Shown here: in pieces, positions 1-64,000 of the stretch
Position numbering within the stretch: position 1 is the stretch's first letter
How the letters are laid out: every line of letters starts with the position of its first letter
From: Candidatus Cloacimonadales bacterium
GTDB lineage: Bacteria > Cloacimonadota > Cloacimonadia > Cloacimonadales > JAIOQZ01
Length of the DNA stretch: 64,000 nucleotides
Assembly (NCBI GenBank): GCA_963665815.1
Contig: OY762463.1
Location: forward strand, 3,520,001-3,584,000
Direction of reading: 5' to 3'
The notes under the pieces: generated by a model
Told to the model about the DNA's origin: nothing
Seen by the model: only the letters and a program-made list of their open reading frames with translations
The model's database searches: none
Position numbers and translations under genes: made by a program

Positions 1-171
1 TTTAGTGTTGTGATCAATAAGATAATCTGATGTGACATAGATGTTGTCAATCTTGTATATCATATACGGATTAAGTTCTTCCTCTTGGATTATCTCAGAA
101 ATAGTCATTGGTCTTGGATAGACAACAGTTTTCTTTCTTACACTATCGATTTTTATTTTTATTGTAAACAC
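1..171 (-). CDS. 5' part of a gene running off the window edge (possibly a nucleoside kinase with a TGS-like N-terminus)
   Basis: GGAGGG SD, then GTG at 171; frame MFTIKIKIDSVRKKTVVYPRPMTISEII... stays open to position 1; product is a guess. Confidence 0.5.
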   Translation of the reverse strand, partial: MFTIKIKIDSVRKKTVVYPRPMTISEIIQEEELNPYMIYKIDNIYVTSDYLIDHNTK

Positions 172-182
172 ATTCCCTCCTG

Positions 183-779
183 TTATTTTCTGCAGATTAC
201 TGTGAAATCGTTTTCCAGGTAGTCATCAATTATTCTAATATCACTGAACTTTGATTTAATCAGATCTCTGATACTTTCAGGATCATTGTAGAAATATTTA
301 TCTTCTTTTGCCGTAGATCTTTCATGTAAAAGATTGAATACTACAATGTCATTTGATATTCTGATAAATTTTTCAATTGCCTGCATGAAAAAAATGTGGT
401 TGTTTTTAAGGTTAAGGTTAAAAATTCCTGATGTATATACGACATCAAATCCGGTATCCTCAAAGATGTTAGATTTGAAAATATCCGCTGTGACAAAAGT
501 TGTATCAGGATGCTTTGCTTTTGCAGATTCAGTCATTTCATCCAATATATCCACTCCTGTATATTCAATGGATATTTTCAGGTTTTCGCAGTGAGTAAGA
601 AAATCACCGAGACCTGAGCCTACATCAAGAAATCGTTTATTATCAAGACTCAAATTATCTGTTACAGCTTTAAATCTGAGAAACTGTGCGGATTTGTTTT
701 CCCAGTCAAGAATAGCTGCATTTTCATTTTTATCAAAGCGCGGTACATAATGCTGCTGAAGTTTTTTATAGTGACTCAT
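183..779 (-). CDS. Class I SAM-dependent methyltransferase
   Basis: Motif I FLDVGSGLG, TGVDI, FDVVYTSG; probable start at MSHY (779). Confidence 0.85.
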   Translation of the reverse strand: MSHYKKLQQHYVPRFDKNENAAILDWENKSAQFLRFKAVTDNLSLDNKRFLDVGSGLGDFLTHCENLKISIEYTGVDILDEMTESAKAKHPDTTFVTADIFKSNIFEDTGFDVVYTSGIFNLNLKNNHIFFMQAIEKFIRISNDIVVFNLLHERSTAKEDKYFYNDPESIRDLIKSKFSDIRIIDDYLENDFTVICRK

Positions 780-1680
780 TGTTTTCCTTTTCAATATTTC
801 TGGCTTTTGCAGCGCCTTTCCAGCGTTTATGCAGCCACAACCAGTATTGAGGATATTTTTTTATATATTCCTGAATTGTTTCTGATATCTCAGCAGAAAG
901 CTTATATACAGCTTCATCTGAGAACTCAATATTATCTGTGTAAACCGGTTCAAGGAATATGAGTTTCATATTCTGCTTTTCGTTTCTGACTGTAAAACCA
1001 AACACAATTGGCGTTCCTGTTTTCAAAGCAATTCTGGCAGGTCCTGTATGCACTGATGCCGGTTTGCCGAAAACATCCATCAGAACTCCATCTTTCCCGG
1101 CGTTCTGATCAGCAACAATTGTAACGATTTTTTTTCTTCTGATTGCTGAAAGAATATTTCTCATGGATAACTTGTTGAAAATAATTTCAACACCACTACC
1201 GATTCTTCTTTTATTCATAAATTCATCAAACAGCCTGTTACGTTGTCTCTTTGCGATCGCACAAACCGGTAGTCCTTTAAAGGCAAGGTATCTTCCGGCA
1301 AGTTCCCAGTTCCCGAGATGTGCAGAAATGAGTATGACACCTTTGTTTTTGCTGTAAGCTTCCAGCATATTTTCAAATCCCTCAAGTTCTGTATTTTGGT
1401 AAAATTCATAAGGATCTGAGAAATATGTCTCGGCAGCAGTTCTGCCTACATGCTTGTAAACTTTTACAATCAGTTTATTCATTTCTTTTCTGGAATATTC
1501 AGGAAAAGCATAAGAGATGTGCTTCTTTGTATCTTTAAGTCTTATACGCAGAACAGTTCCGGTAAAAACAAGAATATTTTCAATAAGTGTACAGACTTTT
1601 TTATATGGGACTAATGATAATATAGCGTATAGTATTCTGAATCCTGTATATTCAATAATGTTCTTTTGCTTCTTATTCAT
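766..1680 (-). CDS. Lipid A lauroyl/lysophospholipid acyltransferase (LpxL/HtrB family)
   Basis: SAHLGNWE acyltransferase motif, ADQN, C-terminal PQYWLWLHKRWK. Confidence 0.9.
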   Translation of the reverse strand: MNKKQKNIIEYTGFRILYAILSLVPYKKVCTLIENILVFTGTVLRIRLKDTKKHISYAFPEYSRKEMNKLIVKVYKHVGRTAAETYFSDPYEFYQNTELEGFENMLEAYSKNKGVILISAHLGNWELAGRYLAFKGLPVCAIAKRQRNRLFDEFMNKRRIGSGVEIIFNKLSMRNILSAIRRKKIVTIVADQNAGKDGVLMDVFGKPASVHTGPARIALKTGTPIVFGFTVRNEKQNMKLIFLEPVYTDNIEFSDEAVYKLSAEISETIQEYIKKYPQYWLWLHKRWKGAAKARNIEKENNESL

Positions 1681-2381
1681 GGGTTAATCAGCTTTTTCAT
1701 TGTTGCCACTGCTTCATGCAAACCATAAAATACAGCTCTGCTGATAATACTGTGACCTATGTTGAATTCTTCTATTATACCCAGATCTTTAAGAGGAGTG
1801 ATATTTTTATAGTTAATTCCATGACCTGCAACAACACGCATTCTTGCTGATCTGATCATTTTACATGCTTTTTGAATTCTTTTAAGCTCGTCTTCAATTT
1901 CTTCCTGTTTCTTCAGGTTTGCATATTTACCAGTATGGATTTCTACAGCGTCACACTGATACTTGTCCGCCAGTTTTATCATGTCAGGATCAGCTTCGAT
2001 AAACACACTTACTTCTATTCCGGCAGATTTCAGTTCTTCTATTCTTGTCTGAAGATTAGAAATATTCAGTCCACCTTCGGTAGTGAGTTCCTGTCTTCTT
2101 TCCGGAACGAGAGTCACGATGTCCGGTTTTAAAACTTTTGCAATTGTAATCATTTCAGGAGATGCAGCCATTTCAAGATTGAGCTTTGTTTGAACTACGT
2201 GTCTTAGAAGCTCGACGTCTCTCTGCTGTATATGTCTTCTGTCTTCACGCAGATGAACGGTTATCTGGTCTGCTCCGGCCTGCTCTGCAATCAGTGCTGC
2301 CTGTACAGGTTCGGGTTCAATTCCCATTCGAGCTTGTCTCAGTGTTGCAACATGATCTATATTTACTCCCAGAGTTATCAT
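1677..2381 (-). CDS. pdxJ: Pyridoxine 5'-phosphate synthase
   Basis: LGVNIDHVATLRQAR, HLREDRRHI, LTTEGG, NIGHSII. Confidence 0.98.
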   Translation of the reverse strand: MITLGVNIDHVATLRQARMGIEPEPVQAALIAEQAGADQITVHLREDRRHIQQRDVELLRHVVQTKLNLEMAASPEMITIAKVLKPDIVTLVPERRQELTTEGGLNISNLQTRIEELKSAGIEVSVFIEADPDMIKLADKYQCDAVEIHTGKYANLKKQEEIEDELKRIQKACKMIRSARMRVVAGHGINYKNITPLKDLGIIEEFNIGHSIISRAVFYGLHEAVATMKKLINP

Positions 2382-2399
2382 AATTTCTCCTTTTATCTG

Positions 2400-3260
2400 C
2401 TAATTGAAAATAGCTTCCGATTCTATTTCTATATTTGCATCAACTCTGAGTTGTTTCAAGTGATTTAACAGATTTAGTTCTGAATCAATCTGGTGAAGTC
2501 TTTTTCTGAGAGCATCTTTAATATTTTCGAATTCAGCAATTCTGCTCTGCTTTTTATCTGTTACCATTATAATGTGATATCCAAAAGATGTTTTAATAGG
2601 TTCACTTATTTCATTAATATTCATGCTGAATGCAGCATCTTCAATTTCTTTTACCATTTTGCCTCTGGCAAAATAACCCAGATCCCCCGCCTGATCGCAG
2701 GAAGGACAGTCAGAGATTGATATGGCATAGTTATTGAAATCTTCCTTATCATGGAGTTGATTTCTGATTTTGTTTGCTTTTTCTTCTGCATCATCAGATT
2801 CATTTCTTACCAGAATATGAGAAGCTTTGACCATTTCTTTAGTAGTGAATTTCTCTTTGTTTTTTTCGTAGAAGTCTTTCAGTATTTCATCAGTATATGA
2901 TTCATTACTTTCTTTAAATTTTTCATAAATATATTTTTCGATGATTATATTGTCTCTTATTCTCTTGCGGAGAGTAACTTCATTAAGCTGTTGTTGTTCC
3001 AGGATATAATGAAACTCATCTTCAGAATCAAATGTCATCATTAAATCGAGAAGTTCGTTATCTATTTCATCCTGAGATACTGATATATCTGCTTTTCTGG
3101 CTTCAGAAAGAAGAAGCACGCCGTCAATCAGGCATTCAAGGGCTCTTTTCCTGCACTCTTGACTGGGCTGCTCAAGCTGCATATTTTTCATCATTCGTAT
3201 CAATTCTACTTTGTATTCCTTATCAGTAATCTCATAGCTGTTCACACTTGCAATTATCAT
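2400..3260 (-). CDS. Parvulin-type peptidyl-prolyl isomerase with SurA-like N-domain
   Basis: VKASHILV, SDCPS..GDLGYF.RGKMV, PIKTSFGYHII. Confidence 0.9.
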   Translation of the reverse strand: MIIASVNSYEITDKEYKVELIRMMKNMQLEQPSQECRKRALECLIDGVLLLSEARKADISVSQDEIDNELLDLMMTFDSEDEFHYILEQQQLNEVTLRKRIRDNIIIEKYIYEKFKESNESYTDEILKDFYEKNKEKFTTKEMVKASHILVRNESDDAEEKANKIRNQLHDKEDFNNYAISISDCPSCDQAGDLGYFARGKMVKEIEDAAFSMNINEISEPIKTSFGYHIIMVTDKKQSRIAEFENIKDALRKRLHQIDSELNLLNHLKQLRVDANIEIESEAIFN

Positions 3261-3269
3261 TGAGTACTC

Positions 3270-4208
3270 CTAAATGTTCTGTTTTGTAACGAACGATTTT
3301 ACTTGTTCCAATATAGAATAAAAATTATAATCTTCAGATAAAATTGTCAAATCAAAATCCAGTTTTCTAAACCATGTTAACTGTCTTTTTGCATAGTTTC
3401 TTGTGTGCTGACATGCCAGTTCAACACAATCATTCAGTTCAGCTTCGCCTTTTAAGTAAGGAATAAACTCTTTATATCCAATTGAGGAAAATCCCGGGCA
3501 GTTATAGCTGAACCCCATATTTAGTATTTTTTTGATTTCTTTTATCAATCCATCATTAAGCATCTGAGTGATTCGAGTATTGATCCTTGAGTATAATTTT
3601 TCACGGTCAATATTAATGAAAATATCAAAAGAATCCGATTTAGATTGGGATTTCTGATTTTCCCAGTGTTCAGTCTGAGTTACTCCTGTTGATTTCCATA
3701 TATACAGGGAACGTAAAACTCTGTATGTGTCATTCGGGTGGATTCTTCCTGCTGCATCCGGATCAGCCTGTTCTAAAAGCTTGTAGATGAAATCGGATCC
3801 CTTGTCATTCAAAATCTCATCGTAATAAGAAACTACATCCGGAGGTATTTCAGGTGAATCGAACAAGCCTTCCTTAAGTGACTTGATATAAAAACCGGTA
3901 CCTCCAACAATAATAGGTATGACTCCTTCTGCATTCAGGGAAGAAATAATTTTCTCAGCGTCCTGATAATATCTACCTGCATTATAAACCTCATCAGGAT
4001 TGACAATATCAATCATGTGATGTTGTACTGCTTTCATTTCTTCTGTTGATGGTTTGGCTGTTCCAATATTCATATACCTGTATATCTGTCTTGAATCTGC
4101 AGATATAATATCTGTTGATAGTGTTTGAGCCAGCTCCATCGCTAATGATGATTTACCGGAGGCAGTAGGTCCCTGAATCGTAATGAATTTTAATTTGTTC
4201 ATCTTCAC
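3270..4208 (-). CDS. miaA: tRNA dimethylallyltransferase
   Basis: GPTASGKS, ISADSRQIY, IGTAKP, YAKRQLTWFR. Confidence 0.98.
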   Translation of the reverse strand: MKMNKLKFITIQGPTASGKSSLAMELAQTLSTDIISADSRQIYRYMNIGTAKPSTEEMKAVQHHMIDIVNPDEVYNAGRYYQDAEKIISSLNAEGVIPIIVGGTGFYIKSLKEGLFDSPEIPPDVVSYYDEILNDKGSDFIYKLLEQADPDAAGRIHPNDTYRVLRSLYIWKSTGVTQTEHWENQKSQSKSDSFDIFINIDREKLYSRINTRITQMLNDGLIKEIKKILNMGFSYNCPGFSSIGYKEFIPYLKGEAELNDCVELACQHTRNYAKRQLTWFRKLDFDLTILSEDYNFYSILEQVKSFVTKQNI

Positions 4209-4325
4209 CTTTCATTTTCATTCTTGAACTCCATTTATAACATTAATACAGACAAGTCCACTTTTTTTTAAAAAAGCGTTGCTAAATTAACACTATATAG
4301 ATGATCAATATAGGAGAGATCGAAT

Positions 4326-4588
4326 TTGAATGAATTAACTGTTCAAAACCTAAGTAAAATTTGTAACGAAACTCTTATCCTCGGGATTTTTTTAATCTTA
4401 AACATGGAACGCTTTACCCTATTCTGCACAGACTTGAAAAAGAAAGTGCAATAAAAGGTGTATGGAACAGGATCGGACAGGTTAAGAAGAAAATTTATAA
4501 GATTACCGAGAAGGGAGTTAAACTGTTTGACTCCTATAAACAACAATGGGAAACCTTCATGAAAATTATGAAATTATTCTGGAGTTAA
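4326..4588 (+). pseudogene. Frameshifted, internally deleted PadR-family regulator
   Basis: AGGAG SD + TTG gives LNELTVQNLSKICNETLILGIF; another frame gives FNLKHGTLYPILHRLEKES...KKKIYKITEKG...QWETF*; the HGYEI helix is absent. Confidence 0.8.
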
Positions 4589-4589
4589 A

Positions 4590-4900
4590 ATGAAAACACA
4601 ACTTCTTAACAGACTTAGGGAAATAGATGAAGCAATAAATTTAAAGCAGTCTGTGAAAGCAAGAATTCTGATGGAGATTTACTATGATATGGAGAACTTA
4701 TACGAAGTGTACAGAAATAATCCGTATTATGAAGATCCCGTGGAGAGGGTGCTGGATTAGTTTTCCATAGATTCTATTGATATTGAAAGTTTACAGAGGT
4801 TATATTTATCTCCAGTAGACAGGCTTTTTTAATTGATTTCTCCGAATGATCTAAATAAATGGTAGAAATTTCTGGTTCTGGTTTTCCTGATGATACTGTC
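4590..4900 (+). pseudogene. Truncated PadR-partner (HAAS/permease-prefix-like) gene
   Basis: ATG two bases after the PadR stop; MKTQLLNRLREIDEAINLKQSVKARILMEIYYDME...VERVLD then TAG at 4758-4760; plausible coding sequence continues; end approximate. Confidence 0.55.
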
Positions 4901-5004
4901 AGGTGGATCAATGCAATTGTCTGGTTAGTTCTCAGGCATGGATGTAACAATATTATTGCTCGGAAATAAAGTTTACAATTTTTGTTAAGTAATGTAAACA
5001 TATG

Positions 5005-5032
5005 ATGCTGCTGATCATTTCAGCAGCATTTT
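5005..5032 (+). terminator. Hairpin terminator
   Basis: ATGCTGCTGA / TCAGCAGCAT stem plus short T run. Confidence 0.5.
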
Positions 5033-5135
5033 CTGCTTGGCTCAGAAAACGATCAGGAAGTAAAAAAAGTTTTCAGCTTGACGGAATATCATTAAAAACT
5101 ATTGTTATGGTAAAATAAACAGAACTGGAGAGATT

Positions 5136-5561
5136 ATGAGAATAACAAGTATTATTGTTCTTTTGCTGGCAGCAATTATGATAACATCCTGTATGGGAAG
5201 TCTAAGAGGGAACCTGAAAGGAATATGGTATATCGAAGAAGATGTATCCGGAATTCTTGCAGGTGTAGACTCTGAGAATGCGGAAATTGAGTTTATTACA
5301 GGTGGTGGTTTGTCACTTTCAACACAAATTCGAGAAAACGTATCAAATGGTTATGGTATGGTTCTGGCGAGAGCGCACTGGAAAATTGAAAAAGGAATTT
5401 TGATTATTAACGTCAAAGGCGATGGTGAATTCATGGAGTCAGGAACTCCTACAGAATTAAGATTCAGAGCTTCTTCTGTATCTGCAACTAGAATTGAATT
5501 AGAAGCTGAAGTTAAAGGTGAATTTAACGGAGATTATATTACTTTAAGAAAAAATAAATAG
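5136..5561 (+). CDS. Hypothetical lipoprotein
   Basis: GGAG SD; hydrophobic signal peptide ending ITSC (lipobox). Confidence 0.75.
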   Translation: MRITSIIVLLLAAIMITSCMGSLRGNLKGIWYIEEDVSGILAGVDSENAEIEFITGGGLSLSTQIRENVSNGYGMVLARAHWKIEKGILIINVKGDGEFMESGTPTELRFRASSVSATRIELEAEVKGEFNGDYITLRKNK

Positions 5562-5564
5562 TTT

Positions 5565-5580
5565 TGGCACGCTATTTGCA
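5565..5580 (+). promoter_or_regulatory. Sigma-54 (-24/-12) promoter
   Basis: TGGCAC-GCTAT-TTGCA, exact GG-N10-GC consensus. Confidence 0.8.
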
Positions 5581-5590
5581 TATTATATTG

Positions 5591-5656
5591 CTGAAACTAG
5601 TTATTTACATACTTTCCTTGCTTCTTGGGACGCCGCCCGGTGTCCCATTTTTTTTT
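5591..5656 (+). ncRNA. Candidate sigma-54-dependent small RNA (~65 nt)
   Basis: Lies between the sigma-54 promoter and an intrinsic terminator; no ORF; contains anti-SD/anti-AUG segment ACATACTTTCCTT. Confidence 0.6.
5626..5656 (+). terminator. Intrinsic terminator
   Basis: TGGGACGCC-GCCC-GGTGTCCCA stem-loop followed by T9. Confidence 0.9.
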
Positions 5657-5991
5657 ACCCATTAATAATAGTAATTTTTCCATTAACATAATATGCTGTT
5701 CAGTATCTTAAATCCTTATTTGATAGCTAAAATTAGTCAGGAATGCGGGATATGCTGTTAATGGGGGATTGAACTGAACAGTAATACTGTGAAAACTTAT
5801 CCCTTACTTGAGATGTAGTGGTTGAACCACATATGTAATGTGTAGAATATCACTGAAAATGATTTGTGTGAAACAAGTGTAAACAAGGTATCCTTTTTTG
5901 AAGAGGTGTATACAATGTTAACATTGTAGTCTGTGTGTATACGAAGGTGACAGTGTTTCGGCTGTTTACATGGGTTAAATCACGTTTTATA

Positions 5992-6681
5992 CTATATTAA
6001 TCCGGCACCGACAAAAGAATAGTATTCATTGTTACTTATAATGAGATGATCAAGTAGGTGTACATTAATCATATTTATTGCCATTTTAATCTTTTCGGTG
6101 ATTAGAATGTCTTCTTTTGACGGTTGAGTAGTACCACCCGGATGATTATGTACAATAACTATTGATGCTGCATTACATAGAATGATATGTTCAATAATTA
6201 CTCTCAAGTAAATCTTTGCTTCGTTTACAGTACCTTTAAACAGGGTTTCCTCGAACAGGATAGTGTTTTTAACACTGAGGTATATGATCTTGAATTCCTC
6301 ATTCTTGAGCCCCTTGTAATATGAGTGTACATAATTGAAAATATCATCTGAAGACTTGAAGAAATCTTTACCAATAATATGTTCCTGCAAACGGAATACA
6401 TTTACATCTCTGAATAATTTGATAAGAGAAGCTGTTCTCTCACCAACTCCTTCAATTTCAGTCAGTAATTGAGGAGGAGCCTGAAAAACATTATTAAGTG
6501 TATGAAACTTACTTAAAAGTCTTTTAGCTATTGGTTTTGTATCTTTACGTATAATTGAATAGGAGAGAATAATCTCCAGTACTTCATAATCATGAAATCC
6601 TGCCAACCCGTCTTTAAGATATCTTTCTCTCAACCTTACTTTATGCTTTGAGTTCTCATTCCCGTTTATTTCAGAAGCCAT
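5992..6681 (-). CDS. radC: RadC/JAB-domain protein
   Basis: H..RLRERY, HhH IEGVGE, JAMM motif HNHPGG..PSKED, LLDHLII. Confidence 0.95.
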   Translation of the reverse strand: MASEINGNENSKHKVRLRERYLKDGLAGFHDYEVLEIILSYSIIRKDTKPIAKRLLSKFHTLNNVFQAPPQLLTEIEGVGERTASLIKLFRDVNVFRLQEHIIGKDFFKSSDDIFNYVHSYYKGLKNEEFKIIYLSVKNTILFEETLFKGTVNEAKIYLRVIIEHIILCNAASIVIVHNHPGGTTQPSKEDILITEKIKMAINMINVHLLDHLIISNNEYYSFVGAGLI

Positions 6682-7097
6682 TCCAGGTAGTTATCCTTTT
6701 TCACCAGTGAAAAGTAGTTGTACTTTTTCCTGCTTATTTTGTTTTCATCAAATATATCATCAAAGAGAGTAATCACTCTCCTGTGAGACGTAAAGCTTTT
6801 TATAATCAATGCGAATTTTTCCAGCCTAGAACTGAATAACATTTTTTTGTATTCATTTATTACGTTATGCAGTTCCATTAAATTCGAGGTATCTGTTTTA
6901 AGGAATTTAGCATTAAAAACAATGAAGTATCTTGCACTTCGTTTCGCATCATTTTGTACGAACTCAAGACATTGCTTCAATACTTTAGATTCATTACTGA
7001 TTCTTACATTATATAGAAATACTTTCTTTTTTTTATATATTACAATTTCTCTGGATACGGATTCTTCTGCTTGTTCAAACTTATCCCAGATAGGCAT
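6666..7097 (-). CDS. Hypothetical protein (weakly SpoIIAA/STAS-like)
   Basis: Fills the gap between asd and radC on the same strand; C-terminal YF...YLEWL pattern; fold is a guess. Confidence 0.6.
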   Translation of the reverse strand: MPIWDKFEQAEESVSREIVIYKKKKVFLYNVRISNESKVLKQCLEFVQNDAKRSARYFIVFNAKFLKTDTSNLMELHNVINEYKKMLFSSRLEKFALIIKSFTSHRRVITLFDDIFDENKISRKKYNYFSLVKKDNYLEWLLK

Positions 7098-7100
7098 AAT

Positions 7101-8093
7101 TTATCCTTTATTTATTTTATTATGTTTGATCATTATTCGTACGGCATTGGTCGCAGCTCCTACGAATACATTATGTGCAATGTTTACAAAACTTAATGAA
7201 TAATCATCAAGCCCTTTCCTCAGTCTGCATACATGAGAATACTCTCGTTCAGTGCTACTCTCAATAGATTTCGGAGTAATGGTATTCTTGTGAAGTTTAA
7301 CATGCTCTGTCATAGATAGAATATATTCTGCTTTGGAAATATCAACTTTTTTCTTGAATTTTGTGTGTATTGCTATAGTGTGTCCATATATAACAGGAAC
7401 TCTGATTGTTGTAGCGGATACATTTATCTCCTGACAATCAAATATCTTTTGAGTCTCTGTTAACATTTTCAATTCTTCACTGCAATATCCGTTATCTGTA
7501 ATATCACCGATTTGAGGGATTACATTATTACGTATTGGGGCACTGAAGCATGATTCCGTATTGATATTCTTTTCTTCATTTATCAAACTCATTATCCCAT
7601 TATTACCTGCACCTGATACAGACTGATAAGTACTTGTAACAATCTCATCAATGGAGTATTCGTTATGCAGATCTGCCAATGCAATAACCATTTGGATTGT
7701 AGAACAATTCGGATTGGCAATAATACCTTGATAGTCCTTTAAAGTATGGCTGTTTAATTCCGGTACGACAAGAGGGATGTTCTTATCGGATCTGAAAGCT
7801 GATGAGTTATCAATAATAATGCTGCCTGCCTGTGCTGCTATTGGAGAGAAATGTTTTGAGATTGATCCACCGGATGAAAAAAGCAGATAGTCAAATTTCT
7901 CTTTCATGGATTCTTCTGTGAGAGTCTCAACAGAGATTTCTTTATCCCTGAATTTCAATATCTGTCCGGCAGATTTTCGGGAGGCGAAAAGATGCAGATC
8001 AATTTCACTAAAACTGCTGTCTTTGATTGAACTAACCTGTTCAATCATAGCTCTACCTACTGCCCCTGTTGCTCCGACAATACCTATTTTCAT
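7101..8093 (-). CDS. asd: Aspartate-semialdehyde dehydrogenase
   Basis: IVGATGAVG, IDNSSAFR, ANPNCSTIQ, YQSVSGAG; start at MKIGIV. Confidence 0.97.
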   Translation of the reverse strand: MKIGIVGATGAVGRAMIEQVSSIKDSSFSEIDLHLFASRKSAGQILKFRDKEISVETLTEESMKEKFDYLLFSSGGSISKHFSPIAAQAGSIIIDNSSAFRSDKNIPLVVPELNSHTLKDYQGIIANPNCSTIQMVIALADLHNEYSIDEIVTSTYQSVSGAGNNGIMSLINEEKNINTESCFSAPIRNNVIPQIGDITDNGYCSEELKMLTETQKIFDCQEINVSATTIRVPVIYGHTIAIHTKFKKKVDISKAEYILSMTEHVKLHKNTITPKSIESSTEREYSHVCRLRKGLDDYSLSFVNIAHNVFVGAATNAVRIMIKHNKINKG

Positions 8094-8173
8094 ATTTTTT
8101 CTCCGATATTCTGGAAAATGAGATTGGGACACTTTTTGTCAAATTATTATGCGAAACAATATAATCTTGCAGG

Positions 8174-9895
8174 TCAATCTTGTTTCTGAACGACAAAAAA
8201 AAGTCTGGAGTATGTTTTGTCCAGTTGCCCCGGATTATTATTAATCAGGTTTCTTGCAGTAGTCATTGAATGTATTCCATGCAGTTGAAGACCTGATTCT
8301 CCCAGCAATCGCATAATAGTTTCTACCGGGAATATAGTCTGCTGATGTAATTCTTCGTGTAACTCGTATCCATAAAACTCACGTCGGAATATTCTCAAAT
8401 GATTTTCCTGAACGTTTTCATCTCTGAAATAATCGCTCATGTGTACAAACAGATCATCTCCGTGCTGTTCTACATTCACAAATCCATCGAAATGCTCAGT
8501 ACAATTGAATACAGTAGAAATATCAAATATGAATAAGCCGTTGTCCTCCAAGGATTCATATACATTGAAGAAGAGCTTAAGAACTTCAAACTCACTCTCA
8601 AGGTAGTTTATACTGTCGAAGAGCAAAAGAATCAGATCATAATCGGTACGGGGGAGTGGTGCTGTCATGTCCTGAAGGAACAGTTCCGGATGGTTTCTCT
8701 TTTTTCTTGCAATCCGCAGCATTCCCGCAGAATTATCAGAAGCATGACACTCGATTCCTTTATTAACAAGTAAGGATGCTACATTACATGTACCGCATGC
8801 CAACTCGTGAACCAGCTTTGGACTTCTCTTCAAAATCTTATTAAATTTCCCGAGAACAAATTTTACCCATTTATCATAGTCAACATGTTCCATATATTTA
8901 TCATAGATATCAGAAAAAGTCTGATAGGAGGAAGGATGTACTTCAGTTTGATATCCGGTAAGCATTTCAGCTTTGTTCAAGGCAGAGATCAAACTCATTT
9001 CTGAGGCTGTTCCTTTACCTGCTATATCAAAAGCAGTTCCATGATCTACTGATGTTCTCACATAGGGAAGACCAAGTGTAACATTAACACCGGAGTTTTT
9101 ATGCAGCATTTTGAAAGGGATTAATCCCTGATCGTGATAGGGAGAGATTACAACATCATAATCATCTGCATGATATGCAAAGAATGTATCTGCCGGGAAT
9201 GGTCCATCAATAGCAATACCTTTCTTTTTAAAATCCTGGATAATAATTTTCATTTCTGAATCTATTGTGCCGAAAGCACCATTTTCTCCAGCATGCGGAT
9301 TTACTGCCAGAAGGGCATATCTCATTCCTGCATAAACAGAATTTATAATGTTACAGGCTGTTGTGATTTTAGTCTTTATTTTTCCAGAAGTAAGCTGCTC
9401 ATATAGTTTTGTGATTTCCACATGAGTAGTCAACAAGGTCAGAATGAACTTGTCTCCCCAGAAACTCATCACAGGATCTTCTACATTGGAATGTTGGGCA
9501 AGATATTCTGTATGACCGATGAAGTCAGGATTGCTTTTTTGTATTTCATGTTTTGATACAGGGCAGGTCACAATTGCCTGGACTTTACCTGAATCTATAT
9601 CTACCAGGATTTTATCCAGAATTCTTAAAGAATATGCACCACTTTGCTCGGATGGTTCTCCCGGTTCAAACTTAGTTTCGGAAATAATGTTAAGCAGATA
9701 AACATCTGCGGGATCAACTGCTTCATCAATGCTGGCAATGATTTTGAATCTGTGGTTGTATTTTTCAAAAACCTGTGCTGAACCGTATACTACATAGATT
9801 GTGTTGCGTGCATGTTTATAGAATTCTAAAGCTTTGGCAGTAATTTCCGGACCTATACCACATGGATCACCTGTACTGATAGCTATTCTCTTCAT
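8174..9895 (-). CDS. pdxA: 4-hydroxythreonine-4-phosphate dehydrogenase fused to a C-terminal class I SAM methyltransferase
   Basis: GDPCGIGPE, GHTEYL, NPHAGE, YHDQGLIP, RTSVDHGTAFDIAG; then YD..MEHVDY..W, ELACGT, DSINYL. Confidence 0.9.
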   Translation of the reverse strand: MKRIAISTGDPCGIGPEITAKALEFYKHARNTIYVVYGSAQVFEKYNHRFKIIASIDEAVDPADVYLLNIISETKFEPGEPSEQSGAYSLRILDKILVDIDSGKVQAIVTCPVSKHEIQKSNPDFIGHTEYLAQHSNVEDPVMSFWGDKFILTLLTTHVEITKLYEQLTSGKIKTKITTACNIINSVYAGMRYALLAVNPHAGENGAFGTIDSEMKIIIQDFKKKGIAIDGPFPADTFFAYHADDYDVVISPYHDQGLIPFKMLHKNSGVNVTLGLPYVRTSVDHGTAFDIAGKGTASEMSLISALNKAEMLTGYQTEVHPSSYQTFSDIYDKYMEHVDYDKWVKFVLGKFNKILKRSPKLVHELACGTCNVASLLVNKGIECHASDNSAGMLRIARKKRNHPELFLQDMTAPLPRTDYDLILLLFDSINYLESEFEVLKLFFNVYESLEDNGLFIFDISTVFNCTEHFDGFVNVEQHGDDLFVHMSDYFRDENVQENHLRIFRREFYGYELHEELHQQTIFPVETIMRLLGESGLQLHGIHSMTTARNLINNNPGQLDKTYSRLFFVVQKQD

Positions 9896-9954
9896 CGAAA
9901 AGCTCCTGATTATTAATAAGAATCAAACAAAATACAGGTATATAAATTGTAAAT

Positions 9955-9988
9955 AAAAAAGAAAAGGGCTATCATTTAAAGATAGCCC
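9955..9988 (-). terminator. Terminator after pyrE
   Basis: GGGCTATC / GATAGCCC stem, U-rich tail on the minus strand. Confidence 0.75.
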
Positions 9989-10011
9989 ATATACAATATG
10001 ATATTGTTGAA

Positions 10012-10584
10012 TTACTTCTTATCGCTTGATCCCGGAGTTGTGATAGGATCTCCTGCTTTGCATTGAGGACATTCTTCCGGTAAGTAAGACTGGATATCTA
10101 CAGTATGCAGGGCATAGGTAGGATGTCCGAAATCTGTTTTACCGCCGGATCTGTCTACAATCAGCCCTATAGCAGTTACATTTATTTCTCTTTTCTTGAG
10201 TGCTTCGAGTACTTCAAAAACAGATCCACCTGTTGTAACGATGTCTTCAATGATTATTGCTTTATCACCGGCACTGATTGGGAAACCGTTTCGGATAGTC
10301 ATTTCACCGTCTTTACGCTGTGTAAAAACAAACTTTTTACCAAGTTTCTTTGCTACTTCATAAGCGAGTACAATTCCACCCATTGCAGGACCAACAATTA
10401 TGTCCGCTTCAATATCTTTCAGTTTATCGGCAAGAAGTTCACATAATTGTGATACTTTTTCCGGATCATGTATCAATTTGATTTTCTCAATGTAAGTATC
10501 GGAATGTCTTCCTGAAGTAAGTTTAAAGTGACCTTTAAGTAATGCTTTTGCTTCTATCAGCAATTTTTCAACAGTGCTCATCAA
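10012..10584 (-). CDS. pyrE: Orotate phosphoribosyltransferase
   Basis: GHFKLTSGRHS, PRPP motif IIEDIVTTGGS. Confidence 0.96.
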   Translation of the reverse strand: MMSTVEKLLIEAKALLKGHFKLTSGRHSDTYIEKIKLIHDPEKVSQLCELLADKLKDIEADIIVGPAMGGIVLAYEVAKKLGKKFVFTQRKDGEMTIRNGFPISAGDKAIIIEDIVTTGGSVFEVLEALKKREINVTAIGLIVDRSGGKTDFGHPTYALHTVDIQSYLPEECPQCKAGDPITTPGSSDKK

Positions 10585-10591
10585 TCCTCCG

Positions 10592-11665
10592 TTAGATTTT
10601 TTCTTCCAGAATTATTGGTTTTTTCATGTTTTGTTCTTCCAGAACTGACATTTCTGCCAACGCTTCATTCAGTATTCTTACTTTTTCATTGTAAGGATAG
10701 AATGATGATTTGAAGCCGTTAATTATTAGCAACTTGAGTTCCGGATAACTAATTCCGAGTTCATTGATTGCAAGCATGTATTCATCTGTCAAGGTTGTAT
10801 CTGAAATTAATCTGTTATCTGTGTTAAGAGTCACTCTTAAACCATACTCAAGATAGAATGAAAGTGGGTGCTCTTTGATTGATGGTACGGCTTTTGTGTG
10901 CATATTGCTTTTTACGCAGATTTCCAGCGGGATTCTATGGTCATTCACAAAGTTAAGCAGATCGCCGTCTTCTTTCAGTCTGGTACCATGACCGATTCTA
11001 TGGGTTCCACAATATTGCAGAGCCTGATGAATACTGGCAGGACCATAAGCTTCTCCGGCATGTATTGTTACATTCAGGTTATTCTTAAGAGCCAGATCGA
11101 ATGCTTCTTTATGGTCAAGAGCAGGATTATCATATTCAGCTCCGGCAAGATCGAATCCCAGTACACCATTATGCTTGTAGGCAACAGCCAGTTCAGCAAG
11201 TTTAATCGATATCTTCGGATCCATATTTCTGATACCACAGATAATAACACCGGTTTTGATATTGTATTTTCTCTCAGCTTTTCTCAGTCCTCTGATTACA
11301 GCGTCGGAAATCTGAGTAAGTTTAAGACCTTTATCTGTGTGCAGGATTGGAGAATATCTTACTTCCATATATCTGATATTTTCTGCGGCGGCATCTTCAG
11401 CAAGTTCAAAAGCAGTTCTTTCGAGGGCCGCTTCTGTCTGAAGCACGGAAAGCGTAACACCGAAACCTCTCAGGTATTCGTTAAGGCTTTTACATTCTTT
11501 ATCACAGCAGACAATTTTCTTTAAGCTTTTTTCATCGTTAGCAGGGAGTTTGACTTTCTGCTCTTTTGCCAGTTCAAAAATCGTCGGAATTCTCAGAGAG
11601 CCGTCAAGGTGTACATGAAGATCTACTTTAGGCAGCTTGTGAATGAATTCTCTTGTCAATTTCAT
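10592..11665 (-). CDS. add: Adenosine deaminase
   Basis: LPKVDLHVHLDGS, TIHAGE, RIGHG, LNTDN. Confidence 0.95.
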   Translation of the reverse strand: MKLTREFIHKLPKVDLHVHLDGSLRIPTIFELAKEQKVKLPANDEKSLKKIVCCDKECKSLNEYLRGFGVTLSVLQTEAALERTAFELAEDAAAENIRYMEVRYSPILHTDKGLKLTQISDAVIRGLRKAERKYNIKTGVIICGIRNMDPKISIKLAELAVAYKHNGVLGFDLAGAEYDNPALDHKEAFDLALKNNLNVTIHAGEAYGPASIHQALQYCGTHRIGHGTRLKEDGDLLNFVNDHRIPLEICVKSNMHTKAVPSIKEHPLSFYLEYGLRVTLNTDNRLISDTTLTDEYMLAINELGISYPELKLLIINGFKSSFYPYNEKVRILNEALAEMSVLEEQNMKKPIILEEKI

Positions 11666-11894
11666 ATATTCCTCCTTAAATATTTTATATTTTAATGTTG
11701 TATTTCAGGTTGTCAGAACTGAAGTTCTGTAACTCATAATAAGATAACTATTACGCTGAGAATGCAAAATATTTAGTTCATACTGCAAAGTCAGCTTAAC
11801 ATGCAATTTTACTATTTTGTTCAGAAGCTTGTCAATAAATATGTTGAAATTCAGTTGAGGGGTATTCTTGTAAATCACAGTTCATGCATTTATT

Positions 11895-11919
11895 GAGACA
11901 ACCGTCCGATTGCCTCTAC
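11895..11919 (-). repeat. Single REP-like palindrome
   Basis: Minus strand GTAG-AGGCAATCG-GA-CGGTTGTCTC, an imperfect hairpin preceded by GTAG. Confidence 0.3.
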
Positions 11920-12118
11920 GCGAGTGGTAGAATTTCTCAAGTTTGTACCTACACTTAGCAAGTCGTTTATGGAACACTGTCAAACTTTATGCACACCCAA
12001 ACAGTACAAGTTCCTCCTTGTGGGAGGAAAGATATCCGAAAGAAAATAAAGGAGGTTAATTACATAGTATAAACCGAAGACATGGTTGGATGGAGTGTGT
12101 ACAACGCTATATCAAAAT

Positions 12119-12865
12119 TTACTCAACCCTCGTAATCGTTCCCGAGTAAAACGGCTGGATCATTCTGTTCTGTAACTCAAGCAGGATAGCACCATCGGAA
12201 TTTATTCCTTTAACTATACCTGAGAAATCCTGAAACTCAGTAGAGATTGTTATCTGCTTCCCTGTGAGATAGGCATTATTGTTGAAGTTCTCAATATATT
12301 TCTTGAAGCCAGATTCAATGAAATGTGGAAACTCCTGATATAGTTTGTCAAAGAAAATCCTGAGTAATTCGCTGTGATCAGTTGTTTTACCTGTAATGCT
12401 CAAAAGTGAATCTGGATTATTTCCATCTATTTCCGGGAAATCGGAGACATTAGTATTCAAACCAATTCCTATAAGATAGTACTTGTGATAAGTAAGTTGA
12501 GTAACCAGAATTCCTGCAATTTTTCTATCATTATAGTAAATATCATTAGGCCATTTCAATTTGAGAAAAGGGGCAAGTCCAGGATAATATTCCGCAATGG
12601 AATCACGCATCAGGCAACCCATAAACAGAGTTAGGTTAGAGTTAAGCGAAACGTTGCTGAGGCAGAGTGTAAACCAAAGTCCACCTTCGGGGGAAAACCA
12701 GGAGTTACCGGTTCTGCCTTTTCCTGATGTCTGTTTTTCAGCGACAATAAGTGTATTACCTGAGATTTCTTTTTTCTTAATCAGATCGGTTGCTTTCTGC
12801 ATAGTGCTGTTAACACGGACAAAGCTCAGTACGTCATCCAGAAAAGGGTGTTCAAAGTTCTTCAT
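12119..12865 (-). CDS. birA: Biotin-protein ligase (no N-terminal HTH)
   Basis: QTSGKGR, W.SP.GG, LKWPNDI, KIAGIL, GIGLN. Confidence 0.95.
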   Translation of the reverse strand: MKNFEHPFLDDVLSFVRVNSTMQKATDLIKKKEISGNTLIVAEKQTSGKGRTGNSWFSPEGGLWFTLCLSNVSLNSNLTLFMGCLMRDSIAEYYPGLAPFLKLKWPNDIYYNDRKIAGILVTQLTYHKYYLIGIGLNTNVSDFPEIDGNNPDSLLSITGKTTDHSELLRIFFDKLYQEFPHFIESGFKKYIENFNNNAYLTGKQITISTEFQDFSGIVKGINSDGAILLELQNRMIQPFYSGTITRVE

Positions 12866-12872
12866 GGGAGTC

Positions 12873-13907
12873 CTAAATAATTATCATAGAGTCACCATAG
12901 CTGAAAAAACGATATTTCTCTGCTACAGCTTCATTGTATGCTTTCATAGTGCTTTCATATCCGCCAAAGGCAGAGACAAGCATCAGTAAAGTTGATTCCG
13001 GCATGTGGAAGTTAGTAATAAGACCATCAATAATCTGGAAGCTTTTACCGGGGTAAATAAACAGGTTGGTCCATTTCTCACCGTGAGTGAGTTGTCCGGA
13101 TTCTGCAAAGCTTTCCAGTGTTCTACAGGTTGTTGTACCCACCGCAATGATTCTGCGTCCTTCTTTTTTTGCCAGATTAATCTTATCTGCTGTTTCCTGG
13201 CTGATTGTGCAGAATTCTGAATGCATTGAGTGATTCTGAATGTTATCATTCTTTACAGGTCGGAATGTTCCGAGTCCAACATGAAGAAGAACATCAATTA
13301 TTTCAATTCCCATGTCCTGAATTGATGCCAGGATTTCATCCGTAAAATGCAAGCCGGCTGTTGGGGCTGCAACAGATCCCGGAATTCTCGAATATACAGT
13401 CTGATAAGTCTCTTTATCTTTTTGTTCAGCTGCTCTTCTGATGTATGGAGGAAGAGGGGTTTTACCAATTTTATCAATTTCATTAAACAAGTCCGTGGCA
13501 GGCTTGAAACAAATTTTTCTCATTCCCTCATCAGCCATGTCAATGATTTCAGCTTTCAAGGAATCAGAGAATACTACCTGCGCACCGGGCATTAATCTTC
13601 TTCCTGGTTTCACAAGACAATTCCAGATGTTAGTCTCGATCTCATCAACAAGGAATATCTCAACATCTGCACCGGTTGTCTTCTTACCGAACAGCCTTGC
13701 CGGTATTACTTTTGTGTGGTTCCTTACAAGAATATCTCCCGGTTTGAAGAATGATGTAATATCTGAAAAATTCTTATGTGTAACTGTACCGTCATTCTTA
13801 TCAAGATGAAGAAGTCTGGAACCTGATCTGTTTTCAACGGGATATTGAGCGATTTGTTCTACAGGTAAGTTATAAAAATAACTGCTTCTAAGTAAGAGCT
13901 TATTCAT
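12873..13907 (-). CDS. queA: S-adenosylmethionine:tRNA ribosyltransferase-isomerase
   Basis: IAQYP, PLPPYI, AAPTAGLHF, TNFHMP, YRFFSYGD. Confidence 0.98.
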   Translation of the reverse strand: MNKLLLRSSYFYNLPVEQIAQYPVENRSGSRLLHLDKNDGTVTHKNFSDITSFFKPGDILVRNHTKVIPARLFGKKTTGADVEIFLVDEIETNIWNCLVKPGRRLMPGAQVVFSDSLKAEIIDMADEGMRKICFKPATDLFNEIDKIGKTPLPPYIRRAAEQKDKETYQTVYSRIPGSVAAPTAGLHFTDEILASIQDMGIEIIDVLLHVGLGTFRPVKNDNIQNHSMHSEFCTISQETADKINLAKKEGRRIIAVGTTTCRTLESFAESGQLTHGEKWTNLFIYPGKSFQIIDGLITNFHMPESTLLMLVSAFGGYESTMKAYNEAVAEKYRFFSYGDSMIII

Positions 13908-14676
13908 TTATGTCCTTTCTGTTTTTCTCAATTTTCTCAAGTATTGCATAGAAACTGCCGAAAGCGAACTTTGATCTGAGTTTAACAGGGATTTTCTTTT
14001 CATCGTTTGTTATCCATATGAATATTTTTCCAGTCTGCTTGAAGATTGCTTCACCTTTCAGTATAGGTTCGATCAAAAAACATTCTTTTTCACCAAGCGG
14101 AGTGTCTATTGTCTCAATCTTGTGAACTTTAACTTCCGCGTTATAGTTGACACCATCTGCTGTAACATTCACAAATTCGCTTTTACCAACTTCAAGATCT
14201 CTTTGTCTGATCCAGTAGAAAGCACTGAGGATATCCTGAGTATCTCCGGCAATGTCCATGCGGCTTTCTTTCATTTTTCTTTTTTTGAAATCGTACTTCT
14301 TATAGAATGTAAATCCCTGTTCCGGATAGTATGAATGAATTCTCAGTTGTCTGTAAGAGCCTTCATGCAGTCTTTTGGTAAACTGACGAGATGAAAGTTT
14401 TTTCTTGTCCCAGATAGAAGTAATATTGTCTCGCACTTTATAAACTTTGTCAAAAAAAGAATTGGTTTTAGCAAGAGATGTTATTCTGTATACTGCAGTT
14501 GAATCTCCATAGACTTCTTCTTGTATCTGTAATGCTGCTTCTCCAGCGGAAACAACTCCGAATTTCACTTTAAAAGTGAGTTTTTCACCCTGAGAGAAAT
14601 ATTCATGTATGTTTTCATCTGCCAAGATAATTGTTGATGTCAGGCATATTAATACGCACAATACAAAGTTTTTCAT
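13900..14676 (-). CDS. DUF3108-like exported protein
   Basis: Signal peptide; GEKLTF.V.FG..AG, DILSAFY..R, IWIT.D..KIPV. Confidence 0.75.
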   Translation of the reverse strand: MKNFVLCVLICLTSTIILADENIHEYFSQGEKLTFKVKFGVVSAGEAALQIQEEVYGDSTAVYRITSLAKTNSFFDKVYKVRDNITSIWDKKKLSSRQFTKRLHEGSYRQLRIHSYYPEQGFTFYKKYDFKKRKMKESRMDIAGDTQDILSAFYWIRQRDLEVGKSEFVNVTADGVNYNAEVKVHKIETIDTPLGEKECFLIEPILKGEAIFKQTGKIFIWITNDEKKIPVKLRSKFAFGSFYAILEKIEKNRKDINE

Positions 14677-15407
14677 CAGTGTTTCCCTCCGGTCAGGAAG
14701 AATTCTTCTCCGGTAATATATGAATTTTGATCAGAGATCAGGTAGCTGCACAAACCGAAAAGATCTTCCGGCCTGGCAAGTCTCTGAACAGGTATGTTTT
14801 CAAGCTGTTTCTTATAATATTCTTTTCTGAATTCTCTGTATTCCTGACTGAAATGTGAATCGTCTATCTCAACCGGTCCGGGAGATACAACGTTGATAAG
14901 TATATTTTTTTCTTCTTGAGCAACTGATTTTGCAATAGAACTGATAACCGCTTTTGAAGCCGCATAGGATGATCCGTTTTTTAAACCTGATCTACTGACA
15001 TTAGATCCGAACAGAACAACTCGCCCCGGTTTATTTTCTCTCAAAACCGGCAGCATTATTTTCAGTATGTTGAACGTGCAGAGAGAATTTGTCATTAGTA
15101 CATTTTCCCATCTTTCAACACTTGAGTCAGCCAGAGATTTAAAATCATCTGATCTAAGTGAAGCTGTATGAATAAGGCAGTCCGGTCTATGCTCTTTAAG
15201 TACCGGAACCAGAACATCTTCAGCCTGAGCAAGATTGGTTAAATCAGCTTTGACTATAATTACAGAGCTGTTGTTTTTCAACGTATCAATCCTGAAAGAT
15301 GATTTGTTATACAGAAGGACTAACTTATGATCATGATGCAAAAATCTTCTTGCCAGATCAAAACCAATGTTTCCATTACTGCCTGTAATCAGTATAGTTT
15401 TACCCAT
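14676..15407 (-). CDS. Short-chain dehydrogenase/reductase
   Basis: TGSNGNIG, YAASK catalytic motif, NVVSPG. Confidence 0.92.
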   Translation of the reverse strand: MGKTILITGSNGNIGFDLARRFLHHDHKLVLLYNKSSFRIDTLKNNSSVIIVKADLTNLAQAEDVLVPVLKEHRPDCLIHTASLRSDDFKSLADSSVERWENVLMTNSLCTFNILKIMLPVLRENKPGRVVLFGSNVSRSGLKNGSSYAASKAVISSIAKSVAQEEKNILINVVSPGPVEIDDSHFSQEYREFRKEYYKKQLENIPVQRLARPEDLFGLCSYLISDQNSYITGEEFFLTGGKH

Positions 15408-15408
15408 T

Positions 15409-16575
15409 TTATTTCCTGTTAATCATTTCAATTATGTTATCAAGTATTGCGTTAGCAACCTGATCTTTTGAGCCTACTGCTTTGTTTTCATTTTCTTCAG
15501 TAACAATAACAATTTCCGTATTGTCTGAACCAGATACCGAAATTTTATTTGCTACAATCATATCAAGATTTTTACTCAATAATTTCTTGCGAGCATTTTT
15601 CGTTATGTTCTCAGATTCTGCTGCGAAACCAACGAGAAATCTGTTACCCTTGTGCTCTCCGAGATACTTCAGAATATCCTTGGTTCTAACAAGATTTAGT
15701 GTCATATCTCCTGTCTTTTTTATCTTTTCTTCTGAATAACGCTCAAATGTATAATCTGTTACAGCTGCGCTTTTGATAGCAATGTCATAGTCTATATTTT
15801 TCACCGCTTCAAACATCTCGCTTGCAGTTTCTGCTTTTCGAGAGTATACATATTCCGGAATGTTTTCACTAACATCAGCATGGATGAGTGTAACTTCAGC
15901 ACCACGAGCATATAATGCTCTGGCAAGTGCCAGTCCCATTTTCCCTGATGAATGATTTGTAAGGAATCTCATAGGGTCAATATGTTCTCTGCATGCTCCG
16001 GCTGTCACGAGGACTTTCTTTCCTGCAAAATCGTGATTTGTTGTATGAAGCTTGTTAATAATGAATTTAAGCATTTCTTCTGTTTTTGGAAGTCTGCCTT
16101 TTCCTTTATATCCGCAGGCAAGAGTACCTGATTCGGGAGGAAGAATATGGAAGCCGTATGCCTTCAGCGTATCTATATTAGATTGAACGGCTATATTTTC
16201 ATACATATGAACATTCATTGCCGGAAATACTATTTTGGGTGTGGTAACGGCCAGCAGAGTAGAAGTGAGCAAGTCGTCAGCAATGCCATGAGCGGCTTTT
16301 GCCAGAAAGTTTGCAGTTGCAGGGGCTATTACCATTATATCGCACCAGTCGGCAAGATCTATGTGCTTAATGGGATCAGTATGGTCAAATCCATCAATAT
16401 GAACATTATTATGTATAATTGAACTGAATGTTAAGGGTGAAACGAACTTCGCAGCATTTTCTGTCATAACAACTTTCACATCAAAGTTCTTCTTCATGAG
16501 TTGACTTGCAAGGTCAACAGTTTTATAAACAGCTATTCCACCGGTTACCGCCAGTAATACTTTAGTTTTTTTCAT
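15409..16575 (-). CDS. coaBC: Phosphopantothenoylcysteine decarboxylase/ligase
   Basis: APATAN, PAMN..M, LACG..G.GR, DPMRFLTNHSSGKMG, VGFAAE. Confidence 0.97.
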   Translation of the reverse strand: MKKTKVLLAVTGGIAVYKTVDLASQLMKKNFDVKVVMTENAAKFVSPLTFSSIIHNNVHIDGFDHTDPIKHIDLADWCDIMVIAPATANFLAKAAHGIADDLLTSTLLAVTTPKIVFPAMNVHMYENIAVQSNIDTLKAYGFHILPPESGTLACGYKGKGRLPKTEEMLKFIINKLHTTNHDFAGKKVLVTAGACREHIDPMRFLTNHSSGKMGLALARALYARGAEVTLIHADVSENIPEYVYSRKAETASEMFEAVKNIDYDIAIKSAAVTDYTFERYSEEKIKKTGDMTLNLVRTKDILKYLGEHKGNRFLVGFAAESENITKNARKKLLSKNLDMIVANKISVSGSDNTEIVIVTEENENKAVGSKDQVANAILDNIIEMINRK

Positions 16576-16824
16576 AAGAATCTTCCTTTATGGAAACAAT
16601 TAAAATCTTAGATACATTGTATTTTGAAGTAATGCAAATTTAAGTCTGAATAATGTCAATATGAAGTTTTTTTTTACACGAAGCGCTGTCAATCTGTTCA
16701 TTGTATAATTCTTTTAATTGCATAGATATATAGACTTAAGTATATTTGTATTTAATCCTTGACAAGGAAACAGAGTTGTTTTTTTTTGCAATGATAGTAG
16801 AAGAATATTGGAAAAAGATTTTTT

Positions 16825-16890
16825 ACTGACTCTGTCGGGTCAGTTTTTTTTACACTATACCACTGTTTCATTTCTGATCCGCAGTGGTAT
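16825..16890 (+). promoter_or_regulatory. rimP leader with a terminator-like hairpin and a second hairpin
   Basis: ACTGACTC-TGTC-GGGTCAGT + T8 (16825-16851); ATACCACTG...CAGTGGTAT (16857-16890); TTGACA at ~16759. Confidence 0.6.
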
Positions 16891-16910
16891 TCTAATTTAC
16901 AGGAAATACG

Positions 16911-17399
16911 ATGAGTTTTCAAAATAAAATTTTAGACAGACTGGAAAATATCGCCGAAGAAATCTGTGATTCTTTAGGATTATCGGTATATGATATTGAA
17001 CATAAAAATACTCAGAAGGGTAAAGTAATAATTGTATACATTACCAGAATAGGTGGTGTTTCAATCTCTGATTGTGAATCAGTAAGCAGGAATATGTCTG
17101 ATGTGCTTGATGCAGAAGACTTTATTCCCGGTACTTTTTTTCTGGAAGTATCTTCAATGGGGCTTGAGCGTACATTGAAATACAAGAAGCATTATAAAAG
17201 TGCTATAAATGAATCAATAAAAGTTACATATAAAGATGAAAATAATAAGACAATAACAGTAAAAGGAATTCTTGCTGAAGTTCTTCCTGACAGTATCAAG
17301 ATGTTAAGCAAGGATGAAGAAATACTGCTAAGCCTGAACAGCATTAAAAAAGCTAAGACAGTATTTGATATTAAAAAAGATATGAAACTCAAGGAGTAA
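16911..17399 (+). CDS. rimP: Ribosome maturation factor
   Basis: [20 protein letters not shown]; directly upstream of nusA. Confidence 0.93.
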
Positions 17400-17401
17400 C
17401 A

Positions 17402-18634
17402 ATGTCATCGAATTTACTGAGTTCTCTGAATGAACTTGCTAATTTAAAGCAGCTTAATAGAAACGAAATAATTGAAATTGTGAAATCAAGTCTGTATCAG
17501 GCAATATCAAAAAAGTTGATTGAAGATAATGAACTGGAAATTGAAGCTGAATTCGCTACAAATACAATCAAAGCAAGATTTAAGAAGATTGTTGCTGAAT
17601 TTGACAGTTCACTTGGTGAAATAACACTGGAAGAGGCTAAAAAAATCAGGCCTGGTGTTGAGCTTGGTGATAAAATTGAAGTTGCACTTCAAATCCATGA
17701 GTTTGAACCAAAAGTGATTAAAAATGCAAGAAAATCTATTCAGGAGAAAATCAAAGCTCTCGAAGAACAGAGAATTATGTTTGATTATGAAAAGCAGAAG
17801 AAACAGATTGTAAACGGTAAAATAAGAAAGATTGATTTTAACGGTTATACCATTGATATAGGTTATGCTGATGCACTTCTACCTGGTGAAGAGCAGATTG
17901 AAGATGAATTTTACAAAGTTGGCGACATTATCAAATGTTATGTTGTTAACATCAGAAAATCAAAGAATACTGTGAAAGTTATTGTTTCCAGAACTCATCC
18001 TGAATTTGTTAAGAAATTATTTGAAAGTGAAGTTCCGGAAGTGTTCTCCGGTGATATAGAAGTTAAGAAAATAGTTCGTGAACCGGGCTTGAGAACAAAA
18101 GTATGCGTATACTCTCAAGATCCTAATATAGATGCTGCCGGAAGTTGCCTGGGACCAAAAGGAATCAGGATTGAGCAAATCAGAAAAGAGCTTCACGGAG
18201 AACAGATTGATATCGTTGTATGGGACGAGTCTCCTGAACAGTTTATTGCTAATGCAATAGGTTTCGATCTTGTTGATAGAGTTTATCTTGCAAACAGAGG
18301 TAAATTTGCGAGAGTAATTGTATCTGAAAAGAACAAGAACCTTGCAATAGGTAAAAAGGGTAAGAATGTCAAACTTGCTGCAAAACTTACAGAATATAAA
18401 CTTGACATTTACACTGATGAAGAATTTGAAGAAAAGATTTCTGAAGAACGAAGAATTACCAGTCACATTGTTGAACTTGACGGTATGACTTCCAAAGTAG
18501 AAGAAATCTTGAAACAATATGGTTATACATCTGTGCAGGATATTCATCTCGCATCCGTAGAGGAGTTATGTCTTCTTGAAGGTGTTGGTGAAAAAACTGC
18601 AATCAGAATAAAAGAATCTGCGAAGCATTTCTAA
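17402..18634 (+). CDS. nusA: Transcription factor NusA
   Basis: S1 and KH domains (VSRTHP, REPG.RTK, LAIGKKGKNVKLA), C-terminal HhH. Confidence 0.97.
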   Translation: MSSNLLSSLNELANLKQLNRNEIIEIVKSSLYQAISKKLIEDNELEIEAEFATNTIKARFKKIVAEFDSSLGEITLEEAKKIRPGVELGDKIEVALQIHEFEPKVIKNARKSIQEKIKALEEQRIMFDYEKQKKQIVNGKIRKIDFNGYTIDIGYADALLPGEEQIEDEFYKVGDIIKCYVVNIRKSKNTVKVIVSRTHPEFVKKLFESEVPEVFSGDIEVKKIVREPGLRTKVCVYSQDPNIDAAGSCLGPKGIRIEQIRKELHGEQIDIVVWDESPEQFIANAIGFDLVDRVYLANRGKFARVIVSEKNKNLAIGKKGKNVKLAAKLTEYKLDIYTDEEFEEKISEERRITSHIVELDGMTSKVEEILKQYGYTSVQDIHLASVEELCLLEGVGEKTAIRIKESAKHF

Positions 18635-18888
18635 TGCCTTCCAGAGCGTCTCATGTAGGTCATATTGCCGAAAGGACATGTGTTGCCTGCAGAAATAAAG
18701 GAACAATGCCTGAGATGCTGAAGTTTTCAGTAATTTCAGGAGAAATAGTATTTGATCTTTACAGGAAATTACCTGAAAAAGGTATGTATATTTGCAGAAA
18801 AGAGTCTTGCTTATCTGTACTTGAGTCTAAATGGCTGAAGAAATTTCTTAAGAAACTGAATCGCAATGAAAAATCTTCAAAAAATTAA
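18634..18888 (+). CDS. ylxR: YlxR (DUF448) RNA-binding protein
   Basis: ERTCVACR, G.YIC...C; position between nusA and infB. Confidence 0.85.
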   Translation: MPSRASHVGHIAERTCVACRNKGTMPEMLKFSVISGEIVFDLYRKLPEKGMYICRKESCLSVLESKWLKKFLKKLNRNEKSSKN

Positions 18889-19180
18889 AACTTTATTACA
18901 GTTTGCTCTTAAAGCAGGTAGATTGTCTATAGGAATTACTTCTGTAACAAAATCTGTGCTTTACAAGAAAGCAAGGCTTATAATCATTGCGTCAGACTGT
19001 GGAACTAACATTGATAAGAAACTGAATACGGTGCTAAAAAACGGCAAGGTAGATGTTTACCGGTCGAGTTCAGATAAAGACAGTCTGGGAAGTATATTGA
19101 ATTATAATGAAGTCAGTGTAGTTTCAGTTAATGATGAAAACTTTGCAAAAGGAATTTTGAAGAAAATTAAGAATGAATGA
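18866..19180 (+). CDS. L7Ae/L30e family protein
   Basis: A.KAGRL..G, LIIIASD, LGSIL; operon context. Confidence 0.88.
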   Translation: MKNLQKIKTLLQFALKAGRLSIGITSVTKSVLYKKARLIIIASDCGTNIDKKLNTVLKNGKVDVYRSSSDKDSLGSILNYNEVSVVSVNDENFAKGILKKIKNE

Positions 19181-19202
19181 ACGGAAGTGAATTGGAGGAA
19201 AA

Positions 19203-21830
19203 TTGCCACTCAGAGTACATGAATTAGCTAAAGAACTGAAAATATCAACAGCAGCATTAAGATCTCATTTACAGGACTTGAATGTGAAAGTAAAAAGTCA
19301 CATGAGTTTTGTTGATGATGATGTTGTATCTAAAATACGAAGAATGTATGCGGATCAAGTTGCTGCGATTAAGAAAATGGAGTCTTCCAGAAGACAATAT
19401 CATCATGGGCAAAAGCAGTCCAGATCAGGGCAATCTCCAAGAAATAGAAAACCTAAAGATCCCTTTCATAAACAATTGGACTCAATTGAGAAGGATATTA
19501 AAAGAGAGCCTTCCAATCAACCTTACAAACAGTATAATGATAATAGAAGACCTGATAACAGAAATGACAGACAGAAGAGTGATGGCGAGCAGATCAGAAC
19601 TTTTGTAGAAAAACCAATCAAGAAAAAAACAGGTCAAAGAGATTCAGGATTTCAGAAAAAAACTTACAATAATGATAGAGGCCCTCGTTCTAATCAGGGT
19701 TACTCAGGTAGAAATACAGGTGGTTCAGGCAGACCTCAATCATCACGTCCGAAACCAGATGGATTTAAGAAACCTTTTACTCCAAAACCTGTTCCAAAAA
19801 CAAGTTTTGAAAAAGTTACACCACCTGAAACGGATCTTTCCAGAAAGTTCGGTAAAGGTAAAAAAGTAGATACAAAAGAGCTTGGAAACAAAAGTAAACA
19901 CCTGCAGGCAAAAATCAAGCATACTACATCTAAAGGAAAGAGAAAGAAGAAATTCGTTCCTACTGAACTTGAAGCTGCAGAAATTACAAAAAATATCCGT
20001 CAAACTTTAAAACTGTCATCTTCTAAGAAGAAAAAATATAAGAAAGACGATAAAAAAACTTCAGATCAAAACATCTCGAAAGAAATCGTAATCAGTGATT
20101 TCACATCAGTTAGTGAATTGGCTAAGATAATGAATATTCAACCAACTGAAATTATTGCAAAATTCTTTTCACTCGGTCAAATGGTTACAATTAATCAGAG
20201 ACTGGACAAAGAATCTCTTGAGATGATCTGTGATGAATTTGAGTTTGAAGTATCATTCCAGGAAGAATATGGTACTGAATTGCTTGAAAAACAGATTGAT
20301 CTATTCGAAGATGTAGATGAAGAGGAAAGACCTCCTATCGTAACCATTATGGGTCACGTTGACCATGGTAAAACATCTATTCTTGACTATATCAGAAATG
20401 AAAATGTTATAGCCGGTGAGTCCGGTGGTATCACTCAGCACATTGGAGCATACCAGGTAGAATATAACGGAAAGAAGATTTCCTTTATTGATACTCCCGG
20501 TCACGAAGCTTTCACAGCAATGAGAGCTCGTGGAGCAAATATTACCGATATCGCGATCATTGTTGTAGCGGCAAATGATGGTGTTATGCCTCAGACAATT
20601 GAAGCAATTGACCATGCTAAAGCTGCAGGAGTAACTTTGATCATTGCTATCAACAAAGTAGATCTTCCAGATGCGAATGTGGATAGAACAATTGCCAACC
20701 TTGCAGAACAGAAACTTTTCCTTGAAGGATATGGTGGTGAGGTACTCTGGTGTCAAACTTCAGCTGTAACAGGCGAAGGTATAAATGATCTGCTTGATAC
20801 TATATTGCTTGCCTCTGAAGTTGAAGAACTTAAAGCAAAAGTGGATGTTCCCGGAAAAGGTGTTGTTATAGAATCAAGACTCGACTCCAGAATGGGTGTC
20901 ATAATGACTATTCTTCTTCAGGAAGGTATGCTGAAACGCGGAGACAGTGTTGTCTGTGGTGCTACTTTCGGAAAAGTAAGAAGAATGGAGAATGAACGTG
21001 GTTCTCAGATTAAAGAGATTGGACCATCTTCAGTTGCCGTTATTTATGGAATGAACTCTGTTCCTAAAGCTGGTGATATAATAAACAAAGTAGAAAATGA
21101 AAAAACTGCACGTTCTATCAGTTCTGAAAGAAAGCTGATTAGAAGTGAAAGAGAAAAATACAAGTCTAAAACAAGTCTGGATAACCTGTTCCAGAAAATT
21201 AAAGAACATAAGATGTCCGAAATTAAGCTTATTGTTAAAGCCGATACTGATGGATCTATGGAGGCTCTATGTGATTCGTTCCAGAAGCTTTCAAATGAGG
21301 AAGTGATGATTCAGATTATTCACAGATCAGTTGGTGCTGTAATTGAAGCAGATGTTAACCTTGCTGCTGCCTCTGATGCTATTATCATTGGTTTCCACGT
21401 GAGAGCAAACAGTCAGTCTATTAAGCTTGCTGAAGAGAACGGTATAGAAATCAAGACATATCAGATTATTTATGATGCGATCCAGGACCTGAAACATGCT
21501 ATAGAAGGTATGCTTTCCCCGGATATCGTTACTGAACATATTGGTACTGCAGAAGTAAAACAGATTTTCAAAATTAAGAAAATTGGTGTTATTGCAGGTT
21601 GTGCTATAACGAAAGGTCATATTACAAGTGAAGCTGATCTTAAGTTATTCAGAAATGATGCACTTGTCTATGAAGGTGATATTTCATCTCTCAAACACTA
21701 TAATGCGGACGTTAAAGAAGTTAAATCAGGTACTGAATGCGGTATTGGTATTCAGAATTTCAATGATATTAAAGAAGGCGATATAATAGAAGCTTATGTT
21801 TCAAAAGAAGTTCAGAGAACTCTTAGTTAG
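19203..21830 (+). CDS. infB: Translation initiation factor IF-2
   Basis: RVHELAKEL, GHVDHGKT, DTPGH, NKVD, ECGI. Confidence 0.99.
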   Translation: MPLRVHELAKELKISTAALRSHLQDLNVKVKSHMSFVDDDVVSKIRRMYADQVAAIKKMESSRRQYHHGQKQSRSGQSPRNRKPKDPFHKQLDSIEKDIKREPSNQPYKQYNDNRRPDNRNDRQKSDGEQIRTFVEKPIKKKTGQRDSGFQKKTYNNDRGPRSNQGYSGRNTGGSGRPQSSRPKPDGFKKPFTPKPVPKTSFEKVTPPETDLSRKFGKGKKVDTKELGNKSKHLQAKIKHTTSKGKRKKKFVPTELEAAEITKNIRQTLKLSSSKKKKYKKDDKKTSDQNISKEIVISDFTSVSELAKIMNIQPTEIIAKFFSLGQMVTINQRLDKESLEMICDEFEFEVSFQEEYGTELLEKQIDLFEDVDEEERPPIVTIMGHVDHGKTSILDYIRNENVIAGESGGITQHIGAYQVEYNGKKISFIDTPGHEAFTAMRARGANITDIAIIVVAANDGVMPQTIEAIDHAKAAGVTLIIAINKVDLPDANVDRTIANLAEQKLFLEGYGGEVLWCQTSAVTGEGINDLLDTILLASEVEELKAKVDVPGKGVVIESRLDSRMGVIMTILLQEGMLKRGDSVVCGATFGKVRRMENERGSQIKEIGPSSVAVIYGMNSVPKAGDIINKVENEKTARSISSERKLIRSEREKYKSKTSLDNLFQKIKEHKMSEIKLIVKADTDGSMEALCDSFQKLSNEEVMIQIIHRSVGAVIEADVNLAAASDAIIIGFHVRANSQSIKLAEENGIEIKTYQIIYDAIQDLKHAIEGMLSPDIVTEHIGTAEVKQIFKIKKIGVIAGCAITKGHITSEADLKLFRNDALVYEGDISSLKHYNADVKEVKSGTECGIGIQNFNDIKEGDIIEAYVSKEVQRTLS

Positions 21831-21910
21831 ACGGCACATTTGTGCCGTTTAACGGCTTTTGATACTTCCCTTTTCTATGTCACAACTATTGCCTGTATAG
21901 AAGGTTTATT

Positions 21911-22288
21911 ATGCCAAGTATCAGAATACAGAGACTCCAGAGTGAGTTAAAAAAACTGTTTAATATTACAATTAACGAAACTATCAGAGATGAGCGACTT
22001 TCCTGGGTAACGGTCACAGAAGTTGCAATGTCAAAAGATCTGCATTATGCAAGAGTAAGTTTCAGTACAATGGAAGATGATGAAAAAACTAATGCAAGAG
22101 TTTGTAGATTATTAACTTCTGCTTCAGGAGTTTTCAAGAAAGCAATTGGGAGTGCTCATATTATGCGTACTATACCTGAGCTTACATTTGTGTACGATCA
22201 AACCGGTGCCAGAGCAAGAAAAGTTGAAGAGCTTCTTGATAGAATTAAAAGAGAAAGAGAAGAAAGAGAAGACAATGATTCTGAATAA
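21911..22288 (+). CDS. rbfA: Ribosome-binding factor A
   Basis: VTVTEV..SKDL..A.V, P.L.F.YD. Confidence 0.95.
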   Translation: MPSIRIQRLQSELKKLFNITINETIRDERLSWVTVTEVAMSKDLHYARVSFSTMEDDEKTNARVCRLLTSASGVFKKAIGSAHIMRTIPELTFVYDQTGARARKVEELLDRIKREREEREDNDSE

Positions 22289-23258
22289 TATAAGTGACCT
22301 TAAAGCAAAATTTGTTCAGGCAATTGAAGAACATGAGTCAATTGGTATTGTAACACATATAAATCCTGATGGTGATGGTTTTGCTGCTTGTCTTGCTTTA
22401 AAAAAACTGCTTAAAGACTTTAATAAAAAAACAGATATTATACTTGAAAAAGAGATTACCGAGCAATACGATTTTATTGATGGTAATAAAGAATCTATTA
22501 CAATGAATGATAGTTTAAGCTATACACTGCTTATATTGCTTGATTGTCATGAATCCAAAAGAATTGGAATCTGCTCTCCGCTTGTAGACAAGGCAGAGGC
22601 AGTTTTTGCAATTGATCATCACCCATTGCGTGAAGAAATAGCCAATAGCTATACTTATATAGATACTGATTCTGCCAGTGTTGGTGTTATTGTCTGGAAT
22701 TTATTCAGGGAGAAGATTGCGGAATCTGAAAATGCTGTCTATATTGCTAAAGCAATTTATACAACAATATTGAATGATACAGATAACTTTCTTAATGCTA
22801 ATACTGATTCTGCCGTGTTTAATATTTGCAGTGATTTGTGTAAGTTTGATATTAAACCGGGGGAAATAACCAGACATTTCATTATGGGAAAAAAACCGAT
22901 GGAATTGAAATTCATTGGTAAAGTAATGAATACAATTGAGATGCATAATAAAAACAGAATAATGTTTCTGGTTTCAACCAGGCATGACCTTGATGAACTG
23001 GATCTTGATTCTCATGCGACATCCAAGATAACAAGATGGGTTAAAGGTGCCAGAGATGTAATTGCAGTTGTTTATTTTAGAGAAATTGCAGAAGATACAT
23101 ACCGACTAAGTCTCAGAACAGAAACTCTGAATGTGAATAAAATTGCAGTTTCATATGGTGGTGGAGGTCATGTAAGAGCTTCCGGCTGTGAGATTAAAGG
23201 TAAACTCGAAGATGTTAAAAAAGACATTTTGAAGTCTTTGAACGAACAGATAGACTAA
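22275..23258 (+). CDS. nrnA: DHH/DHHA1 oligoribonuclease/pAp phosphatase
   Basis: H.NPDGD, IDHH, GGGGHVRASG; start at MILNN overlapping the rbfA end. Confidence 0.9.
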   Translation: MILNNISDLKAKFVQAIEEHESIGIVTHINPDGDGFAACLALKKLLKDFNKKTDIILEKEITEQYDFIDGNKESITMNDSLSYTLLILLDCHESKRIGICSPLVDKAEAVFAIDHHPLREEIANSYTYIDTDSASVGVIVWNLFREKIAESENAVYIAKAIYTTILNDTDNFLNANTDSAVFNICSDLCKFDIKPGEITRHFIMGKKPMELKFIGKVMNTIEMHNKNRIMFLVSTRHDLDELDLDSHATSKITRWVKGARDVIAVVYFREIAEDTYRLSLRTETLNVNKIAVSYGGGGHVRASGCEIKGKLEDVKKDILKSLNEQID

Positions 23259-23259
23259 G

Positions 23260-24123
23260 ATGAAAGCAGGATTTATTGTTATAGATAAACCGGAAGGTAT
23301 ATCTTCGTTTGATGTAATACGCAAAATCAGAAGAATTACCGGAATTAGAAAATTTGGGCATACAGGGACTCTTGATCCATTTGCAACCGGGATTTTACCA
23401 TTACTTTTCGGAAAGTATACCAGACTTGCTCAATTCATTTCACATCTTGATAAAAGCTATGAAGTTACTATGAAGCTGGGGATTAAAACGGATACTGCTG
23501 ACATAACAGGAAATATAATTGTAAGCTGTGACGATCCTATAGAAGCAATTGATGCGCAGGCTTTAACAGAATTTGTTGAAGGCATCAAAAAGCAAATTCC
23601 ACCAAAGTATTCTGCGATTAAAATCGATGGCAAAGCAGCTTACAAATATGCCCGAGAAAATAAAGAGATAGATATTCCTGAACGTGATATAACAGTATAC
23701 AATTTTACATTAGTAGATTATCATTATCCATACCTTAAATACGTTGCTTCGGTTAGCAAAGGAACCTATATAAGAACATTGTCTGAATCGATTGGTGAGT
23801 TTCTTGGTGTACCTGCAACAACATCTGGTCTCAGAAGAATTGTTGTTGGAGACATCGGTATCGAAGCAGCTGTCAGACTTGAGGATCTTGATGAAGAAAC
23901 CTGGGAGAAGTATCTGATGAATCCTGTTGAGTATATGTCTGATCTGGAAAAAATCATTGTCTCTGATGCTGAACTGGAAAAACTTAAGTATGGGCAGAAG
24001 ATTCAAATAAGTGCACTTGACAAAAATAACTGCAAGTATGCAGTTTTGGATAAAAATAATCAGGTATGTGCTATTGGAGTTGTAAAAGACTCTTTTTTTA
24101 AGCCGGAAATGGTTTTTATATGA
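23260..24123 (+). CDS. truB: tRNA pseudouridine(55) synthase
   Basis: GHTGTLDPFATG, PPKYSAIK, SKGTYIR. Confidence 0.97.
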   Translation: MKAGFIVIDKPEGISSFDVIRKIRRITGIRKFGHTGTLDPFATGILPLLFGKYTRLAQFISHLDKSYEVTMKLGIKTDTADITGNIIVSCDDPIEAIDAQALTEFVEGIKKQIPPKYSAIKIDGKAAYKYARENKEIDIPERDITVYNFTLVDYHYPYLKYVASVSKGTYIRTLSESIGEFLGVPATTSGLRRIVVGDIGIEAAVRLEDLDEETWEKYLMNPVEYMSDLEKIIVSDAELEKLKYGQKIQISALDKNNCKYAVLDKNNQVCAIGVVKDSFFKPEMVFI

Positions 24124-25055
24124 TTCAGGATATCTATAAACATGAATTTCATAATCCCGTTGTGACTATGGGGACATTTGATGGTGTTCATAAAGGACAT
24201 CAACATCTTCTTGAACAGGTAAAAATGCATGCTGACAAAATTAACGGAAATTCTATTGCAATTACTTATTATCATCATCCTCTTGAAACACTTAATAAAG
24301 TTACATTTCCTTATCTGCTCACAGAAAAATCCAGAAAAGAAGCACTACTGAAGTCCTATGGAATTGATAAAGTGTTTTTCCTTAACTTCACAAAAGAAAT
24401 GGCTGGAATGACTGCATATGACTTCCTGAGGGATATCCTGATCAAACATATTAATCCAAAAGTTATTGTTGCAGGTTATGACACTCACTTTGGATTGAAC
24501 AGAGAAGGCAATTACGATTTTTTGAAAAAACATGAAGCTGACTTTAACTACAATGCTGAAATAGTAGAACAGTTTTGTGTGAATAAGGAAGTCGCAAGCA
24601 GCAGTAATATAAGAGAGCATATAAGAACAGGGGATATGGAATCTGCCAAAGCTTTACTCGGACGTTACTATACTCTTGACGGTATTGTTGTTCATGGCAT
24701 GAGTCTGGGGCGTGAGCTTGGTTTCCCAACAATCAATATTCATCCTGAAGATGACATGAAACTGATCCCGCATACAGGTATCTATTTTACCAAAGTGAGA
24801 TTCTCAGATAAGGAATTCTTTGCTCTGGCAAACATTGGCTATTCTCCAACAATTAAACATACCGGAATAGTTGAACTCGAAGCTTATCTTCTTGATTTTT
24901 CAGGAGATCTTTATGATAAAAATGTTGAGATAAGTTTTTTGAAAAGACTCAGAGATGAAATTGAGTTTAAAAACCAGGATGAATTAATTGACCAGATTAA
25001 ACTTGATGTTGTTGAAGCAAGAAAGTTAATTGCTGAGATTAATCGTCATAACTGA
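24120..25055 (+). CDS. ribF: Riboflavin kinase/FAD synthetase
   Basis: GTFDGVHKGH, SSS.IR, GRELGFPT.N. Confidence 0.97.
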   Translation: MIQDIYKHEFHNPVVTMGTFDGVHKGHQHLLEQVKMHADKINGNSIAITYYHHPLETLNKVTFPYLLTEKSRKEALLKSYGIDKVFFLNFTKEMAGMTAYDFLRDILIKHINPKVIVAGYDTHFGLNREGNYDFLKKHEADFNYNAEIVEQFCVNKEVASSSNIREHIRTGDMESAKALLGRYYTLDGIVVHGMSLGRELGFPTINIHPEDDMKLIPHTGIYFTKVRFSDKEFFALANIGYSPTIKHTGIVELEAYLLDFSGDLYDKNVEISFLKRLRDEIEFKNQDELIDQIKLDVVEARKLIAEINRHN

Positions 25056-25347
25056 AAAAGAAAAGTACAGCTCCCCATAAACATTGCAGAAACGAATATT
25101 TTCTTCTACAATCTTTAAACATTCTATACATACCCCGAGGTGAATAAATATTCACATTGTTTTGTCTCTCAAGATTTATTTTACGCTGATAAATCTCTGT
25201 TCTCGTAGACCACTCAATAGCTCCATCTTCTCCATGTTTATAGGGAATATAACCTTGGTCAATATACGCTTTTTTTTCTGCCGGATTCATTCTTACATCT
25301 TTGGGGTCAAGAATAATTATATCATCATGTTTCTTCTGAGGAGACAT
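25039..25347 (-). CDS. Small hypothetical protein
   Basis: GGAG SD; 102 aa; convergent with and slightly overlapping ribF. Confidence 0.5.
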   Translation of the reverse strand: MSPQKKHDDIIILDPKDVRMNPAEKKAYIDQGYIPYKHGEDGAIEWSTRTEIYQRKINLERQNNVNIYSPRGMYRMFKDCRRKYSFLQCLWGAVLFFFSYDD

Positions 25348-25499
25348 GTATACTCCATGTTAAGTATTTTGATCATAATGTATACTTTCATGTAAAATTG
25401 TCAAACAATAAATATCATCCAGAATGCGATTAGGTCAGAAATGTCTCAAAATCAACACACATATTGATTAAGTTGTAAATAGTAAATCCTTAATTACAA

Positions 25500-25526
25500 A
25501 GAGTCCATCAAAATTCGATGGACTCT
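25500..25526 (-). terminator. Hairpin after trxA
   Basis: AGAGTCCATC / GATGGACTCT perfect stem. Confidence 0.7.
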
Positions 25527-25553
25527 GTTGTAAAGTGATTGCAAACTATGAGT

Positions 25554-25901
25554 TTATAACAGTATGCTATCTATTGATGATTTTAGCTGTTCCTTAGGTA
25601 ACGCACCCATTGCCATCTGAGGTTTCCCTTCTTTAGGAATGAACAACAAAGATGGGATACTTCTTATTCCAAAAGCCCCGGCAAGTTCCTGCTGTTCCTC
25701 AGTATTTACCTTAAATATGTCGATTTTACCTTCATACTCCTGAGATAATTCCTCAAGTACAGGAGCTATCATTTTGCAAGGTCCGCACCAGTCTGCATAA
25801 AAATCGATTAAACATGGTTTTTCACCAATGAATTTCCAGTCTTCGCTATTCTCATAATCAAATATCTTTTTGATGAATGTTTCTTTTGTTAAGTGTTCCA
25901 T
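25554..25901 (-). CDS. trxA: Thioredoxin
   Basis: DFYADWCGPCK, IRSIP; no signal peptide. Confidence 0.95.
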   Translation of the reverse strand: MEHLTKETFIKKIFDYENSEDWKFIGEKPCLIDFYADWCGPCKMIAPVLEELSQEYEGKIDIFKVNTEEQQELAGAFGIRSIPSLLFIPKEGKPQMAMGALPKEQLKSSIDSILL

Positions 25902-25929
25902 GATTTCTCCTTAAATATCCTTTTTAAAG

Positions 25930-25957
25930 ATTATAACTCTAAACTTGATAATGTCAA
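25930..25957 (-). promoter_or_regulatory. Sigma-70-type promoter for trxA
   Basis: Minus strand TTGACA-N16-TATAAT. Confidence 0.6.
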
Positions 25958-25989
25958 ATATTATTTTTAATAATTATAACTATTATTAA

Positions 25990-26979
25990 TTATCTGTCAC
26001 CTGTAAATCGAAAGAGTGCGCCGGATGTCTCTTCATTAATACCAAAAGCATATTTGTTTAACTGCTGTTGCACTGCTTCCAGCGGGAATCCTTTTTTCAC
26101 TGCAATAATAAATGAAGTACTGTTTAATTCTTCAATAACTACATCTTCTAAGGTTGACTCTGTGAATATAATAGAGTTTTCTAAATCCTTGAAGCTCACA
26201 GTGTCATTTATTGTTTTTATTTCGATGTTTCTACCAGTCTCTGCACTGAGCATTTTTTGCAGTTCCTTGAAATACCCCTGATTATCCTCAGCATATACAA
26301 GTATGTTTCGTTTCGTTTCAAAAACGCTGATTTGCTCAATATAATTCATAGGTGGAGCAGGATTAAAGTATTTCACAAGTCCTGTGATACCAAGAATTGT
26401 ATATATTACAGCAACGAGCAATGCGGCATATCTGGCGTATTTTTTGATAATGTGAATTTTGGTTAGTACGTTAACAAATGCGAGTGGGAGCAGGAAAAGT
26501 GATGTACTGATGAAAAATCCAAAGAAAAGAAGCATTCCATTAATCACACCTCCGATATCAAGTACACGTGAAAGAGCTATAAGGAATGACGGGCAGAAAT
26601 TTATCCCGGTCAGAATACCTAACAGAAAAGCGCTTTTGGAAATTTTGGCAATTTTCGGTACAGCACATTTTTTATGTTCATTGTGAGTTCTGTATGTTGT
26701 CAGCAAGAGATATGCAGAGAGCAATATGTAGGCTATTGACGTATACAATGATCTGTTTGTTCCGGAAATAACAGATCCGGTAAAACCTGCTAATGCTCCA
26801 AAAGTAAGGTATGAGAAAAATCTACCGGCGGAGATTTCTACAACAGCCATTATACTGCTGCTTATCTTTCTGTCTTCTGTCAGAAGGTAGGGAAGGTAAA
26901 TCGGTGCACAGGATGCAAGGCATGTTGCTCCTGTTGCAAAGCCGAAGAACAGTCCTTCAAATAATATTCCGAACTGCAT
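25990..26979 (-). CDS. CcdA/DsbD_2 (TauE-like) membrane protein with a soluble C-terminal domain
   Basis: About 6 TM helices with membrane Cys motifs TCLASCAP and NFCP; ~120 aa hydrophilic tail. Confidence 0.7.
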   Translation of the reverse strand: MQFGILFEGLFFGFATGATCLASCAPIYLPYLLTEDRKISSSIMAVVEISAGRFFSYLTFGALAGFTGSVISGTNRSLYTSIAYILLSAYLLLTTYRTHNEHKKCAVPKIAKISKSAFLLGILTGINFCPSFLIALSRVLDIGGVINGMLLFFGFFISTSLFLLPLAFVNVLTKIHIIKKYARYAALLVAVIYTILGITGLVKYFNPAPPMNYIEQISVFETKRNILVYAEDNQGYFKELQKMLSAETGRNIEIKTINDTVSFKDLENSIIFTESTLEDVVIEELNSTSFIIAVKKGFPLEAVQQQLNKYAFGINEETSGALFRFTGDR

Positions 26980-26984
26980 AATTT

Positions 26985-28115
26985 TTACCAGATATACAAG
27001 ATACTTACAGTATGAGTTTGTGTATCATCCAATTCAGAATAATTTTCCATACTGAAATTGTAGTTAAGGTAAGTGGAATTATTCAGAAATTTAAATCTTA
27101 AACCACCATGAAGCTCATTTTCAGTTTCAATGTTTACACCATAAAAGTATCTGTATTCAGTGTGAAGCGTTAGTAATGTTATGGGGTACTCAACTTTAAG
27201 CTTAATGTATCCCTGCTCATCTACAGTATAATACTTAGTACCTGCCTGAATAAGTGCCAGATCATTATCATCTGTATAGAACAGGTTTCGCTGCAGGATT
27301 GTTTCGATAAATGATGTTCCCCAGAGCAGTTCATCATCTTCCTTAATCATGCGAGTCTGGAATCTGTTTACGGAAAGCCAGTCCTGACTGAGCTTAAACA
27401 GATGTCTCACATTAAAATATCCATGGATTCTATTGTTTTCATAGCCATCTGAAACATCGTATATCGCCGAGACAGTGCTCTTGAGAAAATGCTGATGATT
27501 GAAGCTCAAGAAAAGCTCTGCTCCAAGCTCGTTCATAATATAGTTATAATCTGAGTTGTCATTTAAATCATTGAATGACTGAATACGGAAAAAAGGTTTC
27601 AGTTTCTCATGTTTAATGTACTGCATCTTCATGTCGATAAGCTGATCACTTTCTATATGTTCATCATTCTCAAGTGCAAGACGACGCATATCTAAGTTCA
27701 TATCCAAGCTGACAGTTTCTCTGAAATTACTGCTCAAGCTGAATCCGCCATACAATTGATTTTCCTGTTTCATTGCTTCAGGAATACCGCTGATATGGAT
27801 TTCCTTGTTATTATCAAAATAACCTTCTGCACCCACATAAGCGCTGAAAGAAAATATTTTGGAATATCTGGACAAAGCAACTGTGTTTTTCAGATAGTTA
27901 TTATAGTATGATCCATTAAATTCATCATTAGCATTGTATTTCAATAATGTAACATTACTAATATTAATGGATTTATATTTTAATTTTGCATAATTCTCAA
28001 CTCTCATGATAGAATCATCATTGTCAGAGGAGTTATATTCAATTTTCACCTGATTCTGAAACCCTGAAAGAAGGAATGGCATAATGATGATCAGTATTAT
28101 AAGTATTTTTCTCAT
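26985..28115 (-). CDS. Predicted outer-membrane beta-barrel protein
   Basis: Signal peptide; alternating strands (FSFSAYVG, LHGGLRFKF, YLNYNFS); C-terminal VSILYIW. Confidence 0.6.
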   Translation of the reverse strand: MRKILIILIIIMPFLLSGFQNQVKIEYNSSDNDDSIMRVENYAKLKYKSINISNVTLLKYNANDEFNGSYYNNYLKNTVALSRYSKIFSFSAYVGAEGYFDNNKEIHISGIPEAMKQENQLYGGFSLSSNFRETVSLDMNLDMRRLALENDEHIESDQLIDMKMQYIKHEKLKPFFRIQSFNDLNDNSDYNYIMNELGAELFLSFNHQHFLKSTVSAIYDVSDGYENNRIHGYFNVRHLFKLSQDWLSVNRFQTRMIKEDDELLWGTSFIETILQRNLFYTDDNDLALIQAGTKYYTVDEQGYIKLKVEYPITLLTLHTEYRYFYGVNIETENELHGGLRFKFLNNSTYLNYNFSMENYSELDDTQTHTVSILYIW

Positions 28116-28357
28116 CTTATAGCCTCCTCAGGACATTTTGTCACACAATCACCGCATTGCTTGCATTTCGACTGGATTATTGAAGCTTTCCCGTTTGTAA
28201 TTACAATTGCATCATGGGGACAGGCATCTCTGCACTTTCCACAGGATATACATGCATCCTTGTCTATGGAATATTCAAATGATGTTGCTTTTTTACAACC
28301 TGCAAAAACAGCGAACACGAATGAAAGAGCTAAGAATATATAGAGGGCTTTTCTCAT
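28112..28357 (-). CDS. 2[4Fe-4S] ferredoxin lipoprotein
   Basis: MRKALY...FAGC lipobox; CISCGKCRDACP and CKQCGDCVTKCP; ATGA overlaps with both neighbours. Confidence 0.85.
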   Translation of the reverse strand: MRKALYIFLALSFVFAVFAGCKKATSFEYSIDKDACISCGKCRDACPHDAIVITNGKASIIQSKCKQCGDCVTKCPEEAIR

Positions 28358-28599
28358 TTTATTGCTCCGAATGTACATGTTGTAAGACAGAGTTTACAGT
28401 TGATGCATTTCTCTGTGTCAATCACAGCTTTGCCTTCTGATACTGTTATTGCCTTTACCGGGCATACTGTCTGGCAGTCTCCACATCCGGCACAGTCTGA
28501 CTGTATAACGATCGGTTTTTTATCTTCAGATTTCGCATTACCTGCAAAAACGATGAAAACCAGAGAGAGTAAAAATATTATTATAAATGTTTTCTTCAT
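28354..28599 (-). CDS. Exported 2[4Fe-4S] ferredoxin
   Basis: MKKTF...VFA signal peptide; CAGCGDCQTVCP and CINCKLCLTTC. Confidence 0.85.
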   Translation of the reverse strand: MKKTFIIIFLLSLVFIVFAGNAKSEDKKPIVIQSDCAGCGDCQTVCPVKAITVSEGKAVIDTEKCINCKLCLTTCTFGAIK

Positions 28600-28608
28600 A
28601 TTCCCTTC

Positions 28609-30819
28609 CTAATATACGTGAACACCAAGGTGAATAGCATTCCAGCCGCATCTGTTATAGCATGTACCACAAGCATCACATGCTGCCGTATCAATTGTCT
28701 TATAGTTTCCTACATCCGATATTGCATCTTCAGGGCAGAACCTGAGACAGCTGTTACAATCAGCACATTGATTCGGGTTTATGATGTATACAATCTTACC
28801 GGAAACAATATTTGATATTGATCCGTAATTGTTGCTGTCATCTATTGCTTTGATAGCTATGTAATAACGAGTTCCGTTTGAAATTCCATTTACATCGCAG
28901 GTTTGAGTTGTTCCTGCCGCACCTGGTGCCGGAGAACTGGAAAACGGACTTGCATTATCCCAGTTTGCATCTGTTATAGGTGATTGAGAATATCGAATAT
29001 CATAGCTTGCTGCAGTTCCTATATCAGCATCATCTCCGGGGGCAGTCCATGTAACACGTAATCTCCCGTTCAATGCAGCGGATGCCACGATTTGGAGATC
29101 GGTAATGGCTGACGGAGGAGTATCATCGGCTGTTAACTGACCTGATACAATGTTGGATATTCCACTGTAGTTTCCAGCTTCATCAAAAGCTTTAATACCG
29201 AAATAATACAGTGTTCCAACTTCTATGTCAGTTATCTCAAAACTTTCTTGATTACCATTTGCCTGCGGAGTCAAACTGCAGCTGACAGGATCGGCAGAAT
29301 CCCAGTTGGTAGAGTTCAGTTCTGTTGTAGATTTTTTTATCTCATATCCTTCACTTGTTCCAGTGTTACCATCATCACCTGTTGAAGTCCATGTGAGTTC
29401 CATGGAAGCAGGGAGCAGGCTCAGTTGCAAGTCAGTAATATCTGCAGGAGCAAGAGTGTCTGCCACTGTATCCGTAGTGAAAGATACAATATTAGATAAT
29501 CCGGATATGTTATCGGAGTCATCAATTGATTTGATACCTATATAGTATTCAGTATCTGATGTAAGATTTGTAATAAGAAGACTTTCATCAGATCCTGATT
29601 GTGATGGAACATAGTTATGGGGAAACTCTGTCAGGGAATCCCAGTTTTGATCGGTAATATCAGCTTCACTGACTTTTATGATGTATTCCGTAGCTGTCCC
29701 TGTATCACCATTATCTCCCGGAGCAGTCCAGATTATTCTGGCACTGGAAGCTGTAACCAATTCTGTTGCGAGGTCACTGACAGTTGACGGTGGAGTTACA
29801 TCTCCTGTGATAGATGCAACAGCAATATTGGATAGTTCAGATTCATTATCAGACTCATCTACAGCTTTTATGGCAAATTCAAAGCTGATTCCTACTTCAA
29901 GATCATCAATAACGAGGTTTTCAGATATTCCAGCGGTTTGTGGTGAAATAGAATTATTATATTCCTCAGCCAGATCCCAGTCAAAGGGGCTTGTTTGGGA
30001 ATATTTAATAATGTAATGATCCGCTGTTCCTGTCATATCATCATCACCGACAGCAGACCAACTCAGTTCTATTGATTCTTCATTTGATACAGCAGCAAGA
30101 TCGGATATAGCTGCAGGTGCTGTTTCATCAGTGATCAGTCCTGCTATGATGGTAGATCTTTCAACTTCTGTATTTTTATTGCCTGCTTCATCTTCAACTT
30201 GAAGTCTAACGGTTAAAAGGTAATCTGAATTAAGACTGTCAACAACCCATTCGACATGGGTGCCGCCCTGATAATAAGCGTATTCTGCACATGGAATTTC
30301 AACTTCTTCCATATCATCATATTCATCGTCATCAACGTCATCAACGTCATCATCATTGGCCCTTGTATCGGTCATATCATCGAGGTAGGCTGACAGTTTA
30401 TATTTATATGCATAACCTGTCATTCCATCATCTCCCGGAGCAGTAAAAGATATAACTGCTTCGTATGGATTTTCTGAAACAACTTTGAAGTCATTGATAT
30501 CTGCCGGTGCATTAATATCTTTTGCTGTTGTAAAAGCAACTGTACCATCACGACCTTCACAGTCAGCGAAGAGATCAATACATTTCATGCAGCTAATACA
30601 TTTGTCTTTATCAATGTAATATGCTCCGTTTTCATCATCGAGAAGAATGGCATTCTCCGGACATTCAAACATCGTTGTACAATTACCACATTGAGTACAA
30701 TCGGAATATTCAATTCTTGGCTGATTGTTATTTCCGGTGTTTTTATTCACTTTATCAGCACAGAAAAACAGCAGGAATGATACAGCAAGAATTGCTATTA
30801 TCTTAATAGTTTTGATCAT
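28609..30819 (-). CDS. Lipoprotein: ferredoxin domain, five FN3-like repeats, ferredoxin domain
   Basis: LLFFC lipobox; CTQCGNC/CISCMKC; repeats D..P.AI.DL...(W/F)TAPGDDG..G.A..Y; CADCNSCLRFCP/CDACGTCYNRC. Confidence 0.85.
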   Translation of the reverse strand: MIKTIKIIAILAVSFLLFFCADKVNKNTGNNNQPRIEYSDCTQCGNCTTMFECPENAILLDDENGAYYIDKDKCISCMKCIDLFADCEGRDGTVAFTTAKDINAPADINDFKVVSENPYEAVISFTAPGDDGMTGYAYKYKLSAYLDDMTDTRANDDDVDDVDDDEYDDMEEVEIPCAEYAYYQGGTHVEWVVDSLNSDYLLTVRLQVEDEAGNKNTEVERSTIIAGLITDETAPAAISDLAAVSNEESIELSWSAVGDDDMTGTADHYIIKYSQTSPFDWDLAEEYNNSISPQTAGISENLVIDDLEVGISFEFAIKAVDESDNESELSNIAVASITGDVTPPSTVSDLATELVTASSARIIWTAPGDNGDTGTATEYIIKVSEADITDQNWDSLTEFPHNYVPSQSGSDESLLITNLTSDTEYYIGIKSIDDSDNISGLSNIVSFTTDTVADTLAPADITDLQLSLLPASMELTWTSTGDDGNTGTSEGYEIKKSTTELNSTNWDSADPVSCSLTPQANGNQESFEITDIEVGTLYYFGIKAFDEAGNYSGISNIVSGQLTADDTPPSAITDLQIVASAALNGRLRVTWTAPGDDADIGTAASYDIRYSQSPITDANWDNASPFSSSPAPGAAGTTQTCDVNGISNGTRYYIAIKAIDDSNNYGSISNIVSGKIVYIINPNQCADCNSCLRFCPEDAISDVGNYKTIDTAACDACGTCYNRCGWNAIHLGVHVY

Positions 30820-30831
30820 GAAATAACCTTA

Positions 30832-31542
30832 TTATTTATTTTCTTTTTTCTCAATAACTTTCACAGGACATGCTTTTTCACAAATTCCGCAATCAATGCA
30901 TTTTTCCTGGTCAATTACAGCTTTGCCTTTTTTCATTTCAATGGCACCAACAGGGCATTTTTTTACACAAATTTTACATCCAATACATTCTTTAGCATTT
31001 ACAGAATAGACAATCTTGTCTTTGGGATTTGCAACTTTTGCTTCAGCTTTATCAGCTTCCGGTGCATTCTGGCATGGATGGGTTCCACATGGTGTGTGTT
31101 GTGGTTTATGTGCATCTTTAACTGCTTTGTATTTTTCAGATCGTTTTTTTTGTTTTTCTGTTTCTTCATTGAAAGTTTTTACTTTTGGTTTAATTTTTTT
31201 TGCTTCCAGAAGTTTGTCTGTTGTAAATTCCTTAGATTTATGAGTCGTAACAGTTGCTTTGTCTTCAGTTATTTTTTTGAGGTCAACTGCTTCGGATTTT
31301 GCTTTTGATTTAACAATAGCATTTATGGGGCATTTATTAACACAAATTCCGCATCCAATACATTTATCTTTGTCTATAACAGCTTTCCCGTCTACCATTT
31401 TAATTGCATCAACAGGACAATCTTTTATGCAAAGTTTACATCCTATACAGTCATCTTTCTTCACTTCATATTTGGTTTTTACAGTTGCGAAAACTGCAAA
31501 TGTCAGTACTAACATTAAAGCAATGGTAAGTAGTTTCTTCAT
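30832..31542 (-). CDS. Exported tetra-[4Fe-4S] polyferredoxin with a Lys-rich linker
   Basis: AGGAG SD; MKKLL...VFA signal peptide; four CxxCxxCxxxCP motifs in two domains. Confidence 0.85.
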   Translation of the reverse strand: MKKLLTIALMLVLTFAVFATVKTKYEVKKDDCIGCKLCIKDCPVDAIKMVDGKAVIDKDKCIGCGICVNKCPINAIVKSKAKSEAVDLKKITEDKATVTTHKSKEFTTDKLLEAKKIKPKVKTFNEETEKQKKRSEKYKAVKDAHKPQHTPCGTHPCQNAPEADKAEAKVANPKDKIVYSVNAKECIGCKICVKKCPVGAIEMKKGKAVIDQEKCIDCGICEKACPVKVIEKKENK

Positions 31543-31640
31543 TTTTTTTATCTCCTGAAAAAATATATTATTTATGTTTGTCAAAAACAAGCATAATATT
31601 AAATAATGGCAAGTAAAAGTTAGAGTAAATGGAGTGCGAA

Positions 31641-32429
31641 ATGAAAAAGCATAAATCACGTTATATCATTCAGTTTTTGTTTCTTGCTGTCTCAATGTTT
31701 ATCAATGTACTAATGATCACTGAGAAGCTTGGAGTAGCTCATGAATTCTGCCCGTTTTCTGCTGTCTGTTTCGGGTTATTTGTTTTACATCCTGCAGTAA
31801 CAGACTGGATTTTCGGAGTTTCAATTACAGTTTCTATTATAATTATTTTATCTGCAATTCCTTTCAGAAGGGTTTTCTGTGGATATGTATGCCCAATAGG
31901 CACAATACAGGAATATGTGTTTGCTTTTTTCAAGTTTAATAAGAAATGTGGAAGAAGGATTCCGGAAAAAATGCATAAAGCATTGTTATGGTTGAAGTAT
32001 ATTGTACTTGCTGCAATTGTAGTCTTAGTTATCAATGGAATGCACAGGTTTTATGTAGATAAATGTCCTGTTTATTCTCTGGGGCATGTAACCGGAATTA
32101 CAATATCCGGAATTGCTGTATTACTTGTGATTTTTGTCGGCTCTTTCTTTATTGAGCGATTATGGTGCCGGTATCTTTGTCCATTGGCTGCGCTGCTTAA
32201 CATAATGCAGATCATAGGAAAAGTTTTACATATACCATCTTACAAGATAAAGAGGAACTTAGCTGACAGCTTTTGTTGTAGAGATTGCCCTGAATACTGT
32301 CCTATGGGAGTAAATTATAAAGACAAAGAAGTAGTTGAATCAGTAGAATGTATACAATGTAGATTTTGTCAAAGACAATGCTGTTTATCCGCAAAAGATT
32401 TATCGAAATGTATTCATAAGAATCCCTGA
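31641..32429 (+). CDS. NapH/MauN-like membrane 4Fe-4S protein
   Basis: TM helices; FCGYVCP and WCRYLCP motifs; C-terminal ferredoxin-like Cys clusters. Confidence 0.85.
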   Translation: MKKHKSRYIIQFLFLAVSMFINVLMITEKLGVAHEFCPFSAVCFGLFVLHPAVTDWIFGVSITVSIIIILSAIPFRRVFCGYVCPIGTIQEYVFAFFKFNKKCGRRIPEKMHKALLWLKYIVLAAIVVLVINGMHRFYVDKCPVYSLGHVTGITISGIAVLLVIFVGSFFIERLWCRYLCPLAALLNIMQIIGKVLHIPSYKIKRNLADSFCCRDCPEYCPMGVNYKDKEVVESVECIQCRFCQRQCCLSAKDLSKCIHKNP

Positions 32430-32462
32430 TGTAGATAGAACAACTTCCCTTATTTTCATAAC

Positions 32463-32491
32463 AAAGGCTGTTGATGTTTTCAACAGCCTTT
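32463..32491. terminator. Bidirectional terminator between convergent genes
   Basis: AAAGGCTGTTGA / TCAACAGCCTTT. Confidence 0.75.
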
Positions 32492-32509
32492 ACATAAAAA
32501 CGTTAGAAT

Positions 32510-33307
32510 TTATTTTGATTTCCTAAACTGCTTTTTTTCTTTGACTTCTTCATTTTTTCTGAATTCAGAAGATAGTTTTCTTAGTTTATCGTCCATTTTC
32601 AGACTCTGCCATTCTTTAAAGCCGCCTTCAAGAACAAAGATTTGCTTATCTTCAAATTTTGCAAGTCGTTCTGCAACAGTTGCAGCATTTTCAAATTCAT
32701 TTGCATATACGAAGAAAAACTGTTTTTTGCTGAGATTCTTCATGAAAGTTTCCTTTTTTTCAGACTTGACATCAAGATTAACAGCACCATAAATATGGTG
32801 TTCTTCGAAAATGTATTCCGGGCTTGCATCAATAATAATGCTGTTATTATAATGTTTTACAAGGATATCGAAAGCATTTTCCGAAGATACATACTGAATT
32901 TTGTTAACCGGCCGAGTGGGCTTTCTTTTTTTTCTTGGAGCTCCGGTTATGTGACCTTTCATAGTAACTATTTCATATTCATTGGCAGTGTTAGCATAGA
33001 TTTTAATTCTCTTGTTATGGCGTCCTGCCTGACGCTTAGGGTTAAAGTCCACTTTTACAAAGCCTTTCTTACCAGGCATAATCTTTCCAGTTGACCAACT
33101 GGTTGAGGAACATCCGCATCCAGACTGGATTTTGGATATTACTAACGGCTCATCCCCGGTATTAGTGAAGTTATACGTGTAGCTGAATGGACCGTCTACT
33201 TCTTTCCATTCCTTGAAATCATAGGTGTCAGTTTCGAAACTCATCACCGGTACTGAATTCAGGGCAGCAGAAAGAATCAACATCACAAGCAATAAATATC
33301 GCTTCAT
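32510..33307 (-). CDS. Exported DUF1573 (Ig-like) plus rhodanese-like protein
   Basis: Signal peptide; FTNTGDEPL.I....GCGC; IID.....F...HIYGAVNL and LEGGFKEW. Confidence 0.8.
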   Translation of the reverse strand: MKRYLLLVMLILSAALNSVPVMSFETDTYDFKEWKEVDGPFSYTYNFTNTGDEPLVISKIQSGCGCSSTSWSTGKIMPGKKGFVKVDFNPKRQAGRHNKRIKIYANTANEYEIVTMKGHITGAPRKKRKPTRPVNKIQYVSSENAFDILVKHYNNSIIIDASPEYIFEEHHIYGAVNLDVKSEKKETFMKNLSKKQFFFVYANEFENAATVAERLAKFEDKQIFVLEGGFKEWQSLKMDDKLRKLSSEFRKNEEVKEKKQFRKSK

Positions 33308-34941
33308 TCGATTACTCCCTTCATGCTGATTTGCATTGTTTTTCTGTTACCATCCTCATGAAAAAACATTGTTATTTCTTCAGAACCTGAAAGTTCAAAT
33401 TCGTCTGAATCCGGAAGAAATATAATTGATTTCTTCAAAATAGGTATCAAATTTATGTTATTATTGCAAAAGTTAAGTTTTTCGTAAAGTAATTTTCTGA
33501 TAGTTTTAGATTTCTCCTGTCCAAGAAGATCAGGATAATGAAGGTTTTTAGTTATAAGACACCAGTCCCATCGCAGATAATCCATACAAGTATGCCTTTG
33601 CTCAGGAAGGTATTCATCACACAAATCAAGCAGAAATTCGGCAACTGTCAGCCACCGATTGTTTGTAAGTCTGCAAGATAACTCAAAGTCCAGAAGAGTC
33701 TCGAAGAACAACATTGGACTGTCATATTTTCTGATAAGCCAGTTCAGAGTATTGCTGAATTTACCTGAATTATGCAGGATTTCCATCCAGACAGCAATTT
33801 TTTTAAATTTCCTGATCTCTGAATAACTCATCCAGTCTGTACTAAGAACTTCGTAAGGTGGTTCAACAGTATGAATAAGATTGTTATAGCAGGTGTTGAT
33901 TGTTGTACCTTGCAGAACTTTCAGAAAACCTATTTGTATATGATCTGCTCCTGTGTTAAACAAATCATTTAATGTGACTGATGCAGATTTATAATCCTGA
34001 TGAGGCAGTCCGGTGATCATGTCAATATGGGTGTGGATGTTTTTCAGTTGAATAAGCTTTAGCAGGTTTGACCTGATATCATTCCACTTCTGGAATCTTG
34101 ATACTGCATAATTGACGGCATCGTCAGTTGACTGTATCCCGATTTCAAATTGAAACTTGTTTTCCGGTACAGTGCTGAGGAACTCAATATCTTCATCAAT
34201 AACAAAAGCAGGATGAATCTCAAAATGAAATCCGGTATTAGTGGTTTTACTTAATATTGATTTCCATAATTGTAAACTGTAATTTCTGTCGCAGTTAAAT
34301 GAGCGATCTATGAATTTGATCAAATCCGGTTTGAATCCGAGAATATAATCAAGTTCTGCAGATACTTTCTTAATGCTTTTCCTGCTCAGTTTCATGTCTT
34401 CACGTGAAGAAAGACAATAAGAGCACTTGAAGATACATCCTCTGGATGCTTCATAATAGATAATTTTGTTTTCCAGGCATTTCAGATCAATATTTTTATA
34501 TGGGTTATCTGAGAGCTCAAAATTGTCTGCTTGTCCATATATTATTTTTCCTTTAACACTGAAATCTGATTCGGCGAGATTTATTATTGCCTTTTCTCCC
34601 GGTCCTGAAATGATATAATCTGCAATATCTGTGTATTCCTGCGGATTGTATGAGACTTCAGGTCCACCAAAAACTATCACGGACTCAGGCATAATCCTTT
34701 TGAGATTAATAGCTACCTGCTTAACCAGAGAAACATTCCAGATATATACAGAAAAACTGTAAACATCTGCTTTTCTGTCATAGAGGTTGTTCAGTAGTTC
34801 ATCTGCAGGTGTATTGATAGAATATTCAGAGATTTCAGATTCAATGTTGCAATTAGCAAGAGCCTGGTGTAGATAAAAAACTGCAGGATTAGAGTGTGAA
34901 TATCTTGCATTAAGGGATACAAACAGTATTGTCTTATTCAT
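33304..34941 (-). CDS. B12-binding-domain radical SAM protein (DUF4080 type)
   Basis: FSVYIWN, GGPEVS, YYEASRGCIFKCSYC, FEIGIQS. Confidence 0.88.
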   Translation of the reverse strand: MNKTILFVSLNARYSHSNPAVFYLHQALANCNIESEISEYSINTPADELLNNLYDRKADVYSFSVYIWNVSLVKQVAINLKRIMPESVIVFGGPEVSYNPQEYTDIADYIISGPGEKAIINLAESDFSVKGKIIYGQADNFELSDNPYKNIDLKCLENKIIYYEASRGCIFKCSYCLSSREDMKLSRKSIKKVSAELDYILGFKPDLIKFIDRSFNCDRNYSLQLWKSILSKTTNTGFHFEIHPAFVIDEDIEFLSTVPENKFQFEIGIQSTDDAVNYAVSRFQKWNDIRSNLLKLIQLKNIHTHIDMITGLPHQDYKSASVTLNDLFNTGADHIQIGFLKVLQGTTINTCYNNLIHTVEPPYEVLSTDWMSYSEIRKFKKIAVWMEILHNSGKFSNTLNWLIRKYDSPMLFFETLLDFELSCRLTNNRWLTVAEFLLDLCDEYLPEQRHTCMDYLRWDWCLITKNLHYPDLLGQEKSKTIRKLLYEKLNFCNNNINLIPILKKSIIFLPDSDEFELSGSEEITMFFHEDGNRKTMQISMKGVIE

Positions 34942-35668
34942 TTCCGAGTGATTTGACTCTCTCATATATAATGGTTTTAGCTTTTTCCAGATCTTCAGGG
35001 AAATCTATTTCAATACATGGAAGATCCTGACTTGGAACTGCTTTTAAAGTTGTTTCAGACAGCATCAGATTTACAGCATACTCAAAATAATTGTTACCAA
35101 GATTTTTATCAACGCATTCTGTCAGCCTGTTTTCCAGAAGCTTCAAGTCGTTTCTGGCAAATTTTGCGATACCTATGAATTCACCTGCACATTTTTCAGG
35201 TTCGATCTGCTTGCCTATAAAACTGATGTCCATATTTTTATCAATAACAAGTTTTACTTCCTCAGCTCCGCATTTTTTCTCTTCAAGGATAAATTCGGAT
35301 GTTTGAGAATTATTGAACAGATCAAGCATTTTTCCACCAAAGAATATGTCAGCATTAAAATATATGAAATCGTCTGTAAACAAATCTCTGCAAAGCCATA
35401 ATGAATAGAGTGTGTTGGTTGTTGCATAAATTGGATTTTCTACGAATGTAACCTGATCAGGCTTGAGAAGTTCCAGTATATGGGACTTAAGTACATCCAT
35501 CTGATAGCCGACAACAACAACAAAGTCATTGATCCCATATTCTAAACATGTTTGTATCTGATTATGGATAATGGATTTTTCACCGATTTTTATCATGCTT
35601 TTAGGTTGTTCTTTACCCTTTGTACCAAGTCTGCTTCCTCTACCGGCAGCAAGTATTACCGCTTTCAT
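34934..35668 (-). CDS. Phosphocholine cytidylyltransferase-family NTP transferase
   Basis: MKAVILAAGRGSRL, PKS, TNTLYSL, EIDFPEDL. Confidence 0.85.
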   Translation of the reverse strand: MKAVILAAGRGSRLGTKGKEQPKSMIKIGEKSIIHNQIQTCLEYGINDFVVVVGYQMDVLKSHILELLKPDQVTFVENPIYATTNTLYSLWLCRDLFTDDFIYFNADIFFGGKMLDLFNNSQTSEFILEEKKCGAEEVKLVIDKNMDISFIGKQIEPEKCAGEFIGIAKFARNDLKLLENRLTECVDKNLGNNYFEYAVNLMLSETTLKAVPSQDLPCIEIDFPEDLEKAKTIIYERVKSLGNE

Positions 35669-35711
35669 TTAATCTCCTCTCAGTTTTTGTAACATTAAAA
35701 CAAAATGACAA

Positions 35712-36854
35712 TTATTGTACATGTATTTTTTTATCGGCAGGAAGCATAAAAACAAAAGCAATAATTGCACTGAAGAAAACAGCCGCTATAATAAATGAGT
35801 AGATCATGCTGATTCCACCTACAATTCCCATTGCCGGAGAAATAGTAATGTTACCAATCGTGACTACTGCAAAAAGCAATCCGTTAAACATACCATACTC
35901 TTTCTTTTTTATGTGATTCAGGGCGTATCTTTGTGTTGTCGGAAAAATTGGAGCAAATCCCATAGCTATTAAAGCAAAAGCAGCAACTGATCCTGTGAAA
36001 AGCAGCAGTATTATTGCAGAAACAGTTATTGTTACAGCTAAAGTGATAAGAGTTCTGTAGCTGAAAAGCTTTTCAAGATATGAGTTAATCATTCGGGTAG
36101 CAGTAAATACTATTCCAAAAATACTCAGGTTAAACGCACTTTGGGCTTTTGTACTTGCAAAAACATCTACAAACAGATTACTGCTCCAGAGCATAATACC
36201 CATTTCACATCCGCAGTATAATATGAGAATAATAAACGCGAGGAAAATGTATCTGTTTTTCAGTATTTTCACCGAATCAGAAAAAGATGCTTTGTCGCCA
36301 GTGTCATAGTCCTCATCTTTTATGATAATATCTTTTATGAATGTGATAAGAATCAATATTCCCAGGATTGCAAAAAAGTAGACATGCGTTATTTGCTTCT
36401 TTATAAGAAATCCAATAATCGCAGGTGTAATAATTGTACCCATGCCAAAAAATGAATGATATAACCCGAAATTCCGATACTTTTCCGGAAGATGACTAAG
36501 GTCTGTTGAGCTTGAGACAAATCCTACGGCACAAGTAAGCCCGAAAAAGAAAACAGCAACGTATAGCTGTATCAGATTAACGGATGTTACTGTAATAAGT
36601 ATTGTTACAAGATAAGTAATATGCGAAAGATACTTGAATTTTCTGTTCCCAATGTGTGAAATAACAAAAGCACTTACACTGTTGCCAACGAAAGAACCGA
36701 CTGTTATGAGTACCGAAAATATTGATGCTGTGGCTACTGACAGACCATAAGTATCCTGAAAAGGCTTATTCAAAGGTGACAAACAGCTTGCTATCATTGA
36801 TACAAGCAGCATTTGCCAGAAGATACTGATCTGTGTTCTGATATATCTATTCAT
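35712..36854 (-). CDS. MFS transporter
   Basis: About 12 hydrophobic helices; H.FFG.G, Y.G.E, APIFPT motifs. Confidence 0.85.
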   Translation of the reverse strand: MNRYIRTQISIFWQMLLVSMIASCLSPLNKPFQDTYGLSVATASIFSVLITVGSFVGNSVSAFVISHIGNRKFKYLSHITYLVTILITVTSVNLIQLYVAVFFFGLTCAVGFVSSSTDLSHLPEKYRNFGLYHSFFGMGTIITPAIIGFLIKKQITHVYFFAILGILILITFIKDIIIKDEDYDTGDKASFSDSVKILKNRYIFLAFIILILYCGCEMGIMLWSSNLFVDVFASTKAQSAFNLSIFGIVFTATRMINSYLEKLFSYRTLITLAVTITVSAIILLLFTGSVAAFALIAMGFAPIFPTTQRYALNHIKKKEYGMFNGLLFAVVTIGNITISPAMGIVGGISMIYSFIIAAVFFSAIIAFVFMLPADKKIHVQ

Positions 36855-36982
36855 GTTTTTGTCCTGAAATATTATGATGGCATTTTTCGTGGAGATGATA
36901 TCAGGTCAATATTTATTAAGATCATTGCATAGTAGAAACAAAACTCAGTCTGATTCTTTAGTTTTGAAGTATTAATTGAAAT

Positions 36983-37018
36983 AAAAGAACCTCAGACATT
37001 TATTGTATCTGAGGTTCT
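36983..37018 (-). terminator. Terminator after the chemoreceptor gene
   Basis: AGAACCTCAGA / TCTGAGGTTCT stem, U run on the minus strand. Confidence 0.7.
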
Positions 37019-37038
37019 GAAAGGTTATATATTTTTGA

Positions 37039-40000
37039 TTATTCCCTGGTTTTGAATTGTTTAACCATATCTTCAAGCTCAGCAGATTGACTGTTAAGCT
37101 CTTCTGCTGCACTTGCTGATTCCTCTGCATTAGATGCATTTCGCTGAGTCAAAGTATTGATCTCATTGATTGAACTGTTGATTCTGTCAATTCCACGGGC
37201 CTGTTCTTCAGATGAAATGGATATCTCATCAACAATAGTATTCACTTTCTGGAAGCTGGAATTAATTTTCTCGAAAGCTGCGGTTACATCCATGACAATA
37301 TTAACACCGGCATCGGAATTTTTTAGTGATTCTTCAATCAATGCATTTGTGTTTTTTGCTGCTTCAGCTGATCTTAATGCCAGATTTTTTACTTCCTCAG
37401 CAACAACGGCAAAACCCTTTCCTGCTTCTCCTGCATGTGCGGCCTCAACAGCAGCATTTAGAGCGAGAAGATTTGTCTGGAAGGCAATTTCATCAATTGT
37501 CTTAATAATCTTACCTGTTTCATTAGCAGAATTGTTGATGACTTCCATGGCAGACTTCATTCTTTCCATTGCTTCATTACCAATCCGAACATTTGAGATA
37601 GCTTCATTAGACAGAGCTGCACTGGATTTAGATTTATCAGCATTGTCCATAGTAATGGCACTCATGTTTTCCAGACCATGGGAAATTTCGCTTAAAGAAC
37701 TAGCCTGTTCAGAAGTTCCTTGTGCCAGAGCTTGACTTCCATGAGCAATTTCGTCCGAAGCTGAAGATATCTGGTCAACTGCATTTTCCACTTGAACTAA
37801 TGCATCTTGAAGCTGTTTGGCAGCATTGTTAATATTGGTTTTGAAATCGTTCATTTCACCATTATAGAATCCGACAATTCTGGCAGTAAGGTTTTTGTCT
37901 GAAATCTGTCCCATAACGTGCATTGCTTCGTCAATTGGTGTCATAATCTCAGTCAACAGTTCGTTCATGCCAAGAACAAGTTTCTGCCAGCTACCGTTGA
38001 ATTGATCTGCATCTCCACGCTTTTGCAATTGACCATCTTTAGCAGCCTGAGTCAGATCATCGATTTCATCTATTACATTTATCAAGTTTGTCTTCATCTG
38101 GAGCAGTTTTTCGTTAATGATTCTTTGTTTTCCAGGAAGCTGACGCATCTCAGGATCGAAGTCACCATTAGCATAACTCGTCAGAATATCCAGCATATCA
38201 TTCTGGTTTTTGATGTGAAGGTTTACACTCTTGTTTACACCTTCTGCCATGTTCTTGTAAGCTCCAATAAATTTTGATGAATCTATGAAGTAGTCAATAT
38301 CACCTTTACTTTGTTCTTCATATAGTTTCTTCATATCGGCAATAAACATGTTCAATAAGTTTATCAATTGATTCAGATTGTTCTTTGTAAGGTTAAATTC
38401 TCCTCTGAACTCTTCTACAACTTCCGGAGGAATATCGCCTTGAGCAATTCTGTCAACATACTCGTCAGTAAGTGTTATTGGACGCATAAATGCATCAATA
38501 ACATTATTTATACCATTGATAATATCTTTCCAGCCATTTTCAAAGCTATCGGAATTTCCTCTTTTATCTAAAACACCATCACTAATAGATTCTATGATAT
38601 CTTTTATCTCGATATGCAGTCCTCTTATAATTCCAAGAGCTTGATTGATATTGTTTTTCATACCGTTGAATTCACCGCGATAATCATTTGTAATGTCGTG
38701 AGGAATTATTCCATGTGCAATACTGTCAATATATTCAGCCATCATATTGATAGGTTCATAGAACGCATCTATAATTCCGTTGATTCCTTCAATAATCCTT
38801 TTCCAGTCATTCTTATATGCACTTGAATCTCCCCGGTAATCAAGTTGTCCTTCGTATATTGCAACTGCAAATTGCTTCAGTTCCATAGAAATCTGATTCA
38901 AATTTTTTCTCAGATTTTCAAGATTGTCGTTAATTATATGAAGTTTGCCCGGGAGTGGCTCAAGTTGAGGCTTAAAATCACCATCACCATAAGCCTGCAA
39001 TATTTCCAGAATCTTCATAATGTTTCCGGTGTGAAGTCCAACACTCTGGTTAACACCTTTAGCCATTTTTCTGTAAAAACCTTCAAATTGCTCGGCGTTC
39101 ATTGTATAATCCATTTCACCGATTTTATGTTGATCATACATGGTTTTCATTTCTGAGATAAAGTTTTCCAGATTCTCAATCAATCTGTTTGTGTTATTCT
39201 TCATCACAAGAAAATCACCTTTGTAGTCATCGGTTATTTTTGCAGGCATTTTACCTACGGCAATACTTTGAATGTACTCGTTTGAAACATTCAGAGGTGC
39301 CATAAAAGCATCCATTATGTTGTTTATACCTGAAATTATGTCACGAAACTCAAAATTAATTTCTTCTGCATCTGCCCTGTAATCAATTCTCCCATTATTG
39401 ATGTGCTCTTCAATATTTATAGCTTGATCCACCAAGGATGAAAGTATGTTTTTTAAATTTCTGCTGATCCAGAGAGTTGCAATTATTGCCAGAACAAGTA
39501 TGATAGCAAATGTGAAATAAATTCTCATTTTCTGGGCTGCAGCTATTTCTTCAATGTCATCCATATACATACCGGTTCCAATCATCCATTCCCAGTCCTT
39601 AACTGCTTCTGCATAAGATGTTTTCGGGACATTTTTCTTAGAACCTTTGTCCCAGTTATATTTAACAAAACCTCCTCCGGTTTTTGCTGCATTAATGAGA
39701 TCTCGTATTACAAAGACACCATTCTGATCCTGAAGTTTAATATAATTTTTTCCTTCATTTTGAGGTTTAGTGCGATAGGCGAGGGATGTACCATCGAATT
39801 TGTAAACGAAAATGTAGTTAATCTTGTCATAAGCCATTGATCGTATTCCTTTTAATGCCAATTGCTTAGCTTCTTCCTCACTAACACTGCCTGAATCGGC
39901 AAGTTTTTTCTCTACCTCAACTATAGAAACTGCGGTTTCAACAAGGTGCTTCAACTCAGTCTCCTTTGCATTGATCATATCATTGTACTGTTGTTGGGCA

Positions 40001-40086
40001 ATAATCAGTTGCTGTACAAAAAAGACGACCATAATAATGCCAACCAGAATGAAAATCTTTGTTTTAATTGGTATGTTGTTTAACAT
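37039..40086 (-). CDS. Methyl-accepting chemotaxis protein (sCache_2, poly-HAMP, MCP signalling domain)
   Basis: Cache motifs NYIFV...WMIGTGMY; repeated HAMP units; [36 protein letters not shown] before ATG 40086. Confidence 0.95.
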
Positions 40087-40632
40087 ACTTTCCTCCAGCA
40101 TTTAAATTCAATGTCATGATTCTAATTATAATATAACAATATTGTTGTTAAAGGCTATAAGATTTTGGTAATCATCAAAAGTTAATCATTGATTTCCGGT
40201 TCGAAACAACTGACAAAATCTTATAAGAATAAGAAAACCAGAAAATTAAATACTATAAATGAAAACTATTCATAAATGGCAAGAAAAAAATGTCAGAGAA
40301 AAAATATCATTATATAGGAATACACAAAAGAAATTGAGTGGTAATCAGGAGTAGATTTGTTAAATTATGTATGGAAATTGTTAATTTACAGTTAAATGCA
40401 ACACAGTTTGATTTTTTTTTGGATATTCTCATAATTTTCCATTTAAGGAGTGAAAAATCTTTTATTGGTAGCTGATTAAATGTTAGTAGTGATTCATGAA
40501 AATATTGGTAAAATTTTTAACACTATTCTTAAAAAAGCATTTGACAATAAATTTCATTATTCGCATTCTCAAAGTAATTTAATAATTAACTTCTAAGGAA
40601 ATCATTAATCAGGTGTTAAAAAGGAGAAAAAA

Positions 40633-40977
40633 GTGAAAAGATTAATTACTTTTTTTGTGTTGTGTCTGATGGCTTGTTCTATGTTAGCATTGACTGTAAA
40701 AGATTTGGATAATGCTACAAAAATTTCTACTTATGGTACTTATAATGAGTCTACAAGAAAAGTATCCTATGATGTAGTAGTCGATGGAGTAGTGACTCAA
40801 ATGAACGATGAAGAGTACGCAGCTTTGTTTAAAGCTTGGGAAAACGATCTTGAATTAGTAAGTTACAAGGCGGAAGACGGAACAGTCAGAATTATCAGCA
40901 AACATAAAGGTAAAGGGTGCAAAGACGCTCAGAAATGGGGACGTGAGTATATGAAAACTTATGCTGAAACTCATTGA
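40633..40977 (+). CDS. Small exported hypothetical protein
   Basis: AGGAG SD, GTG start, signal peptide; followed by a terminator. Confidence 0.75.
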   Translation: MKRLITFFVLCLMACSMLALTVKDLDNATKISTYGTYNESTRKVSYDVVVDGVVTQMNDEEYAALFKAWENDLELVSYKAEDGTVRIISKHKGKGCKDAQKWGREYMKTYAETH

Positions 40978-40985
40978 TATTTTAG

Positions 40986-41007
40986 AGGGAGATTTATCTC
41001 CCTTTTT
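40986..41007 (+). terminator. Intrinsic terminator
   Basis: AGGGAGAT / ATCTCCCT plus T run. Confidence 0.65.
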
Positions 41008-41189
41008 AATAAAAAAAAGCTGTTCCCTATAATTCGTTAATTGATTTGCTCAACAACTATTAGGACCCAGCATAACCGGGTAATTGACACGATTTTAGAA
41101 TTCCTCAAATTCATATTTAAAACAAACATATCTGAGAAGTTTTCTTGATGAAATCAATCTGTGTGGAGTAAGAATAGGATTATTTACAC

Positions 41190-41345
41190 AAAAAAAAACC
41201 TGCTGCCAGGAGCTAGCAGCAGGTGATCAATATTCTCGGCAAAGTGAGGAAGGCTTGTATGAAGCTTTGCCGTAAGCGTGTAGAATTACATCCCAATTAA
41301 TGCAATCAAGGCTACCAACATCCTTGATTTTTCTCTACACATCTC
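41190..41345 (-). ncRNA. Candidate structured ncRNA ending in a strong terminator
   Basis: Nested stems 41278-41340, stem 41237-41272 with an anti-SD loop, terminator 41190-41224; no minus-strand ORF. Confidence 0.5.
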
Positions 41346-41661
41346 TGAAGGACACCCAAGATCATTTAAGTAACAAACATTTTAAATTAATATCAGGGCG
41401 GATAAACGTTATATGCGTTACTCAAAGAACTTAGTGTAAATGCATTTTCTTTTACATATATGACTCTGACCTCACAAAAATTATTGCATAAGTGTGTTTA
41501 AAATATTATGTAGTAATGAAATAAATATCATTGGGAATTCGATGATTTTGGGGGAATCAACCAATAAATGTCGATTATATGGATGATAATATGGTGAAAT
41601 CAATTAAAAAAGTTTTTTGTTGACGGAAATCGAGAGAAATAAAACTCTTAAGAGTTAAAAA

Positions 41662-41735
41662 ATACAGGGGTGCCGAATATTGGCTGAGATCATACCCTTT
41701 GAACCTGTACGGATAATGCCGGAGAAGGGAGTTGC
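41662..41735 (+). promoter_or_regulatory. TPP riboswitch
   Basis: GGGGTGC..GCTGAGA..ATACCC..TGAACCTG..GGATAATGCC..AGGGAG upstream of thiE-thiC. Confidence 0.93.
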
Positions 41736-41763
41736 CAGAATCGACATTCCATTTGGAGATAAA

Positions 41764-42375
41764 ATGGAAAATTTCGGTTTGTATATGATAATTACAAATC
41801 CACAGGCTGAGTATACGAAAATTGCTGAATTATGTGTCAAGCATGATATAAAAATGCTTCAGCTCAGAGAAAAAGACAAATCAGATAGAGATATTTTTAC
41901 AATTTCCAGAGAAATAATGCAGGTTGTAAAAGGTACTGATACAAATTTTGTTATTAATGATCGTCCGGATATTGCAAAATTGGTAAACAGTGATTTTCTG
42001 CATTTGGGGCAGGATGATTTACCTCTTTCTGAAGCTGAGAAGGTATATTCAGGAAAGATTGGTTTATCAACACATTCACTTGCTCAGATGGATGAAGCTG
42101 TAAAACAGAATCCGGCATATATCGGTTTTGGACCCTTATACAGGACTCCGACAAAAAAGAAACCGGATCCGGCAGTCGGACTTGAACACATCCCTTATGT
42201 GGTTGAAAGAGCAGGAATACCTGTTGTATTTCTCGGTGGTATTTTTCCGGAAAATGTAGACCTTATACTTAAGGCGGGGGCTAAGAACATATCTCTCGTC
42301 AGATATTTTATGGAAACTTCAGAAATTGAAGACAGAATGAAACGAATTATAGAAAAAATAGAAAAATACAAATAG
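41764..42375 (+). CDS. thiE: Thiamine phosphate synthase
   Basis: QLREK, INDR, HLGQDD, GLSTH, TPTK; start ATG 41764 after GGAG. Confidence 0.95.
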   Translation: MENFGLYMIITNPQAEYTKIAELCVKHDIKMLQLREKDKSDRDIFTISREIMQVVKGTDTNFVINDRPDIAKLVNSDFLHLGQDDLPLSEAEKVYSGKIGLSTHSLAQMDEAVKQNPAYIGFGPLYRTPTKKKPDPAVGLEHIPYVVERAGIPVVFLGGIFPENVDLILKAGAKNISLVRYFMETSEIEDRMKRIIEKIEKYK

Positions 42376-42386
42376 AGGAGTTGGAA

Positions 42387-43679
42387 ATGACACAATTACA
42401 AGCTGCCAGAAAAGGAATCATTACAGATGCAATGAAAAAAGTTGCTGAATATGAAGGTTATTCACCTGAATGGATAAGAGATGAAGTGGCTGCCGGAAGA
42501 ATCGTTATACCTAAGAACATAAATCATGACTTTGTACCAAGAGGAATTGGTAATAAACTGAAAACTAAAGTTAATGCAAATATCGGTACATCTGAAGAAC
42601 ATTGTAATCTGGAAGAAGAAATTGCTAAACTTAAGATAGCTGTTAAGCATGGTGCAGACAGTGTTATGGATCTTTCTACAGGTGGGAAACTTGATTTTGC
42701 TCTAAGAACAATACTGGATCATTCTGAGGTTATGGTTGGAAACGTTCCAATTTATGCTACAATTGCCAAACTTGGACAGCAGGATAAAGATGTTCTTGAT
42801 ATGACTCCTGATATGCTTTTCGATGAGATTGAATATCAGGCAAAAGAAGGTGTGGATTTCATGACTGTTCACTGCGGAATTACCCGAAGATCAATCAGCT
42901 TTATGGATAACTGCGAAAGATTGCTTGGTGTAGTAAGTCGTGGAGGATCACTCATAAAGAGATGGATGGTTTATCATGAACAGGAAAATCCTCTTTATGC
43001 ACAATATGACAGACTTCTTGATATATGTGAACAATATGATGTAACATTGAGTCTCGGTGATGGATTCCGTCCTGGATCTCAGGCAGATGCTACAGATAGA
43101 GGACAAATTGCCGAATTGCTTGTTCTTGGGGAGCTTGTAGAAAAAGCTCAGAAACGTGGTATTCAGGTAATGGTTGAAGGTCCGGGACATGTTCCTCTGG
43201 ATCAGGTTGTTTCTAATGTTGAACTTCAGAAGAAGATATGTAACAATGCACCATTTTATGTATTGGGACCACTGACAACAGATATAGCTCCAGGATATGA
43301 CCATATTGTTGGTGCGATTGGTGGAGCACTTGCTGCTGCTCATGGTGTAGATTTTCTTTGCTATGTAACTCCTGCGGAACACTTATGCCTGCCAAATGAA
43401 GAAGACGTAAAGAATGGTGTTATAGCTTCTAAAATTGCTGCTCATTCAGGAGATATTGTAAAAAGAGTACCGGGAGCAATTGAAAGAGACCACATTGTAT
43501 CTAAAGCAAGAAGAGACTTTGACTGGGAAACAATTTATGCAAATTCTTTAGATCCTGAACTTGCCAGAGACAGAAAAGAAAATTCGGAAAGTCAGGGAGA
43601 AGATCACTGTACAATGTGTGGTTCTTTATGTGCTGTTAAAACAGACAGGAAATCTGCAGAAGAAACTGCCGGAAGATAA
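42387..43679 (+). CDS. thiC: Phosphomethylpyrimidine synthase
   Basis: TKVNANIG, VSRGGS, EGPGH, YVTPAEHL, CTMCGSLC. Confidence 0.98.
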   Translation: MTQLQAARKGIITDAMKKVAEYEGYSPEWIRDEVAAGRIVIPKNINHDFVPRGIGNKLKTKVNANIGTSEEHCNLEEEIAKLKIAVKHGADSVMDLSTGGKLDFALRTILDHSEVMVGNVPIYATIAKLGQQDKDVLDMTPDMLFDEIEYQAKEGVDFMTVHCGITRRSISFMDNCERLLGVVSRGGSLIKRWMVYHEQENPLYAQYDRLLDICEQYDVTLSLGDGFRPGSQADATDRGQIAELLVLGELVEKAQKRGIQVMVEGPGHVPLDQVVSNVELQKKICNNAPFYVLGPLTTDIAPGYDHIVGAIGGALAAAHGVDFLCYVTPAEHLCLPNEEDVKNGVIASKIAAHSGDIVKRVPGAIERDHIVSKARRDFDWETIYANSLDPELARDRKENSESQGEDHCTMCGSLCAVKTDRKSAEETAGR

Positions 43680-43716
43680 GGATTATAAGTACTTAAAAAT
43701 CATCTATATACAAAAT

Positions 43717-43742
43717 AAGGCTGGTTAATTTGACCAGCCTTT
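43717..43742. terminator. Terminator between convergent genes
   Basis: AAGGCTGGTTAA / TTGACCAGCCTT. Confidence 0.7.
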
Positions 43743-43800
43743 ACAATTTATTTGAAAGCTCTGAGCATAACTATAGTATAGTGATCTCAAACAGATTTTT

Positions 43801-46134
43801 TTATGTTATCATTTTTCCTGTAGGCGTCATTTCCGGTACAGGTTGAGTTCCTGTTTCAAGGAAGTATTTTTTTCTTTTGCAGCGTTCAGATTTTTCTTTG
43901 CTGTTACAGAACATTTTAGCCCAGGTACTCATAATGTCATTTGTAGACTTTGTAACACTTTTGAAGAATGTGCATTGGTCTCTTAATTCACATGGTTCAT
44001 CAGTATCCATCCCGATCGACTCTACAGATTTTATGAATATCAGTAATTCTTTAATTGAATAGGGCTTGTTTAGTACGGGTATTTTCATGTTTTCTGCAAG
44101 TTTAGATCTGTCGTCCTCAGTACTGTAACCGCTTGTAAGAATAACCTTTAAATCACTGTTTTTCAACAATACATGTTGAATGAGGAAAATTCCGGTGGAG
44201 TCCGGGAAAACGAGATCTGTAATTAATATATCAATTTCATCTGAATGCTGGTCGAATAGTTTTCTGGCTTCCAGAATTGTTTCTGCGCAGAGGACTCTGT
44301 AACCATTCCTTTTCAGGGCATCTTCAGTAAATCGAAGAACAGCTTTATTGTTCTCAGCAACAAGCACCATTTCATTATTTCCTGAAGTATCAATCTTTTT
44401 GTCTTCTTCCTGAGCCTTTATATACAGTTCATCAGTTCTTGGTATGAAAATATCGAAAGAAGTTCCAAGGTTAACTTTACTTCTAACATTTATCCAGCCA
44501 TTATGCTGAGCTACAATGCCAAAGACGGTAGATAAACCTAAGCCTGTTCCTTTTCCATATTCTTTAGTTGTATAAAACGGTTCGAATATTCTTGGAAGAA
44601 TATCTTTCTTGATACCGGTGCCATTGTCTTCTATTGTCAGACAAACATAGTGACCAGTTGAGCTGTTTTCGATTGTTTTTGTCATTGCTTCATCAATTGA
44701 AACATTGCGAGAAATAAGTTTTATCACTCCTCCATTGGGCAGGGCATCTTTTGCATTTATTACAAGATTAATAATCATTTGTTTTAACAGAGTAATGTCA
44801 GCATTAATCATCCCAAGATCGTTTTCCATTTCAGTCTGGATTGAAATATTGACACCAATAATTCGCCTCAGAACAGAATTCAGGTTAACGATAATATTAT
44901 TCAGGTTCGTGTTTGTTTTACTGAGCTTCTGCTGTCTGCTGAAATATAATAACTGTTTAGTCAACTTCTGAGCGTCTATAGATGATTGCTTTATTTCGTT
45001 AACTATCTGGATGTTTTCATCACCAATATCCTCACCCAACAGCAATTCTGAATTGCCTGAAATAACTGTCAGAAGGTTGTTAAAATCGTGAGCGATCCCC
45101 CCAGCCAGTTTTCCCATTGCTTCCATCTTCTGTGATTGAAGAAACTGGAATTCAAGCTGTTTCTGCTCAGTCAAATCTTGTATTACGGAAAAATAACCTA
45201 TCCTGGTTGTTCCACTGAATCGAGGATATATTGTTATATACAGATGCTTAGCTTCATCTTGTGGATTCAGAGTTAGATTAATAGACTTACTTTCAGCAAA
45301 ATCACTGGAACGCATAAAACGATATAGTTCAACTCTTGAAGTTTCATCCATTAATGAATATACTATTTTGCCGTTTACATCACTCGGAGGAAGATCGAGA
45401 AGATTACAGAAGAAAGGATTACTCAACAGAATTTTTCCTTCCATATCAAGCATTATGATTCCTTCTCTGACACTATTAAAGACTTCTTCGAGAAGAGCTT
45501 TATGTTTACTGAGCAAAGATTCTGTCTTTTGAAGCACAATAGAATCTTTTTCGATTTTTCTATTTAATTTAAGAAGATTCTGCTGTTGATTATCTATAAT
45601 ATTGTTAAGTTTATTCTGATGAAGCAGAACTTCCTGCTCTGCTTTCCATTTTGAAGATAAGGCTTTAGAAAACTGTAAAATTTCCTGAGGATGAAAAGGT
45701 TTAAGCAGAAATAACAACTTATCCTGTGGAGGAATTTTGTCAGCTATGTCTTTTACGTCAATATCAGAAAAGGCTGTAACAATAACAATTGCTATCATAG
45801 GATCGAGTTTTCTTATTGTCTCTGCTGCCCAGATACCATCTTTACCGGGGGGCATTCTAATATCAAGAAAAGCGATTGCATATCTGTTGTCTTCAGCAAT
45901 TGATTTCTCGATTTCCTTAACTGCCTGTTCAGCCTGATTGCAGGTAACAATCTCATATTGATTTTCTTTTAACTGATTAGGGGTAGTTTCTGAAAACAGC
46001 TTTTCTTCCAATTTGCTGATTTCAGAATCATAATCGTCTTTTCCCGAAATTTGCGGACTTAAGACAGTTTTATAAAGATGTAGAATATTTTCTTCATCAT
46101 CTGCAATTAAAATTCTATAGCTTTGATCGGACAT
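43801..46134 (-). CDS. Hybrid histidine kinase (REC, PAS, HisKA, HATPase, REC, Cys-rich tail)
   Basis: FLDIRMPPG; AGGIAHDFNN; NLVINA, DNGTG, FEPFYTTK..GKGTGLGL; LITDL. Confidence 0.93.
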   Translation of the reverse strand: MSDQSYRILIADDEENILHLYKTVLSPQISGKDDYDSEISKLEEKLFSETTPNQLKENQYEIVTCNQAEQAVKEIEKSIAEDNRYAIAFLDIRMPPGKDGIWAAETIRKLDPMIAIVIVTAFSDIDVKDIADKIPPQDKLLFLLKPFHPQEILQFSKALSSKWKAEQEVLLHQNKLNNIIDNQQQNLLKLNRKIEKDSIVLQKTESLLSKHKALLEEVFNSVREGIIMLDMEGKILLSNPFFCNLLDLPPSDVNGKIVYSLMDETSRVELYRFMRSSDFAESKSINLTLNPQDEAKHLYITIYPRFSGTTRIGYFSVIQDLTEQKQLEFQFLQSQKMEAMGKLAGGIAHDFNNLLTVISGNSELLLGEDIGDENIQIVNEIKQSSIDAQKLTKQLLYFSRQQKLSKTNTNLNNIIVNLNSVLRRIIGVNISIQTEMENDLGMINADITLLKQMIINLVINAKDALPNGGVIKLISRNVSIDEAMTKTIENSSTGHYVCLTIEDNGTGIKKDILPRIFEPFYTTKEYGKGTGLGLSTVFGIVAQHNGWINVRSKVNLGTSFDIFIPRTDELYIKAQEEDKKIDTSGNNEMVLVAENNKAVLRFTEDALKRNGYRVLCAETILEARKLFDQHSDEIDILITDLVFPDSTGIFLIQHVLLKNSDLKVILTSGYSTEDDRSKLAENMKIPVLNKPYSIKELLIFIKSVESIGMDTDEPCELRDQCTFFKSVTKSTNDIMSTWAKMFCNSKEKSERCKRKKYFLETGTQPVPEMTPTGKMIT

Positions 46135-46145
46135 ATATCTTCCTC

Positions 46146-47960
46146 TCAGGTTATTTTTACTGGAATCAGGATATTTAACTCTGTCAGTCGTTCTTTTTCT
46201 GAAGTCTCCAGATTTAGACTGCCATTTAGTTTATTTATGGTGTTTGCACACCAGTGTAAGTTTTGATAATCATTATTAATAAGGAATTCTCTGTCAAACG
46301 TTTCTTTGATATTATTGAATTTTGCACCGGCATTAAATATTTTTATCTGTAGTAAAAGAGAACTGCTCTCGTGATTTAAAGTTAACAATACCTTTATATT
46401 ACACTTTTCTTTAAGAATATAAGTAAGAAATTCGAAAATCCTGTTTACTGCCAGGATATAAGGGATTTTTCTCAATTTGATAGTATTCGAAGAATTAATA
46501 TCTACGAGTGTTACATTACATCTATTTATTATTTCTGTTTCATGCAGGATAAAATTTATTTCACTGAACAGGTCATTCATTTTAATTGTTTCTTCTACTG
46601 ATTTTTCAGTCGTCCACTTTTCATGATACTGCAAAAGCTTTTCAATAGCTCTTAATTTTTCGTTCAGGAATATGATAGACATTCTGCTTTGTTCCTGTGA
46701 CTTGTATAGGGACTGTATACTGAGTTTGTAATACTCCATTAGATCTGCATCAGTCAAATGGAGTTGCTTGTTCTTCAACTCATTAAGTACTTTTTCAAAT
46801 CTGTTAACATGCATTGATTTAATCTGATTCTGAAGCTTTTCAACAAGATTAACAACGGGAGTCATGGAGTTTCTTATATTATGAATGAAAGTTCCTGACA
46901 TATCTGATAGACCTGCTTTGTAAGATAATGTTGAAAGTACGCTCTTTGTTTTTCTTAATGTGGAGGTTGTCCTGTGTATTTCTTGAGCAAGTATTCCAAA
47001 CTCATCATTTCTGTCTTCAAAAATTGTATCTGTTGCAGTTTCGTCATCAGATTGCTTTAGTGTAAAAATTTTCAGTTGATTGATGGGGCTGAGCACAATG
47101 AAATTTATTGATATTATCATTATAGTCAGAAGTAACACAACAATAAAAAGGATTACTGACCATGAAATTAGAATGTTCTTTCTGCCTTTCCGGGAAACAT
47201 TTCTTGAATGAACCGTCTTTATCTGTATAACGTTTTCTTTATTAAGGCAGGGAATATAGCTGAATGTTGATAAATAGTCAGAATCATTGAATTGAAAAAA
47301 AATCTGCTCTGGTTCTTTCAGGGATTCTTTATAATATTTATCGTCCCAGGTAATTTCAAAATTGATATTTGTTGTTTTTACCAGAGATTTTTCAACATCA
47401 TCACTTATCAGGGTGCCAACATACATCATACCTTTTGGTTCAGCATCTACAGTACTGGTTGTGACAGGACAGGAACTCAACATTAATATTCCGTATTCTG
47501 TATAATGAAAACCGGAAACTCTCTCGGTTGAGTTTGGATCTGTTATCAGTATATTATCAAAAATCCATTCATTGGATCTATCATTACAATATGTTTCTTT
47601 CGTCTTAAGATTCATGAATCGGAAATAGCATATGTCACTGTTCTTTGCTGCGTAAGCCATAAGATTAATATTATTACTCACAAAAGTTTCATCAATTAAA
47701 TTAGATTCTATGAAATCAGAATTTTTATCCTGAACGAACTCGTATGCATCATCCCATTCCGCCCAGTCTTTATTGAATAGAGAAATATGCTCAAGTTCTC
47801 TGTACAATATGTCTTTTACACGATTAGCATTTTTTATTGCCTGTTCGTTTTCAATAGCCTGAAACTCAGGATACATATATCGGAACATGACCACCAGTGC
47901 CAGTCCGATCATTAATAAGACAGGAAGAATAACAACTGTTAATATTTTTCTGGTAATCAT
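46146..47960 (-). CDS. CHASE4-HAMP sensor with a degenerate histidine kinase core
   Basis: DWAEWDDAYEF (CHASE4), RNDEFG (HAMP), FIHNIRN H-box; ATP-binding boxes eroded. Confidence 0.75.
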   Translation of the reverse strand: MITRKILTVVILPVLLMIGLALVVMFRYMYPEFQAIENEQAIKNANRVKDILYRELEHISLFNKDWAEWDDAYEFVQDKNSDFIESNLIDETFVSNNINLMAYAAKNSDICYFRFMNLKTKETYCNDRSNEWIFDNILITDPNSTERVSGFHYTEYGILMLSSCPVTTSTVDAEPKGMMYVGTLISDDVEKSLVKTTNINFEITWDDKYYKESLKEPEQIFFQFNDSDYLSTFSYIPCLNKENVIQIKTVHSRNVSRKGRKNILISWSVILFIVVLLLTIMIISINFIVLSPINQLKIFTLKQSDDETATDTIFEDRNDEFGILAQEIHRTTSTLRKTKSVLSTLSYKAGLSDMSGTFIHNIRNSMTPVVNLVEKLQNQIKSMHVNRFEKVLNELKNKQLHLTDADLMEYYKLSIQSLYKSQEQSRMSIIFLNEKLRAIEKLLQYHEKWTTEKSVEETIKMNDLFSEINFILHETEIINRCNVTLVDINSSNTIKLRKIPYILAVNRIFEFLTYILKEKCNIKVLLTLNHESSSLLLQIKIFNAGAKFNNIKETFDREFLINNDYQNLHWCANTINKLNGSLNLETSEKERLTELNILIPVKIT

Positions 47961-48114
47961 TAATGACCCTTATATTGTAGTATCTCTTTTAGAAAGAATA
48001 ATCCTAAAAAATGATTTACCTAAAAAAAATTTATTATATTAAAAAAACAAGAAGAATATGCTTTTTTGAATGTAATTTTTATAGTTATTGACATAAGTAT
48101 TTGAATTTATTTTA

Positions 48115-50208
48115 ATGAAACAAAAAAAGAATCAACATCGCATGAAATTTAAAAAATACACTTTAGAGAATCGCATATTAACGACGTTTGTTATTTTCAG
48201 TATTTTACTGACTGCTGTATTGTTATTGGCTTCATCGCAACTGACAAAATGGCAGATAAGACAGTACGAAAAAAACAATGGTAATCAGATTTACCACAGG
48301 ATTACAACGGAAATTAACAAAGATATCAGTAATCAACTGAAAAGTCTTAATGAGTTGAAAGAGAAATTTGTAAATACTGATAACCGAATACTCAGAAAAC
48401 AGTTTGCAGATATCGCTGTCAGGGATTCAGCAAGAAGTACTTTTGTTGGAACTGTAATAGTTTATGATGCGGATTACAATCTTCAGATAGGAGAAAGATG
48501 GGAAGTTACCGATAGTATAAGAGTTATTCTTGATGATAATTTAATAATGAGAGATGTAGGTGATTTTAAAGTGTATTTTGACCGACAAATTTATCTTGTG
48601 TCATTTATAAGAGATGTCGGGAGAACATTTGTATCTTACAAGATGATGTCAGAAGAGTATTTCAGAAAAGCGATTGATAACAGTCTTTATCTGCTGGATT
48701 ATCCAATTCTTAATTATCAGATTGCTGATTTAACATTTCTCAAGGACAAGCGTAGAGAGTTTAATGATGTTGTTTCGGAAAACTACCAGGAACATCGCTT
48801 TAATTTCCAGGAATCCTTAGGACATGAATATGGAATTATTGTTTACTGGCTTGAAGATTTTCAAAATATAAACAGGAAATTTATCCTGATTCCGGGACGC
48901 AGGACAGTAAATATCTTTTTTAATCAGAGTTTTATGATTATCTACTTAATCCTGTTCTCATTCAGTCTCTTTATTGTTGTCGTATTCAGTAACTGGGTAA
49001 GTCAAAATCTATTGAAGCCTTTGCACAAAGTATCACTTTCGATGATCAATATAATGAACAACCCTCTTACAAAACCGGAAGAAACAGAGTTTCATGATGG
49101 AGTTGTAGGTGATTTAAGGCGAACATTCTATCAAATGCAGTTATCATTATACAATTATTTCGAGGCAAACAAAATATATAAAACAATATCAACAAATATT
49201 GCAACTGCAATATTCTGGCTAGACGAAGATTTTATTATAGAGCATGCCAATCCCATGTTTTATGAAATGTTCCCCATCGAAGAAAGCAATATCAATTTTG
49301 CTGATTTGATTGATTTGAGAGATGAAGAGCTTCAGCAACTGAATAAAGGTAAACTTACTCTTGGGACAAAAGAAGTTGTGCGTGGGGCAATCAGAAAATA
49401 TTATGCTTTGACAATAAATACAGTTGATGATGATCTTAATAGAAAATACGCAGGTTCAGTCATTGATATCACTTCAGAAGTGCAGGGTAAGCAAGCTTTG
49501 GAAGCGCTGCAGCTTGGGTTGATCAGATCTAATAAGCTGGAAGCAATAGGTTCAAAAATTGATGGATTGATTCACAATATGAACTCTCAGTTGAATACAA
49601 TTCTTGGATTTTCACTTCTTATGGAGAAAGATATTGGTGAAAACAGAGACCTGAAGCGGATAATCAGTGCAGGGAAGAATCTTACTCAGTTTGTTAAGGA
49701 TTTACAGCATAAATACAGGTCGGATAATATAGCAATGAGAAGACCCCTCAATATTAATGATATAATAGAGAATGAACTGAATTTGTGTATACATAATCTT
49801 TTCTGTAAGCATCATGTGGAAATGATGCGGGAACTTGATTATGATCTTCCTGACTATTATGGAATTTACGGAGAGATCAGTCAGTGTTTTGCAAATGTAC
49901 TGACAAATGCTATTGAATCGCTGAAGGATGCCCCTGTAAAAAAAATACATGTCAAAACATATTCCGAAGATGGATTTTACTGCATAAGAGTAACAGATAC
50001 AGGATGCGGGATTGCTGCTGTAAATAAAATGAAAGTATTTAATCCTGGCTTTACGACTAATCCTGATCATGCAGGATTTGGTATCGGGCTGTCTGTGACA
50101 AGAATAATAATGGAAAAATATAAGGGATCAATTGAGTTTGATTCCAGAGAAAATAAAGGCTCTGAATTTGTTCTGAAATTCGGTATGGATACAAAGCCTA
50201 TAGATTGA
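48115..50208 (+). CDS. Membrane sensor histidine kinase (PilS-like position)
   Basis: Two TMs, HAMP/PAS-like region, LIHNMNS H-box, NVLTNA, DTGCG, GFGIGL. Confidence 0.9.
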   Translation: MKQKKNQHRMKFKKYTLENRILTTFVIFSILLTAVLLLASSQLTKWQIRQYEKNNGNQIYHRITTEINKDISNQLKSLNELKEKFVNTDNRILRKQFADIAVRDSARSTFVGTVIVYDADYNLQIGERWEVTDSIRVILDDNLIMRDVGDFKVYFDRQIYLVSFIRDVGRTFVSYKMMSEEYFRKAIDNSLYLLDYPILNYQIADLTFLKDKRREFNDVVSENYQEHRFNFQESLGHEYGIIVYWLEDFQNINRKFILIPGRRTVNIFFNQSFMIIYLILFSFSLFIVVVFSNWVSQNLLKPLHKVSLSMINIMNNPLTKPEETEFHDGVVGDLRRTFYQMQLSLYNYFEANKIYKTISTNIATAIFWLDEDFIIEHANPMFYEMFPIEESNINFADLIDLRDEELQQLNKGKLTLGTKEVVRGAIRKYYALTINTVDDDLNRKYAGSVIDITSEVQGKQALEALQLGLIRSNKLEAIGSKIDGLIHNMNSQLNTILGFSLLMEKDIGENRDLKRIISAGKNLTQFVKDLQHKYRSDNIAMRRPLNINDIIENELNLCIHNLFCKHHVEMMRELDYDLPDYYGIYGEISQCFANVLTNAIESLKDAPVKKIHVKTYSEDGFYCIRVTDTGCGIAAVNKMKVFNPGFTTNPDHAGFGIGLSVTRIIMEKYKGSIEFDSRENKGSEFVLKFGMDTKPID

Positions 50209-51611
50209 TGGAGAAATGTATGGTAGATTTTAAAGATGCCAGAATTTTGATAATAGATGATGAAGCTGATGCCCTGGAATTATTCGAAAGGCAACTGAAG
50301 GACTATTACAATGTTACTGCAGTTCAGACTGTAGATAAAGTGTTTGAACTTCTGGACAAGGAGTTGTTTCACATTGTTCTGACAGATGTAGTTATGCCCG
50401 AAATTACAGGTATAGAATTACTGGAAACAATAAAAGAGAAATGGCCTCATGTTTCGGTGGTTGTAATAAGCGGAAAAGCCAGTGTTGATATGGCTGTAAA
50501 GGCTATGAAGCTTGGTGCTGAAGATTTCATTGAGAAACCAATTCTTGATATGGATCTGCTGCACATGAAGGTTGAGAAAATACTGACTCAAAAATGGCAG
50601 TCTAATGAAATTGAGAGACTTAAGAATATACTTGATAACGAACTGGATATCGAAAATTTTGTGGGTAACAGTTATACGATTCAAAAATTGCTGGAGAAAG
50701 TCAGACTTATTGCACCTCTTGACACAACTGTATTGATAATGGGGGAGACAGGAGTAGGGAAAGAAGTCTTTGCGAATCTGCTTTACAGGAATAGTAATCG
50801 AAAAGATAGAAAATTTGTGACGGTTAATTGTGGTGCAATGCCGGAAAATCTGCTGGAAAGTATGTTGTTTGGTCATAAGAAAGGTGCTTTTACAAGTGCT
50901 GACAGAGATAAAATAGGGTATTTTCAGGAAGCTGATGGGGGAACTCTGTTTTTGGATGAGATTACTGAAACCTCAAGGGAATTTCAGATAAAGCTGTTAA
51001 GAGTTTTGGAGCAGGGAACAATCCGTCAAGTTGGGGGAGATGAAGATATAAAGGTTGATGTCAGAATTGTGGCAGCAACAAACAGAGATCTTGAGTCAGA
51101 AGTTGCAAAGAAGACCTTCCGTGAGGATTTGTATTACCGTCTCAATATTATGAGTCTGCATATCCCTCCCTTAAGAGAAAGAAAGGAAGATATTGAACTT
51201 CTTGCTTATGAATTTGTCAGGAAATTTTCAGAAAAATATAATAAGGATTACTTAACATTGCCTGAACCGGTAATTGATGCATTAACAGGATACAAGTGGA
51301 AGGGTAATGTTAGAGAACTGAGAAATGTAATTGAACATGCTGTTGTGATGTCAACCCATAATACTGTCAGTGTTGAGGATTTACCATTCTATAGAAAATA
51401 TAGTCGTGAAAAACGAAAAATGGAGATAGAAGAATTATTCAAGCTCTCTGTAAAAGATGCAAAGAATGAATTTGAGAAGCATTATCTGCTTTTCAAATTG
51501 AAACAGTATAACGGAGATATTGTTAGTGTGGTAAATGCAACAGGTATTAAAAGACAGAACTTGTATGAGAAATTTAAAAGATACGAGATAGATATTAACT
51601 CTTTCAGATGA
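50205..51611 (+). CDS. Sigma-54-dependent response regulator (NtrC/PilR family)
   Basis: REC domain; GETGVGKE, GAFTSA, LFLDE, FREDLYYRL, WKGNVRELRN; C-terminal HTH; true start may be 50220. Confidence 0.96.
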   Translation: MMEKCMVDFKDARILIIDDEADALELFERQLKDYYNVTAVQTVDKVFELLDKELFHIVLTDVVMPEITGIELLETIKEKWPHVSVVVISGKASVDMAVKAMKLGAEDFIEKPILDMDLLHMKVEKILTQKWQSNEIERLKNILDNELDIENFVGNSYTIQKLLEKVRLIAPLDTTVLIMGETGVGKEVFANLLYRNSNRKDRKFVTVNCGAMPENLLESMLFGHKKGAFTSADRDKIGYFQEADGGTLFLDEITETSREFQIKLLRVLEQGTIRQVGGDEDIKVDVRIVAATNRDLESEVAKKTFREDLYYRLNIMSLHIPPLRERKEDIELLAYEFVRKFSEKYNKDYLTLPEPVIDALTGYKWKGNVRELRNVIEHAVVMSTHNTVSVEDLPFYRKYSREKRKMEIEELFKLSVKDAKNEFEKHYLLFKLKQYNGDIVSVVNATGIKRQNLYEKFKRYEIDINSFR

Positions 51612-51612
51612 T

Positions 51613-51662
51613 TGTCATAAAAAAATGACATGTCCTATATTTTGTGTCATAAAATCATGACA
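51613..51662. promoter_or_regulatory. Tandem enhancer (UAS) palindromes
   Basis: TGTCA-N8-TGACA at 51613-51630 and 51645-51662, 32 bp apart. Confidence 0.75.
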
Positions 51663-51776
51663 AATTTTGTGCATAATTAACTGAAAATAGGTTTAAATGA
51701 TAATCAGAAAAAAAGTAGCGCTTATAAAGCCTTGCTATTAAAGGATTCAAAAAATAGTATTAAAAAAAGTTAAGTT

Positions 51777-51792
51777 TGGCATCGTGGTTGCA
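51777..51792 (+). promoter_or_regulatory. Sigma-54 promoter of the pilin gene
   Basis: TGGCATCGTGGTTGCA, GG-N10-GC. Confidence 0.85.
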
Positions 51793-51857
51793 TTTAATGT
51801 TTGCAGATAGAGTGAAATATTTAATCATAAACAAAAAAACTTAACTGGAGGAACCCG

Positions 51858-52301
51858 ATGGGAACACAACAGATTTTATTAATCGTACTTAGCGTAATCG
51901 TAGTAGGAATCGCAGTAGCAGTAGGTATTCAAATGTTTTCAACACAGGCACAAAATGCTAATCGTCAGGCAGTAATGGGCGATTTACAAAATTATGGTGC
52001 AAGTGCAGTAGCTCACTTCAAAATGCCAGCAAGCATGGGTGGCGGTGGAAAAGGTACACCTGGATTTGGTGCAGATTTAGCAGCAGCAAAAGCAGGTGTT
52101 GGAAGATATATGGGATTTACAGCAGCAGGAACCTTGACAAATGATAACGGAACTTATACACTTGGTTATACAAGTGCATCAGTTGTAACAATCACTGGTG
52201 TTGGAACTGAAATTGGTCAGGATGGAACAAATGGTGTTCAAGCAGTACTTACAGTAACAGGAACAGCAGCATCACCACTTTCTACAACCATTGCTAACTA
52301 A
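51858..52301 (+). CDS. Probable major pilin with a non-canonical N-terminus
   Basis: GGAGG SD; MGTQQILLIVLSVIVVGIAVAVG hydrophobic helix then amphipathic helix; first gene of the pilus locus. Confidence 0.75.
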   Translation: MGTQQILLIVLSVIVVGIAVAVGIQMFSTQAQNANRQAVMGDLQNYGASAVAHFKMPASMGGGGKGTPGFGADLAAAKAGVGRYMGFTAAGTLTNDNGTYTLGYTSASVVTITGVGTEIGQDGTNGVQAVLTVTGTAASPLSTTIAN

Positions 52302-52327
52302 TACGCTGAAAGTATAATTTAATTTTC

Positions 52328-52349
52328 AGGGGGAGTTCAGACTCCCCCT
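52328..52349 (+). terminator. GC-rich hairpin after the pilin gene (no U tail)
   Basis: AGGGGGAGT-TCAG-ACTCCCCCT. Confidence 0.6.
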
Positions 52350-52413
52350 CAGACTCTTGACGGACTTGATAACATATTTTCAAGTTCGTCTATTGGTAAT
52401 TCAGGGAAAGAAT

Positions 52414-53757
52414 ATGTCGAATGAATTTAAGTATCTGGGAGTTACTCAATCGGGTAAGGGAGTGTCCGGGGTTGTTATTGCCAAAAGTATGGGGCACGCA
52501 AAGCAAATTGTAGGTGACATTGCTCAAAAACATGACTTTCGAATTAATTCCATATTACCTCGAAAAAAGTTTCTTTATTCTGTTAAACTGTCAAACGGTC
52601 AGAAAATTAAAGGGAAACAAGCTGCTTATACAAAGGAAGAAGTTGGGAATGCACTAATAAAGATTGGATATACAAATTTTTCTATTCAGCCTGTATTACT
52701 GGATTTCCAGTTCAAGCCTTCATTTGCAAGTATATTGTTGTTTGTAAATCTGAGTTCATTTATGCTCAAAGAGAAAATGAGCTATGACAGGATACTCAGG
52801 CTACTGGCAGAAGATGAGTCAAATCCTACTCTCAAGGAAACCCTGAAGAAGATTGAAAGTGAACTCAAAAAAGGTAAAAATGGTACTGAAGTTTTTAACA
52901 GGTATGGAGATGTATTCGGAAAATTTCCGGCATACATGTTAGGGCTTGCGACCAAGTCCGGTAATATGGCAGAAGTCTATGATGCCACAGCAAAATTCAT
53001 GACAAGAGATATGGAGTACAGAAAGAGTCTTAAACAGGCTCTAATGAGTCCATTACTTACTGTTGTTGCAATGATTGGTGCAGTATTATATTATTTGATC
53101 AAGATTTTCCCTGCTACAGCAAAATTGTTTGAAAAATTCGGAATAGAGCTTCCTGTGCTGACAAGAAATACCCTGAAACTCAGTGATTTTCTTACTGCAA
53201 ACTGGATATTGATTGTTCTTGCTATGCTTATTCCCATCGCGGGAGTGCTCTTATGGTGGAGGACAGATAAAGGTAAACTTTTCAGGGATAAGTTTATTAT
53301 TGGGCTTCCTGTTATTGGCCATTTGCTTCATAAATCCAGTATTGAGATATTCTTCAGGGTATTCTCAGCTATATACGGTGGAGCTGAAAATAACATTGAA
53401 ACTCTTCGAGCTTCTGCTGAAGCTTGCAGAAATAAATATATAGAGAAGGGGGTAAAGGATATAGCAATACCTCTGATGCTTAAAGAAGGTATGTCATTAG
53501 TACCTGCGCTGCATAGAGCAGGAGTATTTAACAAAAGTACTCTCAGTAGACTTAAAACCGGTTCTGAGACTGGTAACGTATTGCAGGCCGCTAAACAGAT
53601 ATGCTCATTTTACGAGCAGGAAACTACGTATAAAATGCAGAATGTGATTCAATCGATCCAGACATTAATCAGTATGTTTGTTTCAATTGTTATTACTGCT
53701 TTGACCGTGATTTCCGCAGAAATTGCAACTATTCAGCCACCTCCTCCGGGAATATAG
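52414..53757 (+). CDS. pilC: Type IV pilus platform protein (GspF/PilC family)
   Basis: Two GspF repeats (SGNMAEV, GSETGN), ELP.LTR, LPVIG; start at MSNEF. Confidence 0.88.
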   Translation: MSNEFKYLGVTQSGKGVSGVVIAKSMGHAKQIVGDIAQKHDFRINSILPRKKFLYSVKLSNGQKIKGKQAAYTKEEVGNALIKIGYTNFSIQPVLLDFQFKPSFASILLFVNLSSFMLKEKMSYDRILRLLAEDESNPTLKETLKKIESELKKGKNGTEVFNRYGDVFGKFPAYMLGLATKSGNMAEVYDATAKFMTRDMEYRKSLKQALMSPLLTVVAMIGAVLYYLIKIFPATAKLFEKFGIELPVLTRNTLKLSDFLTANWILIVLAMLIPIAGVLLWWRTDKGKLFRDKFIIGLPVIGHLLHKSSIEIFFRVFSAIYGGAENNIETLRASAEACRNKYIEKGVKDIAIPLMLKEGMSLVPALHRAGVFNKSTLSRLKTGSETGNVLQAAKQICSFYEQETTYKMQNVIQSIQTLISMFVSIVITALTVISAEIATIQPPPPGI

Positions 53758-53763
53758 GTAATC

Positions 53764-55548
53764 GTGTCATTTAAAAACAGATTTGCTGATATTTTACATG
53801 AAAAGCAGGTAGTGTCCGATGATGTGCTTAATGAAGCACTCAGAGTGCAGATGGAAGAAGAATCTGCAAATCGGAGAAAACTTGCTGATATTCTTGTCAG
53901 TGATTTTAATATAGAACATCATAGTGTCTTTGGTTTGTTGGCAAGAATGTATGCCTTCAGAACCGTAACAGTAAATATTGATAATTTAACCGATAAACAT
54001 ATAAACCAGACGAAGTCCTTATTAAACAAAATTCCGGAAGGACTTAGAAAAGAACTGCTGTATAACAAAATTTTACCTTACCGGGAAACACAAAAACCAA
54101 GACCGACATTAATTATACTGGCGGCTGATCCAACCGATAAGCTTGTTGAGGAAATACCCAAAAGCTCGGGTTTCAAGAAGTATGAAGTTGTATATTGCCG
54201 ACTATCCACAATCGAAGAATTAATAGATATTATTGCACCTCAGAAAAACGAGTTTCTGGATATTCTGAAAGAGGTCGGAGATCAGATTGAAGAACTGGAA
54301 GAAAGCAGATCAAAATCTGTCATTGACGAATATGCTCTGGACGATGAGATCAATAAAAGTCTGCTTGTTAACCTTTTTGAAGGCTGCCTTATTGAAGCAG
54401 TACGAAAAGGAGCAAGTGATATTCACATTATTCCGCATGGAGCTTCCACGGTTGATTTCTATTTCAGAGTAGATGGTAAGCTTACTCTCTGGCTTCGGCA
54501 GGATCAGACTTCTCCGGAAGCAATGGCTGCAGTTGTTAAGGACAGATCAAACGGTGTAGATAGATTTGAAAGAGATACTGCACAGGATGGTTTCGCCCAG
54601 AGAAATATCGATGGTAACCTTATTCGTTTCAGGGTCTCCATTGTTGCCATAACATCTTCTGAGTACGAGCGGAGACTGGAAAGTATTGTTATCCGGGTTA
54701 TTGATGATCGTAATGTTATCACTAATCTGAGACAACTTGGTTTTCAGGAAAAAGCGGAAGGTGATTTCCTTAAATCAATATCTAAATCTAAGGGAGTTGT
54801 TCTTGTAACCGGTCCGACCGGTAGTGGTAAAAGTACTACTCTCATGGCTGCTCTGTATCAGATTATTGATCCGTCTATAAATATACTGACTTGCGAGGAT
54901 CCGGTTGAGTATGTGATTCGAGGAGCAAGACAGCTTAAAATTGGAGCGAAAATGTCTTTTGACCAAGCTATCAGAGCTATCCTTCGTCATGACCCCGATG
55001 TTGTGATGGTAGGGGAGATTCGTGACAAAACTACTGCAGAGACTGCAGTTAAACTTGCGAATACCGGTCACTTGACATTCTCAACACTGCACACTAATGA
55101 TGCTCCAAGTGCAGTATCCAGACTTTACAAAATGGGAGTAGAACCATTTCTGCTTGCCTATGCAATTAATATCATTGTTGCACAGCGTCTTGTAAGAAAA
55201 TTGTGCAAAACATGTCGAGAAGTTATAAAACCCGAACGATACAAATCCGGACTTGAACTTGGACTGTCATTGGAAGAAATGAAGTCCGGGAACATTTATC
55301 AGCCGGGGCCGGGATGCCAGAATTGTCATAACGGTTATAAGGGTCGGGTAAATATTTGTGAAGCTCTTTATTTCACGCCGGAAGTAAGAAAAGCTGTTGC
55401 CGAATCAGGTGAAGAAGTAGATGAAGCCAGGATTCGCGAAGTTGCCGAAGGTCAGGGAATGCTTTCTCTGATGGAGTCCGGGAGAGACAGAATCAGAAAT
55501 GGACTTACTTCTGTGGAAGAAATAATTTACGCAACCTCGGAGGATTAA
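53764..55548 (+). CDS. pilB: Pilus assembly ATPase (GspE/PilB)
   Basis: ASDIHI, GPTGSGKS, EDPVE, LRHDPD..MVGEIRD, TGHL..STLH, CKTC/CQNC. Confidence 0.93.
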   Translation: MSFKNRFADILHEKQVVSDDVLNEALRVQMEEESANRRKLADILVSDFNIEHHSVFGLLARMYAFRTVTVNIDNLTDKHINQTKSLLNKIPEGLRKELLYNKILPYRETQKPRPTLIILAADPTDKLVEEIPKSSGFKKYEVVYCRLSTIEELIDIIAPQKNEFLDILKEVGDQIEELEESRSKSVIDEYALDDEINKSLLVNLFEGCLIEAVRKGASDIHIIPHGASTVDFYFRVDGKLTLWLRQDQTSPEAMAAVVKDRSNGVDRFERDTAQDGFAQRNIDGNLIRFRVSIVAITSSEYERRLESIVIRVIDDRNVITNLRQLGFQEKAEGDFLKSISKSKGVVLVTGPTGSGKSTTLMAALYQIIDPSINILTCEDPVEYVIRGARQLKIGAKMSFDQAIRAILRHDPDVVMVGEIRDKTTAETAVKLANTGHLTFSTLHTNDAPSAVSRLYKMGVEPFLLAYAINIIVAQRLVRKLCKTCREVIKPERYKSGLELGLSLEEMKSGNIYQPGPGCQNCHNGYKGRVNICEALYFTPEVRKAVAESGEEVDEARIREVAEGQGMLSLMESGRDRIRNGLTSVEEIIYATSED

Positions 55549-55976
55549 TGGGAAATCAGATGCTTTTAACCATACTTGCAGTATCACTGTTTACAACAAT
55601 GATAATGTCAATGCATTACGGGCAAATGATAAAGAATGAGAACATGTACAAAGCTCATTATTATCTTCAGGGAATGAAAGTTGCAGATAAGTATTTTCAG
55701 AAGATTGAATCGGATCTTCTTGGAAAAGTAAAAACCTTTGCCGGAACGAATACTTTTTATTCAGGTTACACTACAACTGAGACAGTGAATTCTATAACAT
55801 ACACTGTTGGTGTTTCATCAACATATTGTGATTCTATTGGAACTACAGCTTATTCAGCTACTGACTTTATCAGAATAAATCTTAGTGTGTCTTCTGTTCC
55901 AACAACAGGGGATACTCTTGTAATAGGGACCTCAAGCTATCCTTTATCAAGGATATATCCCGATCCGGGACTTTAG
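55548..55976 (+). CDS. Putative minor pilin
   Basis: MGNQMLLTILAVSLF hydrophobic N-terminus; locus context. Confidence 0.6.
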   Translation: MGNQMLLTILAVSLFTTMIMSMHYGQMIKNENMYKAHYYLQGMKVADKYFQKIESDLLGKVKTFAGTNTFYSGYTTTETVNSITYTVGVSSTYCDSIGTTAYSATDFIRINLSVSSVPTTGDTLVIGTSSYPLSRIYPDPGL

Positions 55977-55985
55977 GAGTAAATC

Positions 55986-56534
55986 ATGAATCCGATGCTT
56001 GATACAATTGGTGCATTGATTATAGGCGGAGCATTGCTTGTTGCAATGTGGACAGCTTATACAAATTATACAGCAATGCATCAAAACGCCAATATGCAGA
56101 TGAATCTGACAACATTGTCAGAGGAAGTTTCGTTGATGCTGGGTTCATTCTACCTGCCGAAAGTAGGTTCCGGTGTACCTACCGGAACAGCTGCTATTCA
56201 GATAGCTAATTCAACAGGATTTCAGTTCCTTGGACGGGAGAGTTACTCAACTTCGGTTGATACATTTTATGTATTTCAGGATACAGTATCAACGCAGAAG
56301 GTTGTGAAAGTCAGCAGAAACGGAGTGGAAATTGCAGGTCCGTTTTTCATGAATAGTGATATGAATATCACGTATTATAATCAAGCAGATGCTGTTACGG
56401 CTACAATATCAGATATCAGATCAGTTAAAGTGGAAATTGAATTAGTATATGAAGGTTGGAGTACAAATGCAAATACTCTTAACCTTGTGAATAAAATTGT
56501 ATTCTGGACTTATTTTAAAAACCTCTACATATGA
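55986..56534 (+). CDS. Putative minor pilin (PilW-like)
   Basis: MNPMLDTIGALIIGG; C-terminal DIRSVKVEI...KNL pattern. Confidence 0.6.
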   Translation: MNPMLDTIGALIIGGALLVAMWTAYTNYTAMHQNANMQMNLTTLSEEVSLMLGSFYLPKVGSGVPTGTAAIQIANSTGFQFLGRESYSTSVDTFYVFQDTVSTQKVVKVSRNGVEIAGPFFMNSDMNITYYNQADAVTATISDIRSVKVEIELVYEGWSTNANTLNLVNKIVFWTYFKNLYI

Positions 56535-56543
56535 GGAGGAAAA

Positions 56544-57479
56544 ATGGGAAAGCTTCTATTATTAATGGTTCTTTTGATAACGGTCATTTTCACAACAATG
56601 ACTATTGCAGATATCAGAAGAGCTGAACAGGCGGCAGAAGAAGTCTCAAGTAATCAGGCAAGAATACGTGCTAAAGCTTTAGGGGATTATGCCCTTAATT
56701 ATTGTACAAAAAAAATAGGAGACGGTTCTGTCACATTCAGTTCGGCACCATATACTCAGACATTTAATAACTTTAATGTCTTAGGCGGCAGTATTGACAG
56801 TGTAAGATACGTTCCAAACTCATCGAATGATACAGTAAGAGTAACTTCTTATGTTAGAGTTACAGTTGCAGGAGAACAGTCAAGATACGAAAGCGAGGCA
56901 ATGCTGTTTGTTCCAGCACCAGCATCAGTAAATGTTACAACTCCAACGGTATCTCATTCTATAGCCTGTTCCGGAACAGTCAAGACTTTCGGATTGGGCT
57001 ATATTGAAGGTGGTGCCTCCTCCAATGCTTCATTTGATATACCATCTCTGTTTAATGTAACACCTCAACAGATTATTGACAATGCAGATAATACTGTTAG
57101 GGGAGGCGTAGCTGTTGGTATCGGCAGTTTGAACGGAGTTACAGTTGTAGATGGTGATATCCTGTTTGCCGGAGCTTTTGCAGGCTCAGGGTTTCTATAT
57201 GTAAGAGGAAACCTGACAGCAGTTGGCTTAGCTTCATTCAGGGGTATTATTTACGTTGAAGGTAACCTGAGATTTGGTGGGGGATGTTTGACTAATGGTG
57301 CAGTATATGTAAATGGGGGTCCTGGTTCTACGGCTAAGTTTTATGGAATATCCATGCTGAGAACTAGTTCCTCTGATGTACAGACTGGGATTAACGCTCT
57401 TGTGAATGCGATTCCTGCTTCAACAGCACCTGCTTCTCCACCCGTAGTTCTGTCATTTGACGAAAGATATAAAAAGTAA
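56544..57479 (+). CDS. Putative PilX-like minor pilin with a beta-helix C-terminus
   Basis: MGKLLLLMVLL..., A.ALGD.AL; repeats G.LYV.GNL / GIIYVEGNL / GAVYV.G. Confidence 0.65.
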   Translation: MGKLLLLMVLLITVIFTTMTIADIRRAEQAAEEVSSNQARIRAKALGDYALNYCTKKIGDGSVTFSSAPYTQTFNNFNVLGGSIDSVRYVPNSSNDTVRVTSYVRVTVAGEQSRYESEAMLFVPAPASVNVTTPTVSHSIACSGTVKTFGLGYIEGGASSNASFDIPSLFNVTPQQIIDNADNTVRGGVAVGIGSLNGVTVVDGDILFAGAFAGSGFLYVRGNLTAVGLASFRGIIYVEGNLRFGGGCLTNGAVYVNGGPGSTAKFYGISMLRTSSSDVQTGINALVNAIPASTAPASPPVVLSFDERYKK

Positions 57480-57506
57480 GATTAATTTAGAAGGAAAGGA
57501 AAGAAT

Positions 57507-58364
57507 ATGAACCGACACATAATGATTGTTGATGATGATCAGTCATTCATTGATGTCTGTCAGGAAATCTTAGAAGATCATGATTACACGGTAAGTGTTG
57601 CCAGAAATGGTTTCGAAGCCCTCGAACAGATGAATGAAGAAAGGTTCGATCTGTTCCTTGTTGATATCAATATGCCCAAAATGAGTGGCTATGAATTAAC
57701 AAGGAAAATCAAGGAAATTCAACCATTAGCTGTAGTGATTATTGTTACAGGTAATTCTAGTATAAAAAGTGCCGTAAATGCGGTTCATTATGGAGCATTC
57801 CAGTATCTTGCCAAACCTTTTAAAGCAAGTGAACTTCTGGAAATGATTGAAAAAGGATTGGAATATGGAGAAACCCTGTTCAGTCAGATCAAGAAGTCAA
57901 TGCATGAACATACAGAAAGAACAAATAACCATAGTGAGTATCTGACATTCCTCGGTTTTCCGGCAGAGGAAATTATGCATCTTGAGAAAATCTGTAAATT
58001 CAAGAAATATTTATCCGGAGATATAATATATTCCGGTGAGGATTCTACAAGATCAATTTTTCTGTTTGATGCCGGTACAATATCAGTCTGGTACAAAAAC
58101 ATATTGATAGATTATCTTGGCAAATGGGATACATGGGGAGAAGAAAATATTCTTGTTAAAAGATCTTTCCCTATACAGTTGAAAGCCGAGACAAATGTGA
58201 GAGCTAAAATAATTGATCGAAACAGATTATTGAAGTACTTCCAGTATAGAGAAGAAAAGTATCTTAAGAAGTTTATGATTAACATCTCTAACTGTCTTTA
58301 CTTCAGATGGCAGAAATCGATTCAACGAATTACTAATCTCCAGACGGAAATAGATTTCTTATAA
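57507..58364 (+). CDS. Response regulator with a C-terminal cNMP-binding-like domain
   Basis: VDDD, VDINMP, AKP; GDIIY.GE, G.WDTWGE. Confidence 0.8.
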   Translation: MNRHIMIVDDDQSFIDVCQEILEDHDYTVSVARNGFEALEQMNEERFDLFLVDINMPKMSGYELTRKIKEIQPLAVVIIVTGNSSIKSAVNAVHYGAFQYLAKPFKASELLEMIEKGLEYGETLFSQIKKSMHEHTERTNNHSEYLTFLGFPAEEIMHLEKICKFKKYLSGDIIYSGEDSTRSIFLFDAGTISVWYKNILIDYLGKWDTWGEENILVKRSFPIQLKAETNVRAKIIDRNRLLKYFQYREEKYLKKFMINISNCLYFRWQKSIQRITNLQTEIDFL

Positions 58365-58373
58365 GGAGGAATT

Positions 58374-59585
58374 TTGATATTCAGATTCAGTCGGGATTTA
58401 TTGAAGAATATACCTGAAATGGCAACAGGAACTAACAGGTTCAGATATATTGCTCAGTATCTGGATGAATATCCTGAACATAGCAATGAAGCCTTTCTGA
58501 AATTCAAAGAGCTATTCAGATTCATGGTAAAAATTAAAGCATCTGACTTAGATTGCGGTGGTGTGGGATGTAATGAGCAAATATGGTTTCGTGTAAATGG
58601 TGAGAAAATGCCTTATGAGGAAATCAATAATATCAATCAGGATGAAATTGCAGTTATGCTGCTTAGTGTACTGTCAATGGATCAGAAAGAAATGATGTTC
58701 CTGAATATGAATATTGACTTTTCATTAAGTCTCGAACTGGAAGAAGGTTCACGGGCTCAAAGGTTCCGTGGAAGCATCTATTATGAGATGAATTCACTGG
58801 CCGCAAACTTCCGAAGAATTAATTCACGCTTGTTTACTATAGACGAACTGAACTTCCCTGCACCAATTCTTGAACGATTTGATTTGACAAATGAAAAATC
58901 AGGATTAATACTTGTCACTGGTATTACTGGTTCAGGTAAAAGTAGTACTCTTGATACGATCATTAACATGAATAATATGAGGAGCCATGCACATATACTT
59001 GTTATAGGTAAGCCGATTGAGTATATTCATGAATCTCATAAATGTCTCGTAAGACACCGAGAAGTCGGTGAAGATGTGCTGAGCTTTGATCAGGGAACTG
59101 TTCAGGCCCTCAGGCAGGATCCTGATATCATCGTTGTTGGAGAGATGCGGGATAAGCATACAATAGCAACAGTAATGGAAGTGACTGACAGTGGTCATAA
59201 AGTTTTTACAACATTGCATACAAGCAGTGCAATAGAAAGTGTCCACAGGATTATTGGAGAGTTTCCTCCCAGTGAGCAGGATCGTATCAGGTATCGCCTT
59301 GCAGATATTTTAACAGTAATTGTGTCTCAGAAACTTATTCCGGACAGAAAGGGTCGCTTGCTGATGGCAAAGGAGATTTTGTCAGTAGATGATTCAGTTA
59401 AAGCGGCAATAAGAAATAATAATATCGGGGAGATTTATCAGATGATTACCGAAGGCAAGAATAAAGGAATGTATACTTTAGAACAGGATCTTCATCTTCT
59501 GGTGAGAATGAATAAAATTTCCTCTAAAACTGCAATGGGATATGCTAATAACAAGAAAAGAATGTCTCAACTATTAACATATTAG
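58374..59585 (+). CDS. pilT: Pilus retraction ATPase
   Basis: GITGSGKS, REVGED..SF, ALRQDPDII.VGEMRD, TTLHT, AAIRN. Confidence 0.9.
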   Translation: MIFRFSRDLLKNIPEMATGTNRFRYIAQYLDEYPEHSNEAFLKFKELFRFMVKIKASDLDCGGVGCNEQIWFRVNGEKMPYEEINNINQDEIAVMLLSVLSMDQKEMMFLNMNIDFSLSLELEEGSRAQRFRGSIYYEMNSLAANFRRINSRLFTIDELNFPAPILERFDLTNEKSGLILVTGITGSGKSSTLDTIINMNNMRSHAHILVIGKPIEYIHESHKCLVRHREVGEDVLSFDQGTVQALRQDPDIIVVGEMRDKHTIATVMEVTDSGHKVFTTLHTSSAIESVHRIIGEFPPSEQDRIRYRLADILTVIVSQKLIPDRKGRLLMAKEILSVDDSVKAAIRNNNIGEIYQMITEGKNKGMYTLEQDLHLLVRMNKISSKTAMGYANNKKRMSQLLTY

Positions 59586-59593
59586 GAATTAAC

Positions 59594-61696
59594 ATGAGTA
59601 ACAGAAGAGAACGTAACGCATATGGAGTTTTCATAGACGGCTTGAACATAAAGCTGGCACATGTTGTTGCAACCGGAGACGAGTTCAGGATTGAGAATCT
59701 TGAGGAAAAAGAACTGTCCTTCCCTCTATTTCTTCAAGACACCGAAAGTCCGAAAAAAACGAATGAACCAAATCCTGAAAATGTGAATCTTGAGACTCAG
59801 CTTGAGAATATGAGTAATATTGATTCTGATAAAATGATGGATAACCTGAATTCAGAAGCAAAACTCAGTGGTAAAGTTGAACTCAGAAATCTGTTGTATG
59901 AATATGATTTGTCAAATGGAAAAATTGCAATGAATTCTATTGATGATAGAATAACCTATCAGAATATAGGAACTCTGGATTCTAAGAAAAAGACATCCAA
60001 TAAAAAACTAAGAAAAATTCTTCTGAAAAAGCATGAGATCCAGAATGCAAATGTTACTCTTGATCATTTTCTGGGTGTTGATGACGAAGTCTTAGTATTT
60101 ACACATAGAGGCAGACTTGAACTGCTTGATGCAATAAAGGATATAAACTACTCTCTTACAAAGAAAAAATTCTATTATAATCATATAGACACAAATGAAG
60201 TATCCCTGATAAACCTGTATAATCTTACTCACCCAAGTGTTGAAGAGAAATACTCGTTGCTCTTGTATGTTGGATTTGAGTATAAAGTGGGAATTGTTCT
60301 TAAAGGTGGTAAATTCGTAAAGAAATTCCCAATAATTATAACTGGTACCAGCCATGAGAACAGAAGAAGAGCGATTTTTTCAAAGGTAATGCTTGAACAG
60401 GATGCTACAGAATACGATATAATTGAAGATGTTTATTTTTGTGGTGATTTTGCTGATGATGAAGATTTGGAATTCTTCCGTAAAATGTTCCCTGAAACAT
60501 CAAACATTACTAGATTTGATACAACCGAAATTGATGGTTTCTATAACGGAGAAAACCTTTTCTCAGCAGATCAGGCAGCAAGTTATGCAATTCCTATATC
60601 AATGGCATTTAAAGCTCTATTCCCCAAAAGAGTAGAGATTCCTGGAACAAACCTGATACCATCAACAATTATTGAAAGTCAAAAACCTTTCAAGTTATCC
60701 TGGCACGGATTGATTATGCTGGTAGGAATATTTGCCATCTCGCTTTATGGAACTTATGTCTATGCAAATACAATTAACAATATCAAGCATGTGAAAAGTG
60801 AGAATGCAAAGATCGAAGCTACTCTCAAGCAGTCGGAATCTATGATGTTCAAGATTGAAGATATCAGAAAGGAACTCCTTCAAATTGAAGAGAATATTTC
60901 CAGAGTGACTGATCTTGTACAGAATAAGAATCAATGGCACTATATAATCCATAAGATAAATCAGACATTTACAGAAAAAAATCTCAGTTGGCTTACACAG
61001 ATAGAAAGCAATGAGAATGGTTTTATTATAAACGGATTTACTACTGATAGGGAAAACATTGTAGAGTTCGCGGAGTTGTTTCCGGCTGGTATGGTTACAT
61101 CGGTCTCGGAAATAAGCATAGAGAATATGCAGGTTTGGACATTCAAGATCCAATATAATTACCTGTACCCTGAAACTCTGCCAAAGATCTATTCCTTTGC
61201 TAATCAAGAAGAAGATGAACAACAGACAAAGACATCTTACGCTCTTAATCAACCTTTAAAAAGTAACATAGAGAAGAAAAAAAGCACTAAATATGATCTT
61301 GATAAGATTGATGTGAAACAGGATTCAGTAGTAATTAAAGCTTACAATAATGCAGTAGCAACATACTTCGATGGAAAAGTAATGGAAGCATTACCTTTAT
61401 TCAAAGATTTCAGAGAAAAGTATCCTGAGCATACTCTGGCTTACAACGCAAAATATTTTACAGGAGAATGCTACTATAATATCGGAGAATATGACTCAGC
61501 AGAGGCAATATTCAATGAGATACTGAAAATAAAAGGTAATAAGTATGGTGATGCACTCATTATGCTGGGTAATACATACAGAAGGCGTAAAGACCTTGCA
61601 ACGGCAAAGGATTACTACTATAGAATTGTTAATGAAAATCTCGAAAGAAATGTTGTCAAAATTGCTAAAAGAAAACTGTATGAGATAGGATATTAG
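59594..61696 (+). CDS. PilM-PilN fusion with a C-terminal TPR domain
   Basis: YGVFIDG (PilM-like start), NLIP + TM + coiled coil (PilN), TPR repeats. Confidence 0.65.
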   Translation: MSNRRERNAYGVFIDGLNIKLAHVVATGDEFRIENLEEKELSFPLFLQDTESPKKTNEPNPENVNLETQLENMSNIDSDKMMDNLNSEAKLSGKVELRNLLYEYDLSNGKIAMNSIDDRITYQNIGTLDSKKKTSNKKLRKILLKKHEIQNANVTLDHFLGVDDEVLVFTHRGRLELLDAIKDINYSLTKKKFYYNHIDTNEVSLINLYNLTHPSVEEKYSLLLYVGFEYKVGIVLKGGKFVKKFPIIITGTSHENRRRAIFSKVMLEQDATEYDIIEDVYFCGDFADDEDLEFFRKMFPETSNITRFDTTEIDGFYNGENLFSADQAASYAIPISMAFKALFPKRVEIPGTNLIPSTIIESQKPFKLSWHGLIMLVGIFAISLYGTYVYANTINNIKHVKSENAKIEATLKQSESMMFKIEDIRKELLQIEENISRVTDLVQNKNQWHYIIHKINQTFTEKNLSWLTQIESNENGFIINGFTTDRENIVEFAELFPAGMVTSVSEISIENMQVWTFKIQYNYLYPETLPKIYSFANQEEDEQQTKTSYALNQPLKSNIEKKKSTKYDLDKIDVKQDSVVIKAYNNAVATYFDGKVMEALPLFKDFREKYPEHTLAYNAKYFTGECYYNIGEYDSAEAIFNEILKIKGNKYGDALIMLGNTYRRRKDLATAKDYYYRIVNENLERNVVKIAKRKLYEIGY

Positions 61697-61697
61697 T

Positions 61698-62567
61698 ATG
61701 ACTTACACACTGCGAAACACATTGGTTATGTTCATTTTTCTGCTTTTAGTTTCACTCGGATTCTTTTTTTACACAAGTAAATATAGAAATGAACTTGAGG
61801 ATGCAAGAAAAAAATTGAATGAGAACAAAAAAGTCCTGACTCAACTTAAACAGGCAAATCCGGATATTGATAATTCCGAGAATCTTGTTGTAAGTCTTGA
61901 GAACATGCGGAAGAAAGCTCGTGAGAATAAGAAACTCATTATGAGAAATGATCAGCCTACTGATACATACAATTATCTGATAGGACTAAGCAAGAAATAT
62001 TGCGGAGACATGAGTTTTGATTTTGTTCATCAGCAGACTGTAAATAAAGGTGATTTAACAACAAACTTGTATAATGTCAGTGGAATGGGTAAGCTGAAAT
62101 CGCTTTATGCTTTTATATTTAATATAGAAAAACAGAGTCCACTATATACTGTCGATCAATTCTTTGTTACTCAGAATTCTGGTTCTGTTTCAGATTCTGT
62201 TGCATTTAATCTTGTTCTTCAGTCATATTCTAACAATACAGGTATACCCCGTGATGAAATAACTTTGAATAAACTTATTTATTCAGATGTAGATAATTCA
62301 TTGTTTAAGCCGAGACTCCATGAGCCTGTTTATAGTGATGAAGAAGGACTACGTATTGATATAGAAAAGGCAACACTTGTTGGTCTTACAGTTGAAAAGG
62401 TTTTCCTGAAGGATAATCTTGGAGAAGTCCACATGTTGTCTATAGGTGATAAAGTTGCTTATGGATCACTGGGAAGAATAAACTGGAATCACCAGTATGC
62501 AGTGTTCTTTGTTAACAAGATTGGCATAATTGAAGAAAAAGTATTATATTTAACACAAGAGGAATAG
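61698..62567 (+). CDS. PilO-like protein with a PilP-like C-terminus
   Basis: TM + coiled coil + G....LY.FI..IE; C-terminal LVG...LKD..G....L.IGD.V. Confidence 0.6.
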   Translation: MTYTLRNTLVMFIFLLLVSLGFFFYTSKYRNELEDARKKLNENKKVLTQLKQANPDIDNSENLVVSLENMRKKARENKKLIMRNDQPTDTYNYLIGLSKKYCGDMSFDFVHQQTVNKGDLTTNLYNVSGMGKLKSLYAFIFNIEKQSPLYTVDQFFVTQNSGSVSDSVAFNLVLQSYSNNTGIPRDEITLNKLIYSDVDNSLFKPRLHEPVYSDEEGLRIDIEKATLVGLTVEKVFLKDNLGEVHMLSIGDKVAYGSLGRINWNHQYAVFFVNKIGIIEEKVLYLTQEE

Positions 62568-62568
62568 A

Positions 62569-63726
62569 ATGAGAAGATTATTATTTACAATTATTATTTT
62601 CAGTTTTCTGATACCGTTATTCTCAATCAGCAAAGGTGATAGCGATGAACAGAAAATTACATTTTCAAAAGGGACAAAGTTCACTGATGTAATGATGATG
62701 CTGGAAGAAGTAGCACTTAGAACAGAAGGCAAGAAAGTTGTTAATCTCAGTTCAGTTAGTGTACCTATAAGCATATCTCTGAATCAAGTTAACTGGAAAC
62801 AGGCTATTGTAATTGTTGCGGCAGTATATGATCTTGAAGTGGAAGAAAAGCCCGGAGCAATTGTGCTCAAAGATAAAGTTGTAGAAGAGGATTCTACTGA
62901 AGAAAAGAAAGTATCTACATCCGATGAACAGGTTAAAATCAGTGCAGTATTTTTTAAAGCTGATAAATCTTTCCTGAGAAGTGTTGGTATTAACTGGAAT
63001 TCTCTCGCAGATGGAACAGTTGGTATTGATGGATCAATTACTCCCGGTGATGTTGCTGATGAAATCCTCAGTGCAAGGGTAAGTAATTCCGGAACAATTT
63101 TTAATGATGTCAGATTCGATGTGGAAGCATTGATCGAAGCAATGGAATCCAGCCAGAAAGGTTCAGTTCTTGCAAGACCTTCCGTTTCTGTCCTCTCAGG
63201 AAAGATCGGTTATATCCAGGTTGGTGAAGACTTCTCTATCAAATCTACAGATGATGCCGGTAATACTATCGATAAATTCTTCTCAACCGGTGTAATTATG
63301 AATGTTGAACCAACTGTTATTCATGAAGAAGGTGTTTCAGCGATTCATTTAAAGACAAAAGTAGAGAAAAGTTCAGCGATTCCCGGTGATGTAAGTACGA
63401 TAATACAAAAATCACAATCTACAACTGAAGTTCTTCTTTTCGATAAAGAACAGACAGTAATCGGTGGATTGTATGATACTGATATAAGCTATGAAAGAGC
63501 AGGTATTCCTTTCCTCAAGGATTTACCATGGTGGGTTCTTGGGATAAAATACCTTACGGGATATTCAAAAGAGAAAAAGGACACTACTGAGATGATTATA
63601 ATTCTCAGCGCTGAAATAGTACCAAGCCTTGATGATAGAATAAAAGATAAGATATCCAAAAAGAAACAAGTTGATAAAGTTAGAAAAGGATTTAAAGACG
63701 CCGAAGAATTATTCGAGCTTGAATAA
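62569..63726 (+). CDS. pilQ: Secretin
   Basis: QVKISA, P....LSG..G.I.VG, TVIGGL, GIPFLKDLP. Confidence 0.88.
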   Translation: MRRLLFTIIIFSFLIPLFSISKGDSDEQKITFSKGTKFTDVMMMLEEVALRTEGKKVVNLSSVSVPISISLNQVNWKQAIVIVAAVYDLEVEEKPGAIVLKDKVVEEDSTEEKKVSTSDEQVKISAVFFKADKSFLRSVGINWNSLADGTVGIDGSITPGDVADEILSARVSNSGTIFNDVRFDVEALIEAMESSQKGSVLARPSVSVLSGKIGYIQVGEDFSIKSTDDAGNTIDKFFSTGVIMNVEPTVIHEEGVSAIHLKTKVEKSSAIPGDVSTIIQKSQSTTEVLLFDKEQTVIGGLYDTDISYERAGIPFLKDLPWWVLGIKYLTGYSKEKKDTTEMIIILSAEIVPSLDDRIKDKISKKKQVDKVRKGFKDAEELFELE

Positions 63727-63790
63727 CCTTTTCTGTTGTGTTAAATGTAATAATGATTAGATTGTTTTTTAAAAACAGATTGAGACAGAT

Positions 63791-64000
63791 ATGACGAATT
63801 TCTCTTATGAGCTATTAAGAAAATTATTGGATAAAATGCCGACTTTCCCGGCATCTGTGACAAAGATTCTGCAGATGATGGATCGTCCGGATATTACTTT
63901 CGAACAAATCGAAAAAGTAGCAAAGTTTGACCCTATAATAACAGTGAAAATACTCAGCCTTGTTAACTCTGCACATTTTGGTTTAAGAAATAGGGTGACT
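63791..64000 (+). CDS. HDOD-domain protein, 5' part (truncated by the window)
   Basis: MTNFSYELLRKLLDKMPTFP...DPIITVKILSLVNSAHFG. Confidence 0.8.
   Translation, partial: MTNFSYELLRKLLDKMPTFPASVTKILQMMDRPDITFEQIEKVAKFDPIITVKILSLVNSAHFGLRNRVT

What the first reader, a model, noticed from the sequence alone, without database searches (positions are those of the whole stretch)
5565..5656. Sigma-54-promoted sRNA candidate complementary to the chemoreceptor translation start
Seen: a perfect -24/-12 promoter (TGGCACGCTATTTGCA) 4 nt after a stop codon, then only ~65 nt before a strong terminator ends, with no ORF. The segment ACATACTTTCCT (5607-5618) also occurs at 40083-40094, so it is a 12-nt perfect complement (plus one G-U) of the MCP mRNA GGAGGAAAGUAUGU (SD plus AUG). 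Weaker bulged pairing is possible to the starts of pilC (CAGGGAAAGAAUAUG) and the REC-cNMP gene (AAGGAAAGAAUAUG). Known: sigma-54 sRNAs exist (Qrr, GlmY). Inference: a trans-acting translational repressor tied to motility or chemosensing. Caveat: SD+AUG sequences are low-complexity, so a chance match is possible.
Basis: partly seen in the sequence, partly recalled or inferred. Interest (0 to 1): 0.72.

Follow-up and report, generated by a model that had tools for sequence, protein, structure and literature searches.

The report
Sigma-54 small RNA silencing surface proteins
A 66-base non-coding stretch between a consensus sigma-54 promoter box and a terminator, almost unchanged in two Cloacimonadales species, is likely a new small RNA gene, and it is predicted to block translation of a family of large secreted surface proteins rather than the chemoreceptor first proposed.

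Summary
The sigma-54 box at 5565-5580 is the only exact consensus copy in the 3.96-Mb genome. A 9-bp terminator follows at 5626-5656, with no ORF between. A sister species keeps 90 of 92 bases, and both changes preserve stem pairing, while the upstream gene is 78% identical and the flanks do not align. The genome has RpoN and 16 strong sigma-54 activators, but no Hfq or ProQ. A ~66-nt sRNA is likely (about 0.8); expression is untested. The chemoreceptor target is not supported: a 12-nt match arises in 3164 of 5000 shuffles, and that gene ranks about 60th of 3175 starts. The best predicted targets are nine paralogous 1,276-2,389-aa secreted proteins (mostly MAM-domain, type IX tail). An 11-nt 5' seed covers codons 4-7, and the middle covers AUG and the Shine-Dalgarno sequence. 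This family signal beat all 566 controls, though the single best hit is not exceptional. No homolog was found outside the genus, so there is no covariation test. No Rfam match. The scan had not noted this element on other DNA.

The parts
5565..5580 (+). sigma-54 -24/-12 promoter box TGGCACG-N4-TTGCA (GG at 5566-5567, GC at 5578-5579); predicted +1 near 5591
   Evidence: Only exact consensus copy in the genome; identical in G001; +1 position inferred from standard spacing (recalled), not mapped
5591..5656 (+). predicted ~66-nt sRNA: 35-nt single-stranded 5' part plus intrinsic terminator
   Evidence: Fold; 35 of 35 identical in G001 over 5591-5625; no Rfam family at gathering score, best E 0.73-0.93 in an E-value scan
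5592..5602 (+). 5' seed UGAAACUAGUU, complementary to codons 4-7 (e.g. AGA CUA GUU UCA) of the top predicted targets
   Evidence: 11 contiguous pairs with 7 of 3175 starts, all signal-peptide-like by eye; duplex diagrams
5626..5656 (+). intrinsic terminator: 9-bp stem, GCCC loop, U9 tract; probably shared with the upstream lipoprotein mRNA
   Evidence: the two G001 changes (C-G to U-G, G-U to G-C) keep pairing
5136..5561 (+). 141-aa orphan lipoprotein-like host gene; the sRNA lies in its 3' end region
   Evidence: No Pfam hit; only two other homologs, 82% and 74% identical; lipobox-like ITSC seen by eye
5078..5105 (+). sigma-70-like box upstream of the lipoprotein gene, conserved around TTGACG in G001
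   Evidence: consensus match only; 7 found vs 5.8 expected in the region
5992..6681 (-). convergent radC gene; the 224 bases after the terminator do not align to G001

Best explanation
This is likely a ~66-nt small RNA, predicted to be made by sigma-54 RNA polymerase from the box at 5565-5580 and to end at the terminator, which would repress translation of a genus-expanded family of large secreted surface proteins by pairing across their start sites. Shown in sequence: the promoter box, the terminator, the lack of an ORF, near-total conservation in a sister species, and the complementarity. Inferred: (1) an unidentified enhancer-binding activator switches on the promoter; (2) the unstructured 5' 37 nt pair without Hfq, with nt 2-12 on codons 4-7 and nt 16-30 on AUG and the Shine-Dalgarno sequence; (3) this blocks 30S loading and speeds decay. 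The main predicted target is G000:2252447-2256811 (1,454 aa, MAM domains; 30 bp, -30.9 kcal/mol). Next come its paralogs at 3627905, 1496200 and 3647699, plus the unrelated secreted genes at 3337127 and 855108. The other sigma-54 boxes here precede flagellar genes, a pilin-like ORF and C25 proteases, while 8 of the 9 family genes have no such box. The RNA would therefore be the 'off' arm of a sigma-54 programme that remodels the cell surface.
For: Conservation: 90 of 92 nt, against 57.6% identity at four-fold sites. It ties 12th-18th of 110 intergenic regions, is 1st of 15 convergent ones and ties 2nd of 74 post-stop stretches; the host gene is 332 of 426 identical. Targets: family members rank 1, 6, 7 and 37 of 3175 starts. 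The best-of-47-families score is log10 p -6.94, reached by 0 of 146 full shuffles and 0 of 140 shuffles of the 5' 16 nt only. It was also reached by 0 of 159 natural pre-terminator 37-mers and 0 of 121 antisense copies of other signal-peptide starts. With accessibility, the top gene scores -23.1 against -17.9 for the next of 150. Synonymous recoding gives p 0.0075-0.03 for five genes (2252447, 1496200, 3647699, 3627905, 855108), against 9 of 250 control genes at p<=0.05. Seed-only scan: 6 starts with at most 2 G-U pairs, against a mean of 1.7 and a maximum of 5 in 60 recodings. The rare Leu codon CUA (20 of 872 Leu codons further down these nine genes) fills codon 5 in 5 of the 6 paralogs with Leu there, but in 0 of 4 orthologs from genus g3, where the RNA was not found. 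Sites are kept in G001 (-30.9/-30.9, -25.1/-25.1, -26.6/-24.8, -18.5/-18.5). The 855108 ortholog keeps the seed through an Arg-to-Lys change. For the top gene and 855108, pairing stops at the predicted +1 and gains nothing from 12 more upstream bases. Domains are; PorV is present. Sigma-54 regulon.
Against: No RNA data, so transcription and the start site are unshown. Only two nearly identical copies exist, so there is no compensatory change between RNA and target. The single best hit is matched by 6 of 161 full shuffles and 32 of 147 5'-only shuffles. The family was picked after seeing the ranking (handled by the best-of-47 test), and paralogs share ancestry. Gene 5' ends evolve slowly anyway (87% codon identity in codons 2-5 vs about 60% later), which weakens both the CUA argument and the G001 conservation argument. 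Four of the nine paralogs rank below 270 and two below 1800. The 3134847 site weakens in G001 (-22.2 to -19.0). With the crude accessibility term, 1496200 falls out of the top 30 and 3647699 was not among the 150 scored. For four targets, 12 extra upstream bases add 0.5-2.6 kcal/mol. No conserved activator site was evident upstream (alignment, by eye). Gene starts are my own calls, and some are wrong.
Confidence: 0.55

Rival explanations
1. A real sigma-54 sRNA, but a broad, weak anti-ribosome-site repressor of many secreted proteins (or of targets that my gene calls missed); the MAM family is only part of its range or a by-product.
For: Signal-peptide-like genes make up 22 of the top 50 and 40 of the top 100 against a 25% base rate; 0 of 146 full shuffles and 1-2 of 140 5'-only shuffles reach this. 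The reverse complement of the RNA reads like a generic SD-AUG-Lys-Leu-Val start.
Against: 121 antisense copies of real signal-peptide starts never reach the family score (best -4.92 on this family); synonymous codons matter for five genes.
Confidence: 0.17
2. The RNA exists but is mainly cut from the 3' end of the lipoprotein mRNA; the sigma-54 box is silent or minor.
For: It shares the terminator with a gene that has its own sigma-70-like box. In C. jejuni a conserved RpoN-like motif upstream of CJnc230 proved not to be its promoter (PMC11187230, section 10 read). No activator site was seen.
Against: The box is the best consensus copy in the genome, such boxes never occur in coding DNA here, and it is 100% conserved, including the -12 to +1 spacer. 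Complementarity to the top target begins at the predicted +2.
Confidence: 0.12
3. One reading: the sRNA mainly represses the chemoreceptor (MCP), pilC and the REC-cNMP gene, tuning motility.
For: It has the longest exact match (12 nt) among 3175 starts; G001 has offsetting changes that keep the energy; the sigma-54 regulon is largely flagellar.
Against: A 12-nt match occurs in 3164 of 5000 shuffles; rank is about 60; recoding p is 0.63, 0.36 and 0.87 for the three genes; the exact match is lost in G001; pilC pairing collapses in G001; it leaves the invariant 5' seed unexplained.
Confidence: 0.08
4. No functional RNA: an ordinary terminator plus a DNA site (sigma-54 roadblock, or an operator built on the palindrome AACTAGTT) constrained at the DNA level.
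For: Many promoter regions are equally conserved between the two species (11 of 110 more so); the seed contains a palindrome that is also present in the target genes; no RNA data.
Against: A promoter facing a strong terminator 35 nt later has no other product; all 35 single-stranded bases are invariant while the DNA right after the U tract does not align; complementarity continues in register over AUG and SD, which a DNA operator would not need.
Confidence: 0.08

Closest known systems
FopS sRNA family of Bacteroides thetaiotaomicron (PMC11697453; passages read)
   Same: FCB-group host; single-stranded 5' seed plus terminator hairpin; pairs with translation initiation regions of related surface/outer-membrane genes; an RRM protein like its partner RbpB is encoded here too (one PF00076 hit).
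   Different: FopS is 14 paralogous RNAs from housekeeping-sigma promoters acting on susC/PUL mRNAs; this is a single-copy, sigma-54-boxed RNA predicted to act on a paralogous family of large secreted proteins. No sequence match in Rfam.
Envelope-remodelling 5'-seed sRNAs: OmrA/B (PMC2588501, abstract), MicV/VrrA (PMC6694218, abstract), MicA/RybB/MicL (PMC4102768, abstract and Discussion part 1)
   Same: Conserved 5' seed, pairing near the start codon, targets are envelope proteins, and the RNA is the repressing arm of an activating regulator; MicL also comes from a promoter at the end of a protein gene and shares its terminator.
   Different: Those are driven by sigma-E or OmpR, and OmrA/B control is described as Hfq- and RNase E-dependent; here the box is sigma-54, Hfq is not found, and predicted pairing is long (25-31 bp).
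Sigma-54-transcribed sRNAs: GlmY (PMC4152352, passages), Qrr1-5 (bioRxiv 10.1101/2021.07.01.450815, search listing only)
   Same: -24/-12 promoter directly in front of a small non-coding RNA.
   Different: GlmY is a decoy for the protein RapZ; Qrr are multi-copy RNAs that repress LuxR translation (Hfq-bound and about 100 nt, recalled). No sequence or Rfam similarity; activator unknown here.
CJnc230/FlmE of Campylobacter jejuni (PMC11187230; abstract, passages and section 10)
   Same: RpoN-linked, lies just downstream of a protein gene, exposes an anti-SD (CCUU) segment, represses translation.
   Different: [quoted passage not shown] Here the host gene is an orphan lipoprotein and the predicted targets are not flagellar.

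Membership tests
trans-encoded base-pairing sRNA | own promoter and intrinsic terminator bounding 50-300 nt | tested here: met
   (sequence level only)
trans-encoded base-pairing sRNA | no coding capacity | tested here: met
   No ORF of 90 aa or more, none in my gene calls; no ATG on the + strand of 5591-5656 (sequence)
trans-encoded base-pairing sRNA | sequence constraint above neutral, with structure-compatible changes | tested here: met
   90 of 92 vs 57.6% at four-fold sites; two one-sided stem changes; only two genomes
trans-encoded base-pairing sRNA | accessible seed complementary to mRNA start regions above background | tested here: met
   Family-level test 0 of 566 controls; single best hit not exceptional
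trans-encoded base-pairing sRNA | covariation between seed and target | tested here: inconclusive
   RNA seed is invariant in the only two copies; no diverged homolog found
trans-encoded base-pairing sRNA | discrete transcript and regulation shown | not testable with these tools
   No RNA holder listed
sigma-54-dependent transcript | -24 GG / -12 GC box with exact spacing | tested here: met
sigma-54-dependent transcript | RpoN and enhancer-binding proteins in the genome | tested here: met
   RpoN 1 hit; PF00158 19 hits, 16 with E<1e-57
sigma-54-dependent transcript | upstream activator site | tested here: inconclusive
   No block beyond coding constraint seen by eye in the alignment
Hfq/ProQ-dependent sRNAs (MicA, RybB, OmrA/B, Qrr type) | Hfq or ProQ present | tested here: not met
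   PF17209 0 hits, PF04352 0 hits; genome 98.66% complete
Qrr / GlmY / FopS / any Rfam family | covariance-model match at gathering score | tested here: not met
CsrB/RsmZ-type CsrA sponge | repeated GGA motifs in loops | tested here: not met
   One GGA, inside the terminator stem; CsrA itself is present
type I toxin-antitoxin antitoxin | overlapping or adjacent small toxic ORF, conserved with the RNA | tested here: not met
   The 224 bases after the terminator do not align to G001; no gene call there

The most novel reading that the evidence does not exclude
A sigma-54-driven, Hfq-free surface switch in an uncultured phylum: one activator turns on flagella, pili and secreted C25 proteases, and through this 66-nt RNA shuts down a genus-specific array of giant MAM-domain adhesin-like proteins, whose signal-peptide codons (rare CUA) are held by selection to stay paired with the RNA's 5' seed. 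Other Cloacimonadota lineages carry separately evolved sigma-54 mini-RNAs of the same layout.
Probability: 0.3. Interest if true: 0.68.

Novelty: new member of a known kind. Interest (0 to 1): 0.52.

Why it matters
My literature searches (top 15-25 listings seen each) showed no paper on a regulatory RNA in Cloacimonadota. This candidate comes with a named sigma factor, a defined seed and a testable target family, so it can be assayed in a heterologous reporter without culturing the host. If right, it extends the pattern of an alternative sigma factor using an sRNA to turn down envelope proteins from sigma-E/porins to sigma-54 and type IX-type cargo. It would be a second FCB-group example, after FopS, of Hfq-free control of related surface genes, and it shows an sRNA constraining codon choice in signal peptides. 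The mechanism class itself is well known, which caps the score.

Tried and rejected
Homolog searches found nothing beyond G000 and G001. BLAST of 41 relatives and 232 phylum genomes (other hits were promoter-only or terminator-only). Promoter-plus-seed pattern in 203 order genomes: 2 hits. Pattern scan of genome contigs: 6 loci, only L028 (the G001 copy) real. Pattern scan of metagenome contigs: 38 matches listed, none a homolog on inspection. Covariance model in 61 genomes: nothing under E 0.07 outside the genus. The host lipoprotein was found in 2 of 61 genomes. A third homolog, P0004, exists, but its DNA could not be fetched, so whether it carries the RNA is open. Sequencing runs: no RNA holder listed; three runs of one sample carry the stretch with no variants and may be the assembly's source; neither bears on expression. 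A search for targets of the look-alike RNA in G056 covered only 63 starts in 31 loci and gave no standout. The first promoter-plus-terminator pattern missed the element itself and was redone. One search listed only part of 366 rows. The seed pattern in G001 was uninformative. The upstream sigma-54 scan used the wrong spacing and was redone. One search compared 8 of 9 G001 family loci before stopping. In one search the 3627905 row was paired with a paralog and is ignored. The protein atlas gave no answer for the lipoprotein. Rejected readings: CsrA sponge, type I antitoxin, small peptide (the minus strand has only an SD-ATG-TAA start-stop and a 15-codon frame without a ribosome site, seen by eye), and overlapping sigma-70 promoter (none listed at this place). 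High-ranking hits that I set aside as doubtful: Rhs-like fragments with probably wrong starts, a glycosyl hydrolase 108 gene, and a 133-aa fragment. They were left in all counts and shuffles.

Full report
Setting. The window is G000:C1:3,520,001-3,584,000 of a single-contig 3.96-Mb genome, 36% G+C. The matching locus in the sister species G001 lies on a record titled Candidatus Cloacimonadales (L028). Target coordinates below are genome coordinates and rest on my own 3,175 gene calls.

The observation. All of it is in the sequence. A stop codon at 5559-5561 is followed by TGGCACGCTATTTGCA at 5565-5580, a 35-nt U-rich stretch, a 9-bp stem at 5626-5647 and nine T. The predicted RNA 5591-5656 folds only in the terminator (-16.8 kcal/mol, z -3.7, 0 of 200 shuffles). 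The box is the only TGGCACG-N4-TTGCW in the genome. The looser TGGCAY-N5-TTGCW occurs 10 times, all in the 10% of DNA outside genes, while mis-spaced versions fall 2 of 2 and 16 of 16 inside genes. The other nine precede a basal-body rod gene, fliJ, a rod/hook gene, fliD, flgI, an HlyD gene, a TonB-dependent receptor, a propeller protein with a type IX tail, and a pilin-like ORF (label by eye, no Pfam hit) in front of the PilC-family gene. Four C25 protease genes carry the weaker TGGAAY form. RpoN is present, with 16 strong activator domains among 19 hits. Hfq and ProQ were not found; CsrA, PorV and one RRM protein were. Rfam has no match.

Conservation. G001 keeps 90 of 92 bases from box to U tract, and all 35 single-stranded bases. 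The host gene keeps 332 of 426, radC 574 of 690, and 221 of the 224 bases after the terminator do not align. Both changes fall in the stem and keep pairing. The background comes from 400 kb of G001 (about a tenth of it; 298,637 aligned bases): four-fold sites are 57.6% identical. The element ties 12th-18th of 110 intergenic regions, so promoter regions are often as conserved. But it is first of 15 convergent regions and ties second of 74 post-stop stretches. No homolog was found outside the genus in up to 232 phylum genomes or in two collection scans.

The chemoreceptor. The 12-mer occurs only at these two places and is the longest exact match to any start. But 3164 of 5000 shuffles of the 37-mer give a 12-nt match somewhere, and 86 of 162 genes with AGGA at -8 share their 12-mer with another gene. 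The MCP ranks 60th, 59th and 58th in three scorings, and its codons pair no better than recoded ones (p 0.63). In G001 the exact match is broken, although a second change keeps the energy. pilC pairing collapses in G001 and the REC-cNMP gene stays mid-rank. The MCP is at most a minor target.

What ranks first. RNAduplex against all starts puts genes 2252447, 3627905, 1496200 and 3134847 at ranks 1, 6, 7 and 37. They belong to a nine-member family sharing an N-terminal domain. The members are 1,276-2,389 aa; eight have MAM hits and seven have Por_Secre_tail/FlgD_ig tails at the thresholds used. The top gene has MAM domains but no tail hit. In the duplexes, RNA nt 2-12 pair with codons 4-7 and nt 16-30 with AUG and the Shine-Dalgarno sequence, 25-31 bp in all. 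Taken alone, the best hit is not exceptional (6 of 161 and 32 of 147 shuffles). The family is. Scoring all 47 paralog families and keeping the best gives log10 p -6.94. Controls never reached it: 146 full shuffles (best -4.6), 140 shuffles of the 5' 16 nt (best -5.6), 159 of 224 natural pre-terminator 37-mers (best -4.69) and 121 of 571 antisense copies of signal-peptide starts (best -5.62). With opening energies, the top gene leads by 5 kcal/mol among the 150 scored; 3627905 is 9th, 3337127 5th, 855108 27th, and 1496200 drops out of the top 30. Synonymous recoding gives p 0.0075-0.03 for five genes and 0.30-1.0 for the other five family members. An 11-bp seed match within the first ten codons occurs in 7 genes, all with signal-peptide-like starts by eye; 6 have at most two G-U pairs, against a mean of 1.7 and a maximum of 5 in 60 recodings.

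Codon evidence. CUA makes up 5.6% of Leu codons genome-wide, 9.3% near starts and 20 of 872 further down these nine genes. It fills codon 5 in five of the six paralogs with Leu there. The four orthologs in genus g3 keep Leu-Val but use CUU or UUA. The tree places the G000/G001 copies together, apart from those orthologs (94/92 support), with CUA spread across branches; paralogs share 27-53% of synonymous-capable codons in the conserved domain. This is suggestive only, because 5' codons change slowly (87% identity between species) and the paralogs share an ancestor. G001 keeps the sites of four family genes, and the 855108 ortholog keeps the seed while its leader differs. Eight of nine family genes have no sigma-54-like box within 400 nt; one has a weak match at -375.

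Mechanism. Shown: box, terminator, constraint and complementarity. Inferred: an activator-dependent sigma-54 transcript of about 66 nt pairs, without Hfq, over the ribosome site and first codons of these mRNAs and blocks initiation, as established for seed-pairing sRNAs. I put a functional RNA at about 0.8 and this target set at 0.55 overall. The rivals are a broad repressor of secreted proteins (0.17), a 3'-UTR-processed RNA (0.12; compare CJnc230), the MCP model (0.08) and no RNA (0.08). The link to a motile-versus-attached switch rests only on which genes carry sigma-54 boxes; the adhesin role of the MAM proteins is recalled from the domain, not tested.

Known kinds. It works like FopS and like OmrA/B, MicV and MicL, and is promoted like GlmY. 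It is a member of none: no Rfam match and no Hfq. Type IX systems 'may also be present' in Cloacimonadota (PMC11285876, passages). I read no supplements; they could hold sRNA lists I did not see. The scan's own index had no look-alike of this DNA.

Look-alikes elsewhere. A looser pattern matched 52 of 232 genomes, mostly ordinary promoters or chance. By eye, three other hits show a box, a short pyrimidine-rich stretch and a clean terminator: G025 (L162/L184), G056 (L180, with anti-AUG and anti-SD in the same order as here) and G196. They share no clear sequence with this RNA, and no targets were established.

Verdict. A likely real, genus-restricted, previously undescribed sigma-54 sRNA. New member of a known kind; interest 0.52.

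Noticed in passing
L266 and L267 (G116, G117), L268 (G112), about position 1501-1532: The 20-nt terminator hairpin, loop and G-U pair included, is identical in two genomes (one change in a third) of another family, where it follows tRNA-Asp downstream of a pyrG-like gene. G000's own tRNA-Asp has a different trailer. It could be chance or a borrowed terminator.
   Followed up: partly
L162/L184 (G025:C16:201553-201653, - strand): Perfect sigma-54 box, ~40 nt CU-rich hairpin with a CCUUUCUC loop, then a strong terminator: a separate sigma-54 sRNA candidate.
   Followed up: partly
L180 (G056:C107:4437-4521, - strand): Sigma-54 box, 36 unstructured nt with anti-AUG then anti-SD, and a terminator: same layout as this RNA, different sequence; no standout target in a partial search.
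   Followed up: partly
G196:C140:489-562 (+), listed: TGGAAT-type box followed by about 18 nt and a terminator; possible very short RNA.
   Followed up: no
G000:2250787-2256811 and 3335717-3347423 (L128, L133, L257, L258): Large MAM-type proteins with no type IX tail hit (dockerin-like C-terminus by eye in 2252447) sit next to a ~550-aa partner of the 'SIDYNMVYD' family (LTD plus Por tail in the copy scanned); one cluster ends in a FadL-type outer-membrane protein. Both 2252447 and its partner have strong codon bias (ranks 94 and 43 of 2866). Possibly an anchored surface complex.
   Followed up: partly
G000:1496074-1496199 and 3647557-3647698: The 3' ends of two family paralogs share a short hairpin (AGACC...GGTCT) ahead of their terminators.
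   Followed up: no
window 51777-51792 (+): Sigma-54 box in front of the pilin-like ORF 51858-52301 and the pilC-family gene, directly after a sensor kinase and NtrC-type activator pair (48142-51611).
   Followed up: partly
window 41656-41747 (+): TPP riboswitch upstream of thiE-thiC; ordinary.
   Followed up: yes
window 40978-41460 (best 92 nt at G000:3561368): A non-coding stretch 92 of 92 identical in G001, upstream of the TPP riboswitch region; unexplained.
   Followed up: no
window 8174-9895 (-): PdxA fused to a C-terminal methyltransferase domain.
   Followed up: no
window 28609-30819 (-): 736-aa protein with 4Fe-4S domains at both ends flanking fibronectin type III repeats.
   Followed up: no
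window 4210-5075: Intergenic stretch of about 870 bases, absent from G001 at this place, with a short weak ORF (4590-4760); looks like a decayed insertion.
   Followed up: no
G000:518200-518294 (-) and G001:C14:478229-478319 (-): Conserved TGGAAC-type sigma-54 box with a conserved long leader ahead of an 817-aa secreted protein.
   Followed up: no

Follow-up and report, generated by a model that had tools for sequence, protein, structure and literature searches.

Exported ferredoxins as a candidate haem-free electron route through the envelope of Cloacimonadota

An uncultured, fermenting bacterium of the phylum Cloacimonadota carries a locus that may encode a haem-free electron route across its envelope, with exported ferredoxins as the carriers; we put the probability of this function at roughly one half. 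The window analysed, a stretch of 64 000 nucleotides, contains in its region 25554..32429 six tightly packed genes on the minus strand, together with a thioredoxin gene (25554..25901, minus strand) that adjoins them and a divergent gene for a NapH-like integral membrane Fe-S protein (31629..32429, plus strand, 266 aa from the first ATG). The six genes encode FdA, an exported polyferredoxin (30832..31542, 236 aa from MKKLL); FdFN3, a lipoprotein (28609..30819, 736 aa); FdB, a small soluble exported 2x[4Fe-4S] ferredoxin (28354..28599, 81 aa); FdC, a small lipoprotein 2x[4Fe-4S] ferredoxin (28112..28357, 81 aa from MRKAL); a predicted outer-membrane beta-barrel (26985..28115, 376 aa); and a DsbD_2/CcdA-like membrane protein (25990..26979, 329 aa). 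ATGA overlaps join the FdB stop to the FdC start and the FdC stop to the barrel start. The four ferredoxin proteins, each with a Sec or lipoprotein signal, contain exactly 12 CxxCxxC motifs (4+4+2+2), and no CxxCH motif occurs in any of the eight proteins of the locus. All of this agrees with the sequence-only reading, which had described six close-set genes with two ATGA overlaps, four exported ferredoxin-type proteins with about 12 cluster motifs and no haem motif; its Cys-containing membrane protein and divergent NapH-like gene are likewise borne out by Pfam DsbD_2 and Fer4_5 matches.

The ferredoxin domains are regular. Each domain of about 55 residues has two CxxCxxCxxxC(P) motifs, and the CxxCxxCxxxCP spacing, including its Pro, is kept in all carriers; by their sequence, these domains would be expected to bind [4Fe-4S] clusters. 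In FdA, a signal peptide of the Sec type precedes a pair of 2x[4Fe-4S] domains with a Lys/Glu-rich linker between them; the protein has four CxxCxxCxxxC motifs in total (Pfam Fer4, 105 bits in four stretches), and its N terminus, MKKLLTIALMLVLTFAVFA, has no RR motif. Its equivalent in other genera is a signal-peptide protein of 166-202 aa with one or two ferredoxin domains. FdB has a Sec/SPI-type signal and matches Pfam Fer4_7 at 51 bits, and all eight of its Cys are invariant among 15 orthologs (alignment A3). FdC matches Pfam Fer4 at 57 bits; its lipobox Cys and all eight cluster Cys are invariant, again among 15 orthologs (alignment A2), and its gene is translationally coupled to that of the barrel through the ATGA overlap. 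The residues after the lipid Cys of FdC are Lys-rich, so it is without an acidic export signal.

Such an acidic signal is found in FdFN3. This protein combines an N-terminal two-cluster ferredoxin domain (about 30550-30717), in which the spacing to the fourth Cys is wider, a run of five FN3-like repeats (about 28795-30522), into which an acidic insert is built, and a second two-cluster ferredoxin domain at the C terminus (about 28612-28788), all on the minus strand; it matches Pfam fn3 at 92 bits and Fer4 families at both ends. The motif xGD[DN]..G.[AST]..Y recurs five times in the protein, whose net charge is -91. Ferredoxin motifs are present at both ends in 61 of the 120 FdFN3 homologs listed. 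Among these listed matches, a lipobox Cys (in an FFC lipobox in FdFN3 itself) occurs in 59 of the 61 both-ended relatives, and 58 of those 59 have Asp at +3, with a polar residue at +2; by comparison, among 310 crude lipoprotein candidates of the genome, this combination of residues is seen in 36. The acidic +3/+4 signal is thus conserved, and the +3 Asp pattern fits the Bacteroidota lipoprotein export signal as outlined in the excerpted text of one report (PMC5080379), consistent with a predicted surface exposure of FdFN3. The tether between the lipid Cys and the first ferredoxin Cys has a fixed length of 18-21 residues in the homologs listed; the stalk differs widely among orthologs, from roughly 595 to 1720 aa. 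Among the matches listed, the FN3 part by itself has numerous relatives in other phyla that carry no ferredoxin ends. In addition, a ferredoxin encoded in the operon of a related locus (L030, 7921-8460) has a Por_Secre_tail domain (39.1 bits; cut-off, 27), and a paralogue elsewhere in the present genome (2718599-2719378) scores 28.5 bits (Pfam scan) and 29.2 bits (genome search) for this tail; the operon in the window encodes no such domain. As sequence signals, the type IX secretion tails and the FdFN3 lipoprotein signal support an outward route.

The 376-aa protein carries a signal peptide, contains neither a plug domain nor Cys, and matches no Pfam family at E <= 0.01 and no NCBIfam family. 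Structure prediction models it as a barrel of about 20-22 strands, as the sequence-only reading had expected. When the barrel was modelled together with FdC and two [4Fe-4S] clusters, the ipSAE was 0.38 (0.38, 0.46 and 0.38 in the runs) against 0.00 for the best control, to be read against a calibration in which 116 of 157 solved complexes reached the mark, as did 2 of 215 mismatches, with only 18 of the mark-reaching solved complexes and both mismatches at or below 0.60, and whose set-up differed from the present test, which used its own alignments and ligands riding along. Across the runs, at least 77% of contacts agree and the partner pLDDT is at least 70; the test reported no interface. 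These models hint that FdC may sit at or inside the barrel. The LptE lipoprotein plugs the LptD barrel, and the present pair resembles LptD-LptE in that a small lipoprotein is encoded with a wide outer-membrane barrel and is proposed to lie inside it; it differs in that there is no sequence relation, and the function of LptDE is lipopolysaccharide export.

At the inner membrane, the NapH-like protein matches Pfam Fer4_5 at 60.3 bits (cut-off, 22), and an ortholog alignment favours a start at MKKHK, position 31641. Because its subfamily scores lie far under the cut-offs (TIGR02163, NapH/MauN, 53.1 against 213.05 bits; NF007013, 50.4 against 234), only membership of the superfamily can be assigned. 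Two CxxxCP motifs and seven C-terminal Cys are invariant among 11 orthologs (alignment A5), as are C37, C43, C142, H34 and H149, whose loops are predicted to face the periplasm. In the part of a survey considered here, NapH-like proteins are proposed to be transmembrane electron-transfer modules of extracytosolic redox systems (PMC8238504). The likeness to NapGH extends to a Fer4_5 protein with two CxxxCP motifs and a C-terminal ferredoxin part that is paired with an exported four-cluster protein, here FdA, as NapH is with NapG. However, the FdA signal is of the Sec type and not twin-arginine, and the loci contain no Nap, Nos or Pce catalytic genes, unlike NapGH, NosR and PceC systems. Unlike the flavinylation-associated NapH-like systems in that part of the survey (PMC8238504), the cluster also has no FMN-binding domain or ApbE, which are absent from its proteins and from 10 further proteins scanned from related loci. 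The sequence-only reading had noted that NapH-family proteins link to the membrane redox pool; a link to a quinone pool is not upheld by the genome (98.66% complete), in which no MenA or cytochrome bd and no NqrA above the cut-off was found; the only UbiA-family gene best matches geranylgeranylglycerol-phosphate prenyltransferases. The electron donor of the NapH-like protein is probably not quinol.

The second membrane protein matches Pfam DsbD_2 at 69.2 bits (cut-off, 24.9) and has six helices followed by a Cys-free alpha/beta domain of about 125 aa; by the positive-inside rule, both of its termini are predicted to lie outside. Four Cys are invariant among 14 orthologs (alignment A4): C20 and C24 (CxxxCxP, helix 1), C105 (loop) and C129 (FCP, helix 4). 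With its six helices, the invariant Cys-Pro motifs of helix 1 and helix 4, and both ends predicted to lie outside, it resembles the CcdA/DsbD thiol-disulfide electron transporters of the LysE superfamily. The protein differs from these in matching Pfam DsbD_2 and not DsbD, in the extra CxxxC of helix 1 and the invariant loop Cys, in a periplasmic C-terminal domain without Cys and in having no exported thioredoxin-like partner in the loci. Database sources name it 'sulfite exporter TauE/SafE family'.

The co-conservation that the sequence-only reading called for was found. The order FdFN3-FdB-FdC-barrel is kept in all 18 related loci, which span several families and include a second order of Cloacimonadota, so the arrangement is not due to chance, and FdB and FdC are each present in 18/18. 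The DsbD_2 gene directly follows the barrel gene in 14 of these loci (not adjacent in four), and the NapH-like gene adjoins the cluster in 10, eight times on the operon strand (not adjacent in eight). Of 201 Cloacimonadota genomes sampled, 36 have the barrel family, with none among the 88 of the largest family, so it does not belong to the core traits of the phylum.

The genome context makes these exported Fe-S proteins a puzzle of biogenesis. TatC was found neither in the present genome, which is a single contig, nor among the 36 genomes that have the barrel, and just 7 of all 201 sampled Cloacimonadota genomes yielded it; the phylum is thus essentially without Tat. Therefore, the ferredoxins would leave the cytoplasm via Sec, unfolded, and gain their clusters outside. 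We know of no route that builds [4Fe-4S] clusters outside the cytoplasm, and the exported ferredoxin folds could therefore bind something else or stay empty. In addition, no ORF of the genome has more than two CxxCH motifs, which leaves no sign of an alternative, multi-haem wire. As metabolic context, two Rnf/Nqr-type and four [FeFe]-hydrogenase matches were found. The cluster itself includes no gene for a catalytic terminal reductase or oxidase, which speaks against an electron route.

We infer the following scheme for the sequence of carriers, the way in which electrons flow and the physiological partner. The cytoplasmic Fe-S clusters of the NapH-like protein would accept electrons from a donor in the cytoplasm, and the protein would hand them to the periplasmic face, where the three invariant Cys and two invariant His are predicted to lie. 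FdA and FdB, exported by Sec, would ferry them through the periplasm to FdC, located at or inside the plugless barrel and filling it as LptE fills LptD or MtrA fills MtrB. One ferredoxin domain of FdFN3 would be held by the barrel on its fixed tether of about 20 residues, the second would stand at the end of the acidic FN3 stalk, and these domains would give electrons to, or take them from, a partner outside the cell, which could be a syntrophic methanogen or else Fe(III), sulfur or humics. The two FdFN3 domains are five FN3 repeats apart, much too far for tunnelling if the stalk does not bend and molecules do not pack against each other; this gap, like the wide variation in stalk length, speaks against an electron route. 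Since the lineage is without Tat, the apoproteins would pass the inner membrane unfolded and be loaded with [4Fe-4S] clusters outside the cytoplasm, and the DsbD_2/CcdA-like protein would be the most likely maturation factor, keeping exported Cys reduced or exporting a building block. In its boldest form, which we offer tentatively and with some doubt, cytochrome-free and Tat-free syntrophs may build a low-potential Fe-S wire by extracytoplasmic loading with CcdA-like help, with ferredoxins stacked through a barrel and a surface ferredoxin swinging on its FN3 stalk, for direct exchange with methanogens or minerals.

One may argue that the same parts form an envelope reductive system without any outward wire. 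The NapH-like and DsbD_2 proteins would then reduce periplasmic ferredoxins, the barrel would be a plain porin admitting a small substrate (polysulfide or sulfur, metal chelates or disulfides) and the FN3 protein would serve in adhesion or in substrate binding. We find this unlikely. None of the 18 loci has a catalytic subunit (no molybdopterin, flavin or haem protein), the surface-type signal of FdFN3 and the type IX-secreted ferredoxin of L030 would place ferredoxin domains beyond the outer membrane, and the barrel, with about 22 strands and no plug, would leave a very wide pore open. Alternatively, surface and periplasmic apo-ferredoxin domains may catch Fe-S clusters or FeS in a sulfidic habitat and pass them inward via the barrel to a DsbD_2/LysE-type transporter, with electrons for release supplied by the NapH-like protein. 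There is a precedent in the Fus system of Pectobacterium, in which, according to the portion of the source considered, ferredoxin passes through an outer-membrane barrel for its iron (PMC6042079); the TauE/SafE-type exporter or transporter name of the DsbD_2 protein, whose membrane Cys could bind soft metals, and the extreme acidity of FdFN3 point the same way. However, the locus has no TonB box, plug or protease, unlike Fus, its full and invariant 2x[4Fe-4S] ligand sets fit stable redox cofactors better than transient cargo, and a NapH-like polyferredoxin is a typical part of electron transfer, which makes iron or sulfur acquisition rather improbable.

The exported Cys-rich domains may even hold no Fe-S cluster at all and be structural modules stabilised by metal or disulfides, in an operon for envelope structure or attachment. 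We consider this a very doubtful explanation, although FN3 arrays are typical of adhesins, relatives of the FN3 part without ferredoxin ends are among the matches listed, and the problem of cluster assembly outside the cytoplasm in a lineage where Tat was not found would disappear. The strong Fer4-family matches and a Cys spacing kept in every carrier speak for cluster binding, and redox chemistry is suggested by the genes for a NapH-like polyferredoxin and a CcdA-like protein, whose linkage to the carriers is conserved. Moreover, Fe-S reconstitution works in vitro without enzymes, and on this basis strict anaerobes in sulfidic, ferrous habitats could load their clusters enzyme-free.

A ferredoxin-based electron route would differ from the porin-cytochrome conduits (MtrCAB of Shewanella, PioAB/MtoAB and the Pcc of Geobacter) in that its cofactors would be [4Fe-4S] clusters, there being no haem motif, and in that export would proceed by Sec with maturation outside the cytoplasm. 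Because the barrel matches no Pfam family, no sequence relation to MtrB was found, and the MtrB fold is no closer to it than unrelated barrels are. With two clusters per carrier here, against 10 haems in a carrier of those conduits, several proteins must stack. Ferredoxin-type subunits also act outside the cytoplasm in the extracellular DMSO reductase DmsEFAB of Shewanella and as periplasmic subunits of the DsrO, NrfC and HmcB types, and DmsAB even outside the outer membrane. The present carriers are alike in being Fe-S ferredoxin-type proteins outside the cytoplasm, but those subunits fold and gain their clusters before Tat carries them out of the cytoplasm, and they are bound to catalytic subunits, whereas here no Tat was found and the ferredoxins stand alone. 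In our literature search, no paper was found that describes this exported-ferredoxin/barrel operon.

To our knowledge, every described electron route across a Gram-negative outer membrane uses multi-haem cytochromes, and surveys of extracellular or interspecies transfer therefore look for haem motifs or conductive pili. Cloacimonadota have been surveyed in this way, as far as the excerpts of two reports considered here go (PMC7382037; PMC13082233). If true, a ferredoxin-based route would be invisible to such surveys, would work at lower potentials suited to syntrophic fermenters and could explain electron disposal in abundant cytochrome-less lineages of digesters and sediments. Exported ferredoxins in a lineage without Tat are also at odds with the rule by which Fe-S proteins receive their clusters in the cytoplasm and leave it folded; a low-potential Fe-S wire, if confirmed, would represent both a new class of extracellular conduit and the first extracytoplasmic route of Fe-S maturation.

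In all, the parts list, the absence of haem motifs, the co-conservation and the barrel model of the sequence-only reading stand, whereas the quinone-pool link and its inclusion of the thioredoxin do not. The thioredoxin (Pfam Thioredoxin; TIGR01068, 112.8 bits; cut-off, 96.8) has no signal peptide, is not co-conserved and is probably not a member of the system. A sigma-70-like promoter of its own (25957-25930, 12/12 match) lies between the DsbD_2 gene and the thioredoxin gene, and a terminator-like hairpin (25526-25500) follows the latter. By these features, it is probably a separate housekeeping unit, and a thioredoxin gene adjoins the cluster in just one of the 18 loci, L010, which is from the same genus.

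The window spans positions 3520001-3584000 of contig C1 in G000, a genome of 3.96 Mb in one contig that is 98.66% complete. In the ORF listing, six minus-strand genes follow one another in the order FdA (30832-31542), FdFN3 (28609-30819; 736 aa, with fn3 repeats recognised by Pfam and NCBIfam), FdB (28354-28599), FdC (28112-28357), a 376-aa protein called here the barrel (26985-28115), and a DsbD_2 protein (25990-26979; DsbD_2 match of 69.2 bits). They are separated by 5-12 bases or joined by ATGA overlaps, the latter at FdB/FdC and FdC/barrel. A thioredoxin-family gene (25554-25901) lies downstream of DsbD_2, and a NapH-like gene with a Fer4_5 match (31629-32429) is divergent. The four exported ferredoxin-domain proteins have strong Fer4-family matches in Pfam and NCBIfam and carry 12 CxxCxxC motifs by script count; the barrel has no family in either database, and a script check found no CxxCH in any of the eight proteins of the cluster. 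A sequence-only reading, which proposed a haem-free, Fe-S-based trans-envelope conduit, had described this gene layout, the two ATGA overlaps, the 12 motifs and the absence of CxxCH, and all of these points hold.

The barrel was found in 9 of 41 relatives by protein search, and in 36 of 201 Cloacimonadota genomes, representing 18 of 61 genera, by profile search. It is present throughout the window's own family (7/7), in 24 of 52 genomes and in the single genome of two other families, and in 3 of 15 genomes of a family of another order; the profile search found it in none of the 88 genomes of the largest Cloacimonadota family. In 18 loci sampled around barrel matches, whose ORFs were compared with the window proteins, the order FdFN3-FdB-FdC-barrel is kept without exception. 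DsbD_2 directly follows the barrel in 14 of them, and for three of the other four (L011, L013 and L014) it is encoded elsewhere on the same contig. The NapH-like gene adjoins the cluster in 10 of the 18 loci, in eight of which it shares the strand of the operon and sits between FdFN3 and an FdA-like gene. The co-conservation of barrel, exported ferredoxins, DsbD_2 and NapH-like genes that the proposed conduit calls for is thus seen.

Orthologs of the barrel (n=10) align over their full length and conserve an aromatic C-terminal residue. Its AlphaFold2 model (mean pLDDT 80.5) shows roughly 21 long strands with very short loops, plus a signal helix, and Foldseek matched this model to outer-membrane barrels only, which bears out the early impression of a beta-barrel-like protein and, by the model, makes it a wide barrel without a plug of its own. 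The modelled fold alone would tie it to no single family. Its sequence family is very small, with 37 representatives in 1.84 billion proteins; a Protein Atlas query reached only unnamed or porin-like clusters, and Cloacimonadota is the sole taxon named in the cluster membership of 10 distant relatives. When barrel residues 19-376 were co-folded with mature FdC and two [4Fe-4S] clusters, the runs scored ipSAE values of 0.38, 0.46 and 0.38, against 0.00 for the three controls, with contact agreement between runs of at least 77% and partner pLDDT of at least 70. In the calibration, 116 of 157 solved complexes came up to the mark, as did 2 of 215 mismatches; just 18 of those solved complexes, and both mismatches, scored 0.60 or lower. 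The barrel-FdC runs depart from the calibration conditions in using their own alignments and ligands. These runs lend weak support to barrel-FdC binding.

The sorting signals of the ferredoxin proteins differ. FdA and FdB begin with a Lys-rich n-region, a hydrophobic core and an Ala-x-Ala-type site, and neither N-terminus has a twin arginine. All eight cluster cysteines are invariant in both FdB and FdC, as is the FdC lipobox Cys across 15 orthologs; the Lys-rich residues after this lipid Cys would fit a lipoprotein kept on the periplasmic side. Among the 120 FdFN3 relatives listed, 61 have ferredoxin motifs at both ends, and 59 of these have a lipobox-like Cys, followed in 58 by a polar or small residue at +2 and Asp at +3. 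In these relatives the lipid Cys and the first ferredoxin Cys are always 18-21 residues apart. Of 310 lipoprotein-like N-termini in G000, a crude set, 36 have Asp at +3. The Bacteroidota signal that exports lipoproteins to the cell surface consists of a polar residue at +2 and Asp at both +3 and +4 (PMC5080379), and the FdFN3 Asp may be likened to it by analogy with what is a different phylum. An operon variant, L030, has between the FN3 gene and FdB a gene for a 179-aa ferredoxin that combines a signal peptide with a type IX secretion tail (39.1 bits). In G000 a paralogue of this kind lies outside the window and unlinked to the operon (locus L040, G000:C1:2718599-2719378); its 259-aa product has a signal peptide, a 2x[4Fe-4S] ferredoxin domain, CarboxypepD_reg and a type IX C-terminal tail by Pfam, and is apparently bound for the cell surface. 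From the FdFN3-type lipoprotein signal and the type IX tails, the lineage would so put ferredoxin domains beyond the outer membrane by two different predicted sorting signals.

Two further observations concern the exported proteome of G000. At least 150 type IX secretion C-terminal sorting domains were matched (150 of 184 candidates scored), which for a genome of 4 Mb makes a very large surface or secreted proteome. A 363-aa protein (L039, G000:C1:2205257-2206348) with a signal-peptide-like N-terminus and DUF362 with an inserted 2x[4Fe-4S] ferredoxin domain is a candidate further exported Fe-S protein.

On the established view, Fe-S proteins that work outside the cytoplasm receive their clusters inside it and leave through Tat already folded, and no exception was found in the literature searched (subscription journals lay outside its scope). 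TatC was not found in the 98.66% complete G000 by a search whose control was positive in 11 of 14 named genomes; across 201 sampled Cloacimonadota genomes it was found in just 7, and none of the 36 barrel-bearing genomes was among these. Since Tat appears to be absent, the exported ferredoxins would have to cross by Sec, unfolded, and either their clusters are loaded outside the cytoplasm or they carry no clusters. The obvious candidate for a maturation helper is the DsbD_2 protein. Its orthologs (n=14) keep C20 and C24 (CxxxCxP, helix 1), C129 (FCP, helix 4) and C105 in a Lys-rich loop, and both termini are predicted to lie outside, as in CcdA, from the positive-inside rule and our own reading of the sequence. 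The alpha/beta domain at the C-terminus of DsbD_2, some 125 residues long, contains no Cys and has no recognisable relative: Foldseek with the DsbD_2 model (pLDDT 72.1) gave nothing at E <= 0.001, its rows being membrane-protein/flavodoxin fusions, and no hit below E 0.017 came from searching the sequences of solved structures. In the Protein Atlas, the protein falls in a Cloacimonadota cluster of its own. In longer forms of 434-458 aa (L015:9982-11286, L016:10029-11405, P0209, P0226 and P0236), from one genus and a neighbouring genus, the C-terminal domain is duplicated and a segment containing Cys (QGCPEE...C..C) is inserted.

The score of the NapH-like protein falls far short of the NCBIfam NapH cut-offs. 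Its orthologs retain two CxxxCP motifs as well as seven Cys at the C-terminus, with three Cys and two His invariant in two loops predicted to face the periplasm. NapH-like proteins are proposed to be transmembrane electron carriers of numerous extracytosolic systems, in most cases alongside FMN-binding partners (PMC8238504); family scans of the window and related loci found no FMN-binding or ApbE gene in the operon loci. The suggested tie to the membrane redox pool found no support. Quinol is an unlikely donor, judging by gene content, because neither MenA nor cytochrome bd was found in G000, NqrA had no match above cut-off, and the sole UbiA-family gene belongs to the geranylgeranylglycerol-phosphate type. 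Rnf-type complexes and [FeFe]-hydrogenases are encoded in the genome, as would fit a ferredoxin-centred fermentation. The UbiA-family gene (L041) comes after a polyprenyl synthase-like ORF (G000:C1:1591469-1593204 for the pair); its best match, archaeal-type geranylgeranylglycerol-phosphate geranylgeranyltransferases, scores 197 bits and does not reach the equivalog cut-off of 296. Ether-lipid genes have been reported for FCB-group bacteria, and this gene may be related to them. A second NapH-like membrane protein (L042, G000:C1:2292048-2293595) is fused to an FAD/NAD(P)-binding ferredoxin-reductase (FNR) module and, from its domains, would pass NAD(P)H electrons into the NapH-type membrane part; 133 of 201 genomes match it, nearly all through the FNR part only, with full-length matches only in G000 and G001, another Cloacimonadota genome.

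The most economical reading of the locus is an electron route in which electrons would enter at the inner membrane through the NapH-like protein, be carried onward in the periplasm by FdA and FdB, pass to FdC at or in the barrel, and reach FdFN3 as the last carrier at the surface, with DsbD_2 serving maturation. Its main weaknesses are that we know of no way to assemble [4Fe-4S] clusters outside the cytoplasm, that the FN3 stalk between the two FdFN3 ferredoxin domains is long and variable in length, and that the cluster contains no terminal enzyme. A periplasmic reductive system, in which the barrel is a plain porin, is an unlikely alternative to the route across the envelope, and acquisition of iron-sulfur is rather less probable still; that the operon encodes non-redox surface proteins we consider improbable.

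The proposed route resembles porin-cytochrome conduits in its way of working, but the operon has no haem and no MtrB-family sequence, and by its sequence falls outside that family's defining tests. With NapGH it shares a superfamily part, but it lacks Tat signals and Nap genes, and no quinone pool was found. The literature searched (again outside subscription journals) contains no description of exported or surface ferredoxins together with a barrel, and fibronectin, 4Fe-4S and outer membrane go unmentioned in the text searched of two Cloacimonadota papers. As a means of direct interspecies electron transfer in this phylum, only pili are considered in those papers (PMC13082233 among them) and in PMC7382037.

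Neighbouring genes were set apart from the operon. Thioredoxin follows it, as the sequence-only reading had it, but is rejected as a part of the system: a 12-of-12 sigma-70-like promoter lies between DsbD_2 and the thioredoxin gene, a hairpin follows that gene, and thioredoxin adjoins the operon only in the same genus. Also rejected were a DUF1573-rhodanese gene (32510-33307) and a B12 radical-SAM gene (33304-34965), which both adjoin the operon in L010 alone; a distant radical-SAM protein in L017 is 25% identical to the latter. The DUF1573-rhodanese product, encoded on the minus strand, is exported and fuses an Ig-like DUF1573 part with a GCGCS motif, weakly matching the OS_HP2 (seleno)protein family, to a rhodanese-like domain with Ala, by eye, at the expected catalytic Cys position; its adjacency to the operon is conserved only within the genus. 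The B12-binding radical-SAM gene, also on the minus strand and with DUF4080, overlaps the start of the DUF1573-rhodanese gene. Downstream of thioredoxin, a 102-aa minus-strand ORF (25039-25347) has no family match and is 87% identical in a same-genus genome.

Follow-up and report, generated by a model that had tools for sequence, protein, structure and literature searches.

The window analysed in this study is a 64,000-nt stretch of the genome of Candidatus Cloacimonadales bacterium (a fermenter of the candidate phylum Cloacimonadota), a genome consisting of a single contig and 98.66% complete; the coordinates below are positions within this window. Four neighbouring genes on the minus strand (31542-28112) were found to code for ferredoxin domains of the 2x[4Fe-4S] type, preceded by short, hydrophobic, K/R-rich N-termini. 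These genes and their neighbours are as follows.

31542-30832, minus strand: P1, 236 aa, ferredoxin (Pfam Fer4, 105 bits)
30819-28609, minus strand: BIG, 736 aa, large ferredoxin-FN3 protein (Fer4, 43.4 bits)
28599-28354, minus strand: S1, 81 aa, ferredoxin (Fer4, 48.5 bits)
28357-28112, minus strand: S2, 81 aa, ferredoxin (Fer4, 57.5 bits)
26985..28115, minus strand: predicted outer-membrane beta-barrel with a signal peptide, 376 aa
25990..26979, minus strand: CcdA/DsbD_2-like membrane protein, 329 aa (Pfam DsbD_2, 69.2 bits; cut-off 24.9)
31629..32429, plus strand: NapH-like polytopic membrane protein, 266 aa (Pfam Fer4_5, 60.3 bits; cut-off 22)
25554..25901, minus strand: cytoplasmic thioredoxin with WCGPC, 115 aa (Pfam Thioredoxin, 96.1 bits)
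32510..33307, minus strand: signal-peptide protein with DUF1573 and rhodanese domains, 265 aa (Pfam DUF1573, 98.4 bits; Rhodanese, 45.2 bits)

Gene order and distribution of the cassette

The cassette starts with the gene of the NapH-like membrane protein, which is transcribed divergently from the ferredoxin operon. It continues with a signal-peptide ferredoxin, a large lipoprotein (ferredoxin-FN3 repeats-ferredoxin), a signal-peptide ferredoxin of ~80 aa, a lipoprotein ferredoxin of ~80 aa, the barrel, and the CcdA/DsbD_2-like protein. Comparison of the loci revealed that the gene order is conserved and that stop and start codons overlap within the cassette; the start codon of S2 overlaps with the stop codon of S1 (ATGA), and the stop codon of S2 overlaps with the start codon of the barrel ORF (ATGA). 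S2 is followed immediately by the barrel gene in 29 loci, and the barrel by the DsbD_2-like gene in 26 loci. In many loci, a NapH-like homologue of ~265 aa is encoded directly upstream of the large lipoprotein. The P1 gene has AGGAG 9 nt upstream of its ATG. Its position is held by similar proteins with a signal peptide and two dicluster domains (168-233 aa) in seven other loci, while other loci have a one-dicluster signal-peptide protein of 163-180 aa there.

Is this arrangement common in the phylum? Orthologues were collected by a motif scan with a degenerate DNA pattern, which replaced the alignments A1 and A2 because these were too variable. The cassette was found in 43 further species genomes, 39 of which are titled Cloacimonadota. 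The orthologue sets comprise 44 BIG, 36 S1 (alignment A3), 36 S2 (35 of them in alignment A4), and 25 CcdA/DsbD_2-like sequences (alignment A6), together with 29 barrel signal peptides. A profile of the barrel matches 109 of the 232 genomes of the phylum and leaves 123 without a match. Since the barrel match is missing in about half of these genomes, the cassette is non-essential, as judged from this profile distribution. Of the 47 stop-to-stop segments with CxxCxxCxxxC in the whole genome, only the four ferredoxins and one DUF362 protein have a signal-peptide-like N-terminus by eye, and the N-terminal architecture of the cassette ferredoxins recurs in the orthologues of the 43 other species genomes. 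This rarity and this recurrence place the observation beyond chance. These results confirmed that the cassette is real and conserved.

Among the loci inspected, only two have the thioredoxin gene next to the cassette, that of the window and L010. The DUF1573-rhodanese protein is also encoded in L010, and none was seen at the other loci inspected. The rhodanese-DUF1573 protein, a B12 radical-SAM protein, and the thioredoxin were rejected as core parts, as they are neighbours in the same genus only. The thioredoxin is a possible candidate for the reductant of the DsbD_2-like protein.

Signal peptides and the absence of a Tat system

Signal classes were assigned by applying my own rule set to the N-terminal sequences. 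The predicted signal of P1 is MKKLLTIALMLVLTFAVFA, with the cut before TVK, and that of S1 is MKKTFIIIFLLSLVFIVFA, with the cut before GNAK and a mature part of ~55-60 aa. S2 has the predicted lipoprotein signal MRKALYIFLALSFVFAVFAG followed by the lipobox C. The four N-termini are as quoted in the original prediction; they are short and rich in K/R, and none of the four has S/T-R-R-x-F-L-K. The prediction had them end in VFA or a lipobox. Two do carry a lipobox Cys, but the BIG copy in the window reads L-F-F-C, which is non-canonical.

The orthologues share these properties. A K/R-containing n-region is present in 44/44 BIG, 36/36 S1, and 36/36 S2 sequences. The n-regions of the cassette proteins comprise 2-4 residues, and the h-regions have 13-16 hydrophobic residues. 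S2 has G/A/S at position -1 before the lipobox Cys in 36/36 sequences. In BIG, a Cys lies at the end of the h-region in 44/44 sequences, followed by x-D in nearly all of them, and G/A/S occupies position -1 in 35/44 and is missing from 9/44. S2 and BIG were therefore assigned a lipobox of the form [LVI][ASTVI][GAS]-C closing the h-region, with the window copy of BIG as a non-canonical case. The genome encodes two Lgt matches (PF01790) and one LspA match (PF01252), both families above cut-off, and five Omp85 matches.

RnfB, which faces the cytoplasm, also begins with a hydrophobic segment followed by Fer4 domains. If the N-termini of the cassette ferredoxins were uncleaved anchors of this kind, with the ferredoxin domains in the cytoplasm, a new maturation route would no longer be needed; the original prediction had itself raised this objection. 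The longish hydrophobic stretches (uncharged span with a median of 17-18 and a maximum of 24 residues) and some K/R past the stretch in P1 and S1 would fit such anchors. However, the net charge of the N-flank is about +3 and exceeds that of the C-flank in all 116 ferredoxin N-termini (44/44 BIG, 36/36 S1, and 36/36 S2). The same N-in bias is found in the signal peptide of the neighbouring barrel (29/29), to which the ferredoxins are translationally coupled. The RnfB of the same genome differs clearly, having an uncharged span of 27 residues, no N-terminal K/R, and the opposite charge pattern; lipoboxes also set the cassette proteins apart from it. The cassette ferredoxins lack the features of an RnfB-type N-out anchor, namely a long hydrophobic span with positive charge behind it and none in front of it. 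The invariant lipobox Cys of S2 and BIG and the FN3 repeats of BIG also speak against a cytoplasmic location, as do orthologous families elsewhere whose cleavable Tat signals imply export. Cytoplasm-facing domains are thus highly improbable.

The h-regions are long for Gram-negative signal peptides, and P1 and S1 could therefore persist as uncleaved N-in anchors, in which case the domain would still face outward. On the sequence evidence, export of the cassette ferredoxins is well supported, and the Sec/lipoprotein pathway is strongly indicated as its route.

Tat-dependent export was the other objection raised beforehand. The profiles PF00902 (TatC) and PF02416 (TatA), whose positive controls register in 11/14 genomes, gave 0 TatC and 0 TatA matches in the genome, which disfavours Tat-dependence. 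In the profile search, TatC was found in 0/41 relatives, in 9/232 genomes of the phylum, and in 0/4 genomes behind the cassette loci that are not titled Cloacimonadota. In a relative designated G174, tatC and tatA lie next to the gene of a canonical RR substrate whose signal reads ...TISRRQFLGL..., and the cassette ferredoxins there still have Sec/lipobox signals. A loose RR regular expression matched 1/44 BIG, 2/36 S1, and 0/36 S2 sequences. The MRRIVII... of the two S1 orthologues was rejected as a Tat motif because its n-region is 3 residues long and TatC is absent from those genomes. The cassette ferredoxins thus have neither of the two features of Tat substrates that were tested, a twin-arginine motif and an encoded TatC/TatA.

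Ferredoxin domains and membrane partners

Fer4-type domains were called by Pfam gathering scores (21.1 bits for Fer4). All four ferredoxins exceed the gathering scores for Fer4-type families and combine an above-cut-off score with two CxxCxxCxxxC(P) motifs, as expected of 2x[4Fe-4S] ferredoxins. P1 has two such ferredoxin domains (4 Fer4 stretches) with a K/E-rich linker between them. In BIG, an 8-Cys ferredoxin domain on the N-terminal side is followed by an acidic insert and FN3 repeats (Pfam fn3, 92 bits, 4 stretches), and then by a C-terminal 8-Cys ferredoxin-like domain that ends in ...VHVY, with Fer4_10/Fer4 matches at either end. The 8-Cys pattern of the N-domain is present in 44/44 orthologues and the C-terminal 8-Cys domain in 38/38 complete sequences, while the number of FN3-like repeats varies from 1 to 13. 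A spacing variant, Cx2Cx2Cx5CP, occurs in BIG, and in many orthologues the C-domain has the unusual Cx2Cx2CxCP (CxxCxxCxCP). Across the 36 S1 orthologues (A3), C36, C39, C42, C46, P47, C65, C68, C71, and C75 are invariant, as are the lipobox C21 and all eight ferredoxin Cys across the 35 S2 orthologues (A4).

The barrel has no match among Pfam or NCBIfam families. Its AF2 model (mean pLDDT 75.8) has 20 strands after an N-terminal helix, and Foldseek matched it to the outer-membrane barrels BtuB, FepA, OccK/OpdK, and AlgE (E ~1e-7, TM ~0.5). A complex prediction of the barrel (A5, residues 20-376) with mature S2 (A4) and two 4Fe-4S ligands, run without controls, gave scores of 0.31, 0.50, and 0.15 where the mark is 0.32, and it carries no weight on binding in either direction.

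The DsbD_2-like protein has no NCBIfam match. C20, C24, C105, and C129 are invariant in its 25 orthologues (A6), and so are C24-x-P26 and C129-P130, which form Cys-Pro motifs in the first and fourth helices. It thus has the transmembrane domain of the DsbD type, in which two pseudo-symmetric helices each hold a Cys, as is characteristic of CcdA/DsbD, plus the additional C20 and C105, which are atypical of the family. The AF2 model shows six long helices and a Cys-free alpha/beta domain at 215-325, which is probably periplasmic. Foldseek gave no match of the model to the pdb at E<=0.001. In a wide VIA search, the best match was the membrane domain of Tic214 with Z values of 9.3 and 9.0, below the level of caution for helical bundles; the C-domain gave CheY/flavodoxin-like matches with Z of about 7. 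Neither fold search was informative about the protein. A protein-atlas search returned only the protein's own Cloacimonadota cluster of 248 members.

In the NapH-like protein, two CX3CP motifs are accompanied by a Cys-rich Fe-S region at the C-terminus, and its predicted outer loops contain conserved Cys. The protein scores 53.1 bits with TIGR02163 (NapH/MauN; cut-off 213) and 50.4 bits with NF007013 (cut-off 234). By these profile scores, it is classed as NapH-like and as no member of NapH/MauN under NCBI's criterion.

Could one of these proteins carry folded ferredoxins across the membrane? The ferredoxins would then receive their clusters in the cytoplasm and leave it through an unrecognised translocase other than Tat and Sec, for example one involving the DsbD_2-like or the NapH-like protein. 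It would suit this idea that the ferredoxins come with two conserved polytopic membrane proteins whose role is unclear, and that the genome has one NifU_N match, a cytoplasmic scaffold of Fe-S assembly. On the other hand, the signals are typical of the Sec/lipoprotein pathway, and substrates of Lgt and LspA are normally delivered by Sec. A six-helix protein of the LysE/DsbD type has no known protein-conducting activity, and the fold and family searches of the DsbD_2-like protein gave no evidence of a translocase. I consider such a translocase very unlikely.

Do the exported domains carry clusters at all? The original prediction had left two possibilities, cluster assembly outside the cytoplasm or a fold that binds something else, and this alternative still stands. 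In the second case, Sec export would proceed as proposed here, but the eight Cys would bind Zn or another metal or form disulfides, and the proteins would make up a structural, adhesive, or sensing surface complex. The stalk of BIG, with its 1-13 repeats, resembles that of an adhesin, the C-domain spacing of many BIG orthologues is atypical, and a CcdA-like protein could equally manage disulfides or thiols. The available part of a 2026 review describes no route for Fe-S loading after Sec export. Against this, the Fer4 scores lie well above the gathering cut-offs, and the CxxCxxCxxxCP spacing with its Pro is invariant in 35-36 orthologues. Ferredoxins of the clostridial type possess hardly any hydrophobic core, and their chains fold around the clusters. 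The partner gene encodes a NapH-like protein, NapH being a family of electron-transfer membrane proteins, and homologous polyferredoxins exported elsewhere use Tat, which implies clusters there. Cluster-free domains are thus rather unlikely. I favour extracytoplasmic cluster assembly, given that each domain keeps its eight Cys invariant.

A proposed electron-transfer route and its closest known systems

It is a textbook rule that Fe-S proteins reach the periplasm only folded, through Tat. In the part of the 2026 review that was available, Fe-S clusters are listed among the cofactors shown to be inserted before Tat transport, and it is restated that fermenters that have lost Tat export no redox proteins. 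Nevertheless, a phylum largely without Tat keeps a tightly packed operon of Sec/lipoprotein ferredoxins beside an outer-membrane barrel.

I propose, at a probability of roughly one half, that the ferredoxins are exported unfolded by the Sec/lipoprotein pathway, are loaded with clusters after export, and form a cytochrome-free electron-transfer module from the periplasm to the surface. P1 and S1 would be made as precursors with Sec signals and BIG and S2 with lipoprotein signals, and, with no Tat system in the organism, all would pass SecYEG in unfolded form. Lgt would lipidate S2 and BIG, and LspA would cleave them. The [4Fe-4S] clusters would be inserted outside the cytoplasm, maybe from ambient Fe(II) and sulfide on reduced cysteines, as the organisms are strict anaerobes. 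No system for Fe-S assembly outside the cytoplasm is known. The four-Cys CcdA/DsbD_2-like protein would be the likeliest helper, giving reductant or metal. Electrons may then flow from the NapH-like inner-membrane protein to the periplasmic ferredoxins and on to the outer-membrane barrel and the FN3-stalked lipoprotein, with BIG presumably exposed on the surface. It is difficult to square a simple linear wire for electrons with the several FN3 domains that separate the ferredoxin domains of BIG. No candidate for a multihaem cytochrome was found in the genome, which has only two ORF segments with two CxxCH motifs, and MenA was not found in it.

The closest known systems resemble the cassette in part. 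The NapGH, MauMN, and NosGH systems likewise encode exported ferredoxins of 2-4 clusters beside a Fer4_5 membrane protein that has CX3CP motifs and an Fe-S region at its C-terminus. The NapG-type partners are Tat substrates, whereas the cassette has Sec/lipoprotein signals, no Tat, no gene for a catalytic reductase, and no MenA, and it adds an outer-membrane barrel and lipoproteins. The MtrCAB and PCA porin-cytochrome conduits resemble the cassette in that genes for a redox protein of the periplasm, a beta-barrel of the outer membrane, and a redox lipoprotein stand together; the three products are probably made in fixed ratios in the cassette. There, [4Fe-4S] clusters would take the place of haems as redox centres, and a complex of the cassette proteins is putative. 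MtrB has 26 strands, while the cassette barrel is predicted to have 20, shares no sequence family with it, and is not placed among MtrB-type porins.

Lipoprotein polyferredoxins exported by Tat share the ferredoxin profile and a signal ending in a lipobox Cys (P0132, P0146, P0153, P0162, P0187, P0240, P0265, P0267, and others). Theirs are canonical RR-x-F-L signals with 6-11 Cys motifs, whereas the cassette signals have n-regions of 2-4 residues with K/R and no RR. CcdA/DsbD proteins share the DsbD_2 match and the Cys-Pro motifs in the first and fourth helices, but have two Cys where the cassette protein has four invariant ones and an extra Cys-free alpha/beta domain. TerC proteins (MeeF/MeeY) are reported to metalate enzymes during Sec export (PMC10550928), a precedent for Sec-coupled cofactor supply that concerns Mn and not Fe-S.

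In the available parts of the literature on Cloacimonadota and elsewhere, no account of this cassette was found, nor of ferredoxins that are lipidated or exported by Sec. The data point to a route, not described in textbooks, by which the Fe-S proteins of the cassette act outside the cytoplasm. If the proteins carry clusters, a maturation route for Fe-S proteins outside the cytoplasm must exist, and extracellular or interspecies electron transfer could use ferredoxins instead of multihaem cytochromes. If so, genome screens based on cytochromes would miss such activity in anaerobic digesters and sediments. A wider scheme is put forward only tentatively: Cloacimonadota may combine extracytoplasmic [4Fe-4S] assembly, a four-Cys CcdA-like maturation factor, and a cytochrome-free outer-membrane conduit of Fe-S proteins, through which syntrophic fermenters would pass low-potential electrons to partners or minerals. 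With its mature part of ~55 aa, S1 is small and easy to express, which makes it suitable for testing an assumption about protein export that has long been held.

As an independent case, the DUF362-ferredoxin of the same genome carries a Sec-type signal. Its best 120 homologues (54-94% identical) include 13 with canonical twin-arginine signals and 88 that are Sec-like by a crude rule, and thus either signal type can export this family. With the S1 profile, Sec-signal ferredoxins were found in 70 of the best 150 clusters, and at least 11 Tat-signal-plus-lipobox polyferredoxins, which take the textbook route, were counted by eye among the same 150. If the cassette proteins carry clusters, the DUF362 result suggests that the phenomenon extends past this cassette and this phylum.

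The ferredoxin cassette and its spread

Four consecutive ORFs on the minus strand of the window, from 31542 to 28112, encode the ferredoxin-domain proteins named here P1, BIG, S1 and S2.

Genes of the cassette in the window
31629-32429, divergently transcribed: NapH-like (Fer4_5) membrane protein
31542-30832, minus strand: P1, 236 aa, N-terminus MKKLLTIALMLVLTFAVFA
30819-28609, minus strand: BIG, 736 aa, N-terminus MIKTIKIIAILAVSFLLFFC
28599-28354, minus strand: S1, 81 aa, N-terminus MKKTFIIIFLLSLVFIVFA
28357-28112, minus strand: S2, 81 aa, N-terminus MRKALYIFLALSFVFAVFAGC
28115-26985, minus strand: barrel protein, 376 aa, directly after S2
26979-25990, minus strand: DsbD_2-type membrane protein, after the barrel gene

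The N-termini quoted in the original prediction read identically in these ORFs and, as it had claimed, none of the four has a twin-arginine motif. Its description of them as Sec-type or lipobox ends is confirmed, with the single qualification that L-F-F-C in BIG is a non-canonical lipobox. The Fer4-type Pfam scores of all four are far over the gathering cut-offs. Pfam assigns two dicluster domains to P1, one dicluster ferredoxin each to S1 and S2, and to BIG a ferredoxin domain at either end with at least four FN3 domains between. The ATG of P1 is preceded by AGGAG, 9 nt upstream, while ATGA overlaps join S1 to S2 and S2 to the next gene. An extremely acidic insert, NDDDVDDVDDDEYDDMEE, lies in the first FN3-like region of BIG (30290-30390, residues about 144-166) and could be a cation binder.

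When the barrel protein was searched in 41 related genomes, it was found in nine, and the same ferredoxin genes adjoin it in all eight loci fetched from other genomes. A species-level scan (one genome per species) was performed with a DNA pattern back-translated from the BIG N-domain, R-[IV]-E-[YF]-S-x-C-x2-C-x2-C-x3-F-x-CP. It matched 43 loci, 39 of them titled Cloacimonadota, Cloacimonadales, Cloacimonadaceae, Cloacimonetes or Tenebribacter and the others 'uncultured bacterium' (two), Delongbacteria (one) and Armatimonadota (one). On long enough contigs, the order is the NapH-like gene (often present), a variable signal-peptide ferredoxin, BIG, S1, S2, the barrel and the DsbD_2-like gene. 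With the window included, 44 BIG, 36 S1, 36 S2, 29 barrel and 26 DsbD_2-like genes were delimited, loci cut by contig ends or outside length filters being left out of these counts. Of the phylum's 232 genomes, 109 contain a match to the barrel profile, nearly always a single one; among the 151 of high quality there are 75, and 38 of 66 genera are represented. The cassette is phylum-wide and hitherto undescribed; the passages covered of Cloacimonadota genome papers and of a digester metatranscriptome paper make no mention of it.

The eight Cys residues and the motif Pro are invariant in the alignments of S1 (36 sequences) and S2 (35 sequences). In BIG, the N-domain keeps its eight Cys in 44/44 (Cx2Cx2Cx5CP ... 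Cx2Cx2Cx4-8C) and the C-terminal domain in all 38 complete proteins, although the second motif of the latter is often shortened to Cx2Cx2CxCP. Judged from these ligands, the ferredoxin domains look functional, and the window cassette could hold up to 12 clusters. The FN3 stalk of BIG varies from 1 to 13 repeat motifs among orthologues. In locus L069 (same record as locus L054), BIG occurs as two ORFs of 475 and 308 aa (7504-8931 and 6443-7369), perhaps through a frameshift or an error of assembly, or perhaps because the gene is truly split.

Export signals and the Tat system

N-termini of the cassette proteins
BIG (n = 44): K/R n-region in 44, median uncharged span 17, G/A/S-Cys lipobox in 35
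S1 (n = 36): K/R n-region in 36, median uncharged span 18, lipobox not applicable
S2 (n = 36): K/R n-region in 36, median uncharged span 17, G/A/S-Cys lipobox in 36

The h-region of BIG ends in Cys in 44/44, and position -1 is F, Y, H or N in the nine non-canonical cases. The residues after this Cys are x-Asp in almost every sequence, similar to the acidic signals by which surface lipoproteins of Bacteroidota are exported. The lipobox Cys of S2 is invariant (35 aligned sequences) and followed by K/D/E-K. Could these N-termini be uncleaved anchors with cytoplasm-facing ferredoxin domains, as in RnfB? In every BIG (44/44), S1 (36/36) and S2 (36/36), the N-flank has a higher net charge (about +3) than the 15 residues that follow the hydrophobic stretch, and the barrel signal peptide has the same bias in 29/29. 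In contrast, the RnfB of the source genome lacks N-terminal K/R and has a 27-residue uncharged span. The charge bias and the lipobox Cys thus speak against RnfB-like anchors. Since LspA, Lgt and five Omp85-family proteins are encoded, the source genome is that of a diderm with a lipoprotein pathway. From these signals, S2 and BIG are very probably lipoproteins, and P1 and S1 secreted or at minimum outward-facing.

The original prediction had named tatABC as the genes to look for. In the source genome, a single contig of 3,963,599 bp that is 98.66% complete, neither TatC (PF00902) nor TatA/B/E (PF02416) gave a match, while the same searches were positive in 11 of 14 control genomes. TatC was found in none of the 41 related genomes, the seven genomes of the window's own family and the four genomes behind loci not titled Cloacimonadota. 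Across the phylum, 9 of 232 genomes have a match (eight over the cut-off; 3 of 151 high-quality genomes), the eight outside genome G174 lying mostly in fragmented bins. G174, a Cloacimonadaceae genome, carries tatC and tatA together on one contig of 133 kb. They adjoin a small ferredoxin, a membrane protein and a 584-aa protein whose start, MSDKEKTTISRRQFLGLATGVVGAATLA, is a textbook Tat signal (region of L070:4731-5726 and L070:5967-7721). Its Tat system may be a rare retained or acquired one. Despite tatC and tatA, the G174 cassette has Sec/lipobox signals (BIG MKKSLILFSLSIVTLIIIVSC, S1 MKRKTLIFLLIMIVFAALWA, S2 VKRIAAYLIILLLILIVWAC). Because a genome with Tat and a Tat substrate keeps such signals on its cassette, the cassette signals are not decayed Tat signals. 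Tat-dependent export, the other outcome that the original prediction had named as refuting it, is disfavoured. Export by Sec and the lipoprotein pathway without Tat is well supported by sequence, with a probability of roughly 85%. The cassette runs against the expectation from the consulted part of a 2026 Tat review, which lists [4Fe-4S] and [2Fe-2S] among the cofactors shown to be inserted before transport and restates that redox proteins cease to be exported in fermenters that have lost Tat.

Is this limited to the cassette? The source genome also encodes a DUF362 protein with two [4Fe-4S] sites outside the window (G000:C1:2205257-2206336, minus strand) with a Sec-type signal (MKKYITYLILILSAFAIYA|GT), and two DUF362 paralogues without a signal (2284192-2285238 and 2987231-2988373). 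The protein with the signal has 4900 homologues at E<=1e-20. By a crude rule, the best 120 of the 4900 (54-94% identical) split into 13 canonical twin-arginine signals (e.g. ...KMTRREFMATTG, ...MSKITRRQFLSTAG), 88 Sec-like and 19 none or unclear. Cloacimonetes, Bacteroidales, Bacteroidota, Marinilabiliales and Deltaproteobacteria are among the source names. Thus, export of one orthologous Fe-S family uses Sec-like signals in some members and Tat signals in others. An exhaustive S1 profile search gave 26,829 matches. Of its 150 best clusters, 70 consist of Sec-signal ferredoxins (S1-like of about 80 aa and P1-like of 150-250 aa), and inspection by eye gave at least 11 of polyferredoxins whose RR-x-F-L signal ends in a lipobox, so that lipidated exported ferredoxins exist elsewhere by the textbook route.

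Proposed cluster assembly and a possible electron route

The barrel protein has no family match in Pfam or NCBIfam. Structure prediction (mean pLDDT 75.8) gives a signal peptide followed by an antiparallel barrel of 20 strands, which matches outer-membrane barrels such as BtuB, FepA, OccK/OpdK and AlgE (E about 1e-7, TM about 0.5). All 38 complete BIG proteins end in a conserved hydrophobic-aromatic tail (...VVAY, ...VIGY, ...VHVY; for example 28609-28650 in the window, and loci L022, L036 and L044). The tail is similar to the beta-signal of outer-membrane proteins and may dock BIG onto the barrel. Four Cys are invariant in the DsbD_2-like protein: helix 1 contains C20 and C24 (C24-x-P), and the other two are C105 and C129 (C129-P130). 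The protein is modelled as six long helices plus a Cys-free alpha/beta domain, which should lie outside by the positive-inside rule; fold searches gave no informative match. A cytoplasmic thioredoxin gene follows. The NapH-like protein is over the Pfam Fer4_5 cut-off.

Beyond the signals, Tat absence, lipoprotein machinery, invariant ligands, barrel fold and conserved, translationally coupled gene order, the following scheme is a proposal. The precursors would pass through Sec in unfolded form. S2 and BIG would then receive their lipid and travel to the outer membrane; for BIG, the variable-length FN3 stalk and the acidic residues after its Cys make a surface location possible. The clusters would form after export. 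This is chemically plausible for small clostridial-type ferredoxins, for which Fe(II), sulfide and a thiol suffice for reconstitution in vitro, and it is plausible as well for strict anaerobes in sulfidic, iron-rich habitats. Drawing electrons from thioredoxin, the DsbD_2-like protein might maintain the 8-32 Cys in the reduced state; alternatively, it might deliver metal. TerC proteins, reported to metalate Sec-exported enzymes in the part consulted of PMC10550928, are a precedent for Sec-coupled cofactor supply. Taken from the conserved ligands, cluster binding after export is fairly probable. In the source genome, SufB/SufD (PF01458) has no match (control positive in 14/14 genomes) and there is one NifU_N scaffold (605658-606020); thus, cytoplasmic Fe-S assembly appears minimal.

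Once loaded, the proteins could pass electrons on from the NapH-like protein to the outer membrane and further outwards, a chain well suited to syntrophic fermenters without cytochromes and quinones. No multihaem cytochrome candidate occurs in the source genome, where no more than two ORF segments have a pair of CxxCH motifs, and MenA (TIGR00751) has no match. The genome encodes Rnf (RnfB at 1987967-1988866) and several [FeFe]-hydrogenase-like polyferredoxin ORFs. The cassette is most alike in working to a NapGH-type module, although the NapH-like protein scores under the NCBI NapH/MauN cut-off and Tat is absent. It would extend such a module with an outer-membrane part comparable to that of porin-cytochrome systems, but without haems and with a barrel of no known family. 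However, instead of sheathing a redox protein, the barrel could just as well serve as translocon for the surface lipoprotein, and the conduit reading is weakened by how far apart the two ferredoxin domains of BIG lie. The electron-conduit role is a reasoned but tentative hypothesis. One of the Cloacimonadota and digester papers, in the passages covered, proposes pili, not cytochromes, for electron transfer by Cloacimonadota. S1 is a small, tractable protein, and would allow a direct test of the textbook export rule.

Neighbouring genes

A DUF1573 and rhodanese protein with a signal peptide is encoded at 32510-33307 (minus strand), with weak matches to the NCBIfam models OS_HP2 and rhodanese_LYCAU, described as (seleno)proteins. 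That an exported sulfurtransferase adjoins the cassette is suggestive, although its conservation does not extend past the genus. The gene directly upstream encodes a B12-binding radical-SAM protein of 553 aa that contains DUF4080 (33304-34965, minus strand). The interval from ribF to the thioredoxin gene contains a small conserved ORF (102 aa, 25039-25347, minus strand), also present in locus L010, with no Pfam match and a C-terminal hydrophobic segment. Large proteins near loci L011, L013 and L017 end in ...KMILLK or ...KMILIK, presumably a lineage-typical, T9SS-like C-terminal sorting tail by its appearance, which fits a cell surface rich in secreted proteins.

Follow-up and report, generated by a model that had tools for sequence, protein, structure and literature searches.

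The gene at 28609..30819 (minus strand) of the window, the whole analyzed stretch of 64,000 nucleotides, encodes a predicted lipoprotein of 736 residues in which five FN3 repeats separate two dicluster ferredoxin domains. This anatomy, which a sequence-only reading had described as a lipobox, two ferredoxin ends, and five acidic repeats, is confirmed by the open reading frame, Pfam matches above cut-off (fn3, E 2.7e-26, and Fer4 families), and the alignment of homologues. The N-terminus, MIKTIKIIAILAVSFLLFF-C20, consists of a basic n-region and a hydrophobic h-region followed by a cysteine (30760..30819, minus strand), and a twin-arginine survey finds no such motif in it. The lipobox, LFFC, is atypical in sequence; all aligned homologues (15 of 15 and 17 of 17) retain Cys20, the predicted lipidation site, and, judged by motif and alignment, the basic n-region, h-region, and conserved +1 cysteine of a Sec/SPII lipoprotein are all present. 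There follow, all on the minus strand, the membrane-proximal ferredoxin domain (Cys41–Cys87; 30559..30699; Pfam, alignment, and profile), the FN3 stalk (residues 101–673; 28801..30519; Pfam, alignment, AlphaFold2, and Foldseek), and the ferredoxin domain at the tip (residues 674–736; 28612..28800; Pfam and trees). The same architecture is present in 71 full-length homologues, mostly about 35–45% identical to the stalked lipoprotein, and is therefore not a chance product; nor is it common to a known non-redox family. The gene is carried by 53 of 232 Cloacimonadota genomes, and its N-terminal ferredoxin domain has no plasmid match at E 1e-10. Neither the protein nor its cassette is described in the main texts of the openly accessible literature searched, although the cluster table of PMC8238504 could contain such loci.

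All 16 ferredoxin cysteines (8+8) are conserved in 71 of 71 full-length homologues. The membrane-proximal domain reads C41-C44-C47-x5-C53-P and C74-C77-C80-x6-C87, i.e., a CxxCxxC-x5/x6-C pattern. The earlier claim of atypical spacing thus stands, although the second motif had been quoted with just three of its four cysteines; the x5 spacing is found in 65 of 68 homologues for each of the two motifs and is non-canonical. The tip domain of the stalked lipoprotein is canonical (C685-688-691-695 and C714-717-720-724), and among homologues its second motif keeps x3 in just 23/68, with x1 or x2 ahead of the last cysteine in 45/68. Such drift could reflect another metal or disulfides. The PDB matches of the membrane-proximal domain profile are Fe-S proteins in ten of ten cases, the best being RnfB (E 3.7e-8), and in one tree only this domain sits among the small signal-peptide ferredoxins. 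Every ferredoxin class retains the CP..AI and ID..C signatures together with all eight cysteines, and the small ferredoxins of the cassette have fully canonical dicluster motifs. These sequence comparisons support the view that both domains are conserved redox-type modules separated by a cofactor-free FN3 stalk. With the cysteine motifs kept and no non-redox family of this architecture known, neither of the outcomes named as refuting the sequence-only reading was encountered.

The stalk repeats span about residues 101–229, 230–338, 339–452, 453–563, and 564–673, with net charges of −26, −22, −16, −14, and −7, respectively (about −85 overall). They had been described as repeats of about 110 residues bearing WTAPGDDG; five acidic repeats are indeed present, but repeat 1 has 129 residues because of a DDDVDDVDDDEYDD insertion, and WTAPGD is exact in only two of the five, the remaining three reading FTAPGDD, WSAVGDD, and WTSTGDD. 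Conserved features are a D-x-x-x-P start, a W-T-A-x-G-D-D loop, and a D-E-x-x-N-x-S turn, and the search for a solved relative of the repeat returned nothing better than the FN3 domain of chitinase A1 (E 0.011). Full-length homologues harbor 4 to 14 repeats. AlphaFold2 predicts the FN3 β-sandwiches confidently (block pLDDT mostly 80–94), the tip ferredoxin moderately, and the membrane-proximal ferredoxin poorly (pLDDT <50), and Foldseek with this model retrieves FN3 arrays; the overall pTM of 0.32 leaves a rigid rod unsupported. By analogy, the conserved aspartate motifs possibly stiffen the stalk through Ca, as is reportedly the case in SiiE. An FN3 repeat is approximately 3.5–4 nm long, and five straight repeats would measure about 18–20 nm.

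Downstream on the same strand lie an 81-residue signal-peptide ferredoxin (28354..28599), a small lipoprotein ferredoxin (28112..28378; 88 residues from the first ATG) whose stop overlaps the start of the next gene and whose residues behind the lipid cysteine are neutral or basic, and a 376-residue predicted outer-membrane β-barrel with a C-terminal tryptophan (26985..28115). These three constitute the cassette core, which is found in 112 of 232 Cloacimonadota genomes and is usually accompanied by a four-cysteine DsbD_2 (PF13386) inner-membrane protein with an unassigned C-terminal soluble domain (25990..26979, minus strand). In the latter, Cys20, Cys24, Cys105, and Cys129 are invariant, three of them within predicted membrane segments, and the search for a solved relative returned nothing better than E 0.11. 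Upstream, an accessory gene (30832..31542, minus strand) encodes a 236-residue signal-peptide protein with two dicluster ferredoxin domains and a Lys-rich linker, and a divergent gene (31629..32429, plus strand) encodes a NapH-like membrane Fe-S protein (Fer4_5, PF12801; E 1.7e-16). The two small exported ferredoxins, the barrel, and the DsbD_2 protein, which the sequence-only reading had missed, are more constant partners than the 30832..31542 product. A thioredoxin gene (25554..25901, minus strand) adjoins the cassette; it was considered and rejected as an operon member given its own consensus promoter (25957–25930) and its presence in 1 of 20 neighborhoods, and it probably lies outside the cassette.

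Across 20 neighborhoods of the stalked lipoprotein, the barrel is present in 20, each small ferredoxin in 18, the DsbD_2 protein in 16, and the NapH-like gene in 9, in 7 of which it is co-directional. In another 20 barrel loci, drawn from other families, the small ferredoxin pair accompanies the barrel every time (20 of 20). The stalked lipoprotein is an accessory to the cassette: many barrel loci lack it, 19 of 71 carry none of the surface modules scored, and the DsbD_2 and NapH proteins are themselves frequently absent. The range outside the phylum was probed via the DsbD_2 subfamily and a barrel profile instead of the stalked lipoprotein itself, because the alignment of the membrane-proximal ferredoxin gave no usable pattern. 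In Fibrobacterota loci, the corresponding slot is filled by other predicted lipoproteins combining an FN3-type or similar stalk with a ferredoxin (L121, 1045 residues; L124); L121 also has leaders that contain RR. In locus L122, an FMN_bind protein follows DsbD_2. Promoter and terminator counts are at chance level (35 vs 29.1 and 3 vs 3.3, respectively).

The barrel has no Pfam or NCBIfam match, including DUF3570, and is single-copy in most of the genomes that encode it, among them 48 of the 53 carriers of the stalked lipoprotein. Its model (pLDDT 95) has 20 strands formed by about 360 residues and no plug domain. The best structural matches are TonB-dependent transporter barrels (Z 17), with MtrB at Z 15.6; these matches are generic (7–10% identity), with none at 20 strands prominent. 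A word-index homologue search retrieved just three proteins, and in the ESM Atlas the matches were unnamed clusters and porin-like leads. The ApbE flavinylation motif [S/T]GA[S/T] occurs within the first 150 residues of 17 of 143 barrels, as compared to 2 in the next 150, is mostly confined to one related subclade, and is missing from the barrel of the cassette described here. A predicted complex of the barrel, the small lipoprotein ferredoxin, and two 4Fe-4S clusters scored 0.26 against a mark of 0.32, with controls unfolded, and so speaks neither for nor against binding.

Fe-S proteins outside the cytoplasm are normally exported folded via Tat (PMC3623810). No TatA or TatC is found in the genome (a single contig, 98.7% complete), and TatC scores above cut-off in 8 of 232 genomes of the phylum and in 2 of the 53 carriers. 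All exported parts of the cassette bear Sec-type signals, and an RR-like string appears in 1 of 305 cassette ferredoxin reading frames, inside an upstream extension before the likely start. Given Sec-type signals and no Tat match, the exported parts would be unfolded as they cross and would have to acquire 2[4Fe-4S] clusters extracytoplasmically. The Fe-S assembly matches in the genome amount to one NifU, with no SufBD, and the signal-peptide survey yields no exported Fe-S scaffold. The genome likewise encodes no multiheme protein (only DnaJ/UvrA-like reading frames have two CxxCH motifs), no cytochrome c assembly protein (Cytochrom_C_asm, PF01578), and no MtrB/PioB porin (PF11854). The sole UbiA match scores best to DGGGP synthase, which makes it doubtful that the NapH-like protein has a quinol donor. 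None of the 11 window proteins scanned is an ApbE or FMN-binding protein or contains such a domain; ApbE is encoded elsewhere in the genome.

Several lines of evidence bear on location. The tip ferredoxins form one tree group with ferredoxins fused to a T9SS C-terminal domain (confirmed as Por_Secre_tail), with support of 96/87 and one long T9SS row outside, in a first, unconverged tree; in a second draw without the long rows, the support is 100/99. Both trees are built on 56–57 columns. The fusions occur in 17 of 232 genomes, all of which have the barrel and none of which are among the 53 carriers; in 71 barrel loci, the stalked lipoprotein is found in 36, the fusion in 14, and both in none, an exclusion that tracks phylogeny such that kin are not independent. 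The genome also encodes a longer ferredoxin–T9SS protein elsewhere, as well as SprA and PorV, while T9SS in Cloacimonadota is so far only proposed (PMC11285876). Acidic residues after the lipid cysteine are described as a feature of the Bacteroidetes export signal (PMC5080379). At residues +2 to +6, 51 of 60 homologues of the stalked lipoprotein have a net acidic character, versus 3 of 52 small lipoprotein ferredoxins. The homologue consensus is C-[TS]-D-D, the exact LES signal, of the K-(D/E)2 or Q-A-(D/E)2 type, is absent, and the protein itself is net neutral (ADKVN). The grouping of the tip domain with T9SS-signal ferredoxins points to the cell surface. Of the two placements offered by the sequence-only reading, a surface arm therefore fits better than a periplasm-spanning one, given the 4–14 repeats, the T9SS grouping, and the post-cysteine acidity.

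The cassette follows the gene logic of the porin-cytochrome conduits (Shewanella MtrCAB, PioAB/MtoAB, PCC3, and Geobacter Pcc), i.e., a surface redox lipoprotein, an exported carrier, a plug-less barrel, and an inner-membrane protein, and the extracellular part varies in length in both. In contrast to these conduits, the cassette has no heme, cytochrome c assembly protein, or MtrB/PioB match; its barrel chain of about 360 residues is shorter than that of MtrB (649), and its long part is a cofactor-free stalk instead of a conductive chain. The extracellular cytochromes of PCC3 carry 10–35 hemes (PMC9900912). The ApbE-flavinylation systems described in PMC8238504 (Meheust et al. 2021), the source of the [S/T]GA[S/T] motif, also employ a PF12801 NapH-like protein and a DsbD-clan protein to feed extracytosolic carriers, and the motif-bearing barrels and the FMN_bind neighbor in L122 extend the likeness. 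However, the carriers here are exported dicluster ferredoxins, whereas that source calls ferredoxins cytosolic; the DsbD system (PF02683, DUF3570, and a thioredoxin-like protein) differs from the cassette, which has PF13386 only and a barrel outside DUF3570, and the cluster described here has no apbE or FMN-binding gene.

The 2[4Fe-4S] ferredoxins and polyferredoxins (Fer4; MvhB/VhuB and RnfB) share the eight-cysteine domain and the CP..AI signature, to which the present family adds export signals, FN3 or T9SS fusions, and shifted cysteine spacing. NapG, DmsB, and hydrogenase small subunits are Tat-exported periplasmic Fe-S proteins. Like these, the cassette ferredoxins are predicted extracytoplasmic 4Fe-4S carriers paired with a NapH-type membrane protein; unlike them, they have no twin-arginine signal or Tat, and a lipid anchor and surface display are predicted. 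The likeness to Bacteroidota surface lipoproteins and T9SS cargo consists of the post-cysteine acidity in most homologues, Por_Secre_tail on sister ferredoxins, and SprA and PorV, although known T9SS cargo comprises mostly enzymes and adhesins, unlike the ferredoxins here.

On the basis of these comparisons, the stalked lipoprotein would be displayed at the cell surface as the outermost tethered electron carrier or shuttle of a heme-free porin-ferredoxin route that traverses the envelope, a reading to which we give an even chance. Electrons from cytoplasmic low-potential carriers would cross the inner membrane via the NapH-like protein, the four-cysteine DsbD_2 protein, or both, and exported ferredoxins would relay them over the periplasm to the mouth of the 20-strand barrel or on through it. 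The N-terminal ferredoxin, some 20 residues away from the lipid anchor, would accept them at the outer face. Because the FN3 repeats lack a cofactor and vary freely in number (4–14), the tip domain would be charged by bending back or by touching a neighboring arm. The charged tip would then reach beyond the LPS to whatever accepts or donates electrons outside, such as a mineral, humic matter, or a partner cell. This last step is weak, since bending back would be hindered by the acidity of the stalk and by its possible stiffening through Ca. The best candidate helper for cluster acquisition outside the cytoplasm may be the DsbD_2 protein. The other stalked lipoproteins occupying the same slot in Fibrobacterota, read as convergence, count in favor of this assignment, and the flavinylation motif in relatives' barrels and the FMN_bind neighbor in L122 favor a redox role. 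Counting against it are the Fe-S export problem, the drift in cysteine spacing, the neutral residues behind the protein's own lipid cysteine, and its accessory status.

The same genes could instead serve assimilatory metal handling. Surface ferredoxins would then bind Fe(III) or a different thiophilic metal, or reduce it; the metal would enter through the barrel and be carried over the inner membrane by DsbD_2, and electrons would merely mobilize it. The invariant membrane cysteines of DsbD_2 and the resemblance of the barrel to TonB-dependent transporters suit such a role, as does PF13386, which includes UreH-like metal-handling proteins; the NapH-like CcoG is a cupric reductase. However, the barrel is plug-less and its matches generic, the small ferredoxins keep fully canonical motifs, and neither TonB, Feo, nor an ABC transporter is a regular neighbor in the loci examined, making this proposal rather unlikely. 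Some flavinylation DsbD clusters do include an iron transporter, and DsbD-family proteins serve extracytoplasmic thiols (both PMC8238504). The latter role bears on a distinctly improbable alternative in which the exported domains no longer hold Fe-S and persist as ferredoxin folds stabilized by disulfides or Zn, kept in order by DsbD_2 and used as an adhesin tip, a sensor, or a buffer of thiol redox state. The absence of Tat, the shifted spacing, and the occurrence of the same FN3 repeat type in non-redox secreted proteins agree with it, but the eight cysteines and both signatures persist in every class, a NapH-like Fe-S protein and flavinylation motifs accompany the cassette, and a thioredoxin is a neighbor only once in 20.

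Retention of the lipoprotein in the periplasm, with the stalk linking inner-membrane carriers to barrel-side carriers, is unlikely. Five straight repeats would come close to the periplasmic width, the protein's own residues after the cysteine are not acidic, and a surface-lipoprotein pathway has not been demonstrated in Cloacimonadota; against this, 4 to 14 repeats far exceed the expected variation in periplasmic width, the tip ferredoxin groups with, and replaces, T9SS-signal ferredoxins, most homologues are acidic after the cysteine, and many barrel loci manage without the protein. The sequence-only reading had also offered an acidic scaffold on which the adjacent Lys-rich polyferredoxin docks by charge and bridges both ferredoxin ends. 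The charges are complementary here (about −85 and +18), and the partner carries +17 in the sister genome, but four of the five orthologues scored depart from this, at −9, −5, −1, and −20; its two-domain form occurs in only 7 of 20 neighborhoods, another 7 have no exported ferredoxin upstream at all, and two ferredoxin domains are too short to span 8 to 14 repeats, which renders the docking very improbable. Least credible is that the hydrophobic segments are uncleaved anchors with the ferredoxins facing the cytoplasm as in RnfB. The problem of Fe-S export would then vanish, and RnfB is the best PDB match of the membrane-proximal domain, yet the basic n-regions precede the h-region, the lipobox cysteine is invariant, and FN3 stalks, T9SS domains on sister ferredoxins, and a linked outer-membrane barrel speak for a location outside the cytoplasm.

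Beyond the surface assignment of the stalked lipoprotein, a broader and more tentative proposal, falling a little short of an even chance, is that [4Fe-4S] clusters are assembled extracytoplasmically in Cloacimonadota and some Fibrobacterota, on Sec-exported apo-ferredoxins that with a dedicated 20-strand barrel would form a heme-free electron conduit. The stalked lipoprotein would be its reach-adjustable surface arm, a place that other lineages would fill with a T9SS-secreted ferredoxin or with a flavinylated FN3 protein. This would challenge two expectations: that export of Fe-S proteins always runs through Tat in folded form and that diderms rely on multiheme cytochromes to move electrons across the outer membrane. 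Even should the role prove to be metal handling, no system found corresponds to a set of Sec-signal dicluster ferredoxins that has a barrel of its own. Expression of the 60-residue ferredoxins and of the tip domain is easy, which makes cluster gain and the help of DsbD_2 directly testable. Cloacimonadota are abundant in digesters and anoxic sediments, and the cassette spans about half of the sampled genomes in this Tat-poor, cytochrome-poor phylum. If the proposal is true, fermenting anaerobes without cytochromes would have a direct means of extracellular or interspecies electron transfer.

The 736-aa product of the ORF at window 28609-30819 (-) is a predicted lipoprotein with two ferredoxin (Fd) domains. 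Its leader is basic, then hydrophobic, and terminates at Cys20; the membrane-proximal Fd (N-Fd) harbors C41/44/47/53 and C74/77/80/87, five FN3 repeats form a stalk (residues 101-673, net charge about -85), and the C-terminal Fd (tip Fd) spans C685-C724. The leader with its cysteine, the two Fds, and the five repeats described in the sequence-only reading are all found, with small corrections: the second N-Fd motif has its fourth cysteine at x6, and repeat 1 is longer, carrying a poly-Asp insertion private to it. In the AlphaFold2 model (15-row alignment), the repeat folds are confident, the tip Fd is moderate, and the N-Fd is poor; the pTM of 0.32 does not fix the whole-protein shape. Foldseek matches the model to FN3 arrays. 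TIGR00868 (calcium-activated chloride channel regulator) matches residues 564-672 (E 4.6e-44, far under the cut-off), i.e., the stalk repeats (window 28801-30519) would be of a CLCA-like FN3 subtype.

A homologue search returned 252 matches, of which the best 120 were examined. Among these 120, the lipobox-Fd-(FN3)n-Fd layout is common to the matches with Cys motifs, and all named ones are Cloacimonadota. The eight cysteines of each Fd are kept in 71/71 distinct full-length homologues, whose repeat numbers, estimated from protein length, are 4 (22 homologues), 5 (18), 6 (23), 7 (1), 8 (6), and 14 (1). Each of the two N-Fd motifs has a shifted x5 spacing in 65/68 homologues, and the last tip-Fd motif is spaced by x1, x2, or x3 in 40, 5, and 23 of the 68, respectively. 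The same FN3 repeats occur alone in many non-redox secreted proteins among the homologue matches listed; therefore, the family is defined by its Fd heads, with the stalk as a generic spacer. The N-Fd is found in 53/232 Cloacimonadota genomes, one copy each, and in none of the 98 genomes of the largest family in the phylum. Two homologues look damaged by decay or assembly error: one has an in-frame TAA within its N-Fd (G219:C24:50449-50688), and another, in a TatC-positive genome, is split into 475- and 305-aa ORFs (L042:10446-12931).

The gene is part of a closely packed minus-strand run that encodes a two-domain signal-peptide Fd, the target lipoprotein, a small signal-peptide Fd, a small lipoprotein Fd, a 376-aa protein (26985-28115), and a DsbD_2 protein, with a NapH-like gene divergent from the run. 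The 376-aa protein has no family match and is modelled as a 20-strand beta-barrel without a plug (pLDDT 95.4, pTM 0.88, 89-row alignment) whose fold-search matches are generic. Across 20 neighbourhoods drawn from target-bearing genomes, the barrel is present in 20, each small Fd in 18, DsbD_2 in 16, the upstream exported Fd protein in 13, the NapH-like protein in 9, and thioredoxin in 1. The barrel profile matches 112/232 phylum genomes and 48 of the 53 carriers of the target, the other five being fragmented assemblies, and the small Fd pair lies directly upstream of the barrel in 20/20 loci from mostly target-free families. On the basis of these counts, the small Fd, lipoprotein Fd, and barrel are the core, and the target is an accessory module.

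A GTDB scan with the DsbD_2 alignment yields 80 loci, nearly all in Cloacimonadota and several in Fibrobacterota, most with the same gene order. The cassette DsbD_2 has four invariant cysteines; two orthologues of the window's family (L032:11029-12405; L035:9880-11286) bear an extra Cys-rich insert and an apparently duplicated C-terminal domain. In the upstream exported Fd, a ~110-aa N-terminal domain with no Pfam match often replaces the first Fd (L093:5472-6038 and many others). A perfect TTGACA-16-TATAAT site precedes the thioredoxin gene (window 25930-25957, -). Two further genes adjoin the cassette (window 32510-34965, -), one for a signal-peptide DUF1573-rhodanese fusion and the other for a B12-binding radical SAM protein; the pair recurs beside it in the sister genome only, and the radical SAM gene also in locus L048. 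A rhodanese in the periplasm would be a candidate donor of sulfur, though its linkage to the cassette is not conserved.

Three lines of evidence point outward for the target. In cassettes without it, its slot is often filled by a protein of 180 aa made up of a signal peptide, an Fd, and a T9SS C-terminal domain. Of 79 distinct barrel loci, 71 extend at least 1.5 kb upstream; of these 71, 36 have the target, 14 the T9SS fusion, and none both, while 19 have neither of these nor a short lipoprotein type. Genome-wide, the fusion occurs in 17/232 genomes, all barrel-positive and none a target carrier; these exclusion counts include kin and so are not independent. In two trees of 56-57 columns, moreover, the tip Fd falls into one group with the T9SS-fused Fds, with support of 96/87 in the first (one long T9SS row outside, bootstrap unsettled) and 100/99 in a second draw without that row and the cytoplasmic Fds. 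Finally, residues +2..+6 are net acidic in 51/60 targets vs 3/52 small lipoprotein Fds, recalling the Bacteroidetes export signal (PMC5080379); the window's target is neutral there. The source genome encodes SprA and PorV, and a PNPFNP-like T9SS/FlgD tail ends 147 of its ORFs. It has, besides the target, a longer Fd-T9SS protein elsewhere, a lone 259-aa protein (G000:C1:2718599-2719378, +; L152:2600-3376) comprising a signal peptide, a dicluster Fd placed in the T9SS/tip group, CarboxypepD_reg, and a T9SS C-terminal/FlgD region.

There is about an even chance that the target terminates, at the cell surface, a heme-free porin-ferredoxin conduit in which the N-Fd would sit at the membrane and the tip Fd would act as a tethered shuttle. 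The weakest step is electron passage from N-Fd to tip over an acidic, cofactor-free stalk. The layout resembles that of porin-cytochrome conduits, but the cassette lacks heme, the MtrB family, and a maturation system; no multiheme ORF, cytochrome c assembly protein, or MtrB/PioB was found in the source genome. In systems already described (PMC8238504), proteins of the NapH-like and DsbD types supply extracytosolic carriers. The only UbiA-family match in the source genome (G000:C1:1592428-1593138) has its best NCBIfam score, below cut-off, to geranylgeranylglycerol-phosphate geranylgeranyltransferase (DGGGP synthase), which suggests ether-lipid rather than quinone synthesis; therefore, quinones are doubtful. 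In their available parts, two surveys (10.1101/2021.10.08.463351; PMC8542988) portray Cloacimonadota as fermentative, with Rnf and almost without cytochromes, and do not mention the cassette. No description of target or cassette was found in open papers, supplements aside.

Assimilatory metal handling is an unlikely alternative. A periplasmic arm, one option of the sequence-only reading, is less probable still: 4-14 repeats fit reach better than periplasm width. This range joins the three outward indications in favoring the surface arm also proposed there, and the separation of the two Fds claimed in that reading is likewise supported. Somewhat less probable again are domains that bind no Fe-S cluster and serve in thiol or Zn chemistry. 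The suggested charge scaffold is very improbable; charge docking of the 30832-31542 product is not supported, as its net charge is +18 in the window and +17 in the sister genome, against -9, -5, -1, and -20 in four other orthologues. Anchors facing the cytoplasm are the most improbable.

Some variants of the cassette may involve flavins. The strict ApbE motif [S/T]GA[S/T] falls in the first 150 residues of 17/143 barrels vs 2 in the next 150, mostly in one subclade; the window's barrel lacks it, and the window's cassette does not belong among flavinylation clusters. The source genome encodes ApbE, and its segment G000:C1:43815-46836 resembles a DUF3570 flavinylation cluster, a family name given by resemblance; the segment holds apbE together with genes for a thioredoxin-like lipoprotein/secreted protein and for a 491-aa protein that contains an STGAS motif. 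In locus L129 (2252-6105), D-x-x-S-S-A-S/T strings resembling ApbE flavinylation sites occur twice in an FN3 lipoprotein and also in a secreted protein and in the barrel; the surface module may here have exchanged ferredoxin for flavin. In Fibrobacterota loci L121 and L124, the slot holds other predicted lipoproteins with an FN3-type stalk and Fd. The Fibrobacterota versions (L121:2427-10618, L124:8992-10101, L122:8986-9609) include a predicted lipoprotein of 1045 aa that combines an FN3 array with a tip Fd, a pair of small Fds whose leaders contain RR, a fusion of NapH with a NapG-like part, a lipoprotein of 370 aa that has two Fd regions, and an FMN_bind protein after DsbD_2.

The cassette differs from Tat-exported proteins. 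Neither TatC nor TatA has a match in the source genome (single contig, 98.7% complete), and TatC exceeds its cut-off in 8/232 genomes and in 2/53 carriers. With signal peptides assigned by motif and alignment, an RR-like string occurs in 1/305 cassette Fd ORFs, there ahead of the likely start. The Fe-S assembly matches in the source genome comprise one NifU, with no match for SufBD. A 363-aa protein with a signal peptide and dicluster Fd motif (G000:C1:2205257-2206348, -), presumably a DUF362 protein, is possibly another Sec-exported Fe-S protein. Clusters, if the Fd domains hold any, would be inserted after Sec export, which would be the surprising point of the case.
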